This document shows, in pieces, positions 1 to 64,000 of a stretch of 64,000 nt of DNA. Position 1 is the first letter of the stretch, and each line of letters starts with the position of its first letter. This DNA comes from Gammaproteobacteria bacterium. GTDB taxonomy: Bacteria > Pseudomonadota > Gammaproteobacteria > Steroidobacterales > SZUA-146. The notes beneath the pieces are model-generated. The model did not search any database. It was given only the letters and a program-made list of their open reading frames with translations, and was not told the DNA's origin. A program made the position numbers and the translations under genes. The stretch spans positions 17,351 through 81,350 of the forward strand of contig JBGCFV010000047.1 of NCBI GenBank assembly GCA_045107075.1, given 5' to 3'.

Positions 1-1
1 G

Positions 2-403
2 ATAGCGCTCGAAACCGGGCGCACACAGGAGGCGGTTCAGTATCTTGAGCAAGCCGCTACATCCGATTCAGACGTAGGCCGCGCCGCCGGCGCTACCCTC
101 GCCAAGCTACAGCTTCAAAGCAATCCTGAACGCTACCTTCAAGGCCGCCTCGGACTCGATAACCGTGGTTACCTTGTTGTTCAAATTCAAAATGCAGCGC
201 CGGTTGCTGTCAATAACGTACAGCTCGCCATTGTGCTACTTAACCAGCAGGGTCAGATAGTGCAGAAAGAAACCCTTAACGTGCGTGAGACACTACCGGC
301 TCAGCAGGTGCGAAATTTGCCTACGCGACTAGGGCCCATTACCGATCAAAATCAACTTCAATTCATGCGCGTCGTGGTCGAACGCGCACAGGTTGCTCAA
401 TAG
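2..403 (+). CDS. 3' fragment of a larger gene; TPR-like helical C-terminus, product not identifiable (5' end outside window)
   Basis: Frame 2 is open from the window edge to TAG at 401-403 (..LETGRTQEAVQYLEQAATSDSDVGRAAGATLAKLQL..VVVERAQVAQ*). It is missing from the ORF track only because no start codon lies inside the window. The TPR-like call is by eye. Confidence 0.4.
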   Translation: MALETGRTQEAVQYLEQAATSDSDVGRAAGATLAKLQLQSNPERYLQGRLGLDNRGYLVVQIQNAAPVAVNNVQLAIVLLNQQGQIVQKETLNVRETLPAQQVRNLPTRLGPITDQNQLQFMRVVVERAQVAQ

Positions 404-560
404 CCCGACAGCGGTGCGCGTAGCTGCGCGCACCGCTGGGTCGCCCTGTTCCACAATCAATACTCTGGTGACCTAGCCGCTCGCTCGTAATGATTTCCCA
501 ATTCGTTTCACACCTTCACTCGTTGTAAGAGCCACCCGGCACAACGGCGGATTTACCAAC

Positions 561-983
561 ATGCGTTTGATCTTAAGCAGCTTCCTCATCACCCTAACCA
601 CGACCTGCCTGGTTACCATGATGGCGGTGTTTCTCGGTAACGAGTCTCGCACGCTGGGCATTGCCCTCCTCGTTCAAGCGACTCTGACCCCATTTGTCGT
701 TGCGGTATACCTGTACTACACCTGGCTCGCCACGACACGGGTTGGGCTTGGTGATCTGCTCATGCTGTATCGACGCTTCGTCGCCGGCTGGATGTGGTTC
801 GTATTCTGGTCAATTAACACACTCGTCATCGCGGGCGAACTGTCCTTTTTTATCGTTGAGTGGGCGTCCGACGAGCGTCCGCCGTGGCTCCAGCACGTGC
901 CGTTATGGTGCGCCGCGGCCTGCACGTTTGCGGTGCTAGCCATCTACATGTGGGGTCGCGTACGACACCCGGAAACCGACTAA
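561..983 (+). CDS. hypothetical integral membrane protein
   Basis: 140-aa ORF with four hydrophobic stretches (LILSSFLITLTTTCLVTMMAVFL, IALLVQATLTPFVVAVYLYYTWL, WMWFVFWSINTLVIAGELSFFIV, LWCAAACTFAVLAIYMW). No recognisable family. Confidence 0.4.
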   Translation: MRLILSSFLITLTTTCLVTMMAVFLGNESRTLGIALLVQATLTPFVVAVYLYYTWLATTRVGLGDLLMLYRRFVAGWMWFVFWSINTLVIAGELSFFIVEWASDERPPWLQHVPLWCAAACTFAVLAIYMWGRVRHPETD

Positions 984-1074
984 AATCTGGCTAGCCGACA
1001 TCGCGAGCGCACAGACGTTTACGCGCTATACTGCAACCTGTGCTGCCTTCTGTGTAGGGCGTTGCTATTCACTC

Positions 1075-2877
1075 GTGTCCACATCAAACCAATCAAGAGC
1101 CATTTTGAACATGCAAACGATGCCCCACATTCGAAAATTGAGTTACGTTCGTAAGGCCGTCGCAATCTGCCTCGCTATGGCTGTCGCGTCATGCGCGAGC
1201 AACAGTCCGAAAACGACAGACAACGTGACCCTTTCTGTCATAGGTACTAACGACGTACACGGCCAGCTTCTCCCCGGACGCTTTAGCGGCGGGATGGATG
1301 TATTTTCCGGCTATTTAAATGCCGTCAGGTCAGCTAGACAACTGGACGATGGGGGCTTTCTTTTAATTGATGCCGGCGACATGTGGCAAGGCACTCTGGA
1401 ATCAAATCTCTCCGAAGGGTCCGTAATGGTCGAGACCTACAACGCACTGGGCTACGACGCGGCCACCATTGGAAACCACGAGTTTGATTTTGGTCCGGTT
1501 GGCGAACGTTCTACGCCAAGTAGTCCAACCGAGGACCCTCGCGGCGCGATAAAAGCTCGAGCGACCGAAGCCGACTTTCCACTGCTCGCCGCCAACCTGA
1601 TTGATTCAAGCACCGGGCGTGCGGTCAACTGGCCCAACGTGCAACCGTCAATTATGGTCAACGCAGCGGGCGTAAAGGTAGGCATTATTGGTGTCATGAC
1701 GTCTGGCGCTTTGGCAGCCACCATAGCGGCAAACGTAGGCGGACTGAGCGTGGCGCCGTTAGCTGAAATGATAGAACAAGAGGCACGCGAGCTACGCGAA
1801 CAAGGGGCTAAGGTGATTATTGTTACCGCCCACGCCGGCGGCAGCTGCGGGAACTTTGATGATCCATACGATTTGTCATCGTGTAACCCGGACGACGAAA
1901 TCATGCGAGTCGCCCGTGCTTTGCCCAAAGGTCTGGTTGACCAAATGATTGCTGGCCATCACCACAGAGGCATCGCCCACTTCGTTAATGGCATTGCGGT
2001 AACGGCTAGCTATTCGAGCGGCCGCAGCTTTGGCCGTGTTGACTACACCCTTGATCGCAATAGTGGTGAGGTACTTAAACGGAACATATTCCCTCCTCGT
2101 CGAATTTGCCCTTTCATCGAAACAGTCAGCGGCAAATGCGCTTGGGTAAATGACCCTGAAAAATCACTGAACGTTGCCACGTACGAAAATCGGGACGTAA
2201 CGGCGGATCCTAAGATCACCGCCATTCTAGACCGTGCACGCAGTAAGGCGCAGGAACTAAAGGCCAGAAAGCTGGGAGTCTATTTGGCCACACCCCTAAC
2301 GCTTGAGAACCGTCCGGAAGCGGCGCTGGGTCATTTAATGACCGATGCACTCCTCGAAACCTCCACTGCGGATGTGTCATTGCACAACGTGAGCGGGGGC
2401 ATTCGTGCCAACCTGACCGCTGGCGAACTCACCTTTGGCAAGGTTTACCAAATGTTTCCGTTCGACAACCGGGTCGTGCTTCTTAACCTGACCGGCGCTG
2501 ACATGCGCAAGGTAATTGCCAAACAAGCCCACAAGGAAGAGAAACGAGCGGGATTTTCAGGCATGAGTGCATACGTTCAGTGTGACAACAACCAAATGAA
2601 GGTCACCCTGCGCCGCAAAGATGGTTCGGAAATTTACGACACCGATGTCGTGAAACTCGCGGTTAACGACTTTCTGGCCCTGGGTGGCGACAACATTCTC
2701 TCGCCTGTTCTTCCTGAGAACGGCTTTGCGTATCCGAGTGACACACCGCTTGCCAGAGACATGGTCGTTAAATGGCTAACTGAGAAAGGCGGCACACTGA
2801 CAGCAGACCAATTTCTTGGGGAACAAAATCGTCGCTGGCATATGCCTGACAGCATACCTTCTGACTGCAAACTATAG
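1075..2877 (+). CDS. bifunctional metallophosphatase/5'-nucleotidase family lipoprotein (UshA-like)
   Basis: Calcineurin-type metallophosphatase motifs GTNDVHG, DAGDMWQG and GNHEFDFG, plus a C-terminal 5'-nucleotidase-like half. Lipobox-like AVASCAS. The start is uncertain: GTG at 1075 or ATG at 1111. Confidence 0.85.
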   Translation: MSTSNQSRAILNMQTMPHIRKLSYVRKAVAICLAMAVASCASNSPKTTDNVTLSVIGTNDVHGQLLPGRFSGGMDVFSGYLNAVRSARQLDDGGFLLIDAGDMWQGTLESNLSEGSVMVETYNALGYDAATIGNHEFDFGPVGERSTPSSPTEDPRGAIKARATEADFPLLAANLIDSSTGRAVNWPNVQPSIMVNAAGVKVGIIGVMTSGALAATIAANVGGLSVAPLAEMIEQEARELREQGAKVIIVTAHAGGSCGNFDDPYDLSSCNPDDEIMRVARALPKGLVDQMIAGHHHRGIAHFVNGIAVTASYSSGRSFGRVDYTLDRNSGEVLKRNIFPPRRICPFIETVSGKCAWVNDPEKSLNVATYENRDVTADPKITAILDRARSKAQELKARKLGVYLATPLTLENRPEAALGHLMTDALLETSTADVSLHNVSGGIRANLTAGELTFGKVYQMFPFDNRVVLLNLTGADMRKVIAKQAHKEEKRAGFSGMSAYVQCDNNQMKVTLRRKDGSEIYDTDVVKLAVNDFLALGGDNILSPVLPENGFAYPSDTPLARDMVVKWLTEKGGTLTADQFLGEQNRRWHMPDSIPSDCKL

Positions 2878-2904
2878 ACCAGTTTGCAGCCTGTAGGTGC
2901 CCTG

Positions 2905-3180
2905 TCACCACCAACTGAAATTGAGAATGCGCTGAAGCACGGACCAAATTTTACCCAAGGCATCAATCAGTAATTTGGGCGACAGAAAACCGACAATAGC
3001 CGCCGCTACGGCTGTTATCCAAAGTAAGTTTACTGGCAACAGCAGGGCTGCGCCGGACGACCAGCGATTGACGGCAAACCAAATCACAAAGGCCGTTGGT
3101 ACAAAAAATATTAGCGCAAAAAAGACGCCTATGAGCCGATCACCAAGATCAAGCTTTTCATTATTCATTTTGTCTCGCAC
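2905..3180 (-). CDS. small hypothetical membrane protein
   Basis: 91-aa ORF with two or three hydrophobic helices (LIGVFFALIFFVPTAFVIWFAV, LLLPVNLLWITAVAAAIVGFL). No family recognised. Confidence 0.35.
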   Translation of the reverse strand: MRDKMNNEKLDLGDRLIGVFFALIFFVPTAFVIWFAVNRWSSGAALLLPVNLLWITAVAAAIVGFLSPKLLIDALGKIWSVLQRILNFSWW

Positions 3181-3382
3181 TTTAATTTTTGATTATCGGC
3201 ATCGCCTTAATCATATCTCAACAACAATTAGTTCTCTAACCCGCTCCACACCTTGTGGGGTCCGTGCGTATCGCCTCCGAAGAAAATGTCCATCGTTGGA
3301 TTGGAACAAATGCTAGAGAAACCGACGGAACCTTCTCTGTTCCGGCTCAACCACTGAGTCAAAACAACCATGACTTCAAATA

Positions 3383-3874
3383 TCAACTCGCGTCCAAACA
3401 GGCTATCCAACGCTCCACCTGAGCGCGATGAGGTGACCAAGCCGTCCAAACCTCGCCAGCCCATTGCTCTACCAGATAGCAATGTTGTTCAGCCGTCTTC
3501 GCTTGAATGACATTTTCCACTGTTAGCTCGCCTTTGTTGGGCGGCGGCTCAAGCCAGGTAAAATCCAACTCTTCAACACTACGACCAATCACCGCAGTAG
3601 CTTCTTGATGAGACAATTTGCGTTCCAGAACCATAAAAAGTGATATGAGGTGAACCGCGACTGACTGAACAGATTGCCGTGATGGACGCCCCGGGTGCTG
3701 TACGGCGTAGGCATCAACCGTCAAACGATGAACTGCCATATAATCGGGACTACTGTATTCTCGCGCCAGTATTTTTCCGTACGTAGCCCAACACGCCGGG
3801 GAAGACTCCATGTAACGATGAACAGGCCCATTTAATGAGGGTGATTCTAGTTTACATCCTGGGCACGTTTGCAT
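3383..3874 (-). CDS. hypothetical protein, Cys-rich N-terminus (resembles DUF5946 family from memory)
   Basis: 163-aa ORF with CPGC near the N-terminus and the stretch HRLTVDAYAVQHPG..SVQSVAVHLISL. The family name is recalled, not searched. Confidence 0.45.
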   Translation of the reverse strand: MQTCPGCKLESPSLNGPVHRYMESSPACWATYGKILAREYSSPDYMAVHRLTVDAYAVQHPGRPSRQSVQSVAVHLISLFMVLERKLSHQEATAVIGRSVEELDFTWLEPPPNKGELTVENVIQAKTAEQHCYLVEQWAGEVWTAWSPHRAQVERWIACLDAS

Positions 3875-3993
3875 TGAATTACTCTGGAAGCTGAAGTTTA
3901 TTCTTGGTTTGCTCCAGCTCTGTTTTTAGAATTCTACGAGAATAGTCTATCTAACATTTCTGGCATTGATTAATTGCTGGCAAGGAGAACCGA

Positions 3994-4854
3994 ATGTTGA
4001 ATGTAAAAAAAGCGCTTGTTTTTGGCGCTTCATTCATTGTTTTGGGCTGCGGTACACCTAGCGTACCTGACTCGAAAACTAATTGGGACCGTTATGAACA
4101 AGAGCTACTTGATATTGTCGACGGAAAAGAATGTGGTTTGGGGACCACTGCACTCGGATTCTGCTCGTCAGATGTCTCTTCTGCACGTTACAACTCGCAG
4201 ATCATGGGCAAGGAATGCAAGGGCGATCCGGTCACCTATTTGCGCAACATATATGAGGCGTCGAGTGCGACCGAGATCGATCGAGCCAAGTCGAGTATTA
4301 AACAAGCACTGCAGCGCGACTATTTCGCTACGCCGCTTCCAAACTCAAATTCAGAAAGATTAATCGAAGCCCTCTACCACCGGGATCAAGCTTTAAGATT
4401 TCTTAAAATTGCTGATGTGGAAGCAGACCGGAACCTAATGGACTCAATCAAATGGGTAACTATTTGCGGACATGCCTATTTTGCCAAATTGAAAATAGAC
4501 AGTTACCTGGATCAACATGGTTTCAAGGCCTTGGAGAACGATAAAGACTTTGCCAAAAAGGCGTGGATACTGATTCAGCACAGCGATTTCGATCCTGACT
4601 ATCAGCTTCGACGGTCAGATCAATTTGCTCAATCCCCGCACACTCATATGAAGAAATTCGCGGGCTACCTCAAAGACAGAGGTTTGGTGGGACTTGGCAA
4701 GGAGCAAGTATGCGGCACTCAGTTAACCTGCATTAACGGAGAACGTGCGCCCTTCGCCACCTCGGACAGACGTCGTTTAAACGAACGCCGTTTATCCTTA
4801 GGCATGACGACCATTGAAGAGCGGCTCGCTAAAGCGAGTCGCTGTCGAAAATAG
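3994..4854 (+). CDS. hypothetical lipoprotein
   Basis: 286-aa ORF with a signal peptide and lipobox (FIVLGCGTPS). An RBS-like aaggagaa lies upstream of the ATG at 3994. Confidence 0.5.
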   Translation: MLNVKKALVFGASFIVLGCGTPSVPDSKTNWDRYEQELLDIVDGKECGLGTTALGFCSSDVSSARYNSQIMGKECKGDPVTYLRNIYEASSATEIDRAKSSIKQALQRDYFATPLPNSNSERLIEALYHRDQALRFLKIADVEADRNLMDSIKWVTICGHAYFAKLKIDSYLDQHGFKALENDKDFAKKAWILIQHSDFDPDYQLRRSDQFAQSPHTHMKKFAGYLKDRGLVGLGKEQVCGTQLTCINGERAPFATSDRRRLNERRLSLGMTTIEERLAKASRCRK

Positions 4855-4863
4855 CTTATCTTT

Positions 4864-5475
4864 TCAGAAGTCTGCTGTTTCTTTAAACTTAAAGCGTACG
4901 GTAATACTCTGAACGCCATCAACGATCTTGATATCTCTCACCGCGCCGAAAAGCCCCTGCTCTTTTGACCGAAGCTTCATTTCTTTTGTAACCGCCGGGT
5001 CATCTGACAGAAAGATTTTGGTCGCCCACTGTCGCCCGAACTCCTCTGACTCAAGCGTAAAATGAAGATGAGCGCCTTCCCGGTGAAGGTGATCTGGAGC
5101 AGGTCGAATCGTCTTAAACTGAAACTTCCCGTCTACATCTGTTTGTATCCAACCCTGAAGCTCCCAGGTTGTAAATTCCCGGTCGTTGGTTCCCAATTCG
5201 AAACCGTCATGATCCCGGTGATACGCGTGCACGATCACGTCGCTCGCGGGCGTTCCATTTGGCTGTAAAACGGTGCCATTGATGACAAGCGGCGTGCCCG
5301 GCTCGTCTTCAGTCGCAATCGTACTGTGAGAGACCAACACGGCCGGTCGTCTCTCCTGCGCCTCAGCCCAGCTCTTTAGCCACGCCGGGTCTGCTTGAGC
5401 GTGGCTGCTCTCGATTACAAACGTAGCGCTCACCGTGATCAAAATGCTCAGCTGCAAGATGTGCCTGATAGTCAT
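4864..5475 (-). CDS. secreted intradiol ring-cleavage dioxygenase-fold protein
   Basis: Signal peptide (..TFVIESSHAQA). GTPLVINGTVLQPNGTPASDVIVHAYH, GWIQTDVDGKFQFKTIRP and GAHLHF match the conserved blocks of the intradiol dioxygenase C-terminal domain. Confidence 0.65.
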   Translation of the reverse strand: MTIRHILQLSILITVSATFVIESSHAQADPAWLKSWAEAQERRPAVLVSHSTIATEDEPGTPLVINGTVLQPNGTPASDVIVHAYHRDHDGFELGTNDREFTTWELQGWIQTDVDGKFQFKTIRPAPDHLHREGAHLHFTLESEEFGRQWATKIFLSDDPAVTKEMKLRSKEQGLFGAVRDIKIVDGVQSITVRFKFKETADF

Positions 5476-5784
5476 GTGCGCTCATCCTTTTTCGATTTTT
5501 CTAACTCTGGCTACCCATAAGTGTACGGTAACCATTCCGGTTAGCCCAATGTAGGATTGCGCAAATAGAGCAAGGCCGGGCAACAGCATTGCGGAGGTGG
5601 CCCAACCGTACATATGATGATCCGCGGACCTGGTTTAATCGCCTAGAACTAGTGTTTAACCGTTTTCGGAAACTTGACCGTAAAGCGCATTCATTTTGAA
5701 GGCATTCACACCGATAAATACGTTTTGCACTTAGATCTGTGGAAATTCCTTTGGTAAGTCGTACGGCTATGTTTTGCCGCTCGA

Positions 5785-6381
5785 CTATCTAGAGCCGCGC
5801 AACAGTCGAATTCCGCTCAGGGCAGAAAGAAAGAGTAGCGCCGCACCGGGTAGAGGGACCTTCGTAGTTTCATATTGAATGCCGACTTGAACAAAATCTT
5901 GAAAGTTGTCTTGATTTGCTACGAACTCGTCATTTTGAATTAACACATGGAAGCCACCGCTCAGTAGCAACTCGTCCAGTAAAAACTGCTCCACCTCAAA
6001 TTCAAACGAGATCATGACATCGAGTAGCGGATCGGTGAACAGAAAATCAAAGTTAAGTAAATTGAGGCCTTCAATTGTGTCATCTCTTACGCCTATAGAG
6101 GTTAACTCAATCGTTCCGGGAATAGATTCAAAGCTTAAATTCGCTTTTTCCCCAAACGGCTGCGTGTAATCACCGCGTGCAACAAATGTGAGCAACGCAC
6201 CGCTTCCGTCACTCTCGGGCAGGTCTGAGAACTTGATATCAAAAAACTGGCCGTCCTCGTCTATGTTTTCTGTCGCCTCGTAAGAAAACGTTGACGCTTC
6301 AACCTTACCCGGAGCTACCCAGCAGATAGCGAGAGTAACGAGAACAAGAATGGATAGCGAAAGAGTGTATTTGTGAGTCAT
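5785..6381 (-). CDS. secreted protein with VPLPA/PEP-CTERM-type sorting tail
   Basis: N-terminal signal peptide. The C-terminus KVPLPGAALLFLSALSGIRLLRGSR* has the motif, hydrophobic helix and basic cluster that define exosortase substrates. Confidence 0.6.
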   Translation of the reverse strand: MTHKYTLSLSILVLVTLAICWVAPGKVEASTFSYEATENIDEDGQFFDIKFSDLPESDGSGALLTFVARGDYTQPFGEKANLSFESIPGTIELTSIGVRDDTIEGLNLLNFDFLFTDPLLDVMISFEFEVEQFLLDELLLSGGFHVLIQNDEFVANQDNFQDFVQVGIQYETTKVPLPGAALLFLSALSGIRLLRGSR

Positions 6382-6559
6382 GTGAAATCCTTCTGCTTAT
6401 TATTTTATGTAGATTGTACTGATCTAATTCAAAGATCAACTGCCTTCTTTTTTAATCTTGACAGCTCAATTTCAAAACGTTCGTATATGCCATTCAGCAG
6501 ACCTGAGCAGGATCGAACTCTTTAATATTAGGCCAGTGAAACACCCGCACGATACGTCA

Positions 6560-6596
6560 AACGATTCAAAAGAACCGGCCAGCAAATGCTGGCCGG
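6560..6596 (-). terminator. rho-independent terminator candidate after the 1330-aa gene
   Basis: Stem CCGGCCAGC (6575-6583) pairs with GCTGGCCGG (6588-6596) around loop AAAT. On the minus strand it is followed by TTCTTTTGAATCGTTTG. Confidence 0.5.
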
Positions 6597-6608
6597 CGTC
6601 CTTAGGTG

Positions 6609-9600
6609 TTAAGTCCCACAACTCGTGTTGAGTGCGCTTGGACCAGGCGGGTTCAAGAAACGCGACTGGAACGGCGCAATGTCGATAAAGTTAACCACAC
6701 CGTCGCCATTGATATCTGTATCAAGATCACCGGTAGACAGGAAGTCTCCGGTGAGTATCGCAAGGTCAACGAAGTTGACGATGCAGTCGTTGCTGAAGTC
6801 AAAATCGCACACGTTGCCGATACCGTCACCGTTTGAGTCACGTTGATCAGCGTTTGCGTCTAACTGACAGTTGTCGAGCGTGTCAGTGATACCGTCTGAA
6901 TCATTGTCCCCTACCGTTAACCACTCAAAGCTAACCGATGTTTGTAAGCCGCTTGACCCGGTAGTGGCGGTAAGAGTGACTGTATACGTACCACCAAGAC
7001 CCGCGGTGGCACCCGATATAACGCCTGTGTTTGCGTTGATGCTCAGGCCCGCTGGTAAACCGTCAGCGACGTATGAAATGGCGCCCGAGTTGTTGTCGCG
7101 AGCTGTAACCGCGACATTAACCACATCGCCCACGTTGTTTTGCTGCGTACCCGGGTTCAGCACGTACGGCGGGAAGTTTCCATTGGGCGCGGAAGCGGCC
7201 GGCTCGCTATCGTCAATTTGCAACAGATAGCTGGCCAGGTTATCGAGGTCGCTGGCGCCGAGACTTGTGACGTCTATGCCAACCGTAGCCTCGTTAGTGT
7301 GAGCGAGTATGGCTTGTTGCACGGTGGCTGCTGAACCGTCGTGCAGGTAAGGCGCACCGTGCCAGAGTCCGCGCAGCGTTGGTGTATCAAGCCCCCCATC
7401 CACCAACGGCGTTCCGAGGCGCCCACCTGTATCGGCGTCAACGGTTCCAACATTGTGGAAGAATCCGCCCAATGGGCTGTCGGTGAACTCGCTGTTCGCG
7501 TGGCAACGACTACAGTTAGAACTCGCGAACAACGCTTGTCCGGCCTGACCGTCTGTGGTCAGGTTGCCATTGCTGGCTCGATTTGGGCTGTCGCCCACCG
7601 AGTTCAGCGTAGCCGTGTAGCCAGCCAGAGCGTCTAGGTCGACGTTCAAACCACTCTTCGGCACACCCAGCGTGTCAGATGTCAGGGCAAAGTCCGCGTT
7701 GGAAAGCAAGCCTGTACCATCGAATACGCCACGAATGTCGTTTTCGAAATCGTGAATCTCGTCGAAGTTAGCCGTCCAGTGTACGTTGCCGTGAGCAATA
7801 CCACCGCGACCACGCAGGTCGATAGTGTTGCGCAAGCCTTCGCCGCCGTCGGAGAAATCCCACGTGCGACCATCGTGACCTGCATCGTCGTGACACGTAG
7901 CGCACGAGATATATGCTTGAGAACTCAGACGTGAATCAAACGCATCGAAGAACAGCTTCTTACCGGTCAGCACAAACGGGTTGAGCGTTTCGGCGACAAC
8001 GGTCGCTACTTCGGCATCCAGCGAAATGCTGTTTTCGATACCCTGCATTAAATTGCTGGCATCGTAGACTCCGACCGTGCGGTCAAGATAGTTATGCACG
8101 TACAGAAGCTCACCGTCAGGCGACAGCGCAATACCGCGCGGCGCAGTTCCGGCTGTTCGCGTCACAATAATTTGATTGGCGTATACGTCGAGCACGTGAA
8201 TGGAACGACTGCCCTCGTGAACCACGTACAAGTGGTTTCCGTTTGGACCAAACAGAGCCGCCGTGGGCTGGCTGTTGTCGTCGAAGTCAAAGCGTTCTTC
8301 TACCAACTCCTGCTGAGCCGTCATGTCCAGACGCGCCAGCAGACTTCTGACCAAGCGGTCGTGCTCGCGAGGGTTTCCGTCGCGGAACGAACCGCGATAG
8401 ATGTTGCTGATGTTGGAAGGCACAACGCCTACGGTTGCGTCCGGAGATAAAGCGGCACCCATTACGTAGTTTGGAACACCTCGCGATGAATCCTGCGTAT
8501 CAATTTCATCGTTGTACGCCAGCACCATCGTATTCAGAACGGTCATACCGCCGGTATCCACTCTCGCCACTTCACCACCGCCACCGGTCGTTACGTTACG
8601 AGTGCTTTCGCCGGGAACCGGAGCCGTAATAAAGCGCGACACATACAGCTCGCTGCCGTCGGCGTTGAGCGCCAAATCGCGAGGTCTGAAATCAAGTGCG
8701 AGCGAAGAGTCAATCTGGTTCAGTGCCAGATTAATTTTGACGACACGTTGCTCGGCGAGCAGAGAGACGTAGGCAGCCGTGCCGTCGCTGTTAACCACAA
8801 TCGAATGCGGGCTGGCACCGTAGTCGAACGACATCACCGTCGAGACTGCGAACGTGTTTGTATTGATTTCGGAGATAGAGTGCGAATCGCGGTTAATTGC
8901 CCACAGCGTGTTGACATCAATTTGAGCAATACGCGTTGGATTATCTCCTACACTGATTTCCTGCAAGAACAACTTATTTGGAACGTTAATGGCCGTAACC
9001 GAATCGTTGTCAGTGTTTACAGTCCAAACCAAATCGTCAGCACCTGCACGCTCTTGATACAAAATAGTGCTGGATGAAACGGGCTTCGTTGCCGATAACG
9101 GTGCATGCACGTTCTGGAAGAAAATAAACTGATCAGAGCCAACCGTGTCGGTCAGCGTAACCGTAACCTGGTAGCGGCCAGGTTCTGCAAAGGTATACTC
9201 GAGCGTAGGATCGGTGCCGGTAAACTCTTTACCACCATCACTAATACTCCACGAGAACTCGGGGGCTACCCCACCTGTGACAGTGACTTCCATTGTGCCA
9301 GCAACGCCCGCTTCGAGAGTAACCGGGACAATTCCACTGAATTCAACAATCGCTGGTGCTGCGTCGTTAATGTAAATTGCGTAACGACCTTCGTGAGCGA
9401 AAACCAAATCCTGGTTACCGTCAATGTTAACGTCGGTAATCACAACGTCGTAGGATTCTTCTACTCGCCACTCCGGGTCCGCAAAGACGTCAAAGTTGCC
9501 TGAGAAATTGCCCGTGGTGATAACCATTTCATTCAATTCATTCCGCGGATCTGGATTCAAACCCGTACCCAGCATTTCAATACTGGACATGATGTAGTCA

Positions 9601-10601
9601 GGGTCACCATCGTTGTCGAGGTCACGTATAAACGCAAAGCCGTGCTTGCCGTTGTCACCAATCATGTCAGGGTCAAGTCGTTTCAGGTAGTCGACGAACC
9701 CACCGGTCATGGTTCCTTCGCTTATAAACGCCGTTGGACTGAAGTTGTCGGCATAGACTCGCATGTCAATCATGTTGTCGCCGTTAAAATCGGCGCCAAC
9801 AGGCATGTAGGTCAGGTTGTCGAGGTCGAGGTTCTGTATTCCGGAGTTTGGAAAGTTGCCGTTGCCGTCATTGTAGAATATTGACTGCACGTTCTCTGAG
9901 CCGGCGATACCAATAATGTCCACATCTCCGTCATTTTCAATATCAGCGAGCTGGATCTTGCCCACCGAGTCGAGCACGTTAGAGCCAAGGCGACCGGTGG
10001 TTTCATTCGTAAACACGCCGCTGCCATTGTTGACCAGGTAGTTGCGACTACCGTTTGAACGCAACAGGATAAAATCCATGTCTTCGTCACCGTCCAGGTC
10101 GGCTGACTCAACCATCGTCACACGGCTTGACGCAACGCTTACCGTAGTGCCGCCGTCAAAACCCAACCAGTTGCCGTTACCGTCATCACCGTTGTTCAAA
10201 TAAAGTGCGGGACGTTCGTCGACTCGACCAAAAAACAAATCGCTCCAGCCGTCGCTATTGACGTCGACAATTTCAACGTCGTAGCTGTTACTGCCGAGCC
10301 CCGTGCCGCCAAACAGCGCAGCGCTATTGGTAAGCACTCCGTTTAGATTGAGAAACAGTCGCGGCACGTCACCACGGCGAGCGACAACAATGTCCTCAAT
10401 GCCGTCGTTGTTCACATCACCAAGCGCGAGCTTTTTAACGCGGGTATCACTAACGGACACGCCGGCCAGATCAAGGTGATTTGTAGTGCGTTCATCGAAC
10501 ACCGGTTCGGCGAAAACACTTACGGACAAAGCCAGCCCTGTAAGACCCAACAACAAACGTTCGCGCGCGCGAGTGAATCGGCGAGAATCTTTATACGTCA
10601 T
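6609..10601 (-). CDS. giant exported mosaic protein: FG-GAP/VCBS repeats, PKD, beta-propeller repeats, di-haem cytochrome c peroxidase-like domain, Ig-like domain, TSP3/dockerin-like C-terminal cassette
   Basis: Signal peptide (..LSVSVFAEP). Repeated Ca-loop motifs: DVNNDGIEDIVV, DVNSDGWSDLFF, DLDGDEDMDFIL, DIENDGDVDIIG, DLDNDGDPDYIM, DVNIDGNQDLVF. PKD-like YTFAEPGRYQVTVTLTD. Propeller-like repeats: GNHLYVVHEGSRSIHVLD and DGELLYVHNYLDRTVGVYD. Two CxxCH haem sites (CATCH at 7890-7904, CSRCH at 7510-7524) plus PYLHDGS, as in CCP/MauG enzymes. GLPAGLSINANTGVISG is Ig-like. The C-terminus is DNDSDGITDTLDNC..DSNGDGIGNVCD..DINGDGVVNFIDIAPFQSRFLNPPGPS. Confidence 0.85.
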   Translation of the reverse strand: MTYKDSRRFTRARERLLLGLTGLALSVSVFAEPVFDERTTNHLDLAGVSVSDTRVKKLALGDVNNDGIEDIVVARRGDVPRLFLNLNGVLTNSAALFGGTGLGSNSYDVEIVDVNSDGWSDLFFGRVDERPALYLNNGDDGNGNWLGFDGGTTVSVASSRVTMVESADLDGDEDMDFILLRSNGSRNYLVNNGSGVFTNETTGRLGSNVLDSVGKIQLADIENDGDVDIIGIAGSENVQSIFYNDGNGNFPNSGIQNLDLDNLTYMPVGADFNGDNMIDMRVYADNFSPTAFISEGTMTGGFVDYLKRLDPDMIGDNGKHGFAFIRDLDNDGDPDYIMSSIEMLGTGLNPDPRNELNEMVITTGNFSGNFDVFADPEWRVEESYDVVITDVNIDGNQDLVFAHEGRYAIYINDAAPAIVEFSGIVPVTLEAGVAGTMEVTVTGGVAPEFSWSISDGGKEFTGTDPTLEYTFAEPGRYQVTVTLTDTVGSDQFIFFQNVHAPLSATKPVSSSTILYQERAGADDLVWTVNTDNDSVTAINVPNKLFLQEISVGDNPTRIAQIDVNTLWAINRDSHSISEINTNTFAVSTVMSFDYGASPHSIVVNSDGTAAYVSLLAEQRVVKINLALNQIDSSLALDFRPRDLALNADGSELYVSRFITAPVPGESTRNVTTGGGGEVARVDTGGMTVLNTMVLAYNDEIDTQDSSRGVPNYVMGAALSPDATVGVVPSNISNIYRGSFRDGNPREHDRLVRSLLARLDMTAQQELVEERFDFDDNSQPTAALFGPNGNHLYVVHEGSRSIHVLDVYANQIIVTRTAGTAPRGIALSPDGELLYVHNYLDRTVGVYDASNLMQGIENSISLDAEVATVVAETLNPFVLTGKKLFFDAFDSRLSSQAYISCATCHDDAGHDGRTWDFSDGGEGLRNTIDLRGRGGIAHGNVHWTANFDEIHDFENDIRGVFDGTGLLSNADFALTSDTLGVPKSGLNVDLDALAGYTATLNSVGDSPNRASNGNLTTDGQAGQALFASSNCSRCHANSEFTDSPLGGFFHNVGTVDADTGGRLGTPLVDGGLDTPTLRGLWHGAPYLHDGSAATVQQAILAHTNEATVGIDVTSLGASDLDNLASYLLQIDDSEPAASAPNGNFPPYVLNPGTQQNNVGDVVNVAVTARDNNSGAISYVADGLPAGLSINANTGVISGATAGLGGTYTVTLTATTGSSGLQTSVSFEWLTVGDNDSDGITDTLDNCQLDANADQRDSNGDGIGNVCDFDFSNDCIVNFVDLAILTGDFLSTGDLDTDINGDGVVNFIDIAPFQSRFLNPPGPSALNTSCGT

Positions 10602-10911
10602 GACAACCTCTTATCCACGATTTAATGCCCCATGCCAGTACTCCGGCTTAAACAAGTCTGACGCCTGTTGTTTTTTTCGTGTGACGTTCGAGACCCGACT
10701 ACCCCTAACTCTAGCAAAAAATGCCGGCCCACCTTCTGAATGGTCGGTTTTTCAGCACATTACGTAGATTGACTTTGGTTATACCAACCGTACCGACCAG
10801 CCGATTCGTGTGGCGCAAAACCAAGACAAAGGCTGCAATGGTCTCGATCGCCCTTTATACCTGCAAAACCTTGCAGCTATGCCGCCAAAAATGAATGTTT
10901 TCCAAACAAAT

Positions 10912-10934
10912 ACAGCCGCCCCAAGGGCGGCTGT
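10912..10934. terminator. bidirectional hairpin terminator candidate downstream of sppA
   Basis: ACAGCCGCCC (10912-10921) pairs with GGGCGGCTGT (10925-10934). Both flanks are T/A-rich (TATTTCGTTT on plus, ATTTGTTTGG on minus). Confidence 0.45.
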
Positions 10935-11044
10935 TATTTCGTTTGGAATGTTCTCGTGCTATACAAAACAACAGGCTGTTGCTGGACAACGCAAAGCACC
11001 TTGTATCACAGGCCCTGACCGAGCCGACCTCAGCCGGACATGAA

Positions 11045-12898
11045 TTAGTCCAATGCGCAAAAACAGTGGAGATAAAGGTGCGACGGGTCGTTGAATCGAG
11101 CAATGGCGTTTATGTCATCGCTGAGGTCGCGAAACACCCAGGACTGCATTACTTCGCTTAAACCGACGCGATTACTGCGCGCACTCACATTGCCTTTCCA
11201 AGCCGTCATACGAGTGGAGAACATCAGCGTCAGGCGCTCTTCGAATGTCATCTCGCGTTCAACGTAGTGAGGGACATAGTTTTCGCCAATGCCGGCTAAC
11301 TGCGCCGCCGACAAGACACCGTCTTCAAGCGTTCCAAGTCTATCAACCAGGCCAATGTCCAGCGCGTCTTTACCACTCCACACGCGACCCCGAGCAATCT
11401 TGTCGATTTCTTCAATGGTCATGTTACGAGCTCTTGCTACATTTGAGATAAATTGAAGGTACCCGTTCTCCATGCTTTTTTGCATGATTGTTTTAACGTC
11501 CTCCGACAGCTCGCGGTCAACCCTGAACGAACCGCTCATGCTGGTAGTACCAACACCGTCAACATTAATGCCAGCACGAGCCAGAGTGCGTTGAAAGGTT
11601 GGAATAAAACCGCCAATGCCAATGGAACCTGTGATGGTGTTTTCACTCGCCCAGATTTCGTCGGCTTCCATCGCGATCCAGTAGCCGCCCGAGGCCGCAA
11701 CGGCACTCATAACAGCCACAAACGGTCGACCGGTATCTTTCCATAGCCGGGTTTCACGCTGAACAATTTCAGAAGCAAACTTTGAGCCACCACCGCTGTT
11801 GACGTACAGAACCAGCGCTTTGAGAGATTCATCTTTACGGGCCTTACGAATAAGCCGGGCAAGTGAATCACCACCAATGGACCCAGGAGGTTGGTCGCCG
11901 TCCATAATGTTGCCTGAAGCGACAATCACACCCACTTTTTGCTCGCCACCGGGAATCGACACGTTGCGATCCAGCAGGGCCGCGTAGCTACCCATGTCGA
12001 TGGACGCATAACCGCCGCTCTCGGTGTCCACCTTAACGTGTTTTAAAACGCGCTCACGAAACTCGTCGCGTTGAATCAATTCATCGACAATGCCAGCGTC
12101 AATTGCAGGCTTGGCCAGATCGCCGTTACTTGCGACCACCAGATCCGCAATATTGTTCGCGTAGTTCGCAACAGAACCGGGCTCTATGCCTCGTGCGGCC
12201 TCCACGTCAGCTTGAAACGAAGACCAGAGCTGATTCATCCATACCAAGCTCGACGAACGATCTTCTGGCGACATGTCATTTCGAAAATACGGCTCAATAA
12301 ATGACTTGTACTCCCCGACTTTGAACACGTTCCAATCAATAGAGAGCTTTTCAATTGCGTCTTTATAGTAGGTGCGAAAGCGACCGAAGCCGTCGAGAAA
12401 TACCGCCCCTGACGGATGCAGGTAAACTTCGTCAGCGTGCGAAGCAATCAGATATTGCCCCTGGCTGTAAAAATCCCCGTAGGCAAACACTCGCTTGCCA
12501 GAGGTTTTAAAGTCGTCAATGGCATTACCAACCAGCTGAAGATTAGTCATACCGGCGCCAGCCATACTGCTCATGTCCATCACAACCGCACTAATATTGC
12601 TGTCGTTTTTGGCGGCTTTTAATACTCGCAGCACGTCGCGTACGAGCGTTTGCGCTTCACTGCGTCCGGTCAGACCGTCTAGCGCGCGCTGCACAGGGTC
12701 ACCAGACAGCTGGTCAACAAGAGGCCCCTGCGGATTCAGAAGCAGCGCTGAACCGCTATCGAGAGCGATCTTTGGTCCGCCCATCAATGAGGCCGCAATA
12801 AGGAAAAAGGTAAGCACCATCAGAACGAAATGCACCGACTTACGGAAAACGTCCAATCCTTTGCCGATACCTTTAAAAAAACCTGCTATGACTGACAT
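11045..12898 (-). CDS. sppA: signal peptide peptidase SppA, 67K type (protease IV)
   Basis: 617 aa with an N-terminal TM helix and two S49 peptidase halves. The second half has GGSKFASE and AASGGYWIAMEADEIWA, typical of SppA. Confidence 0.85.
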   Translation of the reverse strand: MSVIAGFFKGIGKGLDVFRKSVHFVLMVLTFFLIAASLMGGPKIALDSGSALLLNPQGPLVDQLSGDPVQRALDGLTGRSEAQTLVRDVLRVLKAAKNDSNISAVVMDMSSMAGAGMTNLQLVGNAIDDFKTSGKRVFAYGDFYSQGQYLIASHADEVYLHPSGAVFLDGFGRFRTYYKDAIEKLSIDWNVFKVGEYKSFIEPYFRNDMSPEDRSSSLVWMNQLWSSFQADVEAARGIEPGSVANYANNIADLVVASNGDLAKPAIDAGIVDELIQRDEFRERVLKHVKVDTESGGYASIDMGSYAALLDRNVSIPGGEQKVGVIVASGNIMDGDQPPGSIGGDSLARLIRKARKDESLKALVLYVNSGGGSKFASEIVQRETRLWKDTGRPFVAVMSAVAASGGYWIAMEADEIWASENTITGSIGIGGFIPTFQRTLARAGINVDGVGTTSMSGSFRVDRELSEDVKTIMQKSMENGYLQFISNVARARNMTIEEIDKIARGRVWSGKDALDIGLVDRLGTLEDGVLSAAQLAGIGENYVPHYVEREMTFEERLTLMFSTRMTAWKGNVSARSNRVGLSEVMQSWVFRDLSDDINAIARFNDPSHLYLHCFCALD

Positions 12899-12930
12899 TC
12901 AAACCTCTCAGGCCGACAGCGTGCTGCCAG

Positions 12931-14184
12931 CTACTTAAACCAAACGGACAAAGCGGGTACGAACGTAATGATCAGTACCGCGACAAATAAAATTAACAGG
13001 AATGGCAGCGTGGCGCTGTATACCTTCATAATGGGGGTATTAAATCGGTAGCTGGCGATAAACAGATTCAACCCTACCGGAGGAGTCAGGTAACCCAACT
13101 GCATGGCCGCCAAAAACATAATGCCGAGGTGCAGCGGGTCTACGCCGTACTGAGCCGCTATCGGCAGTACGAGAGGAACCACCAACACAATGGCTGAAAA
13201 AATATCAAGAATCGCGCCGAGAACCAGAAGAAACAGTAGCAAGTACAGCAGGAAGCTAATGCGCCCCGCTACATGCGATTCGGTGAACGCAAACAGCTTC
13301 TCGGGAATGCCTGCGTCAATCATGTAATTGGTAGACGCAAACGACACGCCTAAAATCAATAAGATGCCACCTACTAACATCATCGATTCTCTGGCAATGT
13401 CAGGCAGTTCGCTAAATTTGATTTCCCGTCGAATAAACACCTCGACCACGATTACGTACAAAGCGGTTACCGCCGCGGCCTCGGAAACAGCCAGATATCC
13501 TGAGTAGATGCCACCCAGAACAATAAACGGCAGCGGCAATTCAAGTGCGGATTCTCGCAAGGCACCGAGCACTTCGCGACCGGAAAAACTGTCAAAAGAC
13601 GTGCGATTGTGACGCTGTGTCCACATGCAGTACGCCGCCAGCAGTACAAGCATTAACACGCCCGGAACAGCGCCCGCTAAAAACAAATCGTCAATGGGTT
13701 GCTTGGCAACGACGCCGTACAAAATAATCGGAAGTGAGGGTGCAAACAGCAGGCCAAGACTACCGCCAGAAGTCACCAGTCCTAAATTAAATTTGTCGTC
13801 GTGGCCAGCCTGCTGAAGAGCCGGATACAAAATCGCGCCAAGCGCAATAATAGTGACTCCGGACGCACCGGTAAACGCGGTGAAAAAAGCACACGCAGCT
13901 AACGCGACAATTGGCAGCCCTCCAGGCACCCAACCAAGCAGAGCCTGAGTGAAACGCACGAGGCGTCCAGGCGCATCGCTTTCACTTAGAATGTAGCCAG
14001 CCAGCGTAAACAAGGGAATTGCCAGCAAGATGGGGGTTTCAGCAATACTGAACACCTCAACCGGCACCGACGTCAAACTGACGTCCTGACGATAAAAGCC
14101 CCACAAGGCACTCGCCGCAATAATCACAAACAGCGGTGCACCGAGCAACGCCAACACGATTAAAATAATTCCGCTAAAGATCAT
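12931..14184 (-). CDS. dctM: TRAP transporter large permease subunit (DctM family)
   Basis: Polytopic membrane protein with the usual DctM start (MIFSGIILIVLALLGAPLFV). I chose the ATG at 14184-14182, which forms an ATGA overlap with the dctQ stop. The track ORF extends to 14286, inside dctQ. Confidence 0.85.
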   Translation of the reverse strand: MIFSGIILIVLALLGAPLFVIIAASALWGFYRQDVSLTSVPVEVFSIAETPILLAIPLFTLAGYILSESDAPGRLVRFTQALLGWVPGGLPIVALAACAFFTAFTGASGVTIIALGAILYPALQQAGHDDKFNLGLVTSGGSLGLLFAPSLPIILYGVVAKQPIDDLFLAGAVPGVLMLVLLAAYCMWTQRHNRTSFDSFSGREVLGALRESALELPLPFIVLGGIYSGYLAVSEAAAVTALYVIVVEVFIRREIKFSELPDIARESMMLVGGILLILGVSFASTNYMIDAGIPEKLFAFTESHVAGRISFLLYLLLFLLVLGAILDIFSAIVLVVPLVLPIAAQYGVDPLHLGIMFLAAMQLGYLTPPVGLNLFIASYRFNTPIMKVYSATLPFLLILFVAVLIITFVPALSVWFK

Positions 14185-14681
14185 TCCGCGGCTCCAGTGT
14201 GCCCACCCAGTCTGCGAAATGACCAAAGAAGATAGCGCCAGGCCATAAGCCCAAAACCAACGGGTAAAATACTTTGGAACCACCACAGAGGCTGGGTGCC
14301 AAACGCGAGGTCTTCGTACTCACGCGTTTCCACCACGAATTGAAAACTGTAGTACGCCAGTACACCGCAAATAACCGCTGTAAATACATCTACTAAAAAG
14401 TTGGTCCAGCGTAAAATCCTGGGAGACATAAATCGCGACAACACATCAATTCGCAGATGCCGGTGATCACGTGAAGCGGCTATAGAACCCAGCAGCGCAA
14501 CCCACAAAACCGTAAGCCGTAAGAACTCGTCCGCCCACACAAACCCGGTGTTGAGCACATTACGAGTGAAAATTTGCCACACTGCGACGCCCAGCATCAA
14601 AGCCAGCATGACCATAAGCAGAGCGTTTTCAGCGAGCCGGCCGTAACGATCGAGCGCACTCAACGCCGAAGGTTTACTCAT
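14181..14681 (-). CDS. dctQ: TRAP transporter small permease subunit (DctQ family)
   Basis: 166 aa with four TM helices, lying between the DctP-like and DctM-like genes. It overlaps both neighbours by 4 nt. Confidence 0.75.
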   Translation of the reverse strand: MSKPSALSALDRYGRLAENALLMVMLALMLGVAVWQIFTRNVLNTGFVWADEFLRLTVLWVALLGSIAASRDHRHLRIDVLSRFMSPRILRWTNFLVDVFTAVICGVLAYYSFQFVVETREYEDLAFGTQPLWWFQSILPVGFGLMAWRYLLWSFRRLGGHTGAAE

Positions 14682-15709
14682 TTTGTTGCGGCAGAGGCGC
14701 GTGACCTGTGGGTTTCTAGCAGCGTTTCCAGCTCCTGCAATTTGTCAGCCGGAATAACTTTGGTCTTGGCCATGTCTCTCCAAAGCTCACGAGAGCCGTT
14801 CTTGAGTTCGTCAAGCAAGCCCGGCTCCGGCTCCACCAGCGTCAGACCACTTCCCAGAAGCGCTTCCATAGCTTTCGCGTTGTCCGGCTCGTTCTGTTTG
14901 TCGAAGTTGGCGTATACTTTTTCAAACACATCGGAAACAATTTTTTGATCCGAAGGTGACAATTTTTTAAAGTGTTTGTCTTCGACAACCATAACGGCAA
15001 ACAAATACGACAAAGGCATGGTGGAGATGTGTGACACTTTTGTGTGCCACTGTAGAACTAGCGCACCAATTGCCGATGAACCAATCACATCAATGAGACC
15101 AGTTTGCAAACCTGTCAACACGTCCGTCGTTGGTAGCGTCACCGGCGACAACCCGAATCGTTCCATGGCGGCGTAACTGATTACGTCACCTTCAGGTACC
15201 CAAACGCGTTTACCTTTTAAATCGTCAATGTTCTTGACCGGATAATTCGACATGATTTGGGCGAACCCGCCGGTTGCCAGACCAAACGAAACAAGGCCGG
15301 AATCGAGCAGGCCTTGCTTAATGTATCCGTCCATAGAACTGCGTACAAAGTTCGCTTCCGCCATGTCGTTGAACACCAACGGCATACCGTAAAGATTCAT
15401 GCCCGGAAAACGCTCAGCTAGAGAACCCGCCGTAAAGGCGCCGCCATGAAGCTGACCGTTACGCATTTTGCGCATGACTTTCTTGTCATTGCCCATGACA
15501 CCGCCACCGTAAAACTTAAACTTCACTCGGCCGTCGGTTTGCTTGGCAATCTCTTTCGCACCGGCTTTCATCTGGTTCATCCAGTCGGAGCCTTCAGGCG
15601 CAAGCGTCGCAATTTTGAACGTCTTCGTTTGCGCGGCCACGTTGGCCGAGAACAAAGACATAGCAATCAGTGCCACTGCACTTAGTAACGTTTTCATGTT
15701 GGTTCTCAT
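14678..15709 (-). CDS. dctP: TRAP transporter substrate-binding protein (DctP family)
   Basis: 343 aa with a signal peptide (..SANVAAQT). It has DctP-like blocks (KIATLAPEGS, GQLHGGAFT, KRVWVPEGD) and sits first in the DctPQM order. Confidence 0.8.
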   Translation of the reverse strand: MRTNMKTLLSAVALIAMSLFSANVAAQTKTFKIATLAPEGSDWMNQMKAGAKEIAKQTDGRVKFKFYGGGVMGNDKKVMRKMRNGQLHGGAFTAGSLAERFPGMNLYGMPLVFNDMAEANFVRSSMDGYIKQGLLDSGLVSFGLATGGFAQIMSNYPVKNIDDLKGKRVWVPEGDVISYAAMERFGLSPVTLPTTDVLTGLQTGLIDVIGSSAIGALVLQWHTKVSHISTMPLSYLFAVMVVEDKHFKKLSPSDQKIVSDVFEKVYANFDKQNEPDNAKAMEALLGSGLTLVEPEPGLLDELKNGSRELWRDMAKTKVIPADKLQELETLLETHRSRASAATK

Positions 15710-15710
15710 A

Positions 15711-16577
15711 TCAAAAATACTCTTCAGCTGATTCCAGCAACCGTTTGGCCTCGTCCTGCGCCATTACGTTCAAAAGCGTACTGGCGCCCAATCGGGGGTC
15801 GGCGGCCAATACTTCATTCAGAAGTTTATCGTGCAACTCCCTTTCGTAGAGAGTTCGAGCGTAAAATCTTGCATAGCTGACTTTGGCACTCAAGTCCGTA
15901 CCTTCTGAAAGCTCGATGGCCCGTTCAAAATAAGCTTGCCCCTTCTCAGGGTTTCCACCTAGCGCAGCAGGCCGAATAGAGTTCAAGACCCCCAAATACA
16001 GCGTAATATTTCCTTCTTCGTAGCCGTCGTTAATGTCGCCGAGACGATTAAGTAACGCTTCCGCTTTCGGTAGCTGGGCCAAAACGGCGTAATCGCTTGC
16101 GTTTGACTGCACAAAGGTTAGCCAGCTGGTCGCCACACCAAACAAGGCCTCCGCATCTTTTGGCCCTCTGTCCGCCAGAAAGGCGTTCCAGTCGTCAAAA
16201 CTGATCGAGCGGATGTCACACCCTTGAGGATACTCAACGCAAAGCGCGTGCTGGGCGTAACCCCACGCACGAGCCGTGAGCTTTTGAGCTCGCACCGGAT
16301 CGTCTACAAACACGCTGCCATACGCTGAGTAGAGGGCAGCCGTGTTGTAGAGCATTGCCGGATTGTCAGGGTCACCCTGTACAAACGAGTCAAGCATCAG
16401 CAAATAGGCTGGCGCCGCCTGTCGCACGGTCTCTGGATCGTCCTGATCCATCATCGACCGCGTCAGGTTAGTGGCAACGCCGTCAACCGCGTTGTCGATG
16501 ATCGAACCGCACCCGCCCAGAAACAGGGCCGACAAGACGCCAACCCAGACCAGGCGGTGATTTACCTTTCGTAACAT
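15711..16577 (-). CDS. TatT-like TPR lipoprotein associated with the TRAP transporter
   Basis: 288 aa with a lipobox (LFLGGCGS) and an all-helical TPR-like body. It lies immediately upstream of dctP with a 1-nt gap, the arrangement described for TPR-protein-associated TRAP (TPAT) systems. Confidence 0.6.
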   Translation of the reverse strand: MLRKVNHRLVWVGVLSALFLGGCGSIIDNAVDGVATNLTRSMMDQDDPETVRQAAPAYLLMLDSFVQGDPDNPAMLYNTAALYSAYGSVFVDDPVRAQKLTARAWGYAQHALCVEYPQGCDIRSISFDDWNAFLADRGPKDAEALFGVATSWLTFVQSNASDYAVLAQLPKAEALLNRLGDINDGYEEGNITLYLGVLNSIRPAALGGNPEKGQAYFERAIELSEGTDLSAKVSYARFYARTLYERELHDKLLNEVLAADPRLGASTLLNVMAQDEAKRLLESAEEYF

Positions 16578-16646
16578 TCGTGCTTCTCCCGCGAAGTACC
16601 TGCACCCGCGTATTTGAGTCCCTGCACTGCAGAGAGTTCCTGATTA

Positions 16647-18500
16647 TCAGTCACTTACCGACAATATTACCTGATTTACCCGCTTTACAAAGGCCGCCGG
16701 ATCGCTAAGTTGGCCACCCTCCGCCAAAATCGCCTGTTCATAAACAAGAGACGAGTACTGTTTGAACAGCTCATCGTCTGTCACTTCACCCATGCGTACG
16801 ATTAAAGGATGTGTCGGATTCAGCTCGAGCACGGGCTTGGCCGACGGCATTGCCTGGCCCGCTTCCTCCAGCATGCGCTGAAGAAAACCGCTCGGCGCGC
16901 CTTCCTGAGCGACAACACAAGAAGGTGATTCCACCAGTCTCTTCGACAGTCGCACGTCCTCTACTTTGTCACTTAACAGCGTCTGCACGCGAGCGACCAG
17001 TTCCTTGTATTCTTCGTCCAGTTGCTTACTGCTTTCGTCCTCGGCGTCGTCTTCGCCGAGATCAATGTCGCCCTGAGCCGCCGAGCGCAGCGTTTTACCT
17101 TCGTACTCGTGCAAGTGCGACACAAGCCACTCGTCAATGCGGTCTCCCAAAATCAGTACTTCAATACCTTTCGCTCGAAGCCCTTCAATGTGAGGACTCG
17201 AGGCCGCCCCTTCTTTGGTTTCACCCACCATGTAGTAAATCGGTTCTTGCGTGCTCTTCATACGACCAATGTAGTCATCAAGCGTTACCGTTTCATCGAG
17301 ATTGTCGTTGTGGGTAGAGGCAAAACGCAGCAGTGGCGCAATGCGGTCTTTGTTACCCGTATCTTCAACAATACCTTCCTTGAGAACGGCGCCGAACAGG
17401 TTCCAAAATTCGGTGTATTTGTCGGCGTCGTTTTTGCTCATTGACTCGAGCACACCGATGATTTTCTTAACCGAACCCGAACGAATCGCGTCAACTACAC
17501 GATTGGATTGTAAAATTTCCCGCGACACATTCAACGGCAAATCGTTTGAGTCGACTAGTCCGCGCACAAAACGCAGGTAGCGAGGCAACAGCTGCTCTTT
17601 GTCTTCGAGAACAAACACTCGCTGAATAAACAGCTTTATACCGTTTTGCTGCTCACGTTCGTACAGATCGAACGGGCGTGACCCTGGAATAAAGAACAAA
17701 GACGTGTACTCGTATTTGCCCTCTACACGGTTATGGCTCCACGCTAACGGCTCGTCCATGGCGTGCGCCATAGACTGGTAAAGATCTTTATACTGCTGCT
17801 CTTCAATTTCGTTCTTGGGTCGCTGCCACAGGGCCGTTGTGTCGTTAATCGTTTCAACTTCACCGTCTTCACCGGTCAGTGTAATCGGCACGGCAATGTG
17901 GTCTGAGTAACGCTTTACAATAAACTTCAATCGCATTTGGTCAGCAAACTCTTTGTCGTCTTCGCGAAGATGCAACGTGATGCGTGTGCCGCGCTGATCA
18001 AAGTCGCTGTCCTCGAGCGTGTATTCACCAGTGCCCTCTGACCTCCAGCGAACCGCTTCGGTGCTTCCGGCTCTGCGTGAGTCAACTACGACTCTTTCGG
18101 CCACAACAAACGCCGAGTAAAAGCCCACACCAAACTGACCGATAAGCTGTGCGTCTTTTTTCTGATCGCCGGTCAGTTCGTTCAAGTACTCACGGGTACC
18201 CGAACTGGCCACGGTACCCAGGAACTGCACAATCTCATCTTTGGACATGCCAATGCCGTTGTCGGTAATGGTGACCGTGCCGGCTTCCTTGTCGACATCT
18301 AGCGCGATACTGAAGTCTGAGCCTTCAGACAACAGCTCAGGGTTTTGGATACCTTCAAAACGCAGCTTGTCACATGCGTCAGACGCGTTAGAGACGAGTT
18401 CGCGCAGGAAAATTTCTTTATTCGAGTACAACGAGTGAATCATCAACTTCAAGAGTTGTTTCACTTCGGCCTGAAAGGCATGAGTTGTGGTGGTCGTCAT
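16647..18500 (-). CDS. htpG: molecular chaperone HtpG (Hsp90)
   Basis: Hsp90 signature YSNKEIFLRELVSNASDACDKLRF, the ATP lid GQFGVGFYSAF, and a full length of 617 aa. Confidence 0.95.
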   Translation of the reverse strand: MTTTTTHAFQAEVKQLLKLMIHSLYSNKEIFLRELVSNASDACDKLRFEGIQNPELLSEGSDFSIALDVDKEAGTVTITDNGIGMSKDEIVQFLGTVASSGTREYLNELTGDQKKDAQLIGQFGVGFYSAFVVAERVVVDSRRAGSTEAVRWRSEGTGEYTLEDSDFDQRGTRITLHLREDDKEFADQMRLKFIVKRYSDHIAVPITLTGEDGEVETINDTTALWQRPKNEIEEQQYKDLYQSMAHAMDEPLAWSHNRVEGKYEYTSLFFIPGSRPFDLYEREQQNGIKLFIQRVFVLEDKEQLLPRYLRFVRGLVDSNDLPLNVSREILQSNRVVDAIRSGSVKKIIGVLESMSKNDADKYTEFWNLFGAVLKEGIVEDTGNKDRIAPLLRFASTHNDNLDETVTLDDYIGRMKSTQEPIYYMVGETKEGAASSPHIEGLRAKGIEVLILGDRIDEWLVSHLHEYEGKTLRSAAQGDIDLGEDDAEDESSKQLDEEYKELVARVQTLLSDKVEDVRLSKRLVESPSCVVAQEGAPSGFLQRMLEEAGQAMPSAKPVLELNPTHPLIVRMGEVTDDELFKQYSSLVYEQAILAEGGQLSDPAAFVKRVNQVILSVSD

Positions 18501-18576
18501 GGTTCTTGTCCTGTCAAAAAGAGAGGGTTGGAAGATGTGGGCTTGGCGCTCATTGCGTCCGCACCGCTTGGCGGTG

Positions 18577-18604
18577 ATTTGGGGGTGATTCCCGGTAATT
18601 CAAG
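18577..18604 (-). promoter_or_regulatory. sigma-32 (heat-shock) type promoter candidate for htpG
   Basis: The minus strand reads CTTGAAT, a 13-nt spacer, then CCCCAAATC. The E. coli RpoH consensus is CTTGAA-N13-15-CCCCATNT. It lies about 80 nt upstream of the htpG start. Confidence 0.5.
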
Positions 18605-18748
18605 CCTGTTTATGAAATTTACTCTTCATCCCTATCTGGGCACTCCGGACCCAAGAATACCGGTCTAGCGTGAATTTCGGGTAGCAGAGCGTATCCTTGC
18701 AAGTCAGTATAAAAGACCCTCGACACGGAGAGTGCGTAAAGAGAACCA

Positions 18749-18921
18749 CCGCCATTGCGAGTCCGTATAGCGAACCTCCGTCATTGCGAGCCCGCGTAGC
18801 GGGTGTGGCAATCTCCTTCAGGCTAAGGCGAACCAGAAAGACAAGCCCCTGAGTCGTCAGGAGATTGCCACGCTCTTCGCACTCGCAAAGGCGAGATTAC
18901 CGGGCTCACACAATGACGGGG
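18749..18921. repeat. REP-like intergenic repeat cluster (two direct plus one inverted copy)
   Basis: CCATTGCGAGTCCGTATAGCG (18751-) and TCATTGCGAGCCCGCGTAGCGGGTGTGGCAATCTCC (18780-18816) are direct copies. The inverted copy is GGAGATTGCCACGCTCTTCGCACTCGCAAAGG (18860-). The outer arms CGTCATTG and CAATGACGG are also complementary. Confidence 0.5.
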
Positions 18922-18964
18922 AGAACGCTCCGCACGTTCTAACACGACATTTCAGCCAGAGACA

Positions 18965-18994
18965 CAACGCAAACAGCGGGCACTAGGCCCGCTG
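18965..18994 (-). terminator. rho-independent terminator candidate after rplS
   Basis: CAGCGGGC (18974-18981) pairs with GCCCGCTG (18987-18994). On the minus strand it is followed by TTTGCGTTG. Confidence 0.5.
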
Positions 18995-19018
18995 CAGAAT
19001 ATTGCGTCGAAAAAATGT

Positions 19019-19360
19019 TTAGATCTTTTCTTTAATACGCGCCGCTTTACCGGTGCGCTCACGCAGGTAGTAAAGCTTGGCACGGCGTACGTCGCCGCGG
19101 CGCTTTACTTCGATTGAGCTGATAACCGGACTGTACGTCTGGAATACACGCTCAACGCCTTCGCCGTGAGAGATTTTACGGACGGTGAACGCAGAGTTGA
19201 TGCCGCGGTTTCGCTTGGCAATAACAACACCTTCGTAGGCCTGCAAACGCTCGCGCTCGCCCTCTTTAACTTTCACCTGCACCACAACGGTGTCACCCGG
19301 TGCGAAACTTGGAAAATCAACGTTCATCTGTTCTTTATCGAGTTCGTCAATGATGTTCAT
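19019..19360 (-). CDS. rplS: 50S ribosomal protein L19
   Basis: 113 aa. [35 protein letters not shown] is the canonical L19 core, and the gene is last in the rpsP operon. Confidence 0.95.
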
Positions 19361-19391
19361 GTTCTTGTCCTGTGCTTAAATCTACAGCTGC

Positions 19392-20135
19392 TTATCTAGT
19401 ACCTTGTTCCTCGATAAACTCATCGAGCAACGCTTTTTCCTGGCTATTCAGTTCCCGTTTGTCCAGCAAATCGGGGCGTCTCAGCCATGTTCGTCCCAGC
19501 GCCTGTTTCAGCCGCCAGTTTTCTATCTTTTTGTGGTCGCCTCCGACCAGAACATCCGGTACGGCCATGCCGTCCAGTTGTTCAGGCCGCGTGTAGTGCG
19601 GGTGGTCGAGCAGCCCGTCTACAAACGAATCAAACTGTGCAGACCGGGAGTCACCCAACACGTCAGGTAACAAACGAGCGACACTGTCGATCACAACCAT
19701 GGCGGCTAACTCTCCGCCGCTCAACACGTAGTCGCCAATCGAGAGCTCTTCATCCACTCCCGCCGTCACTACGCGCTCATCAATACCTTCGTACCGCCCC
19801 GCTACCAGAATCAGTCCTGGCAAGCGTGCGTACTCAGCGGCTTTGGCCTGATCAAAACGTGCGCCCTGAGGCGACATCATGACGACCCGACTGCCTTTTG
19901 CACTTTGGTCTCTAGCCTTATTAACAGCTGCGAGCACAGGCTCTGCTTTCATCACCATGCCGGGGCCACCGCCGTAAGGCCGGTCATCCACCGTTCGGTG
20001 TACGTCGTGCGTAAACTCTCGCGGGTTTACGCTGGTGCAGTTAACAACGCCGCGTTCTATCGCGCGTCCCACAACACCACCTGACTTTACTGCGTCGATC
20101 ATGTCGGGGAACAGCGTGATGCAGGTAATCTGCAT
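19392..20135 (-). CDS. trmD: tRNA (guanine37-N1)-methyltransferase
   Basis: 247 aa. TLFPDM, DDRPYGGGPGMVM, GRYEGIDERV and SIGDYVLSGGE are TrmD signature blocks. Confidence 0.95.
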   Translation of the reverse strand: MQITCITLFPDMIDAVKSGGVVGRAIERGVVNCTSVNPREFTHDVHRTVDDRPYGGGPGMVMKAEPVLAAVNKARDQSAKGSRVVMMSPQGARFDQAKAAEYARLPGLILVAGRYEGIDERVVTAGVDEELSIGDYVLSGGELAAMVVIDSVARLLPDVLGDSRSAQFDSFVDGLLDHPHYTRPEQLDGMAVPDVLVGGDHKKIENWRLKQALGRTWLRRPDLLDKRELNSQEKALLDEFIEEQGTR

Positions 20136-20241
20136 GGGGTCACTCTCCTCGAAACGGTCACCGACTCATCAGCACGTTCGTTTGGTCATAGACTGCAAGC
20201 GTTTCAGCGCTTACCGTTCAGACCTGACGTTTGGTCCTGAA

Positions 20242-20760
20242 TTAAAAATCCGGGTCCCAGTCAACGCTTAACACCGCGTTGTCCAAATCCACCTTCTTAA
20301 CCACTTGACCTTGTATAAACGGTACAAGCCGTTGTCGTTCGTTATCGTCAATAATCAACACGTCGTTTGACCCCGTGGCCAACATCTCGGTCACTTTACC
20401 CAGAGGCACGTTGTCGATCGTAACGACATTCAGGCCGACCAGGTCGGCCCAGTAGTACTCGTCGCTCTCAAGTGAGGGCAGCTGACTGCGATGAATCGCA
20501 ACTTCTGTTCCTCGCAAAGCCAACGCCTCGTCGCGGTTCTGAACGTTGTCCAGCTGAACGACCATGCCTTTACCTTGCACTCTGGAGGACAGCACTTTGC
20601 GTTCCTGCCAGACGTCGCCTTGTTTCAGGTACCACGGGGAATAATCGAGTAGATTGCCCCGAGGTGACGTAAACGATGCGACTTTTGACCAGCCTTTAAT
20701 GCCGTGAGCCGTACCAAGCTGGCCCACCACAACATACTCGTCTTGCTCCTGCTTGTTCAT
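20242..20760 (-). CDS. rimM: ribosome maturation factor RimM
   Basis: 172 aa. VVGQLGTAHGIKGWSKV and a PRC-barrel C-terminus, placed between rpsP and trmD. Confidence 0.9.
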   Translation of the reverse strand: MNKQEQDEYVVVGQLGTAHGIKGWSKVASFTSPRGNLLDYSPWYLKQGDVWQERKVLSSRVQGKGMVVQLDNVQNRDEALALRGTEVAIHRSQLPSLESDEYYWADLVGLNVVTIDNVPLGKVTEMLATGSNDVLIIDDNERQRLVPFIQGQVVKKVDLDNAVLSVDWDPDF

Positions 20761-20812
20761 AACCCGTCGCTCCGGACACGCACAGCGTGATCCGTCACAG
20801 TGTCATCAACAA

Positions 20813-21070
20813 TTATGCAGCGGCGCTAGCTTTAGCGTCTTTCTTCAACAGGTAGCTAACACGGTCGCTCAGTTGAGCGCCCTGGCTGACCCAGTGTTGT
20901 GCACGTTCAGCGTCTACGCTGAGGCCTTTTTCCTGACCGCGAGCAAACGGGTTGTAGTAGCCCAGTCTTTCAATGTAACGACCGTCACGACGGTTGCGGC
21001 TGTCCGTTACAACAATGTGGTAGAACGGCTTCTTTTTAGCGCCGCCTCGAGATAAACGAATGGTAACCAT
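20813..21070 (-). CDS. rpsP: 30S ribosomal protein S16
   Basis: 85 aa. [41 protein letters not shown] is canonical S16. Confidence 0.95.
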
Positions 21071-21251
21071 GCTTTATTAATCCAAATAGCGTACAAAAAA
21101 CCCACGGCGCTTGACGTCGCGGGCTGACCAACCCGGGATTGTACTGCAAAATGCTGAAAAGTGAAGTCTTATTGCAGTGCGATTCGAGAGACTGTTGAGA
21201 GAACCTGTTTCCGGGAGGATTCCCACACCCTGCCCGAAGAGACATAACGTT

Positions 21252-22613
21252 CTAGCGGCCACCCATTCCGGGTGGCATACGGCCCTGAAGGGAGCGCATC
21301 ATGCCTTTCATGCCCCCTTTTGAGAATTTCTTCATCATTTTGGCCATTTGCAGCTGCTGCTTCATCAGGCGATTGACATCCTGAACCTGAAGGCCCGCGC
21401 CTTGCGCGATACGTCGCTTACGTGACCCATTGATTAGTTTAGGAAATTTTCTTTCTCGCGGGGTCATGGAGTTAATCAACGCAATCTGTCGACGGACTGC
21501 TTTGTCGTCGGCTGCGGCGGCTGCCTGCGGTGGCAGCTTGTTGGCACCCGGCAGCTTGTCGATCATGGCGGCCATACCGCCCATGTTAAGCATTTGATTA
21601 AGTTGTGAGCGTAAGTCACCGAAATCAAATGCCTTACCCTTCTTGAGTTTCTTGGCCAGGCGCTCAGCCTCGTCCTGATCAACTTTTTCCTGAACGTTCT
21701 CGACCAGGCTTACGACGTCGCCCATGCCCAGAATACGACCAGCTACCCGCTCCGGGTGAAACGGCTCAAGGGCGTCAATTTTTTCGCCACTCCCGAGAAA
21801 TTTAATCGGTTTGCCTGTTACGTGACGCACGGACAAAGCCGCACCTCCGCGCGCATCACCATCTGTTTTGGTTAAAATAATGCCAGTCAGCGGCAGTGCG
21901 TCATTGAACGCTTTGGCGGCCACAACCGCGTCTTGTCCGGCCATGGCGTCGACCACGAACAGCGTTTCAACCGGTCCGCACGCGGCATGAACACTTTGCA
22001 CTTCGCCCATGAGTGTGTCGTCTACGTGCAAGCGGCCTGCGGTGTCGACGATGACGACATCCATAGAGAGACGCTTGCCCTCCGCTACGGCGGCTTTTGC
22101 AATATCGGCGGCTTTTTGGTCAGTAGAACTGGCCATGAAGGTTGCGCCAACCTGGTCGGCCAGTCGCTCCAGCTGCAAAATAGCCGCAGGCCGATAAATG
22201 TCGGCACTGGCCAGCAACACCTTTTTCTTCTGCTTTTCGATCAGCAGGCGAGCCAGTTTGCCGGCGGTTGTGGTTTTACCCGCGCCCTGCAAGCCGGCCA
22301 AAAGAACGACCGCTGGTGGCCTCGCACTCAGGTCAAGTGATTCGTTTGCCTGCCCCATCACGCGAACAAGTTCGTCATTGACCAGTTTGATAAACGCCTG
22401 ACCCGGGGTCAGGCTCTTGCTAAATTCAGTGCCAAGCGCCTTTTCTTTCAACACGCTCATGATGTCTTTGACGACCGGCAAGGCCACATCGGCCTCAAGC
22501 AGCGCCATGCGCACCTGACGCAGCGCGTCCTGAATATTGTCTTCGGTCAAACGACCCGAGCCGCGCAGCTTCTCGACTACACCGCCTAACCGTTCGGAAA
22601 GATTATCAAACAT
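21252..22613 (-). CDS. ffh: signal recognition particle protein Ffh
   Basis: 453 aa. NG domain with GLQGAGKTTT, DTAGR and TKTDGD, followed by a Met-rich M domain. Confidence 0.95.
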   Translation of the reverse strand: MFDNLSERLGGVVEKLRGSGRLTEDNIQDALRQVRMALLEADVALPVVKDIMSVLKEKALGTEFSKSLTPGQAFIKLVNDELVRVMGQANESLDLSARPPAVVLLAGLQGAGKTTTAGKLARLLIEKQKKKVLLASADIYRPAAILQLERLADQVGATFMASSTDQKAADIAKAAVAEGKRLSMDVVIVDTAGRLHVDDTLMGEVQSVHAACGPVETLFVVDAMAGQDAVVAAKAFNDALPLTGIILTKTDGDARGGAALSVRHVTGKPIKFLGSGEKIDALEPFHPERVAGRILGMGDVVSLVENVQEKVDQDEAERLAKKLKKGKAFDFGDLRSQLNQMLNMGGMAAMIDKLPGANKLPPQAAAAADDKAVRRQIALINSMTPRERKFPKLINGSRKRRIAQGAGLQVQDVNRLMKQQLQMAKMMKKFSKGGMKGMMRSLQGRMPPGMGGR

Positions 22614-23091
22614 GGCTACCTCAAAATTTTGTGATCCATCAGTATACAGGCTCCAGACGGAGCGCGTCTTGAGGAATTCAACAGAATATTCCGCCGGACA
22701 TCGTGCCGTGTGCGATCAGAACGGACTAAGTCGCGCAGGAGCGGCAACCTGCCGCGATTAAGACACCGATTAGCGAGGCTGGAAGTGCCCTTGGGGTGCG
22801 ATAGAACAACAGCCATCTGTGCATGTTAAGGCGATGGCCTGAATGACTTTGGAGTCGTTACGCTCCAGTGCAGGCTGCCCGTATTCACCGATCCAGAATG
22901 CGCAAAATACAATTCAGGACCCTACAGAGCCTGGAGTGACAAATGATCGCAACGCCTGCAAGATGGTCTAAGCACACGAATTTCTCATCCTTTGCGATCG
23001 CTCGCACTTCCCCCTTAAACAAGAATACTTCTCAACCCGACCGGTTCTGTGTTAGTTTCTCCTAAGTCAGCGTAATCATTAGAGCTTTTTA

Positions 23092-23886
23092 GTGTTTCAA
23101 GTCACAATCCCTTTGGCATTAGCAACGGCCTACGTCGTCAGCGGCACGCGTCGCATGCGTGCGGACGTTCCGCGAAGCACGCTAAGCACCCTTTTTGCTC
23201 TGGTCATCATTGTGGCTCACGCCTCCTGGCTTGGGTACGAACTGATTTTTGAGCATGGCCGACTGACCGTTGCCCACGTGCTGTCACTGTCAGCGCTTGC
23301 GCTCGCGTTAATCGCTACATTAAGTTCGCGACTACCCGGCGGCTACGCCTTCACCGGCCTGTTGTTTGTATTTGCCGGAGCGACTACGGCGTTAACCGCC
23401 ATTAACTTTACCGACGCGGGTATGCCCACAACGCAGGGCTGGCCACTCATCGCACACATTATTTTCTCTACCGTAGCCTACGCGCTGTTCGGCATCGCCG
23501 CGCTGGTCGCTTTTATGCTGGTGTGGAAAGAGAAACAAATTCGGCGCAGCAACGTTTCATCGTTTGCCGAGAAAATGCCGTCACTGCTGACCATGGAACA
23601 AGTGCAGTTCAGGGCCATTACCATTGGTTTTATCACACTAACCCTGTCGGTATTCAGTGGCCTGATTTTTATCGACGACATACGTGCACAGCACCTGACG
23701 CATAAAACAGCGTTAACCGCATTAGCCTGGATAGTCTTCGGCGGCCTTCTACTGGGTCGCTGGCGTTTTGGCTGGCGCGGACGCACCGCAGCTGGCTGGA
23801 CCCTGACAGGCTGCCTGCTACTGGTACTCGCCTACTTTGGCACACGGCTAGTGCTCGAAGTCCTGCTTCAAAGGCAGTGGGGCTAG
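23092..23886 (+). CDS. ypjD: cytochrome c assembly (CcsA-like) family inner membrane protein
   Basis: 264 aa with eight TM segments, divergent from ffh as ypjD is in E. coli (synteny recalled from memory). GTG start. Confidence 0.6.
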   Translation: MFQVTIPLALATAYVVSGTRRMRADVPRSTLSTLFALVIIVAHASWLGYELIFEHGRLTVAHVLSLSALALALIATLSSRLPGGYAFTGLLFVFAGATTALTAINFTDAGMPTTQGWPLIAHIIFSTVAYALFGIAALVAFMLVWKEKQIRRSNVSSFAEKMPSLLTMEQVQFRAITIGFITLTLSVFSGLIFIDDIRAQHLTHKTALTALAWIVFGGLLLGRWRFGWRGRTAAGWTLTGCLLLVLAYFGTRLVLEVLLQRQWG

Positions 23887-23889
23887 AAC

Positions 23890-25173
23890 TTGGAACAAGG
23901 TTTTAGTACGCCCGTTCTCATCGGGTTTCTGTTCGGCCTGATTCTTCTCTCCGCGTTCTTTTCAGGTTCGGAAACCGCTCTGATGCGCGTCAATCGCTAT
24001 CGTCTTAGCGCCAAGGCTCGCAAAGGCCACCGCGGCGCTCGTGTAGCGGCCCGCCTGCTTGAAAAACCCGACCAGCTTATTGGCCTGATTCTGCTCGGTA
24101 ACAATGTGGTCAACATTGCTGCTACGGTGCTGGCAACCCTCATCGCGCAGCGGATCGGCTGGGGCCCGGAAATCGTGCCGATCATTCTGACCCCCATCGT
24201 GCTTATCTTTGCTGAGCTGGCACCAAAAACGGTCGCAGCTTACAAGCCCGAAAGCATTGCCTACCCGGCCGCCATCATCTACGCACCGCTCCTTTGGGTG
24301 TTCTTACCCTTCATTTATTTGATTAATAAAGTTGCGAACGGCCTGCTCAAACTGTTCGGTTTTGGCGACGAAGACGAATCGTTAACTTCGTTAAGCAGCG
24401 AAGAACTCCGCCTCGCTGTGAAAGAAGCCGGCACGTTAATTCCTCAGTCACGTCAAACCATGTTGCTGCGTGTGCTGGATCTTGACAGCGTCACGGTCGA
24501 AGACATCATGATTCCTCGTGCCGACATTAACGGCATCGACATGGACGACGACTGGGACGACATTGTCTCCCAGCTACGTAACAGTCCGCATACGCGTATT
24601 CCGGTTTATCGCGACGAGTACGAAAAAGTTGAGGGCATTTTGCACCTTCGTAAAGTGGTCCCTCAACTGATGCGCGACTCGCTGTCACCCGAAGCCTTGC
24701 GTTCAGCGATGATCCCCGCTTACTACGCACCTGAAGACACGCCGCTCAACAGGCAGCTTCTTAATTTTCAGAACGACCGTCACCGCATGTCGCTGGTAGT
24801 CGATGAGTACGGCGACGTTCAGGGACTTGTCACACTGGGTGACCTGCTCGCCGAAATTGTGGGCGACTTTCAGGACGGTCAGATCGTCGACATTCCAAAT
24901 ACAGAAGAGCTCGAAGAAGGCATCTTCCAGGTCGACGGCGCCAGCAACTTGCGCGAACTCAACCGCTCAATGGGCTGGAACTTTCCAACCAACGGTGCAA
25001 AAACACTCAGCGGCCTCATCGTAGATCACCTCGAGACCATTCCAACTCAAGGCACTAGCCTGATACTACACGGCTACTCGTTAGAAGTTGTACATGTACG
25101 TGACAACACAATTAAGACGCTTAAAGTAAGCGAGCTTATTGACGTGAACGATCCGTCCGACACATCCGAGTAA
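23890..25173 (+). CDS. HlyC/CorC family transporter (DUF21, CBS pair, CorC_HlyC domains)
   Basis: 427 aa with an N-terminal DUF21 membrane domain (FFSGSETAL). The CBS pair includes VEDIMIPR, and the C-terminus is a CorC/HlyC transporter-associated domain. TTG start per the ORF track. Confidence 0.85.
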   Translation: MEQGFSTPVLIGFLFGLILLSAFFSGSETALMRVNRYRLSAKARKGHRGARVAARLLEKPDQLIGLILLGNNVVNIAATVLATLIAQRIGWGPEIVPIILTPIVLIFAELAPKTVAAYKPESIAYPAAIIYAPLLWVFLPFIYLINKVANGLLKLFGFGDEDESLTSLSSEELRLAVKEAGTLIPQSRQTMLLRVLDLDSVTVEDIMIPRADINGIDMDDDWDDIVSQLRNSPHTRIPVYRDEYEKVEGILHLRKVVPQLMRDSLSPEALRSAMIPAYYAPEDTPLNRQLLNFQNDRHRMSLVVDEYGDVQGLVTLGDLLAEIVGDFQDGQIVDIPNTEELEEGIFQVDGASNLRELNRSMGWNFPTNGAKTLSGLIVDHLETIPTQGTSLILHGYSLEVVHVRDNTIKTLKVSELIDVNDPSDTSE

Positions 25174-25233
25174 CCACTTTAATTCTCGGAACGTCACGAG
25201 ATCCAGTTCAACTCGGCGACAGGAGATAATTTA

Positions 25234-25503
25234 ATGAAACACGTTCTTTTGGTTCTCATGCTGATTTGCCTGGCCGCCTGTGGCGACAGCCAGCCGGCCG
25301 AAAACAACGCAACGGAGTTGCGCGACTGGGCTAAAAGCCAAACGTCACGCGCTGAGCTCACCACAGAAATTGCGACCGCTAAAATGTCTTTGCGTCTGCT
25401 TCAGCAAAGCGACCCACAGGGTAAGGCAACAGTTGAACTCAAAGCCCGAATTGCGGCGCTTGAAAAAGAACTCAAAGAACTGGAGTCAGTGACGAAACAC
25501 TGA
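25234..25503 (+). CDS. small coiled-coil lipoprotein, hypothetical
   Basis: 89 aa with a lipobox (ICLAACGD) and a heptad-like C-terminus (RIAALEKELKELE). RBS-like aggagataa lies upstream. Confidence 0.4.
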   Translation: MKHVLLVLMLICLAACGDSQPAENNATELRDWAKSQTSRAELTTEIATAKMSLRLLQQSDPQGKATVELKARIAALEKELKELESVTKH

Positions 25504-25635
25504 AAACAAACTACGCTTTTCTGCTTGTCTCGCCTCAGGTTATACGTTTGACACGCCTCTGAACGAGCCGGGACGACTAACCATAGAGCAATAGAGCGGT
25601 TGACAAAATCTGCTAAGCACGTCTTCTACTTACAA

Positions 25636-26169
25636 TCAAACAAACGTCTGGGGCAGTGAATGTATCTCCACCTTCACCCTCCAATCCTCCAGGAATTTCA
25701 CCAACGGCGCAGGATCTTCATCGTGTGGAATTTCTAACGTCTCCAAAAGTCGACGCTTGTCAAATATATCCATGACGACCATGGGTTTTTCCGAGGTATT
25801 AATAGTCCGAATTTCGCATCGCTCTATTTTGCGATACTCAATCGTTTTCGGAAACTTGGATTTCATCGACTGGATCGCGATGACATCTTTATGAAGCGTT
25901 ATCGTTCGGTTTACAAGACCTGTCAGAAAAACCACCGGTAGAATGGCAAGCGCTGTACCCAGTGGAATGTAAACGAGCTGCGGCCCAAATACGTCCTCCC
26001 CTCGAATTGCGGAAACGAAAATCATAAGCAGAACTATAGCTATGGCCAAAATTGCGGATCCTTGAAACGCTTCTTTAAGCAAACTTGTGTTTGCTTCTTT
26101 GCGCTTAAGATCTGACATTCTTCGGGTTTCTCTCCAGGAAATCGAAGTGGATTTAATTCTATATTTCAT
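25636..26169 (-). CDS. hypothetical two-TM membrane protein
   Basis: 177-aa ORF with two adjacent hydrophobic helices and then a soluble domain. Visibly AT-richer than its neighbours. No family recognised. Confidence 0.35.
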   Translation of the reverse strand: MKYRIKSTSISWRETRRMSDLKRKEANTSLLKEAFQGSAILAIAIVLLMIFVSAIRGEDVFGPQLVYIPLGTALAILPVVFLTGLVNRTITLHKDVIAIQSMKSKFPKTIEYRKIERCEIRTINTSEKPMVVMDIFDKRRLLETLEIPHDEDPAPLVKFLEDWRVKVEIHSLPQTFV

Positions 26170-26350
26170 AGACTCCTAATAAAACTGAGGCGAACTATCT
26201 GGGCAACAAATAATTCGGGATAGCTGTTAACACACTCGAATAGCAACCACGGCTAGAGCAGATGCTCTCACCGTCATGATGCCCGATCTAAGGGAAAATG
26301 AAACCTCTGTCTATTCGTCAACGAACACCGACATCAACCTAATTTTCTTG

Positions 26351-27214
26351 TCAGAAACCCGCACTCGGACCAGGCGGCATAAAAAACAGCTCGCTCATCA
26401 CCAAAAAGTCGACAAAGTTAACCACACCGTCACTGTTAAAATCAGCGACCTCGTCGTTAGATAAGAAGAGCATTGAGAACTGACTCAAGTCGATAAAGTT
26501 AACTATTTTATCGCCGTTCAAGTCTGGGTCACAGGCGTTACCAAACCCGTCAAAGTCGGCGTCCTCTTGACCCGGATTGGCTGCTAGCGTGCAATTGTCA
26601 GATGAGTCGGGTACCGCATCTCCGTCTGCATCAGCTTCGACAATATCTTGACAGGTAATCGGCTGAGATCCGCCGCTGTTAATTTGGCAAATCACTTTAT
26701 CGCCCGCGCTACTGGTCAGGTAAGCAAACGCAAGATTCACCCCGACTCGCGAAGGCTGGCCTGATGTTTCCATCCACGTAAAGTTACTACTGGTTGCGAC
26801 CAGCGGATCAGCAAACTAGCTTTCATTCCTGTCCACCACTACCTGAGTAAACCCCGGTCCAAATAGTGTATTGAAATCGGTAAGATCAGGCACACCGGAC
26901 GTAAAAAGATAAATGGGAATATCCGGCGTGCCCGTTTCAAACACCAGCTGGGAATCCCAGGTGGCTGGGTCAAAAATCGCGGACGTCCAACCGGTCAGAC
27001 CTGTATCAGAACTGTTTGCCGCTGAATTAATGTGTCCCCACGCTGCCATCCGCCAAATAGCTCCAGGCGGCACAGGTGGCTGATTGATGGTAACTGTGTA
27101 GATACCACCGTCACCGTCCAGAATAGGCACTTCAGTGACATAAACGTCGGGAAGACTACCTGCGTAACCGCTCGATGCGAACAGGCACAATAAAATACTG
27201 GCTATTTTCTTCAT
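26351..27214 (-). pseudogene. secreted TSP3/dockerin-cassette protein gene interrupted by one in-frame TAG
   Basis: ORFs 26816-27214 (signal peptide MKKIASILLCLFASSGYAGS) and 26351-26773 (cassette ending FFMPPGPSAGF) are in the same frame. The span is 864 nt, or 288 codons. The only interruption is TAG at 26816-26818. The 14 intervening codons (FADPLVATSSNFTW) are open. Confidence 0.55.
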
Positions 27215-28071
27215 GTTAATTCCCCCAGGTAAATAACATGGTGCGAAGGGGAAGCATCTACAGTGTGCTTTGAGAGTTGATTTGGCTCACCGTCATTGCT
27301 ACGACCTGACACCTCGTGTCTTCCTGCAAAGCACGCTTTGAATTTAACTTGACCTTGCAAAAAGGTCTATTAGGTTTACTCCGCCACACGTCACGCTGTC
27401 AATTCAATTTGCCGCTGTCAGCGATTCAAGAGCAAAGATCATAAACTTACGCCCGATTAAGACACTGAAGACTCGTTCGAAATGGAGTTAAACGTTTGGA
27501 ATCGGTTTAGTTACGCAGGCACATGGACGAAGAAAGCACGTTAGTCTCACGCGTGTCACCGGGCGTTTTGAAAAACTTAAAACGGTCAAAAACTATCTCG
27601 TTTCTTCCAGCAACTAAGATTGCTCTTCACTAAAAGGCACAGACCACTGCCCTTTTGTAATCACAAACCCACGCAGGCCCAGCACGACGTACATGGCTAG
27701 AATAGGTGATATTAAAAGTACCTCCGCCTGATTGAATTTGTTGTTACGAGCGCCGTATTCGGATGCGATGGCTCAGTACTGATAGACCGCGAGAGCCGTT
27801 AATGCACCGCTTAGATACTTCAGAACTATTTGAAGTTTCGCGGAAATTGATCAAGGGTTTTCGTCTTGCGTTACACCACGGCGTTGCGGAGACTTCATGT
27901 GTTTGATTTCGCACATCAAGGCCCCCGTACAGCATACAGAAAGGCAGTCGATATGCTACTGTATCCAGGCGCTTACGACCCGTGCCAGCCGGTCTCGATG
28001 TGGCTGCTCACTGAATCTACGACTCGAAAACAGGCGCAGTGCCTCATTAATTAGTCCGTAGCGAGTATTAA

Positions 28072-28533
28072 ATGAAACATGAACTCTATGTATTAGTCAT
28101 ACTCGTGATCACGGTAACTGCCTGCACCCATACCGTTCCACCACAAACAGCATCAACGCTGACTAACCTGACATGGCTGGAAGGGTGTTGGCAAACAGGC
28201 AACGGTGTTGAAGAAAGCTGGATGCGGTCGAAACAAGGCGACCAGCTTTTCGGTTACAGCGTCACAACGAAAGCGGGTCAAAGAGTATTCTTTGAGCAGC
28301 TACGCATTGACTTAAACGAACAGCAAGCTACTCTTTTCGCCTATCCCAAAGGCATAGGACCCACGCCGTTTGACGCTAACATCAACAAACCGTATTCAAT
28401 TGAGTTCATCAATGCTGAGAATGACTATCCACAACGCATCCGCTATTCAATTGTCAGTGGACGCATTGAAGCTACAATTTCTTTACTTGATAACACCAAC
28501 ATGAACACCTGGAGCTATGAACGCTGTGATTAG
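28072..28533 (+). CDS. hypothetical lipoprotein (resembles DUF6265 family from memory)
   Basis: 153 aa with a lipobox (VTACTH). The motif LTWLEGCWQT..ESW fits my recollection of that family. Confidence 0.45.
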   Translation: MKHELYVLVILVITVTACTHTVPPQTASTLTNLTWLEGCWQTGNGVEESWMRSKQGDQLFGYSVTTKAGQRVFFEQLRIDLNEQQATLFAYPKGIGPTPFDANINKPYSIEFINAENDYPQRIRYSIVSGRIEATISLLDNTNMNTWSYERCD

Positions 28534-28614
28534 GTCAAAACCGCGTTACGTCATGGCGAATCAGTACCAGCACACCATTGCCGCTATCAACCTCTGAAAT
28601 AGAGAGATTTTGAA

Positions 28615-29706
28615 ATGACTTACAACTCCCATTTGCAAAACAGGTTATCGCGGCGCACCTTACTCACATTTGCGCTCATATTAACCGCGTTGATTTCGAC
28701 TGAAGGCTCGTACGCTCAACACCAACACGCCGACAAGATGAAACGCCAGGAAGGTCAACAACAGTACGCACAGTTAGGAAAATGCAAATTAGAGAACGGT
28801 CAAACGATCGAGTCCTGTCGCCTGGGCTACCGCACTTACGGCACTCTCAACAAGAACAAAACCAATGGCGTGTTGATTCCAACCTGGTTTACCGGTGACT
28901 CCAAGAGCCATGCGTTTCTTGCGGACAAAAACCTGATTGATCCGGAAAAATATTTCATTGTTGTCGTTGATGCATTTGGAAACGGCGTTTCATCTTCTCC
29001 CAGCAACAGCGATGGACAACCCGGAGAATCGTTCCCCCGGTTCACCATAGGAGATTTGGTCGAATCGCAACATCGGCTGTTAGAAACTGAATTTGGAATT
29101 CATTCGCTTCACGCGGTCGTAGGAATTTCCATGGGCGGCATGCAGGCCTTCGAATGGGCTGTTAGGTACCCCGGTTTCGCCACAAAAACTGTCTCGGCGA
29201 TTGGAAGCCCCCGCCTTGCGGCATTTAATATTGCTCTATGGGAAACACGAAACCGAATTCTGGCACTGTACCGGGATTGTGAATGCGTTAATGCAACCGC
29301 GGCTTTATCCGGTTTCGGCTATTTGCTGATGGTCCCTGAAAAAGTCGAAGAGCTGGCGCCCAGGGAAAATGTAAGCGAGTCATTACATGAACTTGGTAAA
29401 GCTCAGTTCACCAACCTGTCTTCGTTGCAAACGTGGGATCAACAACGTCAGGCGGAAGCCATGATCACACACAATATCGCTGAGGGTCTGCGAAACGACA
29501 TGAATAGCGCTGCTGCAATCACTGAAAGCGAATTCCTTATCGTCGTCTCAGCTGACGATCGAGTTGTCACACCCGCCCCGGCTTTGGCGTTCGCAGAGCT
29601 TGTAGGCGCCCAAATTGAGATAATGGATCACGATTGTGGTCATGGAGATCTCACGTGTGCGCCAAACAAGTTTGCCGGTTTTGTTCAGAGCTTCCTTAAC
29701 AAGTAG
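28615..29706 (+). CDS. exported alpha/beta hydrolase of the MetX (homoserine O-acetyltransferase)-like family
   Basis: 363 aa with a signal peptide (..LISTEGSYAQ). Nucleophile elbow GISMGGMQAFEW, and a C-terminal D..H (DDRVV, DCGHGD). Confidence 0.7.
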   Translation: MTYNSHLQNRLSRRTLLTFALILTALISTEGSYAQHQHADKMKRQEGQQQYAQLGKCKLENGQTIESCRLGYRTYGTLNKNKTNGVLIPTWFTGDSKSHAFLADKNLIDPEKYFIVVVDAFGNGVSSSPSNSDGQPGESFPRFTIGDLVESQHRLLETEFGIHSLHAVVGISMGGMQAFEWAVRYPGFATKTVSAIGSPRLAAFNIALWETRNRILALYRDCECVNATAALSGFGYLLMVPEKVEELAPRENVSESLHELGKAQFTNLSSLQTWDQQRQAEAMITHNIAEGLRNDMNSAAAITESEFLIVVSADDRVVTPAPALAFAELVGAQIEIMDHDCGHGDLTCAPNKFAGFVQSFLNK

Positions 29707-29810
29707 TCTCTCAACAATTTATTCCGCGAATCAATTAATTCTCTAACCGTGAAGAACCCTTCCAGTTCTAATACCCATCATTGAGCGTTGCGTATAGAGC
29801 AGACGCGCTT

Positions 29811-29845
29811 GGAGCTGTCAGCATTGCGTTTACACTGACAGCTCC
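29811..29845. terminator. hairpin between convergent genes (terminator candidate)
   Basis: GGAGCTGTCAG (29811-29821) pairs with CTGACAGCTCC (29835-29845), an 11-bp stem. No strong T-tract follows, so support is weak. Confidence 0.3.
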
Positions 29846-29894
29846 CATTTCATAACGCAGTAGACAGCGTTTTTCATCACTCCTTGTAGAACGC

Positions 29895-31757
29895 TTACTC
29901 GGCTGGACTATTGCAAGATGGCCCTGGTGGCATCAGGAACATCCTGGACAAACGCGAAAGATCAATAAAATTAACCGCCCCATCTCCATTCAGATCATAG
30001 ACTGCGTTTCCCGTTAGAAAATTGTCCGACCATTCTGCGATATCAAGAAAATTCACAACACCCGAGTTATCGAAATCTCCGTCACAGGAATTACCATGCC
30101 CATCCCCATCTGAGTCCAGCTGAATATTACCGCCGTCGTCTGTTTCAAGCGGGCCATTCGGAACGTTAATGCAGTTATCGCCACACATGGCAACCGCATT
30201 CGCACAGCTCCCCAGAATACATTGAACGCTTACGGTATAACCTCCGGTCGAGAGACCATTAAGATCGCGTATGAGCAATGAATAGGCGCCCGTTATTTGG
30301 GGGACAAACTCTCTGCTGAACGAACAACTGTCGAGACAGCTGTACATATCTTCAACACCATTTATAACCAGATTATTATTTGGGTCGCGAATCTCAACTG
30401 TTGGATCAAGAAAATTGGCAAATGACGTTACGGAGATCTGAACCAGGTCATTTTGAGTGCCGCCAAAGAGAAAAATATCTGCATCGATTGCGGGTGAAAT
30501 CTCATCGGACGCGACAGTGCCATAACTCAACACCGCGGGCGTGTCGTAGCTAACACGAGGGTTTCCATCAACAACGCCGTCTGCGTCACTGTCACACGGA
30601 CCGCTAATGCACCACATAGAAATATCATAGCCTCCGGTCGATATTCGCCCCCGATCGCGTATAAGCACAGAATACATTCCATCCAGAGTCGGCACGAGAT
30701 CTACAGTAAATGAACAGCTATCCAGGCACTGTGCGCCATCTAAAACACCGTCTATTACCAGAACATTATTAGGATCACGAACTTCAATAGTTGGGTCCAT
30801 GAAGTTACTGAAAGCCGACGCGCTGATACGAATCTCTGTACCCACGGTTGCGTTTATACGATAAAAATCTGCATCAACGTTGGGTTCAATCTCGGCACTG
30901 ATCTCCGATACGTAAGAAAGCAAATTACCCTTCTCGTCCGGCGCACCATCACCATCACTGTCGCAGTCACCCGAGATACACCACAGGCTAATGTTGTATG
31001 CGCCAGTTTCAAAGCTTAACCGATCGTACACAGCCACGGAGTACCAACCGTCAACGTCCGGCATAACGTCTTTGGAGAACGCGCAGCCATCCAGACAAAA
31101 CGCACCATCGTCAACACCGTTTACAATGAATGACCCATCCGGACGGCGCACTTCAAAAACCGGGTCCATAAAATTAGCCAGCGCTGACCCGTTAATGCGA
31201 ACTGCCGTACCGGTGACACCATAGAACCGGAAGAAGTCACTATCTGTATGAGGGGCTATTTCGTCGACCAGAGTTTCGTCATAACTCAAAAGCTGAGAAC
31301 TCGAAAACGCCGGATAGTGACGCTCGAGTTGCAGCGTATAATCACCGGTAGACTGAGTACTGTTGTCAGATAAAAACAACGTATGGCAGCCTGAATCAAC
31401 AACGGTATAGTTCAATGTTAATGCACAGCTATCAAGACACACCTCCTCAGCCACAATTACCCCTGAAGGGTTGCGAACCACAAGTTTCGGGTCGAGAAAA
31501 CTCGCCAACGCCGCAACTTTGATATTGACTTCATCACCCACCTCCGGACAGAACTCGAATCGGTCTAAGTCTGAAGGGTCATCAATATCACAGCCCGTCG
31601 TGTGCTCCCCGTACTGTAAGAGCTGCACTGATTCATCCGTTGCGCACGCTATTGAAACTTCCGTCTGCTGCGCAAAAGCGGTGGCTGAAAAACCAAATAC
31701 CGCAACTAATACACTGCACCAAAACGCTTTAAATATAGATCGAATCCACTCTTTCAC
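29895..31757 (-). CDS. secreted protein with four tandem PPC (pre-peptidase C-terminal)-like repeats and the TSP3/dockerin-like cassette
   Basis: Signal peptide (..GFSATAFAQQ). There are four repeats of about 115 aa. Each has the blocks D.D.F.F, (A/S)NF(M/L)DP..E(V/I)R.P, C.D(S/G)C.F, G.YS..(V/I).D and GGY.(I/V)S. The C-terminus is DSDGDGHGNSCD..DLNGDGAVNFIDLSRLSRMFLMPPGPS. GTG start. Confidence 0.75.
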   Translation of the reverse strand: MKEWIRSIFKAFWCSVLVAVFGFSATAFAQQTEVSIACATDESVQLLQYGEHTTGCDIDDPSDLDRFEFCPEVGDEVNIKVAALASFLDPKLVVRNPSGVIVAEEVCLDSCALTLNYTVVDSGCHTLFLSDNSTQSTGDYTLQLERHYPAFSSSQLLSYDETLVDEIAPHTDSDFFRFYGVTGTAVRINGSALANFMDPVFEVRRPDGSFIVNGVDDGAFCLDGCAFSKDVMPDVDGWYSVAVYDRLSFETGAYNISLWCISGDCDSDGDGAPDEKGNLLSYVSEISAEIEPNVDADFYRINATVGTEIRISASAFSNFMDPTIEVRDPNNVLVIDGVLDGAQCLDSCSFTVDLVPTLDGMYSVLIRDRGRISTGGYDISMWCISGPCDSDADGVVDGNPRVSYDTPAVLSYGTVASDEISPAIDADIFLFGGTQNDLVQISVTSFANFLDPTVEIRDPNNNLVINGVEDMYSCLDSCSFSREFVPQITGAYSLLIRDLNGLSTGGYTVSVQCILGSCANAVAMCGDNCINVPNGPLETDDGGNIQLDSDGDGHGNSCDGDFDNSGVVNFLDIAEWSDNFLTGNAVYDLNGDGAVNFIDLSRLSRMFLMPPGPSCNSPAE

Positions 31758-31921
31758 CGTCGTTCTCCCGTTTGATTCTCTAGCCTCTGAAATGTATTGC
31801 GTACGCGGGAGGTAAACGGGGCAATCTTTTTTTCTACATCATTTTATTATTCAGCCACTGGTCATCCGACCATGACAGCCTATACTGAAAGGGAATGGTT
31901 ATAAGACTAGGGGGCACATGA

Positions 31922-32524
31922 ATGCCTGAATCAGGAAACAATTCAAATTCTTCTGATCGTTTTTTAGTGTACGAGAACGAGGATCCGGTTACATCCACAG
32001 ATGACAAAGCCCTTTATCGTGAGCTTCATCGCATCGCCGCTTATCTGATGTCCGCCGAACAAGCCGGTCACACTTTGCAGCCAACCGCTCTAATTAATGA
32101 AGCCTGGCTTCGCTTAAATCAGAGTAACTCCATAGAAACTGAAAATCGGCAGCACTTTGTTGCGGCTGCAGCGTTGCAAATGCGCCACGCGCTGGTTGAT
32201 CATGCACGTCGAAAGAACGCCGCCAAACGTCCATCTCGTGGACTTCGACTATCTCTCAATCAATACGAAAGCAGCGACGAAATCACTTTCAGCAACCAAG
32301 CTACAGAGATTGTTGATATCTGCCTTGCAATAGAGAAGCTGGAAAAACGGAACGCCCGCCCTGGTCAGGTATTTGAGCTGCGTTATCTGGGTGGACTGAG
32401 TGTTCCGGATTGCGCCAACTACCTCAACGTGTCGGAACGTACCGTTAAAAGCGACTGGAAGTTCGCCAGCGCCTGGATTGCCCGACACCTTGAACTAACG
32501 CACGAGAAGCCACAGCAAAAATAA
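31922..32524 (+). CDS. ECF-type RNA polymerase sigma factor (Sigma70_ECF / TIGR02999-like)
   Basis: 200 aa. GHTLQPTALINEAWLRL is the hallmark region-2 block of this subfamily. The region-4 HTH is LRYLGGLSVPDCANYLNVSERTVKSDW. Confidence 0.8.
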   Translation: MPESGNNSNSSDRFLVYENEDPVTSTDDKALYRELHRIAAYLMSAEQAGHTLQPTALINEAWLRLNQSNSIETENRQHFVAAAALQMRHALVDHARRKNAAKRPSRGLRLSLNQYESSDEITFSNQATEIVDICLAIEKLEKRNARPGQVFELRYLGGLSVPDCANYLNVSERTVKSDWKFASAWIARHLELTHEKPQQK

Positions 32525-32555
32525 AATCACCTTCCGGAAGACACCGCACAAAAAG

Positions 32556-35255
32556 TTGCGACAGGACACCAGAGTCATGGCCACCATACAGCACGATGCT
32601 ATTGCGACTATCTTTTCCCACGCAAGCTCTCTTGACGAGGAGCAACGCAATTGCTATCTGGATGAAGTCTGCGCCGGCAATCCGGAACTCCGTACCGAAA
32701 TAAATAATCTGATGCGGCATGCGGAAGCCGGCAGCACCCGATTTGGCATAGCACCTGATTCACATCGCTTGCAAACATTATCGCAGATTGTGGCCATGCC
32801 AAAACATGTCGGACCCTACCGTTTACTCGACATTTTAGGCAACGGCGGCATGGCCATCGTTTATCTGGCGAAACAGGAATCTCCACAGCGCCAGGTTGCC
32901 TTAAAGATGATTAAGCTGGGCATGGACTCTGAGCAAATCCTTCATCGGTTTGACGCCGAACGTGAAGCGCTCGCGACTATGCGACACGAGGGTATCGCCA
33001 CTATCTTCGACGCCGGCTTGAACGAAGATGGTCGGTCGTATTTTGTAATGGAGTATGTAGAAGGCACAAATATTGTTGAGTTTTGCAAGCATCACACACT
33101 CACGTTGCCCGACCGAATCAGGCTGATTATTCAAGTGTGCCACGCCACGGCACACGCACACCAAAGAGGTGTAATTCATCGCGATTTAAAGCCTTCGAAT
33201 ATTCTGGTTTGTACTGTAAATGGAGAACCGTCTCCCAAAATTATCGACTTCGGAATTGCACGCAGCATATCGGGTCCAAAGAGTAAAGCCAGACCAGTCA
33301 CCCAACACAACCAGATCATTGGAACCCCGCAATATATGAGCCCGGAACAAGCGGACGCTTCCATTCATGACGTAGACACACGTACTGATGTGTACTCACT
33401 CGGAGTGGTATTCCACGAACTGATCATGGGCTGCCGCCCTGCTCTAACTGATTCGACGAAGGTTTCAAGCACGGTCTCGATACAAAAAACGCTGAGTAAG
33501 GTGAGCGATGAAGAACTCAAGGTACTCGCCCAAGAACGTCGCTGTAGCCCCGGCGGTTTCACCAAGTTTCTTGATGGCGACCTCAACTGGATCATGTGCA
33601 AGGCTCTGGAACCGGACCGAAACACCCGTTACGCTTCGATATCAGCCTTCTCCGACGATCTGGATAGCTTTCTGCGAGGACGAGCGGTAAGCGCCCACCC
33701 GCCGAGCCGCCTTTATCAGCTAAGCTGTTTTTTGCGCAATCATACGGCTGGAGTAGCCGCTACCTCAGCTATCGTTCTCGGGCTCATTATTAGTACCGTA
33801 GGACTGGCCATTGGTTTTAATCGAGCGGAAGAAGCGTTACTGGTGGCGGAAAACTCCAGGCAAGTAGCTGTCCAGGCACAACTTGCGATGGAACGGCAAA
33901 GTGCGCTGGCGCAGCTGGAATCACGTCGCGCGCACGAAGTCACAAATTTTATGATCGAGCTATTTGACGTAGCCAGCCCAACAGGGGCTAATACTACCGA
34001 CCTGAATGCGCTTGAATTGCTCAAGCGCGGCGTCAGTAATATTGATAGCGAACTTCGCAATCAGCCGCTAGTGCGCTCCTCGCTGCTTGAAAGCCTGGCT
34101 CGCGTCCACCTGAACCTGGGTCAATATGGTGAAGCGAAGGTACTCGCGGAAGAAGCACTATCCATTATGGAAGAAAAGGCTCGCGACGAGCAATACCTAC
34201 CAGCGCGTGTTCAGGCCTATCGAACACGTGGTCTTACTCATTTCTACCAAGGTGAGTACCAGCCGGCTGAATCCGTTTATCGAAAAGCAATTGAACTGCA
34301 GCTACGTATTGAGCCAAATCAGACTGTCGAATATGCCGAGCTCAAGCACAATCTGGCTAATGCTGTATTCGAACAAGGCGAGCAGCAAGAAGCCTTGACA
34401 CTCTTTCAGGAGACGCTCGAAATCCGTGAGCAGTTACTTCCTGAACCGCATGAAAAAATAGCCGAATCTCTCAACAGCGTTGCATCAGTCCATCGCCGAC
34501 TTGGTAACCTGGAAGAGGCTTTGGAGCACTACCACAAGTCGCTCAAAGTTCGCCACTCATTGGGACAAGACACGCACCCCGATACAGCCATCACGCTAAG
34601 CAACCTGGGCGTCACTCACTTCAACTTAAAACGCTTTGACGAGGCCGAAGTCTATTTGCTGGATGCACTCGCCATGCAAAGAGTCGTTTTTAGGCAGGAC
34701 CACCCTCAGGTAGGGACCGTTTTGGCAAACCTGGGCGCTACGCTTGCGGCATCAAAACAACTCAACAAAGCAAGTACTTACTTAAGCGAGTCGGTAGCAT
34801 GGCACCGAAAAACGCTTGGCCAGAATCATCCTAACACCGCCAACGCCCTTCTAAACCTCGGATCCGTACTACAGCAGCGCGGACAACTGGATCAGAGTGA
34901 AGCGCTCTTCCGGGAGTGTATTGCCATTTACCGCAAGAGCGCGATCAAATCACCCGTTCTTGGGTTAGCCATGGCCAGTCTCTCTGAAACACTGATGCGT
35001 AAAAACGAAATACTGGAAGCACTTACGCTCGCAGAAGAAAGTCACACTCAGCTTGTAACAACATTGCCAGAAAAGCATCCGTGGCTGTATGTGGCCCAGG
35101 CAGCCGTAGGAGCCGCGGAGGGAGCCAATGGCAACGTAACACGCGCCCGCTCGCTGCTAACCGATAGCCTTCCTGTTCTGGCAAAGACGTTTGGCGAGGA
35201 TAGCGCTCGTACCGTTTCTGTACGAAACTACTTGCTCAAGCTTGATACACCTTGA
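32556..35255 (+). CDS. Ser/Thr protein kinase with one TM helix and a long C-terminal TPR array
   Basis: Hanks kinase motifs GNGGMAIVY, VALKMIK, HRDLKPSNILV, DFGIAR and GTPQYMSPEQ. TM helix AGVAATSAIVLGLIISTVGLAIGF, followed by at least 10 TPR-like units. The likely start is the ATG at 32577. Confidence 0.85.
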   Translation: MRQDTRVMATIQHDAIATIFSHASSLDEEQRNCYLDEVCAGNPELRTEINNLMRHAEAGSTRFGIAPDSHRLQTLSQIVAMPKHVGPYRLLDILGNGGMAIVYLAKQESPQRQVALKMIKLGMDSEQILHRFDAEREALATMRHEGIATIFDAGLNEDGRSYFVMEYVEGTNIVEFCKHHTLTLPDRIRLIIQVCHATAHAHQRGVIHRDLKPSNILVCTVNGEPSPKIIDFGIARSISGPKSKARPVTQHNQIIGTPQYMSPEQADASIHDVDTRTDVYSLGVVFHELIMGCRPALTDSTKVSSTVSIQKTLSKVSDEELKVLAQERRCSPGGFTKFLDGDLNWIMCKALEPDRNTRYASISAFSDDLDSFLRGRAVSAHPPSRLYQLSCFLRNHTAGVAATSAIVLGLIISTVGLAIGFNRAEEALLVAENSRQVAVQAQLAMERQSALAQLESRRAHEVTNFMIELFDVASPTGANTTDLNALELLKRGVSNIDSELRNQPLVRSSLLESLARVHLNLGQYGEAKVLAEEALSIMEEKARDEQYLPARVQAYRTRGLTHFYQGEYQPAESVYRKAIELQLRIEPNQTVEYAELKHNLANAVFEQGEQQEALTLFQETLEIREQLLPEPHEKIAESLNSVASVHRRLGNLEEALEHYHKSLKVRHSLGQDTHPDTAITLSNLGVTHFNLKRFDEAEVYLLDALAMQRVVFRQDHPQVGTVLANLGATLAASKQLNKASTYLSESVAWHRKTLGQNHPNTANALLNLGSVLQQRGQLDQSEALFRECIAIYRKSAIKSPVLGLAMASLSETLMRKNEILEALTLAEESHTQLVTTLPEKHPWLYVAQAAVGAAEGANGNVTRARSLLTDSLPVLAKTFGEDSARTVSVRNYLLKLDTP

Positions 35256-35280
35256 GATGAATTAAAATGTAGCGAGCCGC

Positions 35281-36153
35281 TCAATTGGAACGCCCTTCAA
35301 TCAGCTCGCGATTCTTACGAAGCACATCAACCAAAAACTGCATTACACATTGAATGCGGGGTGTATCTCTCAGATCCGGGTGTGTCAGCACCCACAAGTC
35401 CAAACCACTAAATGCCCGAGCTCCGGGCAATCGACTCAACCGGGGATCTGGATCAGCCATGTAACAGGCATCGATAATCATGCCGTGCTTCTCCAATGCC
35501 GCTTCGTGCCGCATGATGACGTCGTTTATTTTCAAGCCTACCGGTGCGTCAGGAAAAGGCGACTTGGCTAACAGTGTTTTACGCACGCTGTTATCCGCGC
35601 CGCCAATCCACGCGTAGTCCGATTCCATATTGTCTTTGAGATAGTCAACGTGACTGTAATAACAAAGGGCGTACGGAAACAGACGTCGTCCAACCAGGTG
35701 ATCGGGAGGTTGCTTCGTACCTCTAACAACAACGTCTGCCTCAGAACGATCGAGATTAACCAGACGATTTGAGGGGCCGACCACTAAATCAATAGCCGGG
35801 TATTCACGCTGAAATTTGGCTAACTCGGACAAAAGCAAAAATCGGTAAAGCGTATCAGGCACCGACAGCTTTACCTCACCTGACAGGTCCACAGCCTCGG
35901 CGCGACGCTGTCGTTGCGAAGCGATGACAATCAGCTCCATTTGTTCGGCGCTCTCAATCACGCGATCACCGTGTGATGTCGGCCGGTAACCACCCACAAT
36001 TTTCTCGAACAGAGGCCCAGCGGCAGCCTGATTGATTGCCTGCAAGCGCCTGGACACCGTGGAGTGATTTACCCCAAGTCTTTGTGCTGCGCCCCGCAGC
36101 GTACCGGCCCGATCCAGTGCCAGAACAAAGCGATAGTCGTCCCAATTTTCCAT
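35281..36153 (-). CDS. LysR family transcriptional regulator
   Basis: HTH LALDRAGTLRGAAQRLGVNHSTVSRRL plus a LysR substrate-binding fold. I chose the start MENWDDYRF at 36153; the track ORF extends to 36195. Confidence 0.85.
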   Translation of the reverse strand: MENWDDYRFVLALDRAGTLRGAAQRLGVNHSTVSRRLQAINQAAAGPLFEKIVGGYRPTSHGDRVIESAEQMELIVIASQRQRRAEAVDLSGEVKLSVPDTLYRFLLLSELAKFQREYPAIDLVVGPSNRLVNLDRSEADVVVRGTKQPPDHLVGRRLFPYALCYYSHVDYLKDNMESDYAWIGGADNSVRKTLLAKSPFPDAPVGLKINDVIMRHEAALEKHGMIIDACYMADPDPRLSRLPGARAFSGLDLWVLTHPDLRDTPRIQCVMQFLVDVLRKNRELIEGRSN

Positions 36154-36266
36154 TGGTGCATTTTTGCACCGTCTAAATCGAAAGTAAATCCGCAATTATC
36201 GGAGAATTTTCAGGTCATATGGTGCGTATTTGCAATATTTAGCCCATTAGACCTACAGGAACCCAC

Positions 36267-37058
36267 ATGCGCCTAGAATCTCTCAAATTGTCACTTACCC
36301 TATTGGCAGCCCTCTTCTCGCTCTCCACCGGATGCGCCACTGCACCAGAACCCGCTAAAGCAGCGGCGACCGAAACAGCACAGACTTCACCCCTCCCTCA
36401 GCAATCCGTTCTCGAATTACGTGCCGGGCAAGTGCTTTCATTAACAGCACCTGTGCCTCGAGAGAATGCCAGCGATCTTCGCAAAACCTACTATCAACAA
36501 GCCTTTCCGCTCGCACGAAAAGAAGGTCTCGCACGAACCCTCGCGCTCGATGTTACCGGCACGCTAGTCGGCTCTTTTGCACCGGGTGGTCTGGTGTTTT
36601 TTACATGGCCTGATGAAGCCTCGGAAAAAGCCTTTACCTCTAATCCTGATTGGCCTGCTATCAAAGCCACCCGACCTGATGGTTGGGAGGAGCTGCGAAT
36701 TTACAACTCAAAAATAGAGCGTGATATGTCCATTACGTTTCGTCACGACAAGTTTTATACGGCTGCCGTAGCGTGGATCAGTAGCGAAAACCCGGATGAC
36801 TACGAGCGCTACTTGAAGAATATTGAAAGCACCGTAAACGCGGTTGGCGGGCGCTTCCTGTACAAGATGAAAAACATTCGCTACGAAACCCACACGGCAC
36901 CGTTCGAATCGCCGGGGCAAATCACGTTCGTGGAATGGGACACTCAGGAAGGACTTTCGAAGCTGACGTCGTCCAAAGCGTACAAGCAAAATAATCGGTT
37001 CCTGCGAAGCGGCACAACGCGTTTCGAACTTCACAGCATCGCGCCTGGCACCGGTTAA
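36267..37058 (+). CDS. hypothetical lipoprotein
   Basis: 263 aa with a lipobox (LSTGCAT), divergent from the LysR gene. It appears to have two similar halves, possibly DUF1330-like, judged by eye only. Confidence 0.45.
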   Translation: MRLESLKLSLTLLAALFSLSTGCATAPEPAKAAATETAQTSPLPQQSVLELRAGQVLSLTAPVPRENASDLRKTYYQQAFPLARKEGLARTLALDVTGTLVGSFAPGGLVFFTWPDEASEKAFTSNPDWPAIKATRPDGWEELRIYNSKIERDMSITFRHDKFYTAAVAWISSENPDDYERYLKNIESTVNAVGGRFLYKMKNIRYETHTAPFESPGQITFVEWDTQEGLSKLTSSKAYKQNNRFLRSGTTRFELHSIAPGTG

Positions 37059-37059
37059 G

Positions 37060-38412
37060 CTAAGTTAACGCTTCAATGGCTCCGATTAACCGCTTTACGC
37101 CAATCACCTCAATGCCCTTCACAGGCTTTTTGGGGCGGTTAGCGTACGGCACAACCGCTCGTTTGAAACCTTGCTGGGCGGCGGCGGCAATGCGTTCTTC
37201 GCCATACGGCACAGGTCTTATTTCTCCGGCGAGACCTACTTCGCCAAAGGCTACCGTCGCTTCGGGAATTGGCTTGTCACGAAAGCTCGACATAACGGCC
37301 AAAAGAATGGGCAGGTCGGCCGCTGTTTCGCTAATGCGCACGCCACCTACGATATTAATAAACACGTCTTGGCCGGCTAAAGACAAGTTGCCGTGTCGCT
37401 GCATTACCGCCAATAACATAGCCAAACGGTTTTGTTCGTAACCCACCGCAACGCGTCGCGGATTCCCCATTGGGTTGTCACTTGCCAGCGCCTGGACTTC
37501 AACCAGCAACGGACGACTTCCCTCTCGGGTAATTAACACGCAGCTGCCGGGAGCCGCCTCGCGGTCGGAAGACAGAAATATAGAGGACGGGTTTTTAACT
37601 TCCTTAACACCGACGTCCGTCATGGCGAACACGCCAATTTCGTTAGCGGCTCCAAAACGGTTTTTGGCCGCCCGAATCACCCGGTAGCGACTCCCTGCGT
37701 CACTTTCGAAATAGAGCACGGTGTCGACCATATGCTCAAGCACGCGCGGTCCGGCAATCACGCCCTCTTTGGTCACGTGGCCGACCAGAAATATAGCCGT
37801 GCCGCTTTGCTTGGCAAATCTCACGAGCTGCGCTGTACATTCACGCAGCTGGGTCACGGTACCCGGCGCCGAGGGCACCTCACCGCTGTACATGGTTTGA
37901 ACTGAGTCTATGACCAGAACGCCGTGCCGCTTCTTGTCGGCCGTGGCGACAATGGCCTCGACGCAGGTTTCGGCCAGCAGCGTCACGGGCGCTTGCTCAA
38001 CGCCAAGACGACGAGCACGCATACCGATTTGCTCCAACGACTCTTCGCCGCTGACGTACATGGCCGTGGTGTGCTGACACAATGACGCGACGGCTTGAAG
38101 CAAAAGAGTGGATTTACCGATGCCCGGATCACCGCCAATCAAACTGATAGAGCCTGGCACTACTCCGCCGCCCAATACCCGGTCAAGCTCGCCGATTCCA
38201 GTGGATAACCGGGGCTTGGCGGATTCCGGCGCGGAGGCCAATGACTGAGTGGCCCGCTCTCCCGCATAACCCCCAGCACGTGTTTTGACGACCGTACGGC
38301 TGGAGCCTTCTTCAAGCGTGTTCCACTCGCCGCAGTCGCCACATTGCCCTGCCCATTTCGGGGCCGTCGCGCCACAGGAACTGCAGGTATAAACAGATTT
38401 TTCGCGTGCCAT
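37060..38412 (-). CDS. radA: DNA repair protein RadA
   Basis: 450 aa. Zinc finger CSSCG..CGDCGEWNT, Walker A GDPGIGKST, the KNRFG motif, and a Lon-like C-terminal domain. Confidence 0.95.
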   Translation of the reverse strand: MAREKSVYTCSSCGATAPKWAGQCGDCGEWNTLEEGSSRTVVKTRAGGYAGERATQSLASAPESAKPRLSTGIGELDRVLGGGVVPGSISLIGGDPGIGKSTLLLQAVASLCQHTTAMYVSGEESLEQIGMRARRLGVEQAPVTLLAETCVEAIVATADKKRHGVLVIDSVQTMYSGEVPSAPGTVTQLRECTAQLVRFAKQSGTAIFLVGHVTKEGVIAGPRVLEHMVDTVLYFESDAGSRYRVIRAAKNRFGAANEIGVFAMTDVGVKEVKNPSSIFLSSDREAAPGSCVLITREGSRPLLVEVQALASDNPMGNPRRVAVGYEQNRLAMLLAVMQRHGNLSLAGQDVFINIVGGVRISETAADLPILLAVMSSFRDKPIPEATVAFGEVGLAGEIRPVPYGEERIAAAAQQGFKRAVVPYANRPKKPVKGIEVIGVKRLIGAIEALT

Positions 38413-38528
38413 AGTGGCTTAACCGTCTTAGTCAAAGCGGAGGATGTTATCACGCCCTATTAAGGACTTAACCAAATCCGAAAAATCACTACTGGGTCAC
38501 ACTATAACTGTAACTTTTACAGGCTGTT

Positions 38529-41111
38529 ATGCTCTATACTTCGTTGCTAAATAATGGTTACTGGTATTTCGTGAAAAAACCGATCGACATTCTTTCAGCC
38601 GACAGGCTCGCAGGCCTTCTGTACGTGGCGCTTTTTGCGTTGGCCGCTCTGTGGTTGGCTCAGCCCGGTTTTGAACGACTTGAAACAGCTGGCTACGACA
38701 AAATGATGCAATCGGTCACCTTTACTCCTACCGATCGAATTGCCGTAATCGACATAGATGACAAGAGCATCGCTGAACTGGGCCGTATGCCATGGTCGCG
38801 TGATTTGTACGAACGCATGACGCAGCTGCTCGAAAGCGGCGGCGCTAAGGTTGTCACTTACGGACTGCTGTTCTCCGAGGCACAAGTCGACCCGGGTCGC
38901 GACACTCTGCTCGAAATTCAAGGCGAATTGACAAGACTGGCTCAGGCCGCCGCATCGGAAAACGCTGACATCGGTTCACGTGCCAATCAAATAGCCAATA
39001 GCGTCGAGGCCGGACTAAACGACCTCGACTACGACGCCCGACTCGCTGCCAGTTTCGGCTCATCCGGCAACGTTCTCATTCCAATGATGTTTGCTTTGGG
39101 CCAGCCGAGCGGCCGACCTGACGCCGAACTGCCCAGCTACATTGTGTCGATGGCGGCAATATCAGAGACACAGTTTGTCGGCATTCCGGCGAGCCAGGTG
39201 ACACTGCCAATTGAAAGTCTTGCGACGCGAGCACTGCGCATCGGCCACCTCAACCAGACCACCGACGCACACGACAGCGTGCTGCGTAAAGAGTCTCTGG
39301 TCGTCGACTATTACGGCGAAGCCTTTCCTTCGCTGGCGCTGGCAACAGCTGCCGCAGCACTTAATCTTGAACCTGAAGACATAGTCGCCACGTCCGAAGC
39401 TGTAATGATTGGACCGCGACGCATTGCGACCGACGGTCTCGGCCGGTTTAACCCTGTCTTTTATTCAGACGACAACAGTACGGCATTTCCAGTCGACTCA
39501 TTTACTGATGTGTTTGCGGCCAAAGTGCCAGCCGACAAGTACCGCGACAAAGTCGTTCTTATTGGCGCAAGTGCAGCGGGTGTAGGCAATCGCTTTGCTA
39601 CGCCTACCAATCCGGATCTGGCCCCGGCGATGGTGCTGGCCCACAACGTATCCAGCATTCTGCAAGGAGACAGCATTGCTCGTCCCGCCTGGGCAGTCCC
39701 TGTCGAAATGGGCATCTGCGTCCTGATCGGGCTTTACATTCTGGTGCTGCTACCTGGCATGCGCTCGCGGACCGCTTTGCTGACAACAAGTGCTGCAGCC
39801 ATTTTGTTGGTGGCCGTGGCCTTCGGCTTCTTTTCAACCTCACAAGTTTGGCTCAGACTGATTACACCTCTTCTGTTTTTACTCGGCGGACATTTGGTCA
39901 TGACGCTCAAACGCTTCGGTGTCGTTGAACGACTCCGAGCCAACTCTGATCTGGCCAGCGCCGAAAGCAATCGCATGCTGGGACTGGCGTTTCAAAGTCA
40001 GGGCCAGCTGGACATGGCCTTCGAGAAATTTCGCAAGTGTCCGCTCGACGACTCCATGATGGAGCCGATGTACGCTTTGGCTCTGGACTTTGAGCGTAAG
40101 CGACAGTTTAACAAGGCGGGCGCGATCTATTCATACATGGCCAAACACGACGCTAATTACCGCGACCTGACCAAGCGTATTCAACGCAATCAGTCGCTGG
40201 ATGAGACCACCATTTTAGGTCAAGGCAGTGGCGTCGGTGGTACTCGACTGTTGATTGACGAAGACGACAACGGATTGCAAAAGCCAATGCTGGGCCGTTA
40301 CATGGTCGAAAAAGAGATCGGCCGAGGCGCTATGGGCACGGTGTACCTTGGAAGAGACCCTAAAATTAACCGCATCGTGGCAATTAAAACTATCGCCCTA
40401 AGCGAAGAATTTGACGAGGACGATCTCGCCACAGCTCGAGAACGCTTCTTCCGTGAGGCCGAAACGGCGGGACGTTTAAACCATCCGGATATTGTCACCG
40501 TATTCGACGCCGGCGAGGAGCTTGACCTCGCCTATATCGCCATGGAATTTCTCAACGGCAAGGAACTTAGCGACTTTACCAACCAGGACACGCTGCTGCC
40601 GGTTAACACCGTGCTCAAAGTCGTCGCGCGGGTCGCCGAGGCGCTGTCCTACGCGCACGAGCAGGACGTCGTGCATCGTGATATAAAACCGGCGAACATC
40701 ATGTTTGAGCGCGATTCAGGCGATATGAAGATCACCGATTTTGGCATTGCACGCATTACCAATTCGTCGAAAACCAAAACCGGCATAGTGCTCGGGACAC
40801 CGTCTTACATGTCTCCTGAGCAATTGGCGGGTAAAACTGTGACCGGCAAGTCAGATTTATTCTCCCTAGCTGTTACTCTGTTCCAGTTATTGACTGGACA
40901 GTTGCCGTTTCGGGCTGACTCAATGGCAACGTTAATGTATAAAATCGCCAATGACGAGCACGCTCCACTACACTCAGTGCGACCGGAGCTGCCTCCTCAG
41001 TTGGCACACGTAATCGATACAGCACTATCTAAAGAACCAGCCGACCGATATGAGACCGGACTGGAAATGGCCCACGACATTCGCGAATGTCTTCAGCACC
41101 TGGCAGCGTAA
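38529..41111 (+). CDS. CHASE2 sensor domain Ser/Thr protein kinase
   Basis: 860 aa. N-terminal TM plus a periplasmic CHASE2-like domain (IAVIDIDDKSI..GRMPWSRD), then three TM helices and a short TPR-like linker. Kinase motifs GRGAMGTVY, VAIKTI, HRDIKPANIM, DFGIAR and GTPSYMSPEQ. Confidence 0.85.
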   Translation: MLYTSLLNNGYWYFVKKPIDILSADRLAGLLYVALFALAALWLAQPGFERLETAGYDKMMQSVTFTPTDRIAVIDIDDKSIAELGRMPWSRDLYERMTQLLESGGAKVVTYGLLFSEAQVDPGRDTLLEIQGELTRLAQAAASENADIGSRANQIANSVEAGLNDLDYDARLAASFGSSGNVLIPMMFALGQPSGRPDAELPSYIVSMAAISETQFVGIPASQVTLPIESLATRALRIGHLNQTTDAHDSVLRKESLVVDYYGEAFPSLALATAAAALNLEPEDIVATSEAVMIGPRRIATDGLGRFNPVFYSDDNSTAFPVDSFTDVFAAKVPADKYRDKVVLIGASAAGVGNRFATPTNPDLAPAMVLAHNVSSILQGDSIARPAWAVPVEMGICVLIGLYILVLLPGMRSRTALLTTSAAAILLVAVAFGFFSTSQVWLRLITPLLFLLGGHLVMTLKRFGVVERLRANSDLASAESNRMLGLAFQSQGQLDMAFEKFRKCPLDDSMMEPMYALALDFERKRQFNKAGAIYSYMAKHDANYRDLTKRIQRNQSLDETTILGQGSGVGGTRLLIDEDDNGLQKPMLGRYMVEKEIGRGAMGTVYLGRDPKINRIVAIKTIALSEEFDEDDLATARERFFREAETAGRLNHPDIVTVFDAGEELDLAYIAMEFLNGKELSDFTNQDTLLPVNTVLKVVARVAEALSYAHEQDVVHRDIKPANIMFERDSGDMKITDFGIARITNSSKTKTGIVLGTPSYMSPEQLAGKTVTGKSDLFSLAVTLFQLLTGQLPFRADSMATLMYKIANDEHAPLHSVRPELPPQLAHVIDTALSKEPADRYETGLEMAHDIRECLQHLAA

Positions 41112-41121
41112 AGCGTGAACA

Positions 41122-41946
41122 ATGAGTCTTAAAGGGAAAATTGAACACTACGCGGTAACCGATACCGGCATGGTCCGAGACCATAACGAGGACGCCGTAG
41201 GCGCTGATATGGACATTGGTCTGCTGGTGCTCGCCGACGGCATGGGTGGCTACAACGCAGGCGAAGTAGCCAGCGGCATAGCTGTGGGCACCACTGTCGA
41301 CATCATGTCCGATTTCGTCAAACGCGAGAAACGCGACGCGACGGACGAAGAGACCGGCCTTATGCGTCAGACGGTAGCCCTGAGAGACGCTGTGGTGAGA
41401 GCCAACAAAATTATCTACCAAACCTCGAAATCGAAGTCAGAATGCGAGGGAATGGGCACAACAATTGCCGCCGCTTTATTTTACAATAACCGGATTTCGA
41501 TTGCCCATGTTGGCGACTCTCGGGTGTATCGGCTGCGCAACGGCGAGTTTAGCCAGGTAACGAAAGACCATTCGCTGCTCCGAGAGCTGGTAGATCGCGG
41601 TTTTTATTCTCCTGAAGAGGCACAAAGATCACTAAATCGTAATTATGTGACACGTGCATTGGGGATTGAACCGAAGGTTGAGGTAGAACTGACAGAGGAG
41701 ACGGCGCTGCCCGATGATGTGTATGTTTTGTGTTCAGATGGCCTGACAGATATGGTCGAAGACGAGGATATTCATTTAACTATCAGCACGTTTAATGCTA
41801 ATCTTCACACGGTAGGTCAACAGTTGGTAAGACTGTCAAACGACAACGGCGGTAAGGACAATATATCCGTGGTCGTGGCCAAAGTCGTGAAGCCTTTTGG
41901 TGAAAGTAACAAATTGCTTAGCAGACTAAGCAATATCTTTAGTTAA
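41122..41946 (+). CDS. PP2C-family Ser/Thr phosphatase (Stp1-like)
   Basis: 274 aa with the motifs NEDA, LADGMGG, GTT, HVGDSR, SDGLTD and GGKDNISVVV. Confidence 0.9.
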   Translation: MSLKGKIEHYAVTDTGMVRDHNEDAVGADMDIGLLVLADGMGGYNAGEVASGIAVGTTVDIMSDFVKREKRDATDEETGLMRQTVALRDAVVRANKIIYQTSKSKSECEGMGTTIAAALFYNNRISIAHVGDSRVYRLRNGEFSQVTKDHSLLRELVDRGFYSPEEAQRSLNRNYVTRALGIEPKVEVELTEETALPDDVYVLCSDGLTDMVEDEDIHLTISTFNANLHTVGQQLVRLSNDNGGKDNISVVVAKVVKPFGESNKLLSRLSNIFS

Positions 41947-41965
41947 TATTTATTGAGAGCAACAC

Positions 41966-42757
41966 ATGGCACGCCTAGTACTGAGCTTAGACGGACAAGT
42001 TCTTGCAGAATACAATATGCAAAAAGAACGCTATACGGTGGGTCGCCTGCCGGATAACGATGTTCGTATAGACAACCCTGCCGTCAGTGGTCATCACTCG
42101 CTGGTCATCAATATTCTGAACGACTCGTTCCTGGAAGACTTGAACAGCACCAACGGCACTTATGTTAACGGCAAGCTCGTTAAGAAACATGCGTTGCAGC
42201 ACGGCGACGTGATCACTATTGGTCACCACCAGCTGCGCTTTGTCGACGACGACAAAGAAGACTCTGACGACGACGAATTCGAAAAAACCATGATTATTCG
42301 CCCCGGTTCCCAAACCGATGCGCCGAGCATGGAAAACGTCGAAGAAGCCGTGCGGGCTGCCGGTGCAGCCCCGGACGAAGGGCCTAGCGATCAACACCGC
42401 CTGCCCTCTTTCGGTTCGGCCGCTGTTGCAAGCCCGGCTGTTAAACCACACACAGAGACCATGGCCGGGACCGGCGCCAAGGTTCTTCCGAAGGCCAAAC
42501 TACAGGTCCTGAGCGGTGCGTTTGCCGGCAAAGAACTGGTTCTGACCAAAGCGCTAACTACGCTTGGCCGACCCGGTGTACAGGTTGCTGCAATTACCCG
42601 AAGAGCCGAAGGTTACTTTGTCGTCCACGTCGATGGCGGCCCTTCAGGCAACTACCCGATTGTTAACGGTAAACCAATTGGCCCTCAGGCACGACGACTG
42701 AACGACAACGACGTGATTGAGCTGGCTGGCGTCAAGATGGGATTTTTCGAAAGCTAG
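41966..42757 (+). CDS. FHA domain protein (N-terminal FHA, acidic linker, second FHA-like C-terminal domain)
   Basis: 263 aa. N-terminal FHA: YTVGRLPDNDVRIDNPAVSGHHSLV..NSTNGTYVNGK..GDVITIG. C-terminal degenerate copy: TTLGRPG..NGKPIG..NDVIELAG. Confidence 0.8.
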   Translation: MARLVLSLDGQVLAEYNMQKERYTVGRLPDNDVRIDNPAVSGHHSLVINILNDSFLEDLNSTNGTYVNGKLVKKHALQHGDVITIGHHQLRFVDDDKEDSDDDEFEKTMIIRPGSQTDAPSMENVEEAVRAAGAAPDEGPSDQHRLPSFGSAAVASPAVKPHTETMAGTGAKVLPKAKLQVLSGAFAGKELVLTKALTTLGRPGVQVAAITRRAEGYFVVHVDGGPSGNYPIVNGKPIGPQARRLNDNDVIELAGVKMGFFES

Positions 42758-42784
42758 TCATCCTGTTAAAAGTGTCATATCGAC

Positions 42785-42820
42785 GGGCCGCGTTAGCTGT
42801 AACGCGGCCCGTTTTGGTTT
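42785..42820 (+). terminator. rho-independent terminator after the kinase/phosphatase/FHA operon
   Basis: GGGCCGCGTTA (42785-42795) pairs with TAACGCGGCCC (42800-42810) around loop GCTG. GTTTTGGTTT follows. Confidence 0.65.
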
Positions 42821-42923
42821 AGAGAGAATGTTAGTTAACCTGTCTGCAAACGGCGCTATTATCAACAATAATGAAATCAGCTTAAATTGGTCGGCTGCTG
42901 CTACCGGTATGCGCTGACCCGAC

Positions 42924-43415
42924 TTGAGAACAAAAATGAATCAAAACGCATCTCCTTACGCCCCACCTCAGGCCGACGTTGTAGAGCGATCCACAAACCT
43001 GTCGGGGTTCGAGCAGGCTCGGCGCGGACGCCGGTTTTTAAACTTCGTGATCGATTTTGCCGGCTATATGATTTTTGGCATCATCATTACCGTTGCCATC
43101 GGGTTCTATAATGAGTCTTATCTGGACAGCCCGGCGCTCGAAATTTGGGTCGGCTACCCGGTTTATTTGCTCTACTATTTCCTGTGCGAAAGCCTGACAG
43201 GCAGCAGTTTAGGCAAACTGATCACCCGTACACGGGTTGTCGACGCTGAAGACCATAAACCAACGATGGGTAAAATCTTTCTACGTACACTCGCCCGAGT
43301 CATCCCGTTCGAATCGTTCTCTTTTTTCCGCGAATGCGGTCAAGGGTGGCACGATACGCTTACCGATACGCACGTGGTACTCGTAAGAAAACGCCAGGAG
43401 CCAACACCATCATGA
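42924..43415 (+). CDS. RDD family membrane protein
   Basis: 163 aa. ARRGRRFLNFVIDF, hydrophobic helices and GKLITRTRVV fit the RDD domain pattern. Confidence 0.65.
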   Translation: MRTKMNQNASPYAPPQADVVERSTNLSGFEQARRGRRFLNFVIDFAGYMIFGIIITVAIGFYNESYLDSPALEIWVGYPVYLLYYFLCESLTGSSLGKLITRTRVVDAEDHKPTMGKIFLRTLARVIPFESFSFFRECGQGWHDTLTDTHVVLVRKRQEPTPS

Positions 43416-43798
43416 AACGAACGGCCACTCACTCAGATCAGGCACCACAAGCAATAGGTCCCTACTCGCAGGCGGTGTGGAGCGACGACCTGCTTTTTTT
43501 GTCGGGCCAAACGCCGATTGATCCCGCCACCGCCTCACTCATAGAAGGCGACATTGGCGAGCAGACTCAACGCGTATTCGACAACTTGCTTGAGGTGTTA
43601 AAAAGTGCCGGATTAGGTTTCGAGCACGCCATCAAGCTAAACGTTTATCTTACCGATATGGCTGACTTCGCTGGCATGAATGAGGTTTACCTCAAACAGT
43701 TTTCGTCACCATTTCCCTCTCGCACGACCGTGGCCGTGGCCGGTTTGCCGTTAGGCGCCAAAGTCGAAATTGAAATGGTGGCGCGCAAAACACCGTAA
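43412..43798 (+). CDS. ridA: RidA family reactive-intermediate deaminase (YjgF/TdcF)
   Basis: MKRTATHSDQAPQAIGPYSQAV..LFLSGQ..PSRTTVAVAGLPLGAKVEIE. I chose the start at 43412, a 4-nt overlap with the RDD gene stop. The track ORF start at 43334 lies inside the RDD gene. Confidence 0.85.
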   Translation: MKRTATHSDQAPQAIGPYSQAVWSDDLLFLSGQTPIDPATASLIEGDIGEQTQRVFDNLLEVLKSAGLGFEHAIKLNVYLTDMADFAGMNEVYLKQFSSPFPSRTTVAVAGLPLGAKVEIEMVARKTP

Positions 43799-43799
43799 G

Positions 43800-46115
43800 T
43801 TAGTCCAGCGTTTGTGGCACACACTCTGCAATGCCGCTAGGCCCGGGTGGTTGAAACACAAGCTCCGACAAACGAGCCAGATCCAGAAAATTGACGGTCA
43901 GGTCGCCGGTTAAATCGATAACGCCATCGAGCTCAAGAAACGCTTCGCCTAACAAAAACACATCCAGAAAATTAACCGTACAGTCACCGTTGTAGTCGCC
44001 GTCACAGGCATTACCAAAGCCGTCGCCGTCGGCGTCCGTTTGATCCGGATTTGATACATCGACACAGTTATCAAGGCCATCCTGAACGTCGTCTTCATCC
44101 CGATCAGCGAGGAGCAGTGATGGGGATGCCACTGAAGACAGGTTCCCCGAACCGTTATCAAGACTGTACGCCATGGCCACATTTTCGAACTCGCAGCCTT
44201 GTGGAATCTCCGTTAGCACCAGCTTGCTGCCCGCTACCAGCTCACCGTCTACGCGAAACGCGTTAACACCGCAAATTAAAGTGATGTCCTTTAGCGTTCC
44301 TTCCAACCCCGAATCGATTTCCAGATACAGCTTGCCAGGACTGTGATAAACGTCTGTGCAAGTCGGACAAAACTGCCCTTCTGGCTGACCGTCTGTCCAA
44401 GGTGTCGCCTGCAAACCGAAGTACTGCGACTGGGGACACGGGTTGTCAATATTGGTGCCTGGCTCATAGTTCAGCACGTAGCCTGTACGACAATCGTCGA
44501 ACGCTTCCTGCGAGGTAAACATATCGAGAGCGACCGTGCTGGCTCCCGCAAATAATGAAACAAGCTCAACCTCTGATACGCCGGGCCGAACGTCGTCAGG
44601 AAGAGCGCAATTAAAATCTGGGCAAGGGCCTGCCGTTAAGCTTGTGCACACTTTATCGACTGCACCACAAATACTGATGCGGCGAACTTCGTCGGTGCAC
44701 TCGGATTGTGTTGTATTGCAAAATGCAGCGCTACGACCAAGGTCGACTCCCGAACTATAAAGCTCCTGCATAATCTGGTGCGGGCTTGCGTTGTTCGCGA
44801 TTGTCCACGCCGCGGCGGCGGCCGACGCAACCACCACGCTACCGACTGAACTACCGGTCAATATTTGCGTGGGGAATGGCGTGGCACCCTCATTTACTGG
44901 CGCTACGGCGTGGTCACCAAACGCCGTCAACCTCGGTTCACCCCCCGGCCGGGTTTCCGCTGCCGCCCCGGTTTCGTCAACGGAACTAACGGCGTAAATT
45001 AATGGCCGGTAAGAGCCTGCAATGGTTAACGGGTCGGGCGTGAAACCAAACAGGTTATTGCACATAACGGCATCAGGAGCAGTTACGTCTTCCCAGCCAC
45101 CCGGCAGTATTGGCCCAGTCATAGCCGTTGGCCCGGTGACACGGTTACCGGCTGCTGCAATCACCAGTGCGCCACGACAGGACGCGTAGTTCAGAGCGCG
45201 ATACACTGCCTGAACGGAAACCCGGCTGCTATTGATCGGGTCGTCGTCACCATAAAACGAGTCCCACCCCAAGGAAAGATTGATCACCAGCTTGTTCACG
45301 GAGGCGGCACGCCAGTTCTCGACCTCTGTATAAATAGCGGTAGCCAGCTGACCGATCGTGCCCGCATACCCCCCCTGACTTGGGTCAATGCAAAACCCCG
45401 TATTACTGCCGCACCGCTGCATCGGCAGTGCCAGCTGAGAACGCAACTGAACCGGACAAGGACCTATCGTGGGGCAAATGCTATCGCGCACAATATTAAG
45501 CAACGTAAAGCCGTGAGAGGATACTCCGGAGCCGTTACGGTCTTGATTAAACCCGGTGGGCTCGCTATCCAGAATGGAGAGACGAACGTTTTGCGGACCA
45601 ACCGGCAGCGCGCCGAATGATCCAATTTGCTCCAGAAAAAACTCGCGAAATCCCTCCCACATAAGATTGGCACTATCGCTCGCCATAGGAGCTAGCGACG
45701 CAGAGTCACGATTTAGCTGTGTCAAACATTGGTCAAAGCCTGGATCAACCGAGCACAAACGGTTGGTTAGAGGAGCCGAGTTAGGGTTGGTCACATTGCT
45801 CTCGAACACGCAGTAGTTTGACAGTCCTGTTTGAAACGGTATTTCCGCGTTGTCGAAAAGACGCTGACTGGTCCAGCCCGGAATATCGTCCGGACACGGC
45901 TGCCCGGCGGTTTGGCCTACATATCGCCACGCAGTGTCGGCCGAATTCGGCTGCAGGCAGGCATCGGTCGGCGGTGACAAATTATCGCTACTGCCACAGG
46001 TAATTGATTGCCTCGCCCGACTACTCTCTGCCTCGGCATGAGCAACAGCACTCCAACAGCACACCGTAAACATACACGTAACAAGTGTCAGTAATTGTGT
46101 GATCATCCGTTGCAT
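43800..46115 (-). CDS. exported divergent subtilase (S8-like) with TSP3/dockerin-like cassette
   Basis: Signal peptide (..WSAVAHAEA). The blocks come in subtilase order: LSILDSEP (Asp), SSHGFTLLNIV (His), GALVIAAAGN (oxyanion Asn), LTGSSVGSVVVASAAAAAW (Ser). All diverge from the PROSITE patterns. The C-terminus is DRDEDDVQDGLDNC..DADGDGFGNACD..DLTGDLTVNFLDLARLSELVFQPPGPS. AAGGAG lies 7 nt upstream of the ATG. Confidence 0.6.
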   Translation of the reverse strand: MQRMITQLLTLVTCMFTVCCWSAVAHAEAESSRARQSITCGSSDNLSPPTDACLQPNSADTAWRYVGQTAGQPCPDDIPGWTSQRLFDNAEIPFQTGLSNYCVFESNVTNPNSAPLTNRLCSVDPGFDQCLTQLNRDSASLAPMASDSANLMWEGFREFFLEQIGSFGALPVGPQNVRLSILDSEPTGFNQDRNGSGVSSHGFTLLNIVRDSICPTIGPCPVQLRSQLALPMQRCGSNTGFCIDPSQGGYAGTIGQLATAIYTEVENWRAASVNKLVINLSLGWDSFYGDDDPINSSRVSVQAVYRALNYASCRGALVIAAAGNRVTGPTAMTGPILPGGWEDVTAPDAVMCNNLFGFTPDPLTIAGSYRPLIYAVSSVDETGAAAETRPGGEPRLTAFGDHAVAPVNEGATPFPTQILTGSSVGSVVVASAAAAAWTIANNASPHQIMQELYSSGVDLGRSAAFCNTTQSECTDEVRRISICGAVDKVCTSLTAGPCPDFNCALPDDVRPGVSEVELVSLFAGASTVALDMFTSQEAFDDCRTGYVLNYEPGTNIDNPCPQSQYFGLQATPWTDGQPEGQFCPTCTDVYHSPGKLYLEIDSGLEGTLKDITLICGVNAFRVDGELVAGSKLVLTEIPQGCEFENVAMAYSLDNGSGNLSSVASPSLLLADRDEDDVQDGLDNCVDVSNPDQTDADGDGFGNACDGDYNGDCTVNFLDVFLLGEAFLELDGVIDLTGDLTVNFLDLARLSELVFQPPGPSGIAECVPQTLD

Positions 46116-46136
46116 AACTATCTCCTTAAATTCGAA

Positions 46137-48836
46137 CTACCGCGAAATTAACCGGTAAGCGGCCCAGTCTGCCTGTGGATGCGATTCGATTAACGCTATT
46201 TGTGCCAGCCGTAATGCATGCTCGGGCGCCTGACCACGGATCCAATGAGAGTAAAACTGCTCGATCACCCTATGCGCCATATCGTCACGAACCGGGCGTG
46301 AAGCCGCTAACACCTTCTGGCTTCCTGCCAGTAAAAACGCATTGGCCAGACTCATGCTTTGCGAGGCTGTGCTGGTGGCTTTGGCCGTTTCGCAACCCGA
46401 CAACACGACCAGAGGCGGTGAGTGTTCCAGCGTTAACACATCAGAAATTCCCAAGCCGGAATCTGACCCGAGTTTAAGCTCGCTTCCCCAACCGTATTCA
46501 CCGGCAAACCGTGCGTGCCCCGCAAAGTGAAAAAGATCGCTACGCTGTATGTTCTCTAGCACGCTGGAAAACTGAACCTGCTCGTCAACCAGCGTTTGAT
46601 AAGACCAGGCGAGAGAAGCGGTCAACGTATCTGCGACGTTATTTAGTTCACGACGTGCAGCGGCCAGGTCGCCGCCCGCATCGGCCACCAGTAGTGCGCG
46701 ATTACCTCGCGTTAAAGCGTTTCTTGAACTGGCAATATCCAGACCATAAACAACAGGAACCCGGGAAACCAATGGCTGACCTTTTACGCGAAGGGCATGC
46801 ACATCAATTTCGGCCATAGCGCCCGACACCAACATTCGCAACAACGGCGCCGCCGATATGTCTTCGAAGACGGTTTCAAGCAGACACTCCATTTGTTCAG
46901 ACAGGTCGGTGCGCAGACAGCTCGGCTGCGTAACCCGAAGCGTGGTGCCGTCGTGCGTGAAAAGAGCCCAGGACGTTGGCAATTTCTGAACCAGCACCAA
47001 CAGCTCATTTACTCGAGGAGGTAACAGCGACGGAGACTCAATCTCTCTAAACACATCTGCAGCACCATCTAAAATCTGTCGCAGGCGAGTCTTTCGTGTT
47101 GCGTTTTCACCGGCGAGCTCTACCAGTTCATCGGCCGGCAGCATCCACGCGGACTCCACGGCCACTTCCAACTCTTTACGCAAATCATGATACTCACCAA
47201 GCAGTTGCTCCCACTTCCGTTGAGCAGGCTGCGACAACTGCTCAACGCTGTGAGCTACATTCACGGTATTGAGTGCGCGTCTGCGGGCTTCGCGTGCGAG
47301 CGCAAATGCTTCGTCGTAGCGCTGCACATCTAATAGTAGAGCAATATGTTCATTGGTCACGTTTGAGCGTGCCGTTAGCAAAGCCTCCCTGCCTTGATCT
47401 ATCGGAATTGATGGCAAAACATCGAGCAGTAACCAGTCAGCCTCCATGTACGCGTTAAGCGCCGCCTCCCTATCGCCGGTCGCCGCATAAGTACGTGCGT
47501 GTCCTGCTAAAGCACGCCACTGGGCCTGATGAGAAAGCGTCGCTTTGGCGAGCAGCTGAAGCTCATCGTATTTTCTGTGGGCCAGCTCAAAGTCGCCACG
47601 GTCGAGTGCAATGCGAGCTTCGATGTCCAGTAGCCACAGCGCGCTACGCAGATGCATTGCGTTCGTGTCGCGGGCTTTTTCTATCCACCGCTGCGCACCA
47701 GAAAGATCGTTGGCGTGCCACCGCGCCAAGGCAAGATTGGTTCGGGTATTTATAACGACTGTTGGGCCACATTTCTTCTGAGCCAACTCATCTGCTTTGA
47801 CTAGAAGGTCGGTAGGATCCTCGGAACTCCTACCAGCCTCCAATAGCAGAAGAGCTGCCCAACCCATGTTGGTGAGCGCAAGCGAATGTTCACATGGACG
47901 TATATCGTCAGGCAGCGAACTCCAACGAGACAAATAGGCTAGTGCTTCCTGGCCACGCCCCACTCGCTGCAACTGTACGGCGAGTAACAGTTCGGCGTAC
48001 AACCGCTGCGCCGCCGTACCGGTTCGTTGCGCCTGCAAGGCGGCCTCGTTCAGCCGCGTCAGCGCTGTTCGAGTATTGCTGGTGTTGTAAGCCAGTAAAC
48101 CAAAAAAATAATTCAGGTTATACGCGCTGTCTGCATCGAAGAGCGCGGGTGCTACCGTGTCATTCAAGACCTCGCGTGCTCGCTTGAAATCGCCCTTACT
48201 CATCAGGGTGTAAACAATAACCGTTGACGTGCGCAAGGCATCAGAGTGTTTGCCAGCCTTCATGTCGGCCGCAACGGATTGCGACAGCAGCTCTTCGGCT
48301 TTAGCAATATGACCCAGTCGGCGTTGAGCCTGGCCTAGCAGTCGTAACGCGGCGCCTGCCCAGTGCGGATCAATTGACGACATCGAAGTGTTAAGCAGAA
48401 GAATAGACTCTTCAAGCTTCCCTTCCCGATTCAGTGTTCGGGCGGTTTCAAGCATCTTAGGCCGCGTATTGGACTCAAGTTTCAACGCTGCCGTGCGTAA
48501 ACCGTCGCTAAAACTCAGCGTTGAAACTCCTTTGGGAACGTCGAGTTTAAACCGGGTGCCCCCCAAAACTCTGAGCGTTGTAGCGTTTGATAGCGTAGAC
48601 AGACTCATCCTGTTGCCATCGAAGCCAAACGACACACTATCGCGCAGCCCATGCTCTACCCAGACCGTCAGTGTGCGGCTATCGTTGAGAGTACAGACGT
48701 TTTCCGCAGAAACCGAAGCGCAGCCACTGACCTCAACACGTAGCAGATTGTCGTCCGAAAAAGCCCACGGCATTGTTACAAGCCATAGACTCACTGCGAG
48801 TCTTCGGACTCCATTTTTTGTACGTAGATGACTCAT
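46137..48836 (-). CDS. exported TPR-CHAT domain protein (caspase-like protease fold)
   Basis: 899 aa. Signal-peptide-like N-terminus (RRLAVSLWLVTMPWAFSDD), a roughly 120-aa beta-rich region, then a long TPR array. The C-terminal CHAT domain has the dyad context FHFAGHARF (His codon 46515-46517) and LVVLSGCETAK (Cys codon 46392-46394). Confidence 0.8.
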   Translation of the reverse strand: MSHLRTKNGVRRLAVSLWLVTMPWAFSDDNLLRVEVSGCASVSAENVCTLNDSRTLTVWVEHGLRDSVSFGFDGNRMSLSTLSNATTLRVLGGTRFKLDVPKGVSTLSFSDGLRTAALKLESNTRPKMLETARTLNREGKLEESILLLNTSMSSIDPHWAGAALRLLGQAQRRLGHIAKAEELLSQSVAADMKAGKHSDALRTSTVIVYTLMSKGDFKRAREVLNDTVAPALFDADSAYNLNYFFGLLAYNTSNTRTALTRLNEAALQAQRTGTAAQRLYAELLLAVQLQRVGRGQEALAYLSRWSSLPDDIRPCEHSLALTNMGWAALLLLEAGRSSEDPTDLLVKADELAQKKCGPTVVINTRTNLALARWHANDLSGAQRWIEKARDTNAMHLRSALWLLDIEARIALDRGDFELAHRKYDELQLLAKATLSHQAQWRALAGHARTYAATGDREAALNAYMEADWLLLDVLPSIPIDQGREALLTARSNVTNEHIALLLDVQRYDEAFALAREARRRALNTVNVAHSVEQLSQPAQRKWEQLLGEYHDLRKELEVAVESAWMLPADELVELAGENATRKTRLRQILDGAADVFREIESPSLLPPRVNELLVLVQKLPTSWALFTHDGTTLRVTQPSCLRTDLSEQMECLLETVFEDISAAPLLRMLVSGAMAEIDVHALRVKGQPLVSRVPVVYGLDIASSRNALTRGNRALLVADAGGDLAAARRELNNVADTLTASLAWSYQTLVDEQVQFSSVLENIQRSDLFHFAGHARFAGEYGWGSELKLGSDSGLGISDVLTLEHSPPLVVLSGCETAKATSTASQSMSLANAFLLAGSQKVLAASRPVRDDMAHRVIEQFYSHWIRGQAPEHALRLAQIALIESHPQADWAAYRLISR

Positions 48837-48923
48837 CGGGGATACATAAGTGGTCTTATGACGTTGGATATAGAGGCATACGCAGGTAGCGACCGTAATC
48901 TGACACGAACACGCATTTCACTG

Positions 48924-49751
48924 TCATGGCACCACCCGCACCGGCACGCGCCACGCCTGCCAATCGGAACCGACAACGACTTCTTTTTTCTCTAGTGTCT
49001 CAAAAAGCTGGCCAAGTTCAGGCAAACTTCCCTCCAAACCAATCACAACAAGCAGACTGGTAGATCCCTGGACTAGCTCCAACTCCGTTCCCAATCGACC
49101 CGTAATGCGCACCGCACCAGAGGGTGCGATACTAATAATGGCCTGCTCAGCACGCTCGAATCCGGCTGCTGTTTTTGCATAGAGCCGTGCCTCCATCGGC
49201 TGTTGTGTCGCCGTAGCTGGCACCAGTCTTAACTCCAGCCGATCACCTCCTGTAAATTCGGGCAACTCGGCCGGTGCGCCTGATCGAAACGTCGACCCAC
49301 CGAGTAACGAAAGCTCGTAGCCCGGTAGACTGCTTTGTACCGCATCGCTAAAACCGCTTTGCCCTGAACCAAACTGCCACAGGCCGAAGGCAAGCAACAC
49401 CGTTGCAGCAAACGCAATTGGAGCAAACACCTTTCGGTTTCGCGCTTCGAAGTTGACAACCTTGCTATCTGATTCAGTTTCTTGTTTGACATCTGTAGAC
49501 AGTTTGTCGATTGCGGCAAGTTCAGTCTGTATACGCTCTGAGATCTGTTGCTGAAACGACTCTCCAAGTGGTGCAAACGCGGCTTTTAACGCTGTCGCCT
49601 CTTCCGCAGTCACTGACGCCACAAGATCGGTCAGCTCCGCATCTGAAAGCGTGCCCTCAGCGTATCGCTCCCACCGCGGATCAAGCTGGTCAGCGGCTTT
49701 TTGTTTACGCGCCTCACCAGCCAAAGCTGTTAACAACGTATCGTCGTTCAT
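48924..49751 (-). CDS. single-pass membrane protein, candidate non-ZAS anti-sigma factor
   Basis: 275 aa. The start overlaps the sigma gene stop in an ATGA (49748-49751). One TM helix (VFAPIAFAATVLLAFGLWQF) separates a roughly 115-aa cytoplasmic part from a roughly 140-aa periplasmic part. It has no Cys, so no HxxxCxxC zinc motif. The function is inferred from position only. Confidence 0.45.
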   Translation of the reverse strand: MNDDTLLTALAGEARKQKAADQLDPRWERYAEGTLSDAELTDLVASVTAEEATALKAAFAPLGESFQQQISERIQTELAAIDKLSTDVKQETESDSKVVNFEARNRKVFAPIAFAATVLLAFGLWQFGSGQSGFSDAVQSSLPGYELSLLGGSTFRSGAPAELPEFTGGDRLELRLVPATATQQPMEARLYAKTAAGFERAEQAIISIAPSGAVRITGRLGTELELVQGSTSLLVVIGLEGSLPELGQLFETLEKKEVVVGSDWQAWRVPVRVVP

Positions 49752-50569
49752 CGATTTATCCTTCTCGAAACGTGCTGAATGTCCGTCTCTTCTTGCTGGA
49801 GTTCAAACTGACACTGCTTCGCCTGTTTACGCAACCGACTCCGCCACGCGTAAATTGCGTCGCTCTTAAGCCCTGTCTTGTCTTGCACTTCGGCAACACT
49901 GCACTCTTCAATATAAAGCAGTTCAAACAATTGCCACCCTTGAGGGCTCAGAGCAACGCGAAGCCGGTCCAGCAGCGTGCCCAAGTGGTCACTATGAATA
50001 ATCTGCGCTTCGACCTCTGCGCTCAGACTAACCGGCTCAGCAGCTTCTTCGAGCGCTTCGCGCTCGCGCCACGGATTGCGCTTGCCGCTACGCAAAGCTG
50101 AAATCACATGGCGTTCCGAAATTAAACCTACAAAATTCTCAAGAGACATGCCTCGATCGGCCTGCCAGCTTTTTAACTTTTTCGCACCGTCCTGAAACAG
50201 AGACAGAAATATTTCCTGGGCAAAGTCTTTTGTATCCTGACGCATATCGCGGTAGGACCCGGTACCGAGCAGTTTGCGGGCCACTCGCGCATGTATCACG
50301 GGAGTGAGCCGATTTACCAACTCACCTATCGCTCTGTGATCGCCCGATAAGGCGCGCTGTAATGTTCCTTCATTATCCGACGTCAACGACACTTCTCTAC
50401 TGGGAGAGCGACGGTCGACGCCAATCCATTTTACTCTCGCCATACCGTGACGCGATTGAATAGACATACGCGACCGTCGCGTGATGCTTCTAATAGCGTC
50501 AGTATACAATGGAACTGTGGGCTCCTCGGCGTAATTGGAAGAACGGACGACTGGGTGCTCTGACAACAT
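49748..50569 (-). CDS. ECF-like sigma-70 family sigma factor
   Basis: Region 2-like LVNRLTPVIHARVARKL..DFAQEIFLSLF and region 4 HTH LLYIEECSVAEVQDKTGLKSDAIYAWRSRLRKQ. The real start is probably internal (Met35 or Met43 of the track ORF). Confidence 0.7.
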   Translation of the reverse strand: MLSEHPVVRSSNYAEEPTVPLYTDAIRSITRRSRMSIQSRHGMARVKWIGVDRRSPSREVSLTSDNEGTLQRALSGDHRAIGELVNRLTPVIHARVARKLLGTGSYRDMRQDTKDFAQEIFLSLFQDGAKKLKSWQADRGMSLENFVGLISERHVISALRSGKRNPWREREALEEAAEPVSLSAEVEAQIIHSDHLGTLLDRLRVALSPQGWQLFELLYIEECSVAEVQDKTGLKSDAIYAWRSRLRKQAKQCQFELQQEETDIQHVSRRINR

Positions 50570-50602
50570 GATAAAGCCCTCAGACTTGTTCCAAACAGTA
50601 AC

Positions 50603-50632
50603 GGGTGCGTAAAACTAAAATGTCACGCACCC
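50603..50632. promoter_or_regulatory. perfect 8-bp inverted repeat upstream of the sigma gene (operator or leader hairpin candidate)
   Basis: GGGTGCGT (50603-50610) and ACGCACCC (50625-50632) are separated by an AT-rich 14-nt spacer. The repeat lies 34-63 nt upstream of the longest sigma ORF. Confidence 0.3.
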
Positions 50633-50746
50633 GCTCGGTTATCTTGAAATGGTTCACCTTAAAAAAGGAGTCGCTCAGAGCCTTAAGATAACTTCGAGCA
50701 ACTCCTTTTCCAAGAGCCTGTTAAAAAAACAGTTTTCAACCTGTCG

Positions 50747-52150
50747 CTACGGTGAGCACAGGTTTGGTTCAGCAGCCGGACCCGGGTTACCGAAAAAATA
50801 GGTCCGCAAGAAGAAGAGATCAAGCAGATTAACAACGCCATCTGAATTGAAATCGGCCGGAGCGTTATTCGTGAAGAAAGCGTTCCTGAATAGTGCCAGG
50901 TCAGAGAAGCTGACTTCACAGTCGTTGTCTAAATCGGTGTCACACCGGTTACCAATACCGTCTCCATCTGCATCAATCTGGTTCGGGTTGTCGACTAAAA
51001 TGCAGTTGTCGATGTTATCCGGCACACCGTCATTGTCAGTATCTTGTTGCTGAGGTGCAGCCACCGCAATCGCGTCGATATTGTCGAAAGCGTTGGCCGG
51101 CCCGTCAAGAACCACAAAACTATTTCCTGTTAAGAACGACCCGTAGAGCGTTGACGGCACCAGTCCACCTGATTCGTCAATGGTCGACACAGGATTATTA
51201 GGCTGCACGGTAAACAGCATGGCTAACGCTGGTCCCTGCGGTGTTGGTAACCAAACGAACTCAAAGCCGTCGATGTTAACGTCTGCGGGCAAACCAAAAT
51301 GCAGTGGCCGCAACGCAACTGATGGCGCTGCTGGACCTGTGAACTGATAAATATTGCCGGGGTTCAAGCCCATACGACCTTCGGTATCCACGCTAAAATA
51401 GTGCACATCGCAACCGTTAACAGGGTTACGGTCAAGCGCATCCACGTCGTCGTCGTTGATGAGACTTCCAAACGTAGGATTAGGTGACAAATCGGTATGA
51501 ACCTCAGATTCATCGCGCAACGGCCCCATTCCGAGGAGCGCTGCGGGAAAGCCCCCGCTCACGTCCAGGTTCACGCCGAATACTTCGTCCTGACCGGTAG
51601 TTGTACCATACAAAAAACCGAGTGCAGAAAGACCTTCAACCGGTATTCGCGGTGCGCCGGGAAAACCCCATCCGGCCGTGGAGTCGTCGCTGTACGACAG
51701 CGCGACGGTGCCAAACGGATACACGCAATCAATCGGCGCATTAGCTCTGAGCAGCGGTTGCGGCAACGGTGCATCAGGTGAAACATCGAGCTGATTAATA
51801 CGTGCCGAAATGGCATCGTAAGCATCGATATCGAAGAAGTTTGTGTACAGACCCGGCGTTCCAAGTGGCGCTGCCGAAGCCAGAACACCCTGTACGGGGG
51901 CGGGGTCAACGCCGCCAAACAGATCCGCGTCATCGAGTCTCGGTGCAATAGCCATAAGACTTCCTGCCACCTGACTGGAAAAATACACGTCGCCAGGATC
52001 GGCAAATTCTCCCGGATCGTTTGCCGGATCAGATATTTCCGTGTCTGACCCAATGTCCAGCGAGAACACTAATTCAGCGTCCGCGGTTGTCGGGTAAAGA
52101 GTGAGCGCCAGCACAACGGCTGCGCCTAAAGCGTTGAGTGTTCGGTCCAT
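50747..52150 (-). CDS. secreted protein of unknown function with TSP3/dockerin-like cassette
   Basis: 467 aa with a signal peptide (..[10 protein letters not shown]). The C-terminus is [53 protein letters not shown]. A hairpin plus T-tract (minus strand, about 50655-50705) separates it from the sigma gene. Confidence 0.6.
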   Translation of the reverse strand: [467 protein letters not shown]

Positions 52151-52350
52151 GATTGACTCCTTGAGTGTTTGGATGAGGGCTTACCATAAGTTCCCTCTGT
52201 GCCAAGGAGTTCGCACTGCCATTCAAAAATCTGACAAGCTGGTGCAGATTAATTTACTGTCCAACTTCAGACTCGTTTATCAGACCCGTTTAATGCAACG
52301 TCATATTGCTTGCGGCTCCGGGCTTAATTTTCAAACCGAATTCTTGGAAA

Positions 52351-53808
52351 TCAAACCGCAGTTGGTCGCTTGCTCGCGCTCACGGCGTTATGGGCCAGCT
52401 TGAGATCACGGACGAAGAGCTCGTATTCGAGCTGGGCGTTGGGTGAATTGCCAAGGCGCAACAAGTAAGACGGATGCACGGTGACGATGATTTTGCGACC
52501 GTTATCGTCTTGAAGTAATCGCCCCCTAACGTCTTTGATTCTACAGGGGTGGCCCAGCAACGAGTGCGCAGCCGTCGCGCCCAGCGCAAGCGTAATATCA
52601 GGATCTATATGACTGCGTTCCTGAGTTAGCCACCAGCGGCAGTGTTCGATTTCAGAGCTGTCCGGTCGTACATGAAGTCGCTGCCGACCGCGTGCGCGAT
52701 ATTTGAAATGCTTGACGGCGTTGGTTAGATAAATATCATCTCGCTCAATATTAGCGGCATTAAAGGCGCGATTTAAAACTACACCCGCTGGACCGACAAA
52801 AGGCTTGCCCACAACGTCTTCCTGATCTCCCGGCTGCTCGCCCACAACCATAAGACGCGCGTTATCAGGACCTGCACCAACCACAGCTTGCGTTGCGCAT
52901 TGATGTAGCGAGCAACGTTCACAGGCCCTGATTTTGACAACGAGCTCTTGCAGGCTGCCGACGGGCTCTGGCTCTGGTGCCGTTCGTCGCTGCTGCGAAA
53001 CGAGGCGCTTTGCTTTTACGACAGAGGGTCGGGTGCCGGTTGGCGCTGCAAGTTGATATCGATGAGCATCACGTACCAGGTCGCCGATCAATCGACTCTC
53101 TGGCAAATTATGCCAATACTTCTTGGGCATCTCGGAACCCATCGCCTTCACTTTTAGTCGCGCAGGATTAAAAATGCTCGCATAGTATGTTCGCCACCAG
53201 GACTCAAGCGCGTCTGCGTCGGGACAGTCGGCGCGTGTGGCACCGTCGCCAAAACGTAGCGAGCACTTGTCCCAGTGCACACTCCGTGAGGGCGTCACAA
53301 TAGACCAGTGCATGCCGGCAAATCGTTTTTTGAAAAAAGGCGCTGTGAATTCGACTATGTGGTGATCAGGCTCAAACCACGCTATGAACACCTCACGCTG
53401 ACCGTCCGGCACCTGACGAAACCGCACAAACGCTTTCATCTTGTGTGCATCCCGACGAACAGCTTTTGCCATACGATGGAGCTGCCAGACATCGTCATCG
53501 CTTGCGTCGTCGAGAAGTCGCGGCGCGGACTGCAGTCTCCATAGTACTCGATACAGAAGTGCAAAACGCGCACCGTCACTGTGACATATAACTTGCTCTG
53601 CCAACGGTTGAAAAGCTCGAGGAACGCGCACTGAAACAGGCGTAACCGCCCCTTTCGTGAGCGGCTCTGCAAACAGGTCGCCATTTTCGAAAGGCAGCCG
53701 AAAGCTAACCTGGTCAGGCGAAATGCCCTGATTCAGCAGCTCACGCGCCGCGTCGCGCCAAGCCCGATAGTCGGCTGGTGACTCCAGCTCTACCTCAACG
53801 CCAGACAT
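52351..53808 (-). CDS. fusion of DUF4130/TIGR03915-type DNA-metabolism domain with a family-4/UdgX-like uracil-DNA glycosylase domain
   Basis: 485 aa. The C-terminal half has the Fe-S ligands CERCSLHQC, motif A GEQPGDQED and motif B HPSYLLR. The loop HFKYRARGRQRLHVRP has its His codon at 52672-52674. The start overlaps the stop of the radical SAM gene by 1 nt. Confidence 0.8.
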   Translation of the reverse strand: MSGVEVELESPADYRAWRDAARELLNQGISPDQVSFRLPFENGDLFAEPLTKGAVTPVSVRVPRAFQPLAEQVICHSDGARFALLYRVLWRLQSAPRLLDDASDDDVWQLHRMAKAVRRDAHKMKAFVRFRQVPDGQREVFIAWFEPDHHIVEFTAPFFKKRFAGMHWSIVTPSRSVHWDKCSLRFGDGATRADCPDADALESWWRTYYASIFNPARLKVKAMGSEMPKKYWHNLPESRLIGDLVRDAHRYQLAAPTGTRPSVVKAKRLVSQQRRTAPEPEPVGSLQELVVKIRACERCSLHQCATQAVVGAGPDNARLMVVGEQPGDQEDVVGKPFVGPAGVVLNRAFNAANIERDDIYLTNAVKHFKYRARGRQRLHVRPDSSEIEHCRWWLTQERSHIDPDITLALGATAAHSLLGHPCRIKDVRGRLLQDDNGRKIIVTVHPSYLLRLGNSPNAQLEYELFVRDLKLAHNAVSASKRPTAV

Positions 53809-55064
53809 TACTCAAACAGACTACGCTGCACCGGAGGTGGGGCTAACTGCTGACGTAACGTGGCCTGCTCAAGTAGCTTCGTAGGACGCCAATCGGGGGT
53901 GACAACGAACGGTCGCAATCGATGAACAGACGTGGTTAAGCGCGCAAGATCGGTAAGTCGCAGCGCATGAACGCGCCTGGCCTTGAGCACGGCTGCTACG
54001 CCGCGAGTACCGAGCCCCGGAATGCGCAATAACGTTTCTTTGGGTGCCTTGTTGATATCGACCGGGAAGTCCTGTCGATTTCTTAACGCCCAGGCAAGCT
54101 TTGGGTCAATGGCTAAATCCAGCATACCCTCGCGCCCGCCAGACATGATTTCATCGAGATCAAACTGATAAAAACGCAATAGCCAGTCCGCCTGATAGAG
54201 CCGATGCTCTCGCTGCAACGGTGGTGGTTCCGGCGGCAGCTGCACGCTCGGATGAGGGGTCGGACTAAAGGCGCTGTAGTAAACACGCTTTAATTTGTAA
54301 CTCGAATACAAAGTTGTACTCGTGGCCAGAACTTTACGGTCGTCCGAATCGTCGGCGCCGATAATCATTTGGGTGCTCTGGCCGGTAGCCATAAAACCTT
54401 TCGGATTGCGGTGCCGACTACGCTCTGCCTTTTTCTCATCAATTCTCAGTCTGACGTCGGCCATTGCCGTTCGAATACGCCCGGCATCTTTTTCAGGCGC
54501 CAGATTTCGCAAACTGACACGGCTTGGCAGCTCAACGTTAATGGACAGACGGTCTGCGTAACGACCGGCCAAGTCGATTAATTCAGGCGCCGCATCCGGA
54601 ATCGTTTTTATATGGATATAGCCTTGAAACTGATGTGTGTCCCGCAGCTGCCGCGCCACCTCAACCATTTGCTGCATGGTGTAGTCAGGGCTCTTAATGA
54701 TGCCGGAAGACAGAAACAAACCCTCAATGTAATTGCGCTTATAAAAGTCGAGCGTAAGGTTGACCAGCTCATCAACGTTAAATCGGGCGCGACGTACGTC
54801 ACTTGAAATCCGGTTAACGCAGTACAGGCAGTCGTACTGACAGTAGTTAGTCAGCAGCACCTTCAAAAGAGAAATACAGCGACCATCGGGCGTATAGGAA
54901 TGGCAGATGCCGGTCCCGCCCGTCGAGCCGACGCCACCGGTTCGGGTGGAGTCTTTTCGCCCGGCTGCACTGGACGCACAAGAGGCGTCGTATTTCGCAG
55001 CATCGGCCAAGATAGCTAGTTTGTTTACGGTTTTCAGGTGAGTCATCGCGCTACGGTCCGGCAA
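53808..55064 (-). CDS. putative DNA modification/repair radical SAM protein (TIGR03916-like)
   Basis: 418 aa. CxxxCxxC radical-SAM cluster (CQYDCLYC) and a C-terminal helix-hairpin-helix (LLRIPGLGTRGVAAVLKARR). It is paired with the DUF4130-UDG gene, as described for this family. The start is TTG at 55064 or ATG at 55046. Confidence 0.85.
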   Translation of the reverse strand: MPDRSAMTHLKTVNKLAILADAAKYDASCASSAAGRKDSTRTGGVGSTGGTGICHSYTPDGRCISLLKVLLTNYCQYDCLYCVNRISSDVRRARFNVDELVNLTLDFYKRNYIEGLFLSSGIIKSPDYTMQQMVEVARQLRDTHQFQGYIHIKTIPDAAPELIDLAGRYADRLSINVELPSRVSLRNLAPEKDAGRIRTAMADVRLRIDEKKAERSRHRNPKGFMATGQSTQMIIGADDSDDRKVLATSTTLYSSYKLKRVYYSAFSPTPHPSVQLPPEPPPLQREHRLYQADWLLRFYQFDLDEIMSGGREGMLDLAIDPKLAWALRNRQDFPVDINKAPKETLLRIPGLGTRGVAAVLKARRVHALRLTDLARLTTSVHRLRPFVVTPDWRPTKLLEQATLRQQLAPPPVQRSLFE

Positions 55065-55077
55065 TTTAGACTCAATA

Positions 55078-55097
55078 TACTGTGTTTATATACAGTA
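55078..55097. promoter_or_regulatory. LexA (SOS) box upstream of the radical SAM / UDG operon
   Basis: TACTGTGTTTATATACAGTA fits the gammaproteobacterial consensus TACTGT-N8-ACAGTA in both conserved arms. It lies 14 nt upstream of the TTG start. Confidence 0.75.
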
Positions 55098-55136
55098 TTT
55101 GTCAAGCGCTTAATCGAACCATTTGCTCGTTACTCC

Positions 55137-57374
55137 TTACACCACGCCCTCTGCGATCTCGCTCAGGTGGTCCATCTCGCGTTGGCGAGGACGCTGTTTT
55201 TCAGAGCGCTTGTCGTTGATCAACAACAACAGCTGAGCGGCTGCCTCGGCATCACAAAGCGCGCGGTGATGAGTCTCGAGCGATATGCCGTAGGCCTTGG
55301 TCAGGGCGGCAAGACTGTATGAGGCGTGCCCCGGATAGTGACGGCGCATACCCGCAACCGTGCAAAGACGAGCCATCTTGAAACGACGGCCTATGCGACG
55401 AAACTCTCTTCCAATAAATCCGTAGTCAAACGCAACGTTGTGGGCAACGAAAATAGCGTTTCCAAGAAAGTCAGCCAAGGCGTCAGCGATTTGCTCAAAG
55501 CGCGGAGCGCCGTCCACCATTGTTTGGGATATACCCGTTAAACGAGTGATCGCCGGCGGAACTGAGCGACCGGGGTTTAACAACGTTGAGAATTGGTCGA
55601 CTATTTTGCCGTTGACCACCTTCACTGCGCCAATTTCAGTTACGCGATGCTGGTCGCCTCGCCCTCCCGTCGTTTCAACATCCACGACAACATACGCCTG
55701 CCTGGGATCGAGCGTCCATTGGGTCGCTACAACTTCCGCCCGAAAACCAGCGTTGGTTAACTGCTGTAGTTTGGCGAGCTGATGGCGACGCAAACTGTCA
55801 CCTTCCGATTTGATTTCGACGAACTTTACCCCGTGATCATCGACTAACAGCAGGTCCGGATAGCCGGAACGCATCAACGGATAGTTCTTGCACATAAGCC
55901 GCAATATGTTTTCAACAGCCTGCAATGGCGCTTCTTCAACGAGCACAAAAAGCGCATCAAGCGTCGACTGCCGCCAACGAAACACTCCGTTTCTTGTACC
56001 GAATTTTTCGGTGGCCACTTTTAGTAACGTAAGCTTTAAACGCGCCCGGCTGTTAACTTGCGCCAAACGCTTATCGACGGCCGAAGTATACGAGGTGTAA
56101 AACAAGCCCGTTGCTAAACTCTGTGGCAACGTATCAAACGGAGAGTGGATCTCTGCCGTCCGATTTGAAAACAACATGTCCCAAAACACCATGCCAAACA
56201 ACATTCTCCAGAGCGCGTTTTCACAGTGATAAGCCCGCATACCTTTTTCGGCGAACCAGGCAACCGCGGCTTTTTCGGGAGAGCCGACGAACTGTTCGTC
56301 AATTTCAATCGTGGAGGCCGCCTTTAATACATCGGTTGTGGCCAGCGTTCTTTTGCCTTTAAATGTTCGGGCATACAGGTCTCGAGCAAACAGTGCTTCT
56401 TCGTCGTTTCGGGGCGTTTCCATGCAGCTCAAGAGACACGTACTGGCGCTGTCTCTGTCGCCCAATTTGAGCATCAGCCGAATAGCTCGCTCTGTGCAGC
56501 GGGTCGACTCGGCGTAGCGGTAGAGCTCGATTGCCCGTTTTAAGTCTTTTTGCTTTTCTTGAATAGAACCTAGTCGCCATGCGAGCCTGTCGCGTAGCTT
56601 CGCCGCGCCCGCTGAGACGGGTTCGGGCCATTGTCTTGCTTCACGAACCAAAATGTGGATGTCGCAGGACGATGGTGACTTCTGACGAACTTTTAACAAA
56701 CGTGACGCAAAGTAAAAGTGCTCTCTTGCGCCCTCTTCATCTTGAAATCTTGGTTCGTAGTCAGTTTTCAGGTCCGCAGGCTGAACAAGCCCCAAGTCGC
56801 GCAAGGCGAAGCTATCCATACCGTCCCGGGTTTTGCCAAAATACAAGAACATCAAATATTGCACTGTTGACGTTTTGCGCTGGACTATTAACCTTGACGG
56901 ATTGCACTGGCTCAGAAATGACTCTGGTTCACACGTTGCCAATGCCAGTTCAACAAGCTCGTTTTTCAGAATCGTTTTCGGCAGCCCCGCCGTCTTTAGA
57001 GACAGTATTCTGTGAATTTCGCTCTTGGTGAGCAATTTGAGCAGCTCGGAAAAGTGATGAGGTCCGGGTTCCGAAATAAAGCCGGCGCTTCGCAAGCAAG
57101 TCAACGGCTCGTTCAGCTTGCCAATTTCCGGATAGTTCAGCTTGGCACACGAGAACACGGTGCCCTTACGGTTTACAAGGCGGACATAAAGCGCTTGGGC
57201 CAATTCATCGAGCGCTTGAAACGAAGATAGGAAAGCTTGGTCAGCTACGCCTAAAACGTGTTCGTAGTGTTCCTCTACGAACTCGAGCATTTCGACAAAA
57301 TGGTCTCGGTAATAAAAAGGCTCTAGCTGCTTCCCGCGAGAGTATCGTGGTTTTAAGGACTGATTGAAGTTCAT
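55137..57374 (-). CDS. FAN1-like VRR-NUC nuclease fused to a DEDDh (DnaQ/epsilon-type) 3'-5' exonuclease
   Basis: 745 aa. The helical N-terminal roughly 490 aa are followed by a VRR-NUC PD-(D/E)xK core, GYPDLLLVDDHGVKFVEIKSEGDSLRRHQ (about 55705-55900). Exonuclease motifs follow (about 55137-55700): VVVDVETTG (ExoI), FVAHNVAFDYGF (ExoII), HRALCDAEAAA (ExoIII, DEDDh). Confidence 0.8.
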   Translation of the reverse strand: MNFNQSLKPRYSRGKQLEPFYYRDHFVEMLEFVEEHYEHVLGVADQAFLSSFQALDELAQALYVRLVNRKGTVFSCAKLNYPEIGKLNEPLTCLRSAGFISEPGPHHFSELLKLLTKSEIHRILSLKTAGLPKTILKNELVELALATCEPESFLSQCNPSRLIVQRKTSTVQYLMFLYFGKTRDGMDSFALRDLGLVQPADLKTDYEPRFQDEEGAREHFYFASRLLKVRQKSPSSCDIHILVREARQWPEPVSAGAAKLRDRLAWRLGSIQEKQKDLKRAIELYRYAESTRCTERAIRLMLKLGDRDSASTCLLSCMETPRNDEEALFARDLYARTFKGKRTLATTDVLKAASTIEIDEQFVGSPEKAAVAWFAEKGMRAYHCENALWRMLFGMVFWDMLFSNRTAEIHSPFDTLPQSLATGLFYTSYTSAVDKRLAQVNSRARLKLTLLKVATEKFGTRNGVFRWRQSTLDALFVLVEEAPLQAVENILRLMCKNYPLMRSGYPDLLLVDDHGVKFVEIKSEGDSLRRHQLAKLQQLTNAGFRAEVVATQWTLDPRQAYVVVDVETTGGRGDQHRVTEIGAVKVVNGKIVDQFSTLLNPGRSVPPAITRLTGISQTMVDGAPRFEQIADALADFLGNAIFVAHNVAFDYGFIGREFRRIGRRFKMARLCTVAGMRRHYPGHASYSLAALTKAYGISLETHHRALCDAEAAAQLLLLINDKRSEKQRPRQREMDHLSEIAEGVV

Positions 57375-57400
57375 CTGATGAGGCGCTCATAACGAACCTG

Positions 57401-57420
57401 TACTGTATATAAATACAGTA
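57401..57420. promoter_or_regulatory. LexA (SOS) box upstream of the VRR-NUC/exonuclease gene
   Basis: TACTGTATATAAATACAGTA is a near-perfect palindromic SOS box, 27 nt upstream of the ATG at 57374. Confidence 0.8.
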
Positions 57421-57429
57421 TCGCATGCA

Positions 57430-58178
57430 ATAGCAATGAATCTCAACAAATTTTTGAATGTGCGCGCTTTCGGCTGACTTGAACTCGGAAAACCTCTCGC
57501 ACTGTGCCGCCGCATCAACTCCGGCCATTTCCATCACGCTTGACCCGGCGGTCAAAGGTGTTTGGCGTGCGTGAACCAATACGTTTGCCGCATCAAATTT
57601 GCGGGCAACCAGCTGGGCTAACTTCGCCGCTTCGTAATCCAACTCGGCAAAGGCACCGTCTTTTTTCTTGCTTAGACCCAAGGCTGTAACGACCTTGTTC
57701 AACTCCAGGTGTTCGTCCTGAACAAACCACACGTGAACCGGTTAGCAGCGAACCAGCTCCCAGTCCGTATTGCTGTCAAGCCCGGCAGGTAGCTGTGTTC
57801 ACGCGACTGCTTAACGACCAGATCAGGTCCGGCGTCTTCAATTTTACGCAATATCGCTTCCGTTCTTGAGGAGTCCCAGCGCACGTCATGAAGGACTGTC
57901 ACACCCTTTGAGGCGAGCTCAAGAGCCATGTCGGCCATGCGTTTTCGGTTGCGGTTCATGACCTGCTTTTTGTCTTCTTCGAATTTGCTGTACGCTGAAA
58001 ACAAGTGCTGTTCCGATGACGTATCGTGCACGACGTGAAAGAGTTCTATCTCACACCCCATTGTCTTGGCCAAATCGAGCGCTCTCTTGATAGCGGGCGA
58101 ATTGAGCGGGGCTTCAAACGTGATCTGGTCGGCATTCAGAATGACCAGCACGCGTTCAAACAATGTCTGTTTAGACAA
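57430..58178 (-). pseudogene. tandem-domain universal stress protein (UspE-like), frameshifted, nonsense-mutated and 3'-truncated
   Basis: USP domain 1 is intact in ORF 57699-58178 up to ..VVKQSREHS. The conserved continuation LDSNTDWELVRC-[TAA at 57742-57744]-PVHVWFVQDE is in another frame, with a 1-nt shift near 57780-57790. Domain 2 (ORF 57241-57732) runs only about 95 aa (..SAHIQKFVEIH) before reading into the LexA box. The last roughly 70 aa of a USP fold are missing. Confidence 0.6.
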
Positions 58179-58331
58179 AATAATGTGCTTCTCCTGTTGC
58201 TTAAAGTGCGTTAGTAAATCGAAATTGTTGCGTTATCGCAACTATATCAATGCCGCAACCTTTTGAATTATAGTGGTGGTCCCACTGGGAGGCCCAAAAT
58301 CAACAAAGACAACGAGAATCAAATCGCTCAG

Positions 58332-58661
58332 ATGGAGCTGCTGGACCGCGCTCTACGCTATGCGCGAGCGAAGTTGTCGCCGGATATCACGGCGCAGCGA
58401 CTGCTTATTCTGGTGTGCGTGTCGTTTCATGAAGGACTCAGTCAACGCGACTTACTCCGCAAGCTCGAGACGACGTCAATCACAGCTTTGTCCCGCAATT
58501 TGGCCGACCTGTCAGAGCTGACGACCAAAAAACTACCCGGACCCGGATTAATCTCACTCCGCCCGGATCCGATGAATCTGAGAGTAAAACGGGTTTACCT
58601 GACCACCAAAGGCAAACGTTTTATGCGAAGCTGGACGGGGGCCATCTCCAAAAAAACATAG
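58332..58661 (+). CDS. winged-helix (MarR-like) transcriptional regulator
   Basis: The pattern LLILVCVSFHEGLSQRDLLRKLETTSITALSRNLADL..RPDPMNLRVKRVYLTTKG is wHTH/MarR-like. I chose the start MELLDRAL at 58332; the track ORF begins with TTG at 58263. Confidence 0.5.
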   Translation: MELLDRALRYARAKLSPDITAQRLLILVCVSFHEGLSQRDLLRKLETTSITALSRNLADLSELTTKKLPGPGLISLRPDPMNLRVKRVYLTTKGKRFMRSWTGAISKKT

Positions 58662-58694
58662 ATTGAGGCTGCGCCCACGCGCCGGCGCAAGCGA

Positions 58695-59351
58695 CTATCC
58701 GGTAGAGAGATAATCCGATGCCATAACGTGCTGGACCAGATCTTCTACGGTGAGCACGGGTATATCGTGCTTAAGGCCGTACTTCATGACTTCCGGCATG
58801 CGCGCCATGCTGCCGTCTTCGTTGCTTAATTCGCACAGCACACCAAACGGGGACAAGCCAGCTAAACGCATGAGCGTTACGGTGCCCTCCGTATGCCCGC
58901 GACGCTCAAGCAACCCACCCGGAGCCGCACGAAGCGGGAAGACGTGACCGGGTCTCAGCAAGTCGTCCGGTGCACAAGCAGGCGCACTGGCCACTTTGAC
59001 CGTCTGCACTCGATCGGCCGCGGACACGCCCGTCGTAACTCCAACACGCGCTTCGATTGAAACAGTGAACGCGGTGCCGTTTCGACTGGAATTCGTCGTA
59101 ACCATAGGCGGCAGTTCCAAACGCTTAACAGCGGCGTCTTCCATACACAGACAGACAATACCGCTGCAGTCTCGAATCAGCCTCGCCATTTGAGGAGTAG
59201 TGAGATGTTCTGCCGAGAAAATCAGATCGCCTTCGTTCTCGCGATCCTGATCGTCCAGCAGCAACACGCCCGAACCCCGACGCAAAGATGCCAAGGCATT
59301 CGCCACGCGTTCGTCAGGCGTGCCAAAGTCGTTTATAAGTAAGTCTTTCAT
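58695..59351 (-). CDS. ribB: 3,4-dihydroxy-2-butanone-4-phosphate synthase
   Basis: 218 aa from [12 protein letters not shown]. It has the RibB blocks [24 protein letters not shown] and VLCEL. The upstream extension in the track ORF covers the riboswitch expression platform. Confidence 0.9.
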
Positions 59352-59482
59352 GATTATTCCCAAGCATGTAGAGCCAACAGCGGCTGATTCTTGGGGGTGA
59401 CGATTTACGCAGCACTGCATAGGCGAATAAACGCCCAACACAGACTGGTACGGTTCGTGCCGATGGCACAAACTGCACGCTA

Positions 59483-59632
59483 CTCTCTCATCCGGACTTT
59501 AACCGTCGGCTCTGGAATCACACCAGATCTGCTGACCCTGCCACAAGGTGCGGCAGGCGCTCGCGGGCTTTCAAACGCTCTTTTGAGCGATGATTACCGC
59601 CGGTAGGGAGTTCCACCCTGCCCCGAGTACGT
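59483..59632 (-). promoter_or_regulatory. FMN riboswitch (RFN element) controlling ribB
   Basis: The minus strand reads ..CTCGGGGCAGGGTGGAACTCCCTACCGGCGGTAA..GAAAGCCCGCGAGCGCC..GATCTGGTGTGATTCCAGAGCCGACGGTTAAAGTCCGGATGAGAGAG. This matches the conserved RFN blocks (GGGCGGGGTGAAATTCCCCACCGGCGGTAA, AGCCCGCGAGC, GGTGAAATTCCAAAGCCGACAGT..AGTCTGGATG). Confidence 0.85.
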
Positions 59633-59953
59633 GTGCAGGATACGGCTGCTTCGCTGCAAGGTCAATTGCCAGAATGCCAAGTGGCTTAGCCCCCCGAATA
59701 AGCCGGGAAACTCAACTGGCTCTTGGGGTATGCGCATCAAGAGGCCTTTGCTTCGCCGGCCCTTGGCCGACCGCACACCGGCAGCCTGCACGACTCATCT
59801 TGCCGCGATGAAGTACGCGACAACCTGTCTGAAATAAGACGCCCATCGCGGCTGGAAGCCGTTCCTACCTACCTCCGGCGCAAATATCCAGACGGGCACG
59901 GGCCAAGTGCGCATTGCAGCAGGAATTTGAACCCCGAAAGTCTTTAATTCGCC

Positions 59954-61132
59954 CTAATCGATCTCGTCGATTAACGCCAGAACAGTCTGATGAAAGTCCG
60001 CTACACCCTGTTCCGCGGCCCCCAACGTTACCCGTTCAATTGTGCCAGACGACAGCCCCAGTTGACCCAGTTCAGCCGCACGGAAATCCTCACCGCCAAA
60101 CACGTGGCCGTCGAGCAGCTTAAAGCTTTCACTCCAATGCAGCCTGTCGTCCTGGCTTGCAGGCGCTTCCGGGATCAGCATGTAATCTTCGACCACCGTT
60201 TCGTCAACGTTCTTTGGGTAGATCATCATTACATTGATGTAATCCGGACTGACTACGACAACCGTCGCGGGTATCAAACTGAACGAGAAGGTAATGATCT
60301 GGCGTAGGGTGTCCATTGAATCATCAGACTTTGCTTCACGGTAACCGATTCTCGCAACGGCGCTGCGAAAATGATCACCAACGCGATCGGATGCCGTGAT
60401 GGAATCAGCGAAAAACGGCGCAATAGAATTCTTGTGCAATCTCTGCACGTGGTAAGACTCCAAAAACGCATCCATGATGAGCTTCCAGTTAGCCGTCACC
60501 TGATGTGATGTTTTTTGGAAAACGTGAGCCTCGGCTAACCCGAGAGTCTTAAAGTCGTCGGCGATATCGCCCAACACGCTCTCTGGTTCAATTGATTTCC
60601 CGTCCAGCCGCGTCCAAATCAGGCCACCCGCCTCAATCACAGGTAAACGGTTCAGCCGGTAGCGTTGTTTGTCCAAACCAGGAAAACTGTCGGGAAGCGG
60701 AAGGCCTTGCAGAGCACCTGATAGCGTGTAGGTCCAGGCGTGATAAGGACACACCAGACGACTGGCCGATTGCACGGCGCTTGTTTCCACCAGTCTTGTT
60801 CCCCGGTGTTGACAAACGTTAACCAGCACATGCGCAACTCCCTCGGCGTCACGAGTAACCACCAAAGGAACGCCGTAATAGTCGTGAGTAACCGACTGAC
60901 CGGACGTTAAGCGCGCAGTCGGTATTAACGCAACCGGTCTGCTCAGGAAGAGCGCTTCTCGCTCTTTTATAAAATGTGCCTGATCAAGATAGACGCTGGC
61001 GGGCACGTATTGCACACGCTCACCATCAGGCTTGGAAGTTTGACGCAAGCGCTCGACCAGAGAACGCATGGCAGGGGTTACTCTTCTAGAATTCGCGTCG
61101 TCTCGAGATGTATCGCGTCCGCTTCCGCTCAT
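59954..61132 (-). CDS. Rieske [2Fe-2S] aromatic ring-hydroxylating oxygenase, alpha-subunit type
   Basis: Rieske motif CQHRGTRL-x16-CPYHAW and a mononuclear-iron block ESYHVQRLH. The start is set at Met32 of the track ORF to avoid overlapping queD, and is uncertain. Confidence 0.75.
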   Translation of the reverse strand: MSGSGRDTSRDDANSRRVTPAMRSLVERLRQTSKPDGERVQYVPASVYLDQAHFIKEREALFLSRPVALIPTARLTSGQSVTHDYYGVPLVVTRDAEGVAHVLVNVCQHRGTRLVETSAVQSASRLVCPYHAWTYTLSGALQGLPLPDSFPGLDKQRYRLNRLPVIEAGGLIWTRLDGKSIEPESVLGDIADDFKTLGLAEAHVFQKTSHQVTANWKLIMDAFLESYHVQRLHKNSIAPFFADSITASDRVGDHFRSAVARIGYREAKSDDSMDTLRQIITFSFSLIPATVVVVSPDYINVMMIYPKNVDETVVEDYMLIPEAPASQDDRLHWSESFKLLDGHVFGGEDFRAAELGQLGLSSGTIERVTLGAAEQGVADFHQTVLALIDEID

Positions 61133-61203
61133 GCTTTTCCAACCCCTCGAATTATTGCCTCCGACGCGCCATGACACATCGCAACCGGCCGAGTCATGTG
61201 CGC

Positions 61204-61560
61204 TCAGTCGCCGAGGTATACGCACCCCGAGTTACAGGTCTCTCGAACCACTACTTTACTTAACCCTGGCAGCGACGCAATCAAGTGTTGCCAAATCCAC
61301 TTCGCCAGATTTTCACTGGTCGGATTTTCAAGCCCTGGTATATCGTTCAAATAATGATGATCGAGCTGTTCATACAGCGGCTTAAACGCTCCCGAGATAT
61401 CGGCAAAATCAACTACCCAGCCGGCCGGCTCTTCTACTGGCCCGCTGACGTGAATTTCAAGACTAAATGAATGGCCGTGCAATCGGCTGCATTTGTGCTC
61501 TGAAGGCACGTTCGGAAGCCGGTGAGCTGCCTCAATTTGAAAAACTTTAAAGACGTCCAT
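61204..61560 (-). CDS. queD: 6-carboxy-5,6,7,8-tetrahydropterin synthase (6-pyruvoyl-tetrahydropterin synthase family)
   Basis: [45 protein letters not shown] are the QueD/PTPS signature blocks. I chose the start at 61560. Confidence 0.85.
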
Positions 61561-61828
61561 TCTGATCGCACTCCGGTAAGGTCGATCCGCAAGATACACA
61601 GTTTACGGTCTAATTTCTACGTGCATCGCGTTCGCTTTTACAATAGTGAGCCTGATTCCTTCTTGCGCCACTCTCAGCTGACGCTGGAACATCTGAACCT
61701 ATTGTCTTGGTAAGCCTGCCGTCCGGACGACAATTGGTTGAACACAGTGTGAATAGACCTAGCGTGACGTTTTCGAATGCCCGCATTATTTTCAGTTGGC
61801 CACTCTGCTCCACTCACAGCCGAAGCGA

Positions 61829-62260
61829 TTATTCTTCAGCAGGGGGAGCAAACATGGCAAACAGTTCGGCACCGGTCATATTTTTGGTTTCGTTGGAAAA
61901 GTCATAGTAGTCCGGTTTCGAATCTATGAAGACCTGATGGTCAAAGTCGCAGTCAGCTTCTACGCTTAATAAACCGGCCGGCATGATGTACTGACCGCTT
62001 TCTTTGAGTCGATAAAACATGTGTGTCCCGCAGGTAGCGCAGAAACCTCTTTCGGCCCAATCAGATGAATTGAAAACAGACAGAGTTTCAACGTTTTCAA
62101 AATCCACATCGATACTACAATCAACCCCCATGTAGGGTCCGCCACCCCACTTGCGACAGGTATCGCAATGACACGCGCCGACTTTGAGATCGATGGTATT
62201 GGCTTTGAACTTGACCGCGGCGCAAAGGCACTCGCCTTTACCTTTCATAATTTCGCTCAT
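61829..62260 (-). CDS. GFA family protein (glutathione-dependent formaldehyde-activating enzyme / CENP-V fold)
   Basis: 143 aa with the zinc-binding pattern CLC..CHCDTCRKWGGGP..CATCGTHMF. Confidence 0.8.
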   Translation of the reverse strand: MSEIMKGKGECLCAAVKFKANTIDLKVGACHCDTCRKWGGGPYMGVDCSIDVDFENVETLSVFNSSDWAERGFCATCGTHMFYRLKESGQYIMPAGLLSVEADCDFDHQVFIDSKPDYYDFSNETKNMTGAELFAMFAPPAEE

Positions 62261-62486
62261 GTCAGACTCCTGAATACAATTCGCTTCGTCGTGTTTTGCT
62301 GATTATACAGCACGGCGCTTCACACCCTGAACAGGTGGCCATCCAAGCAATATGGATACACTCGCATTGCATATCAGGCTGAAATTCTCCAGCAGCGACC
62401 GGTCGTGATTTAAAACGCTGCATTTAGCTGAAAGAATTGGCTTTTCGCGGCAGATGCCGTTCATAAAGAAATGGCGCCGCGAGATT

Positions 62487-62906
62487 TTATCGGTGTCGTA
62501 ACTCCTTTCGAATTACAAGCTTCAACGCCGACCAAACATCGTTCACTGCACACACCTTGATGTCGACCAGGCCCAACGGCAAAGCCACCTCCCTGATAGT
62601 GTCTTCTGTCACCTCGGAGGCCATTCCGGAAGACTTCTTTGGCCAAGAGACCCATATCATGCCGTTTTGTGCTATCTCGTTTTGAGCGTTTTTCAAGGTC
62701 GTCGCCAGCTCTCTTTTCGAGCAAGTAAACACGTGCCACATATCGATGTTACTGCGCAACCGATTTGACAGATACAGGTTATCAGGAAGCGGTGAAAGCA
62801 TAGACAAATATTCATTCGGCGCGTTACGGGTTTTAATCCGAAAACTCGCTTTGACACCCAGTTTGTCAACCAGCGCCCGACCGGAATAACCGCTACTTTT
62901 TGACAT
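62487..62906 (-). CDS. hypothetical protein (resembles DUF3052 family from memory)
   Basis: 139 aa. The N-terminus SGYSGRALVDKLGVK and the block GMIWVSWPKK fit my recollection of DUF3052. Confidence 0.5.
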   Translation of the reverse strand: MSKSSGYSGRALVDKLGVKASFRIKTRNAPNEYLSMLSPLPDNLYLSNRLRSNIDMWHVFTCSKRELATTLKNAQNEIAQNGMIWVSWPKKSSGMASEVTEDTIREVALPLGLVDIKVCAVNDVWSALKLVIRKELRHR

Positions 62907-63044
62907 GGTTAAATTCTTCCCTATCCGCCGCCTTTGGAAAACAAATGATTTGGAACTGATACGAGTACACTGCGTGTCTCCGTGCGCCCCATCATCTTCG
63001 GGACAATCGATATTCTATACGAAGAATTCGCGATTAAACGCGCT

Positions 63045-64000
63045 CTAACGCATATCGCTAAATCCAAACAGAGCCATAATATCGGCTACTGAACCATAAG
63101 CCGATGCACTGGCACCCGAGTAATGAACGGCCAAAAGCAGCATCCAAAACGTTATTAGCACCTTCTCATAGGTTCGCAACTCATACCGATAGGACGTGTA
63201 CGGTAGTAGCGTTGCGGTTAGTTTACTGAGCTGATTACGACTGTTTCCAATGAGTCTATAAAGCGGTTTGCCCCAGGAGCCCATACCAATCCAGGAGAGC
63301 CCATAGCCCAGTGGAAACCAGACGGGTGAAGCACGCATGAGCTTGAGTAACGCGGCCCAGCACAGTTCATGCTGACCGTCTCCATCAAAAACCACCCAAC
63401 TATCGTTGTCGCGTAGCAGTTTGTGAGCAGCCTCATCGGTTTGCGCGGCGGCAATACGGCAGCGGCCGAGCATAAAAAACGACGCGAAAATAAAACAAAT
63501 TTTTCGACAGAATCCGCAGGGTTGATCGTAGTAAATTCGAATGTCATGACGCTTGGAAAACACTGACCGTTCGCTAATCCAGTCGAACACGCTGCCCGGC
63601 ACCATTAGTGTTGCAAGCACTAATATCAGACCGTACTCGAATGCCTCAACGCCCGTCTGGGCTCTTATCGCAAAAGCTACCGCGGCTACAAACAGTGTGA
63701 TGAATATCAGACGCAGTGCGCCCAGTGTCGGTAACAGCTGCGCCGCAATAATCGAAAGCCCTGCAACAACAGGCCAACGCGCCTGGCCGACAGATAACGA
63801 CGCGGCAATAACTCCGGCAACGCAACCAAACATAATTAACAACACTGCGACCGTGCCGACCGAAGCATACGAATTGTCGATGACCGGGTAAGCGCCGTCC
63901 TCCAAAGCACCCCGGTCCCTCGCGTCGTCCAAAGAGAAAAAGCGAGCAGTTGGCAAAAAGACGCACAGTAACAGCACCGCACAAATCAACGCATGGTAAC
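63045..64000 (-). CDS. membrane protein with DCC1-like thiol-disulfide oxidoreductase (DUF393) domain; 5' end probably outside window
   Basis: IRIYYDQPCGFCRKICF is the DCC-family CxxC block, preceded by several TM helices. The frame stays open upstream of the TTG at 63989 to the window edge, so the gene is probably truncated by the window. Confidence 0.5.
   Translation of the reverse strand, partial: YHALICAVLLLCVFLPTARFFSLDDARDRGALEDGAYPVIDNSYASVGTVAVLLIMFGCVAGVIAASLSVGQARWPVVAGLSIIAAQLLPTLGALRLIFITLFVAAVAFAIRAQTGVEAFEYGLILVLATLMVPGSVFDWISERSVFSKRHDIRIYYDQPCGFCRKICFIFASFFMLGRCRIAAAQTDEAAHKLLRDNDSWVVFDGDGQHELCWAALLKLMRASPVWFPLGYGLSWIGMGSWGKPLYRLIGNSRNQLSKLTATLLPYTSYRYELRTYEKVLITFWMLLLAVHYSGASASAYGSVADIMALFGFSDMR

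Follow-up and report, generated by a model that had tools for sequence, protein, structure and literature searches.

FAN1 proteins have a 5'->3' incision activity that can unhook an interstrand cross-link, and to our knowledge the only characterised bacterial FAN1 is the standalone enzyme of Pseudomonas. VRR-Nuc was reportedly defined by Iyer et al. in 2006. In the P. aeruginosa protein (PaFAN1), roles in tracking the 3'-nicked strand have been assigned to individual residues, and the site that receives the 3'-nicked end is fully exposed, so that the 3' end could be extended into a flap (PMC4201288). The corresponding gene, PA1865, is damage-inducible and lies outside the known LexA, PrtR and AlpR regulons (PMC12796719). 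A gene for a DEAD_2 (XPD/DinG-type) helicase is a frequent partner of standalone FAN1 genes (PMC3424549), a pairing that we also found in Burkholderia. For another class of repair proteins, the fusions of an exonuclease to a GIY-YIG nuclease, LexA regulation has been predicted (PMC8565304).

The gene described here is carried by the window, that is, the whole 64,000-nucleotide stretch of DNA that was analysed (Table 1). Its open reading frame starts with ATG and continues in a single frame with zero internal stops; the encoded protein contains GYPDLLLVDDHGVKFVEIKSEGDSLRRHQLAKLQ at aa 504-537, VVVDVETTG at aa 562-570, HNVAFDYGF at aa 645-653 and HRALCDAE at aa 703-710. Based on the profile and structural matches given below, the gene is an intact fusion of FAN1 and a predicted DnaQ-type 3'-5' exonuclease, which confirms the domain identities assigned in an original prediction made from the letters of the DNA; every motif quoted in that prediction sits where it had been placed. 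NCBI names the product "exonuclease domain-containing protein" and JGI names members of the fusion family "DNA polymerase III subunit epsilon"; both labels conceal the FAN1 part, and the annotation is corrected here. GC content is flat across the region (0.49-0.56), and a genomic island was rejected on this basis.

Table 1. Coordinates of the fusion gene, its domains and its predicted regulatory sites in the window.
Feature	Position (nt)	Strand	Details
FAN1-DnaQ exonuclease fusion gene	55137..57374	-	745 aa; complete; NCBI MFK8031411.1
FAN1 N-terminal (HTH) domain	57075..57317	-	aa 20-100; Pfam PF21315 4e-24
SAP-like helical segment	56910..57065	-	aa ~104-155; PaFAN1 alignment, Foldseek superposition
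TPR helical domain	56355..56738	-	aa ~213-340; AF2 helix array, aligned to PaFAN1 TPR
VRR-nuc domain with helical-bundle insert	55707..56321	-	aa ~352-556; Pfam PF08774
Domain junction W-T-L-D-P-R-Q-A-Y-V-V-V-D	55680..55718	-	aa 553-565; without flexible linker
DEDDh 3'-5' exonuclease domain	55227..55691	-	aa 562-716; Pfam PF00929
Predicted sigma-70 promoter	57417..57446	-	consensus scan, pattern match
LexA operator (predicted) TACTGTATATAAATACAGTA	57401..57420	.	19/20 vs E. coli consensus
Second LexA operator (predicted) TACTGTGTTTATATACAGTA	55078..55097	.	18/20 vs consensus

Pfam identified the two ends of the N-terminal module, with FAN1_HTH (PF21315) scoring 84.8 bits against a cut-off of 27 and VRR_NUC (PF08774) matching aa 451-551 at 8.8e-14 (52 bits against a cut-off of 23.8). 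The alignment to P. aeruginosa FAN1 (4r89; E 7e-31) runs end to end, pairing aa 18-556 with its residues 18-558, and Foldseek superposes the model on PaFAN1 over 565 columns (E 8e-24). The FANC_SAP profile scored 13 bits, under its cut-off of 23; the SAP-like segment nevertheless lies within the continuous PaFAN1 alignment and the Foldseek superposition, and the AF2 model predicts helices at aa 105-155. Pfam TPR matches were likewise weak and sub-threshold, and the AF2 model predicts a helix array at aa 213-338; the continuous alignment and the superposition with the TPR region of PaFAN1 show that a TPR domain is present between the NTD and the nuclease. The original prediction had called the N-terminal part FAN1-like, preceded by a helical region reminiscent of SAP and TPR. 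Its FAN1/VRR-NUC homology is borne out by the Pfam, 4r89 and Foldseek matches, and the objection that the region might have no such homology fails; the TPR assignment also held, the SAP assignment is tentative, with a place in the PaFAN1 alignment and a Pfam score below cut-off, and only the word "like" proved too weak, as by these matches the N-terminal part is a complete PaFAN1-type protein with predicted NTD, SAP, TPR and VRR-nuc.

Residues with known roles are retained throughout this module. The predicted metal ligands E385, D507 and E520 and the predicted catalytic lysine K522 correspond to PaFAN1 E386, D507, E522 and K524 and are invariant in 87/87 fused representatives, a diverse set clustered at ≤50% identity. 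The predicted 3'-nicked-strand track (Y21, R65, R69, K70 and Y81, with numbering identical to that of PaFAN1) is invariant in alignment A2 and nearly invariant in the 87 fused representatives.

The C-terminal part was identified as RNase_T (PF00929; 2.1e-37, 129.6 bits against a cut-off of 24), and the DEDDh motifs of the original prediction were found where it had placed them. Exo I (D565/E567), Exo II (D650) and Exo III (H703/D708) are all invariant, and across both modules the nine predicted catalytic residues (E385, D507, E520, K522, D565, E567, D650, H703 and D708) do not vary among the 87 representatives. TIGR00573, which describes the epsilon/DEDDh family, scored 114 bits, above its cut-off of 71.5, whereas the equivalogs for replicative DnaQ failed (TIGR01406, 110 bits vs 222.7; PRK05711, 102 bits vs 196). 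With these scores under cut-off and the C-terminal alpha/clamp-binding segment missing, a replicative proofreader was rejected; thus the DnaQ-type family of the original prediction stands and its "proofreading" does not. DEDDh enzymes can also have RNA as a substrate.

Among solved structures, the closest relative of the exonuclease domain is that of S. aureus DinG (8zef), which is bound to ssDNA; aa 560-725 align with it at E 2e-26, and Foldseek gave an rmsd of 1.8 A over 168 columns, and a TM of 0.85 to epsilon. Overall, the domain is closest to exonuclease domains that are joined to DinG helicases or to GIY-YIG (Cho-like) nucleases. PRK07883 was the top NCBIfam match of the exonuclease domain (7.9e-55), albeit with a whole-protein score of 186 bits, far under the equivalog cut-off of 495.

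Exactly 11 residues separate the equivalents of W553 and D565 in 87/87 fused representatives, and this fixed length speaks for a constrained geometry rather than a loose tether. The junction has a pLDDT of 82-96 in the AF2 model, and the pTM of 0.73 for the whole fusion protein gives a hint, and only a hint, of a defined arrangement between the modules. Since a metagenome-assembled genome is the source of the window, two genes could in principle have been joined by an artefact of assembly or by a frameshift; we give this practically no chance. Near nt 55700 the junction is free of any stop or frameshift and is conserved in more than 100 homologues, in agreement with the original view of a single gene; the fused architecture occurs in more than 120 close homologues and in ~112 of the 150 highest-ranking representatives (50% identity), including complete chromosomes and cultured isolates; and its junction length is identical in every full-length representative, so that conservation across genomes refutes a chimera. 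The fused proteins make up a single clade, and standalone FAN1 falls outside it. Apparent "solo" proteins within this clade are truncated or frameshifted fragments, with the exception of P0227 (540 aa), which looks like a genuine standalone.

Mean pairwise identity among the fused proteins is 76% for the exonuclease, the most conserved part, compared with 46-60% for the FAN1 domains; the exonuclease is therefore under selection and is no decaying appendage. Conservation is lowest in the C-terminal tail (38% identity), which most homologues lack. The NTD and SAP region is all of FAN1 that P0242 and P0243, two independent short proteins with 38% identity between them, join to the same exonuclease. 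Because these proteins keep only NTD and SAP, the binder of the pre-nick duplex and of the 3' end, they link the exonuclease to the 3' end of the junction.

Related stretches were found in at least 593 cases across species genomes, and the full-length fusion was seen in the best 80 loci, with carriers that include Woeseiaceae, Alteromonadales, Bradyrhizobium, Hyphomonadaceae and Bdellovibrionota. The remark that known bacterial FAN1 homologues lack the exonuclease holds for Pseudomonas; the fusion itself is a large family in hundreds of bacterial species of several phyla and no rarity of the source genome. Our search of the full-text literature did not find FAN1/VRR-NUC linked to a DnaQ/DEDDh fusion or to LexA, and although an earlier mention is possible, the fusion has apparently never been studied.

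The distribution is patchy, with copies on a conjugative Bradyrhizobium plasmid; VRR-Nuc domains act as T6SS toxins (PMC9635880), and the exonuclease domain matches PADLOC models (PDC-S48, Cas-associated DEDDh). These observations would fit a nuclease of a conflict system, an anti-phage defence effector or toxin and no repair enzyme, which we regard as very improbable. The PADLOC matches are confined to the generic exonuclease domain, and membership of a defence system was rejected on that basis; immunity, PAAR, secretion and defence partners are not conserved nearby; and the full DNA-junction-binding architecture of PaFAN1, together with predicted LexA control, points to repair. Zero fused homologues were found among 2.9 million viral contigs, a result that speaks against a conflict system and on which an origin in phage was also rejected.

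A conserved operon partner was rejected after three analyses. TBLASTN with the window's radical-SAM, UdgX and Usp neighbours gave no match in 80 related loci, all-against-all clustering of flanking ORFs recovered just local Woeseiaceae synteny (≤12/80 loci), and the neighbourhoods taken from RefSeq for Bradyrhizobium and Pseudoalteromonas are unrelated. No pointer to a pathway was found among these neighbours.

Two predicted LexA operators occur in the window. The first, TACTGTATATAAATACAGTA, precedes the ATG by 26 nt and agrees with TACTGTATATATATACAGTA at 19/20 positions; this consensus is that of E. coli, and we inferred the organism's own motif from the two boxes because a lexA gene was not found in the 64-kb window (with E. 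coli LexA as query). The second, TACTGTGTTTATATACAGTA, lies outside the gene, in the 72-bp gap between its stop codon and the downstream radical-SAM/UdgX operon, whose genes match TIGR03916 and TIGR03915+TIGR03914. Apart from these two boxes (57401-57420 and 55078-55097), the 64 kb contains no CTGT-N8-ACAG site and no 20-mer that scores ≥14/20. The consensus scan placed a predicted -35 (TTGAGA, 57446-57441) and, after an 18-nt spacer, a TG-extended -10 (GATACT, 57422-57417) in front of the fusion gene. The claim of a strong LexA box is thereby upheld: 57401-57420 is, as judged by pattern match, a near-consensus LexA operator within a predicted promoter.

Boxes appropriate to the lineage were also identified upstream of orthologues. 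An alpha-type box (GTTC-N7-GTTC) occurs at 10/13 alphaproteobacterial loci, 31-116 nt upstream or, at L057, at the predicted start (binomial P ~2e-18 against the background rate in those loci), and also upstream of the fused gene on a B. japonicum plasmid. Gamma-type boxes precede the orthologues in Aliiglaciecola, Arenicella and three Pseudoalteromonas, and the standalone FAN1-helicase operon of Burkholderia arboris has a box 30 nt upstream. Upstream of the orthologues in Woeseiaceae (by sequence, the nearest relatives), Bdellovibrionota, Aliidiomarina and some Pseudoalteromonas, a LexA box was not found; nor was the Bdellovibrio-type box TTAC-N3-GTAA in Bdellovibrionota. Because Woeseiaceae and Bdellovibrionota are without a recognisable box, SOS control appears to be lineage-specific and no property of the whole family.

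This absence, along with the extended -10-like TTTGCTACATTG motif that many Woeseiaceae orthologues carry instead and a chance expectation of 0.68 bare CTGT-N8-ACAG sites per window, would agree with a palindrome that is no functional operator and with a constitutive housekeeping flap/gap nuclease, as the Woeseiaceae orthologues appear to be. We consider this quite improbable, given that the full 20-mer agrees at 19/20 positions and overlaps the predicted -10 of the fusion gene, that boxes of two LexA-motif classes recur at orthologues, and that the sole other site in the 64 kb stands in front of an operon whose type is a reported SOS member (PMC8565304).

Taken together, the sequence and the predicted structure make it probable (roughly 0.6) that the protein is a DNA-damage-inducible, two-headed, structure-specific nuclease acting at one junction. 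LexA would repress the fusion gene, and DNA damage would lift the repression. The FAN1 module would then dock in a PaFAN1-like manner on a nick, gap, 5'-flap or fork junction, with NTD and SAP gripping the pre-nick duplex together with the nicked strand's 3' end, and with TPR and VRR-nuc gripping the post-nick duplex. The module would cut the 5' strand, a few nucleotides beyond the junction, and proceed 5'->3', and the tethered exonuclease would simultaneously trim that junction's 3' end or 3' flap. The product would be either a clean gap surrounding the lesion or, where a double flap was the substrate, a nick that can be ligated, and it would be ready for recombination or for translesion gap filling; the candidate lesion classes are cross-links, bulky adducts and flaps that SOS polymerases produce. 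As the original prediction suggested, we infer from sequence that the fusion may have a role in processing cross-links or flaps.

Conservation of the 3'-nicked-strand residues of PaFAN1 in the fusion supports the proposed processing of two strands at a junction. It is possible, and we suggest it only tentatively, that a previously unrecognised bacterial repair enzyme processes the ends of both strands at one junction: the FAN1 NTD may sense the 3' end of the junction and pass it to the rigidly attached exonuclease, and the VRR-nuc head may cut 5'->3' across the lesion.

The two activities could also be uncoordinated, with FAN1 delivering to sites of damage a general 3'-end editor that works in trans; it might, for instance, proofread or remove mismatches for SOS translesion polymerases, or clean blocked 3' termini. 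The exonuclease does belong to the epsilon/PolC proofreading family, and the gene stands in an SOS context, adjoining the UdgX/radical-SAM operon; SOS-regulated uracil-DNA glycosylases have been suggested to handle polymerase misincorporation (PMC8565304). However, such an editor seems unlikely, since the 11-residue junction argues for a constrained geometry, the poorly conserved and mostly absent tail offers no conserved clamp- or polymerase-binding segment, and a polymerase gene is not a conserved neighbour.

If, as tentatively suggested above, the ends of both strands are processed at one junction, a single SOS-induced polypeptide would both incise and resect the DNA surrounding an interstrand cross-link or stalled fork. 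On the same tentative reading, FAN1, XPD/DinG helicase and DnaQ exonuclease would be one bacterial repair module, linked by FAN1-DinG-type helicase operons, DinG-DnaQ fusions and the FAN1-DnaQ fusion seen here. An obligatory 3'-5' exonuclease partner in fixed geometry would limit the possible shape of bacterial FAN1 substrates, and recurrent predicted LexA control, with at least two operator classes, would connect FAN1 with the bacterial DNA-damage response. Some carriers are cultivable (Pseudoalteromonas, for example P. xiamenensis with WP_208845194.1, Bradyrhizobium and Aliidiomarina), and genetics is therefore feasible.

The closest described system is PaFAN1 (PA1865; PDB 4R89/4R8A/5Y7G), which shares with the fusion the domain order NTD, SAP (tentative in the fusion), TPR and VRR-nuc, the active-site and 3'-nicked-strand tracking residues, and the lack of a UBZ, at an identity of about 22-30%. 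Whereas PaFAN1 ends at residue 559, the fusion protein runs straight into a 190-aa DEDDh exonuclease, and whereas PA1865 lies outside the LexA regulon, the fusion gene has a near-perfect predicted LexA box. Standalone FAN1 genes often have the helicase gene as a neighbour; no such helicase adjoins the fused genes. Human FAN1 matches the fusion at E ~3e-17 over aa 364-548 (Foldseek E ~2e-21) and shares its SAP-TPR-VRR-nuc core and PD-(D/E)xK triad; however, Pfam gave no UBZ match in the fusion protein, which begins at the NTD like PaFAN1, and the fusion is without the FANCD2/PCNA/MLH1 recruitment context and has an extra 3'-5' exonuclease that no eukaryotic FAN1 is known to carry.

On the exonuclease side, the fusion resembles E. 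coli DnaQ (Pol III epsilon) in its DEDDh fold and motifs (TM ~0.85, E 1e-18) and differs from it in having no counterpart of epsilon's C-terminal segment, its own tail not being conserved. Gram-positive DinG (8ZEF; TIGR01407 dinG_rel), the best solved match at 35% identity, likewise carries an epsilon-like exonuclease on a DNA-repair protein, although in DinG the exonuclease is N-terminal and its partner an XPD-type helicase, whereas here it is C-terminal and its partner a FAN1 nuclease. The DEDD exonuclease-GIY-YIG (Cho-like) fusions (PRK07883; COG0847 in Bacteroidetes) have the same design of a repair endonuclease joined to a DnaQ-type exonuclease; their endonuclease is GIY-YIG/UvrC-like, whereas that of the fusion described here is FAN1.

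The fusion gene is a single unbroken open reading frame that starts with ATG, and all of the motifs quoted in the original prediction were found at their expected places in its product. Pfam assigned three domains to this protein, each above the gathering score (see the table). In alignments against solved structures, residues 18-556 matched residues 18-558 (of 559) of the standalone P. aeruginosa FAN1 (PaFAN1; 4r89/5y7g) continuously (E 7e-31), and residues 560-725 matched the S. aureus DinG exonuclease domain (8zef; E 2e-26), with further matches to PolC exonuclease domains and Pol III epsilon. AlphaFold2, with 47 homologues as input, gave a model with mean pLDDT 85.4 and pTM 0.73. Foldseek analysis of this model against the PDB identified PaFAN1 as the top match (E 8e-24, 565 columns) and human FAN1 as the second; the C-terminal domain matched the DinG exonuclease domain with an rmsd of 1.8 Å and epsilon with a TM of about 0.85. 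Together, these alignments and models indicate that the N-terminal 556 residues are a complete bacterial FAN1, joined to a C-terminal 190-residue DEDDh exonuclease of the epsilon family. The exonuclease had been predicted as such, and the Pfam and structure matches agree; the predicted homology to FAN1 also held, but it extends beyond the VRR-NUC core to the whole of bacterial FAN1.

Coordinates of features in the window and of domains in the fusion protein
Feature	Position	Strand	Remark
Fusion gene	55137-57374	-	745 aa
FAN1_HTH domain	aa 20-100		Pfam, 4e-24
VRR_NUC domain	aa 451-551		Pfam, 8.8e-14
RNase_T domain	aa 562-716		Pfam, 2.1e-37
LexA-type box TACTGTATATAAATACAGTA	57401-57420		
LexA-type box TACTGTGTTTATATACAGTA	55078-55097		
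Second transcription unit	52351-55097	-	Directly downstream of fusion gene, own LexA box
Radical-SAM "DNA modification/repair" protein	53808-55064	-	TIGR03916
TIGR03915 + UdgX-family uracil-DNA-binding fusion	52351-53808	-	TIGR03915 match
uspE-like remnant	57375-58178	-	
Intact universal-stress domain of remnant	57699-58178		
TPR + CHAT (caspase-like protease) protein	46137-48836	-	899 aa
ORF adjoining TPR + CHAT gene	43800-46115	-	771 aa, no Pfam match

In PaFAN1, the two-metal site consists of E386, D507, E522 and the main-chain carbonyl of V523, K524 contacts the scissile phosphate, and Y21, R65, R69, K70 and Y81 form the track for the 3'-nicked strand (Gwon et al., PMC4201288). The catalytic counterparts in the fusion protein are E385, D507, E520 and K522, the track residues are Y21, R65, R69, K70 and Y81, and the DEDDh residues are D565, E567, D650, H703 and D708; every one of these is unchanged across the 47-sequence alignment. 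At the nine catalytic positions there is also no substitution in any of the 87 full-length fused representatives, drawn from clusters at ≤50% identity. Mean pairwise identity in the 47-sequence alignment is highest in the exonuclease domain (76%), whereas that of the FAN1 domains is 46-60%. Judged by this conservation, both active sites look functional.

Within the first 15 residues, the fusion family keeps a short motif, (E/D)-F-D-Q-(T/S), in a segment predicted to be disordered (pLDDT below 50). This motif, which could be a protein-interaction peptide, is degenerate in the window's protein (NFNQS); in some family members it reads QT(H/N)WAP, loosely like the clamp-binding QTSMAF of epsilon.

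An identical protein is present in NCBI on a 113.8-kb contig (MFK8031411.1, [quoted passage not shown]), and all 120 homologues among the matches listed (50-58% identity) share its three-domain Pfam architecture. When one genome per species was scanned, at least 593 related stretches were identified; the fusion is present in all of the best 80, with a few truncated at contig ends. Carriers among these 80 include Gammaproteobacteria (Woeseiaceae, Halieaceae, Arenicella, Pseudoalteromonas, Aliidiomarina, Aliiglaciecola and Pseudidiomarina), Alphaproteobacteria (Hyphomonadaceae, Neomegalonema, Asticcacaulis and Bradyrhizobium), Bdellovibrionota and one Akkermansiaceae MAG. HMMER was also run exhaustively over 1.84 billion representatives, and about 112 of the top 150 clusters were fused. 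The original prediction had allowed for an assembly fusion of two genes; however, the reading frame is unbroken, relatives share the architecture, and in 87/87 representatives exactly 11 residues separate the last tryptophan of FAN1 (W553) from the first aspartate of the exonuclease (D565), with high model confidence throughout the junction. These comparisons indicate a real, widespread gene fusion.

When a neighbour-joining tree was built from the FAN1 portion, the 87 fused proteins separated cleanly from a clade of 12 genuine standalone FAN1 proteins (about 545-580 aa). Nine apparently "solo" sequences are nested among the fused proteins; eight of them are fragments, either truncated or frameshifted, and the ninth (P0227, 540 aa) appears to be a real standalone protein. 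One old fusion event with constrained geometry would fit this pattern, and the occurrence of the fusion in several phyla suggests that horizontal transfer followed. Copies are carried by a conjugative Bradyrhizobium plasmid and by secondary replicons of Pseudoalteromonas; a search of 2.9 million viral contigs found none. On B. japonicum plasmid pS11L-1 (L083), the RefSeq orthologue is only 535 aa (7565-9169) and is overlapped by an antisense hypothetical protein; because the TBLASTN match (7001-9169) is unbroken from 7001, this annotation appears to cut off the FAN1 N-terminus.

The palindrome TACTGTATATAAATACAGTA matches the E. coli LexA consensus at 19/20 positions and lies 26 nt upstream of the ATG, bearing out the predicted LexA box. 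The scan of the fusion-gene strand found a single promoter-like site (TTGAGA, 18 nt, TG-extended GATACT), and the palindrome overlaps its -10. The 64-kb window contains one further such site, TACTGTGTTTATATACAGTA (18/20), between a TTGACA -35 and the gene start of the next downstream operon. The radical-SAM/UdgX gene pair of that operon is reported to be SOS-regulated in Verrucomicrobia, Alphaproteobacteria and Bacteroidetes (PMC8565304), so the operon can be read as an internal positive control for the host's operator motif; this unit adjoins the fusion gene in 0/80 related loci.

Among orthologues, 10/13 alphaproteobacterial loci have an alpha-type box (GTTC-N7-GTTC) 31-116 nt upstream or, in one locus (L057), on the predicted start (binomial P about 2e-18 against the background rate in the same loci); the B. 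japonicum plasmid orthologue has one too. In Aliiglaciecola, Arenicella and three Pseudoalteromonas, the gene is preceded by a gamma-type box, and no other 20-mer in the respective locus scores as well. Upstream scans found no LexA box in Bdellovibrionota or in the Woeseiaceae orthologues, which are closest by sequence; many of the latter have a conserved extended -10-like motif, TTTGCTACATTG, in its place. Conserved 10-80 nt upstream of the orthologue in twelve Woeseiaceae loci (L005, L008, L011, L020, L021, L023, L024, L026, L028, L030, L034 and L050), TTTG(C/A)TAC(A/G)TTG resembles an extended -10 (TGnTACATT). SOS control of the window's gene is well supported by these motifs, and it appears to recur across lineages without being universal in the family.

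The apparently intergenic DNA upstream of the fusion gene's LexA box is a decayed uspE-like gene with one intact universal-stress domain; the reading then shifts frame and meets an in-frame stop (...TDWELVRC*PVHVWFVQDEH...), and the expected second domain is not recognisable, which suggests a pseudogene or assembly errors. The SOS genes are possibly an old insertion at this site; GC content around it gives no genomic-island signal. Elsewhere in the window, the TPR + CHAT gene and its 771-aa neighbour are followed by two more ORFs of about 275 aa each without matches; the 43800-48836 genes may form a conflict or signalling system that has nothing to do with the fusion gene.

PaFAN1 prefers 5' flaps and nicks, incising 3-5 nt past the junction and then onward 5'->3', and the 3' end at the nick is exposed, leaving room for its extension into a flap (PMC4201288). 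A 3'-5' exonuclease welded to FAN1 would be well placed to trim that end or a flap. In two "mini" proteins from the representative search, P0242 (353 aa) and P0243 (379 aa), the same exonuclease is joined directly to the NTD+SAP region of FAN1 alone, which is the part that grips the pre-nick duplex with its 3' end; they are 38% identical, and we count them as independent. Their architecture supports a tie between the exonuclease and the 3' end at the junction. Both come from Logan assemblies. From the PaFAN1 geometry and these proteins, we propose a damage-induced dual-polarity junction nuclease: expressed on DNA damage, its FAN1 head would cut and chew the 5' strand across the lesion and its DnaQ head would resect the 3' end, leaving a defined gap or a ligatable nick.

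Hundreds of family members are deposited in databases, but the names given to them are generic or misleading ("exonuclease domain-containing protein," "DNA polymerase-3 subunit epsilon"); a full-text literature search of incomplete coverage identified no description of a FAN1-DnaQ fusion or of a bacterial FAN1 controlled by LexA. The fusion is a solid, testable lead on bacterial cross-link and flap repair, and no categorical surprise. By sequence, the protein belongs to the bacterial FAN1 family and is predicted to work like it, with every testable family feature present except the Pfam SAP model, which is below cut-off. The exonuclease groups with the epsilon-like DEDDh family; a replicative proofreader (DnaQ) was ruled out because the domain falls below the replicative equivalog cut-offs. 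The design has two precedents, in which a similar exonuclease is fused to a DinG helicase (8zef) or to a GIY-YIG (Cho-like) nuclease; for the GIY-YIG fusions, LexA regulation is predicted as well (PMC8565304). An extreme Cho-like form in the representative search, P0238 (1045 aa), has three tandem RNase_T domains followed by GIY-YIG and UVR motifs.

Standalone FAN1 genes of Gammaproteobacteria are reported to be paired with DEAD_2 helicase genes (PMC3424549). A Vibrio standalone FAN1 locus (L085) had neither a LexA-type box nor the helicase. We confirmed one pair in the betaproteobacterium Burkholderia arboris (NZ_CP101525.1, about 4941-8962), in which a 564-aa standalone FAN1 is followed by a DEAD_2/Helicase_C_2 (XPD/DinG-type) ORF; a LexA-type CTGT-N8-ACAG box, CTGTACAAATGTACAG, lies 30 nt upstream, suggesting that SOS control may extend to unfused bacterial FAN1 operons. 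These pairwise fusion and operon links hint that FAN1, XPD/DinG-type helicases and DnaQ-type exonucleases share a pathway.
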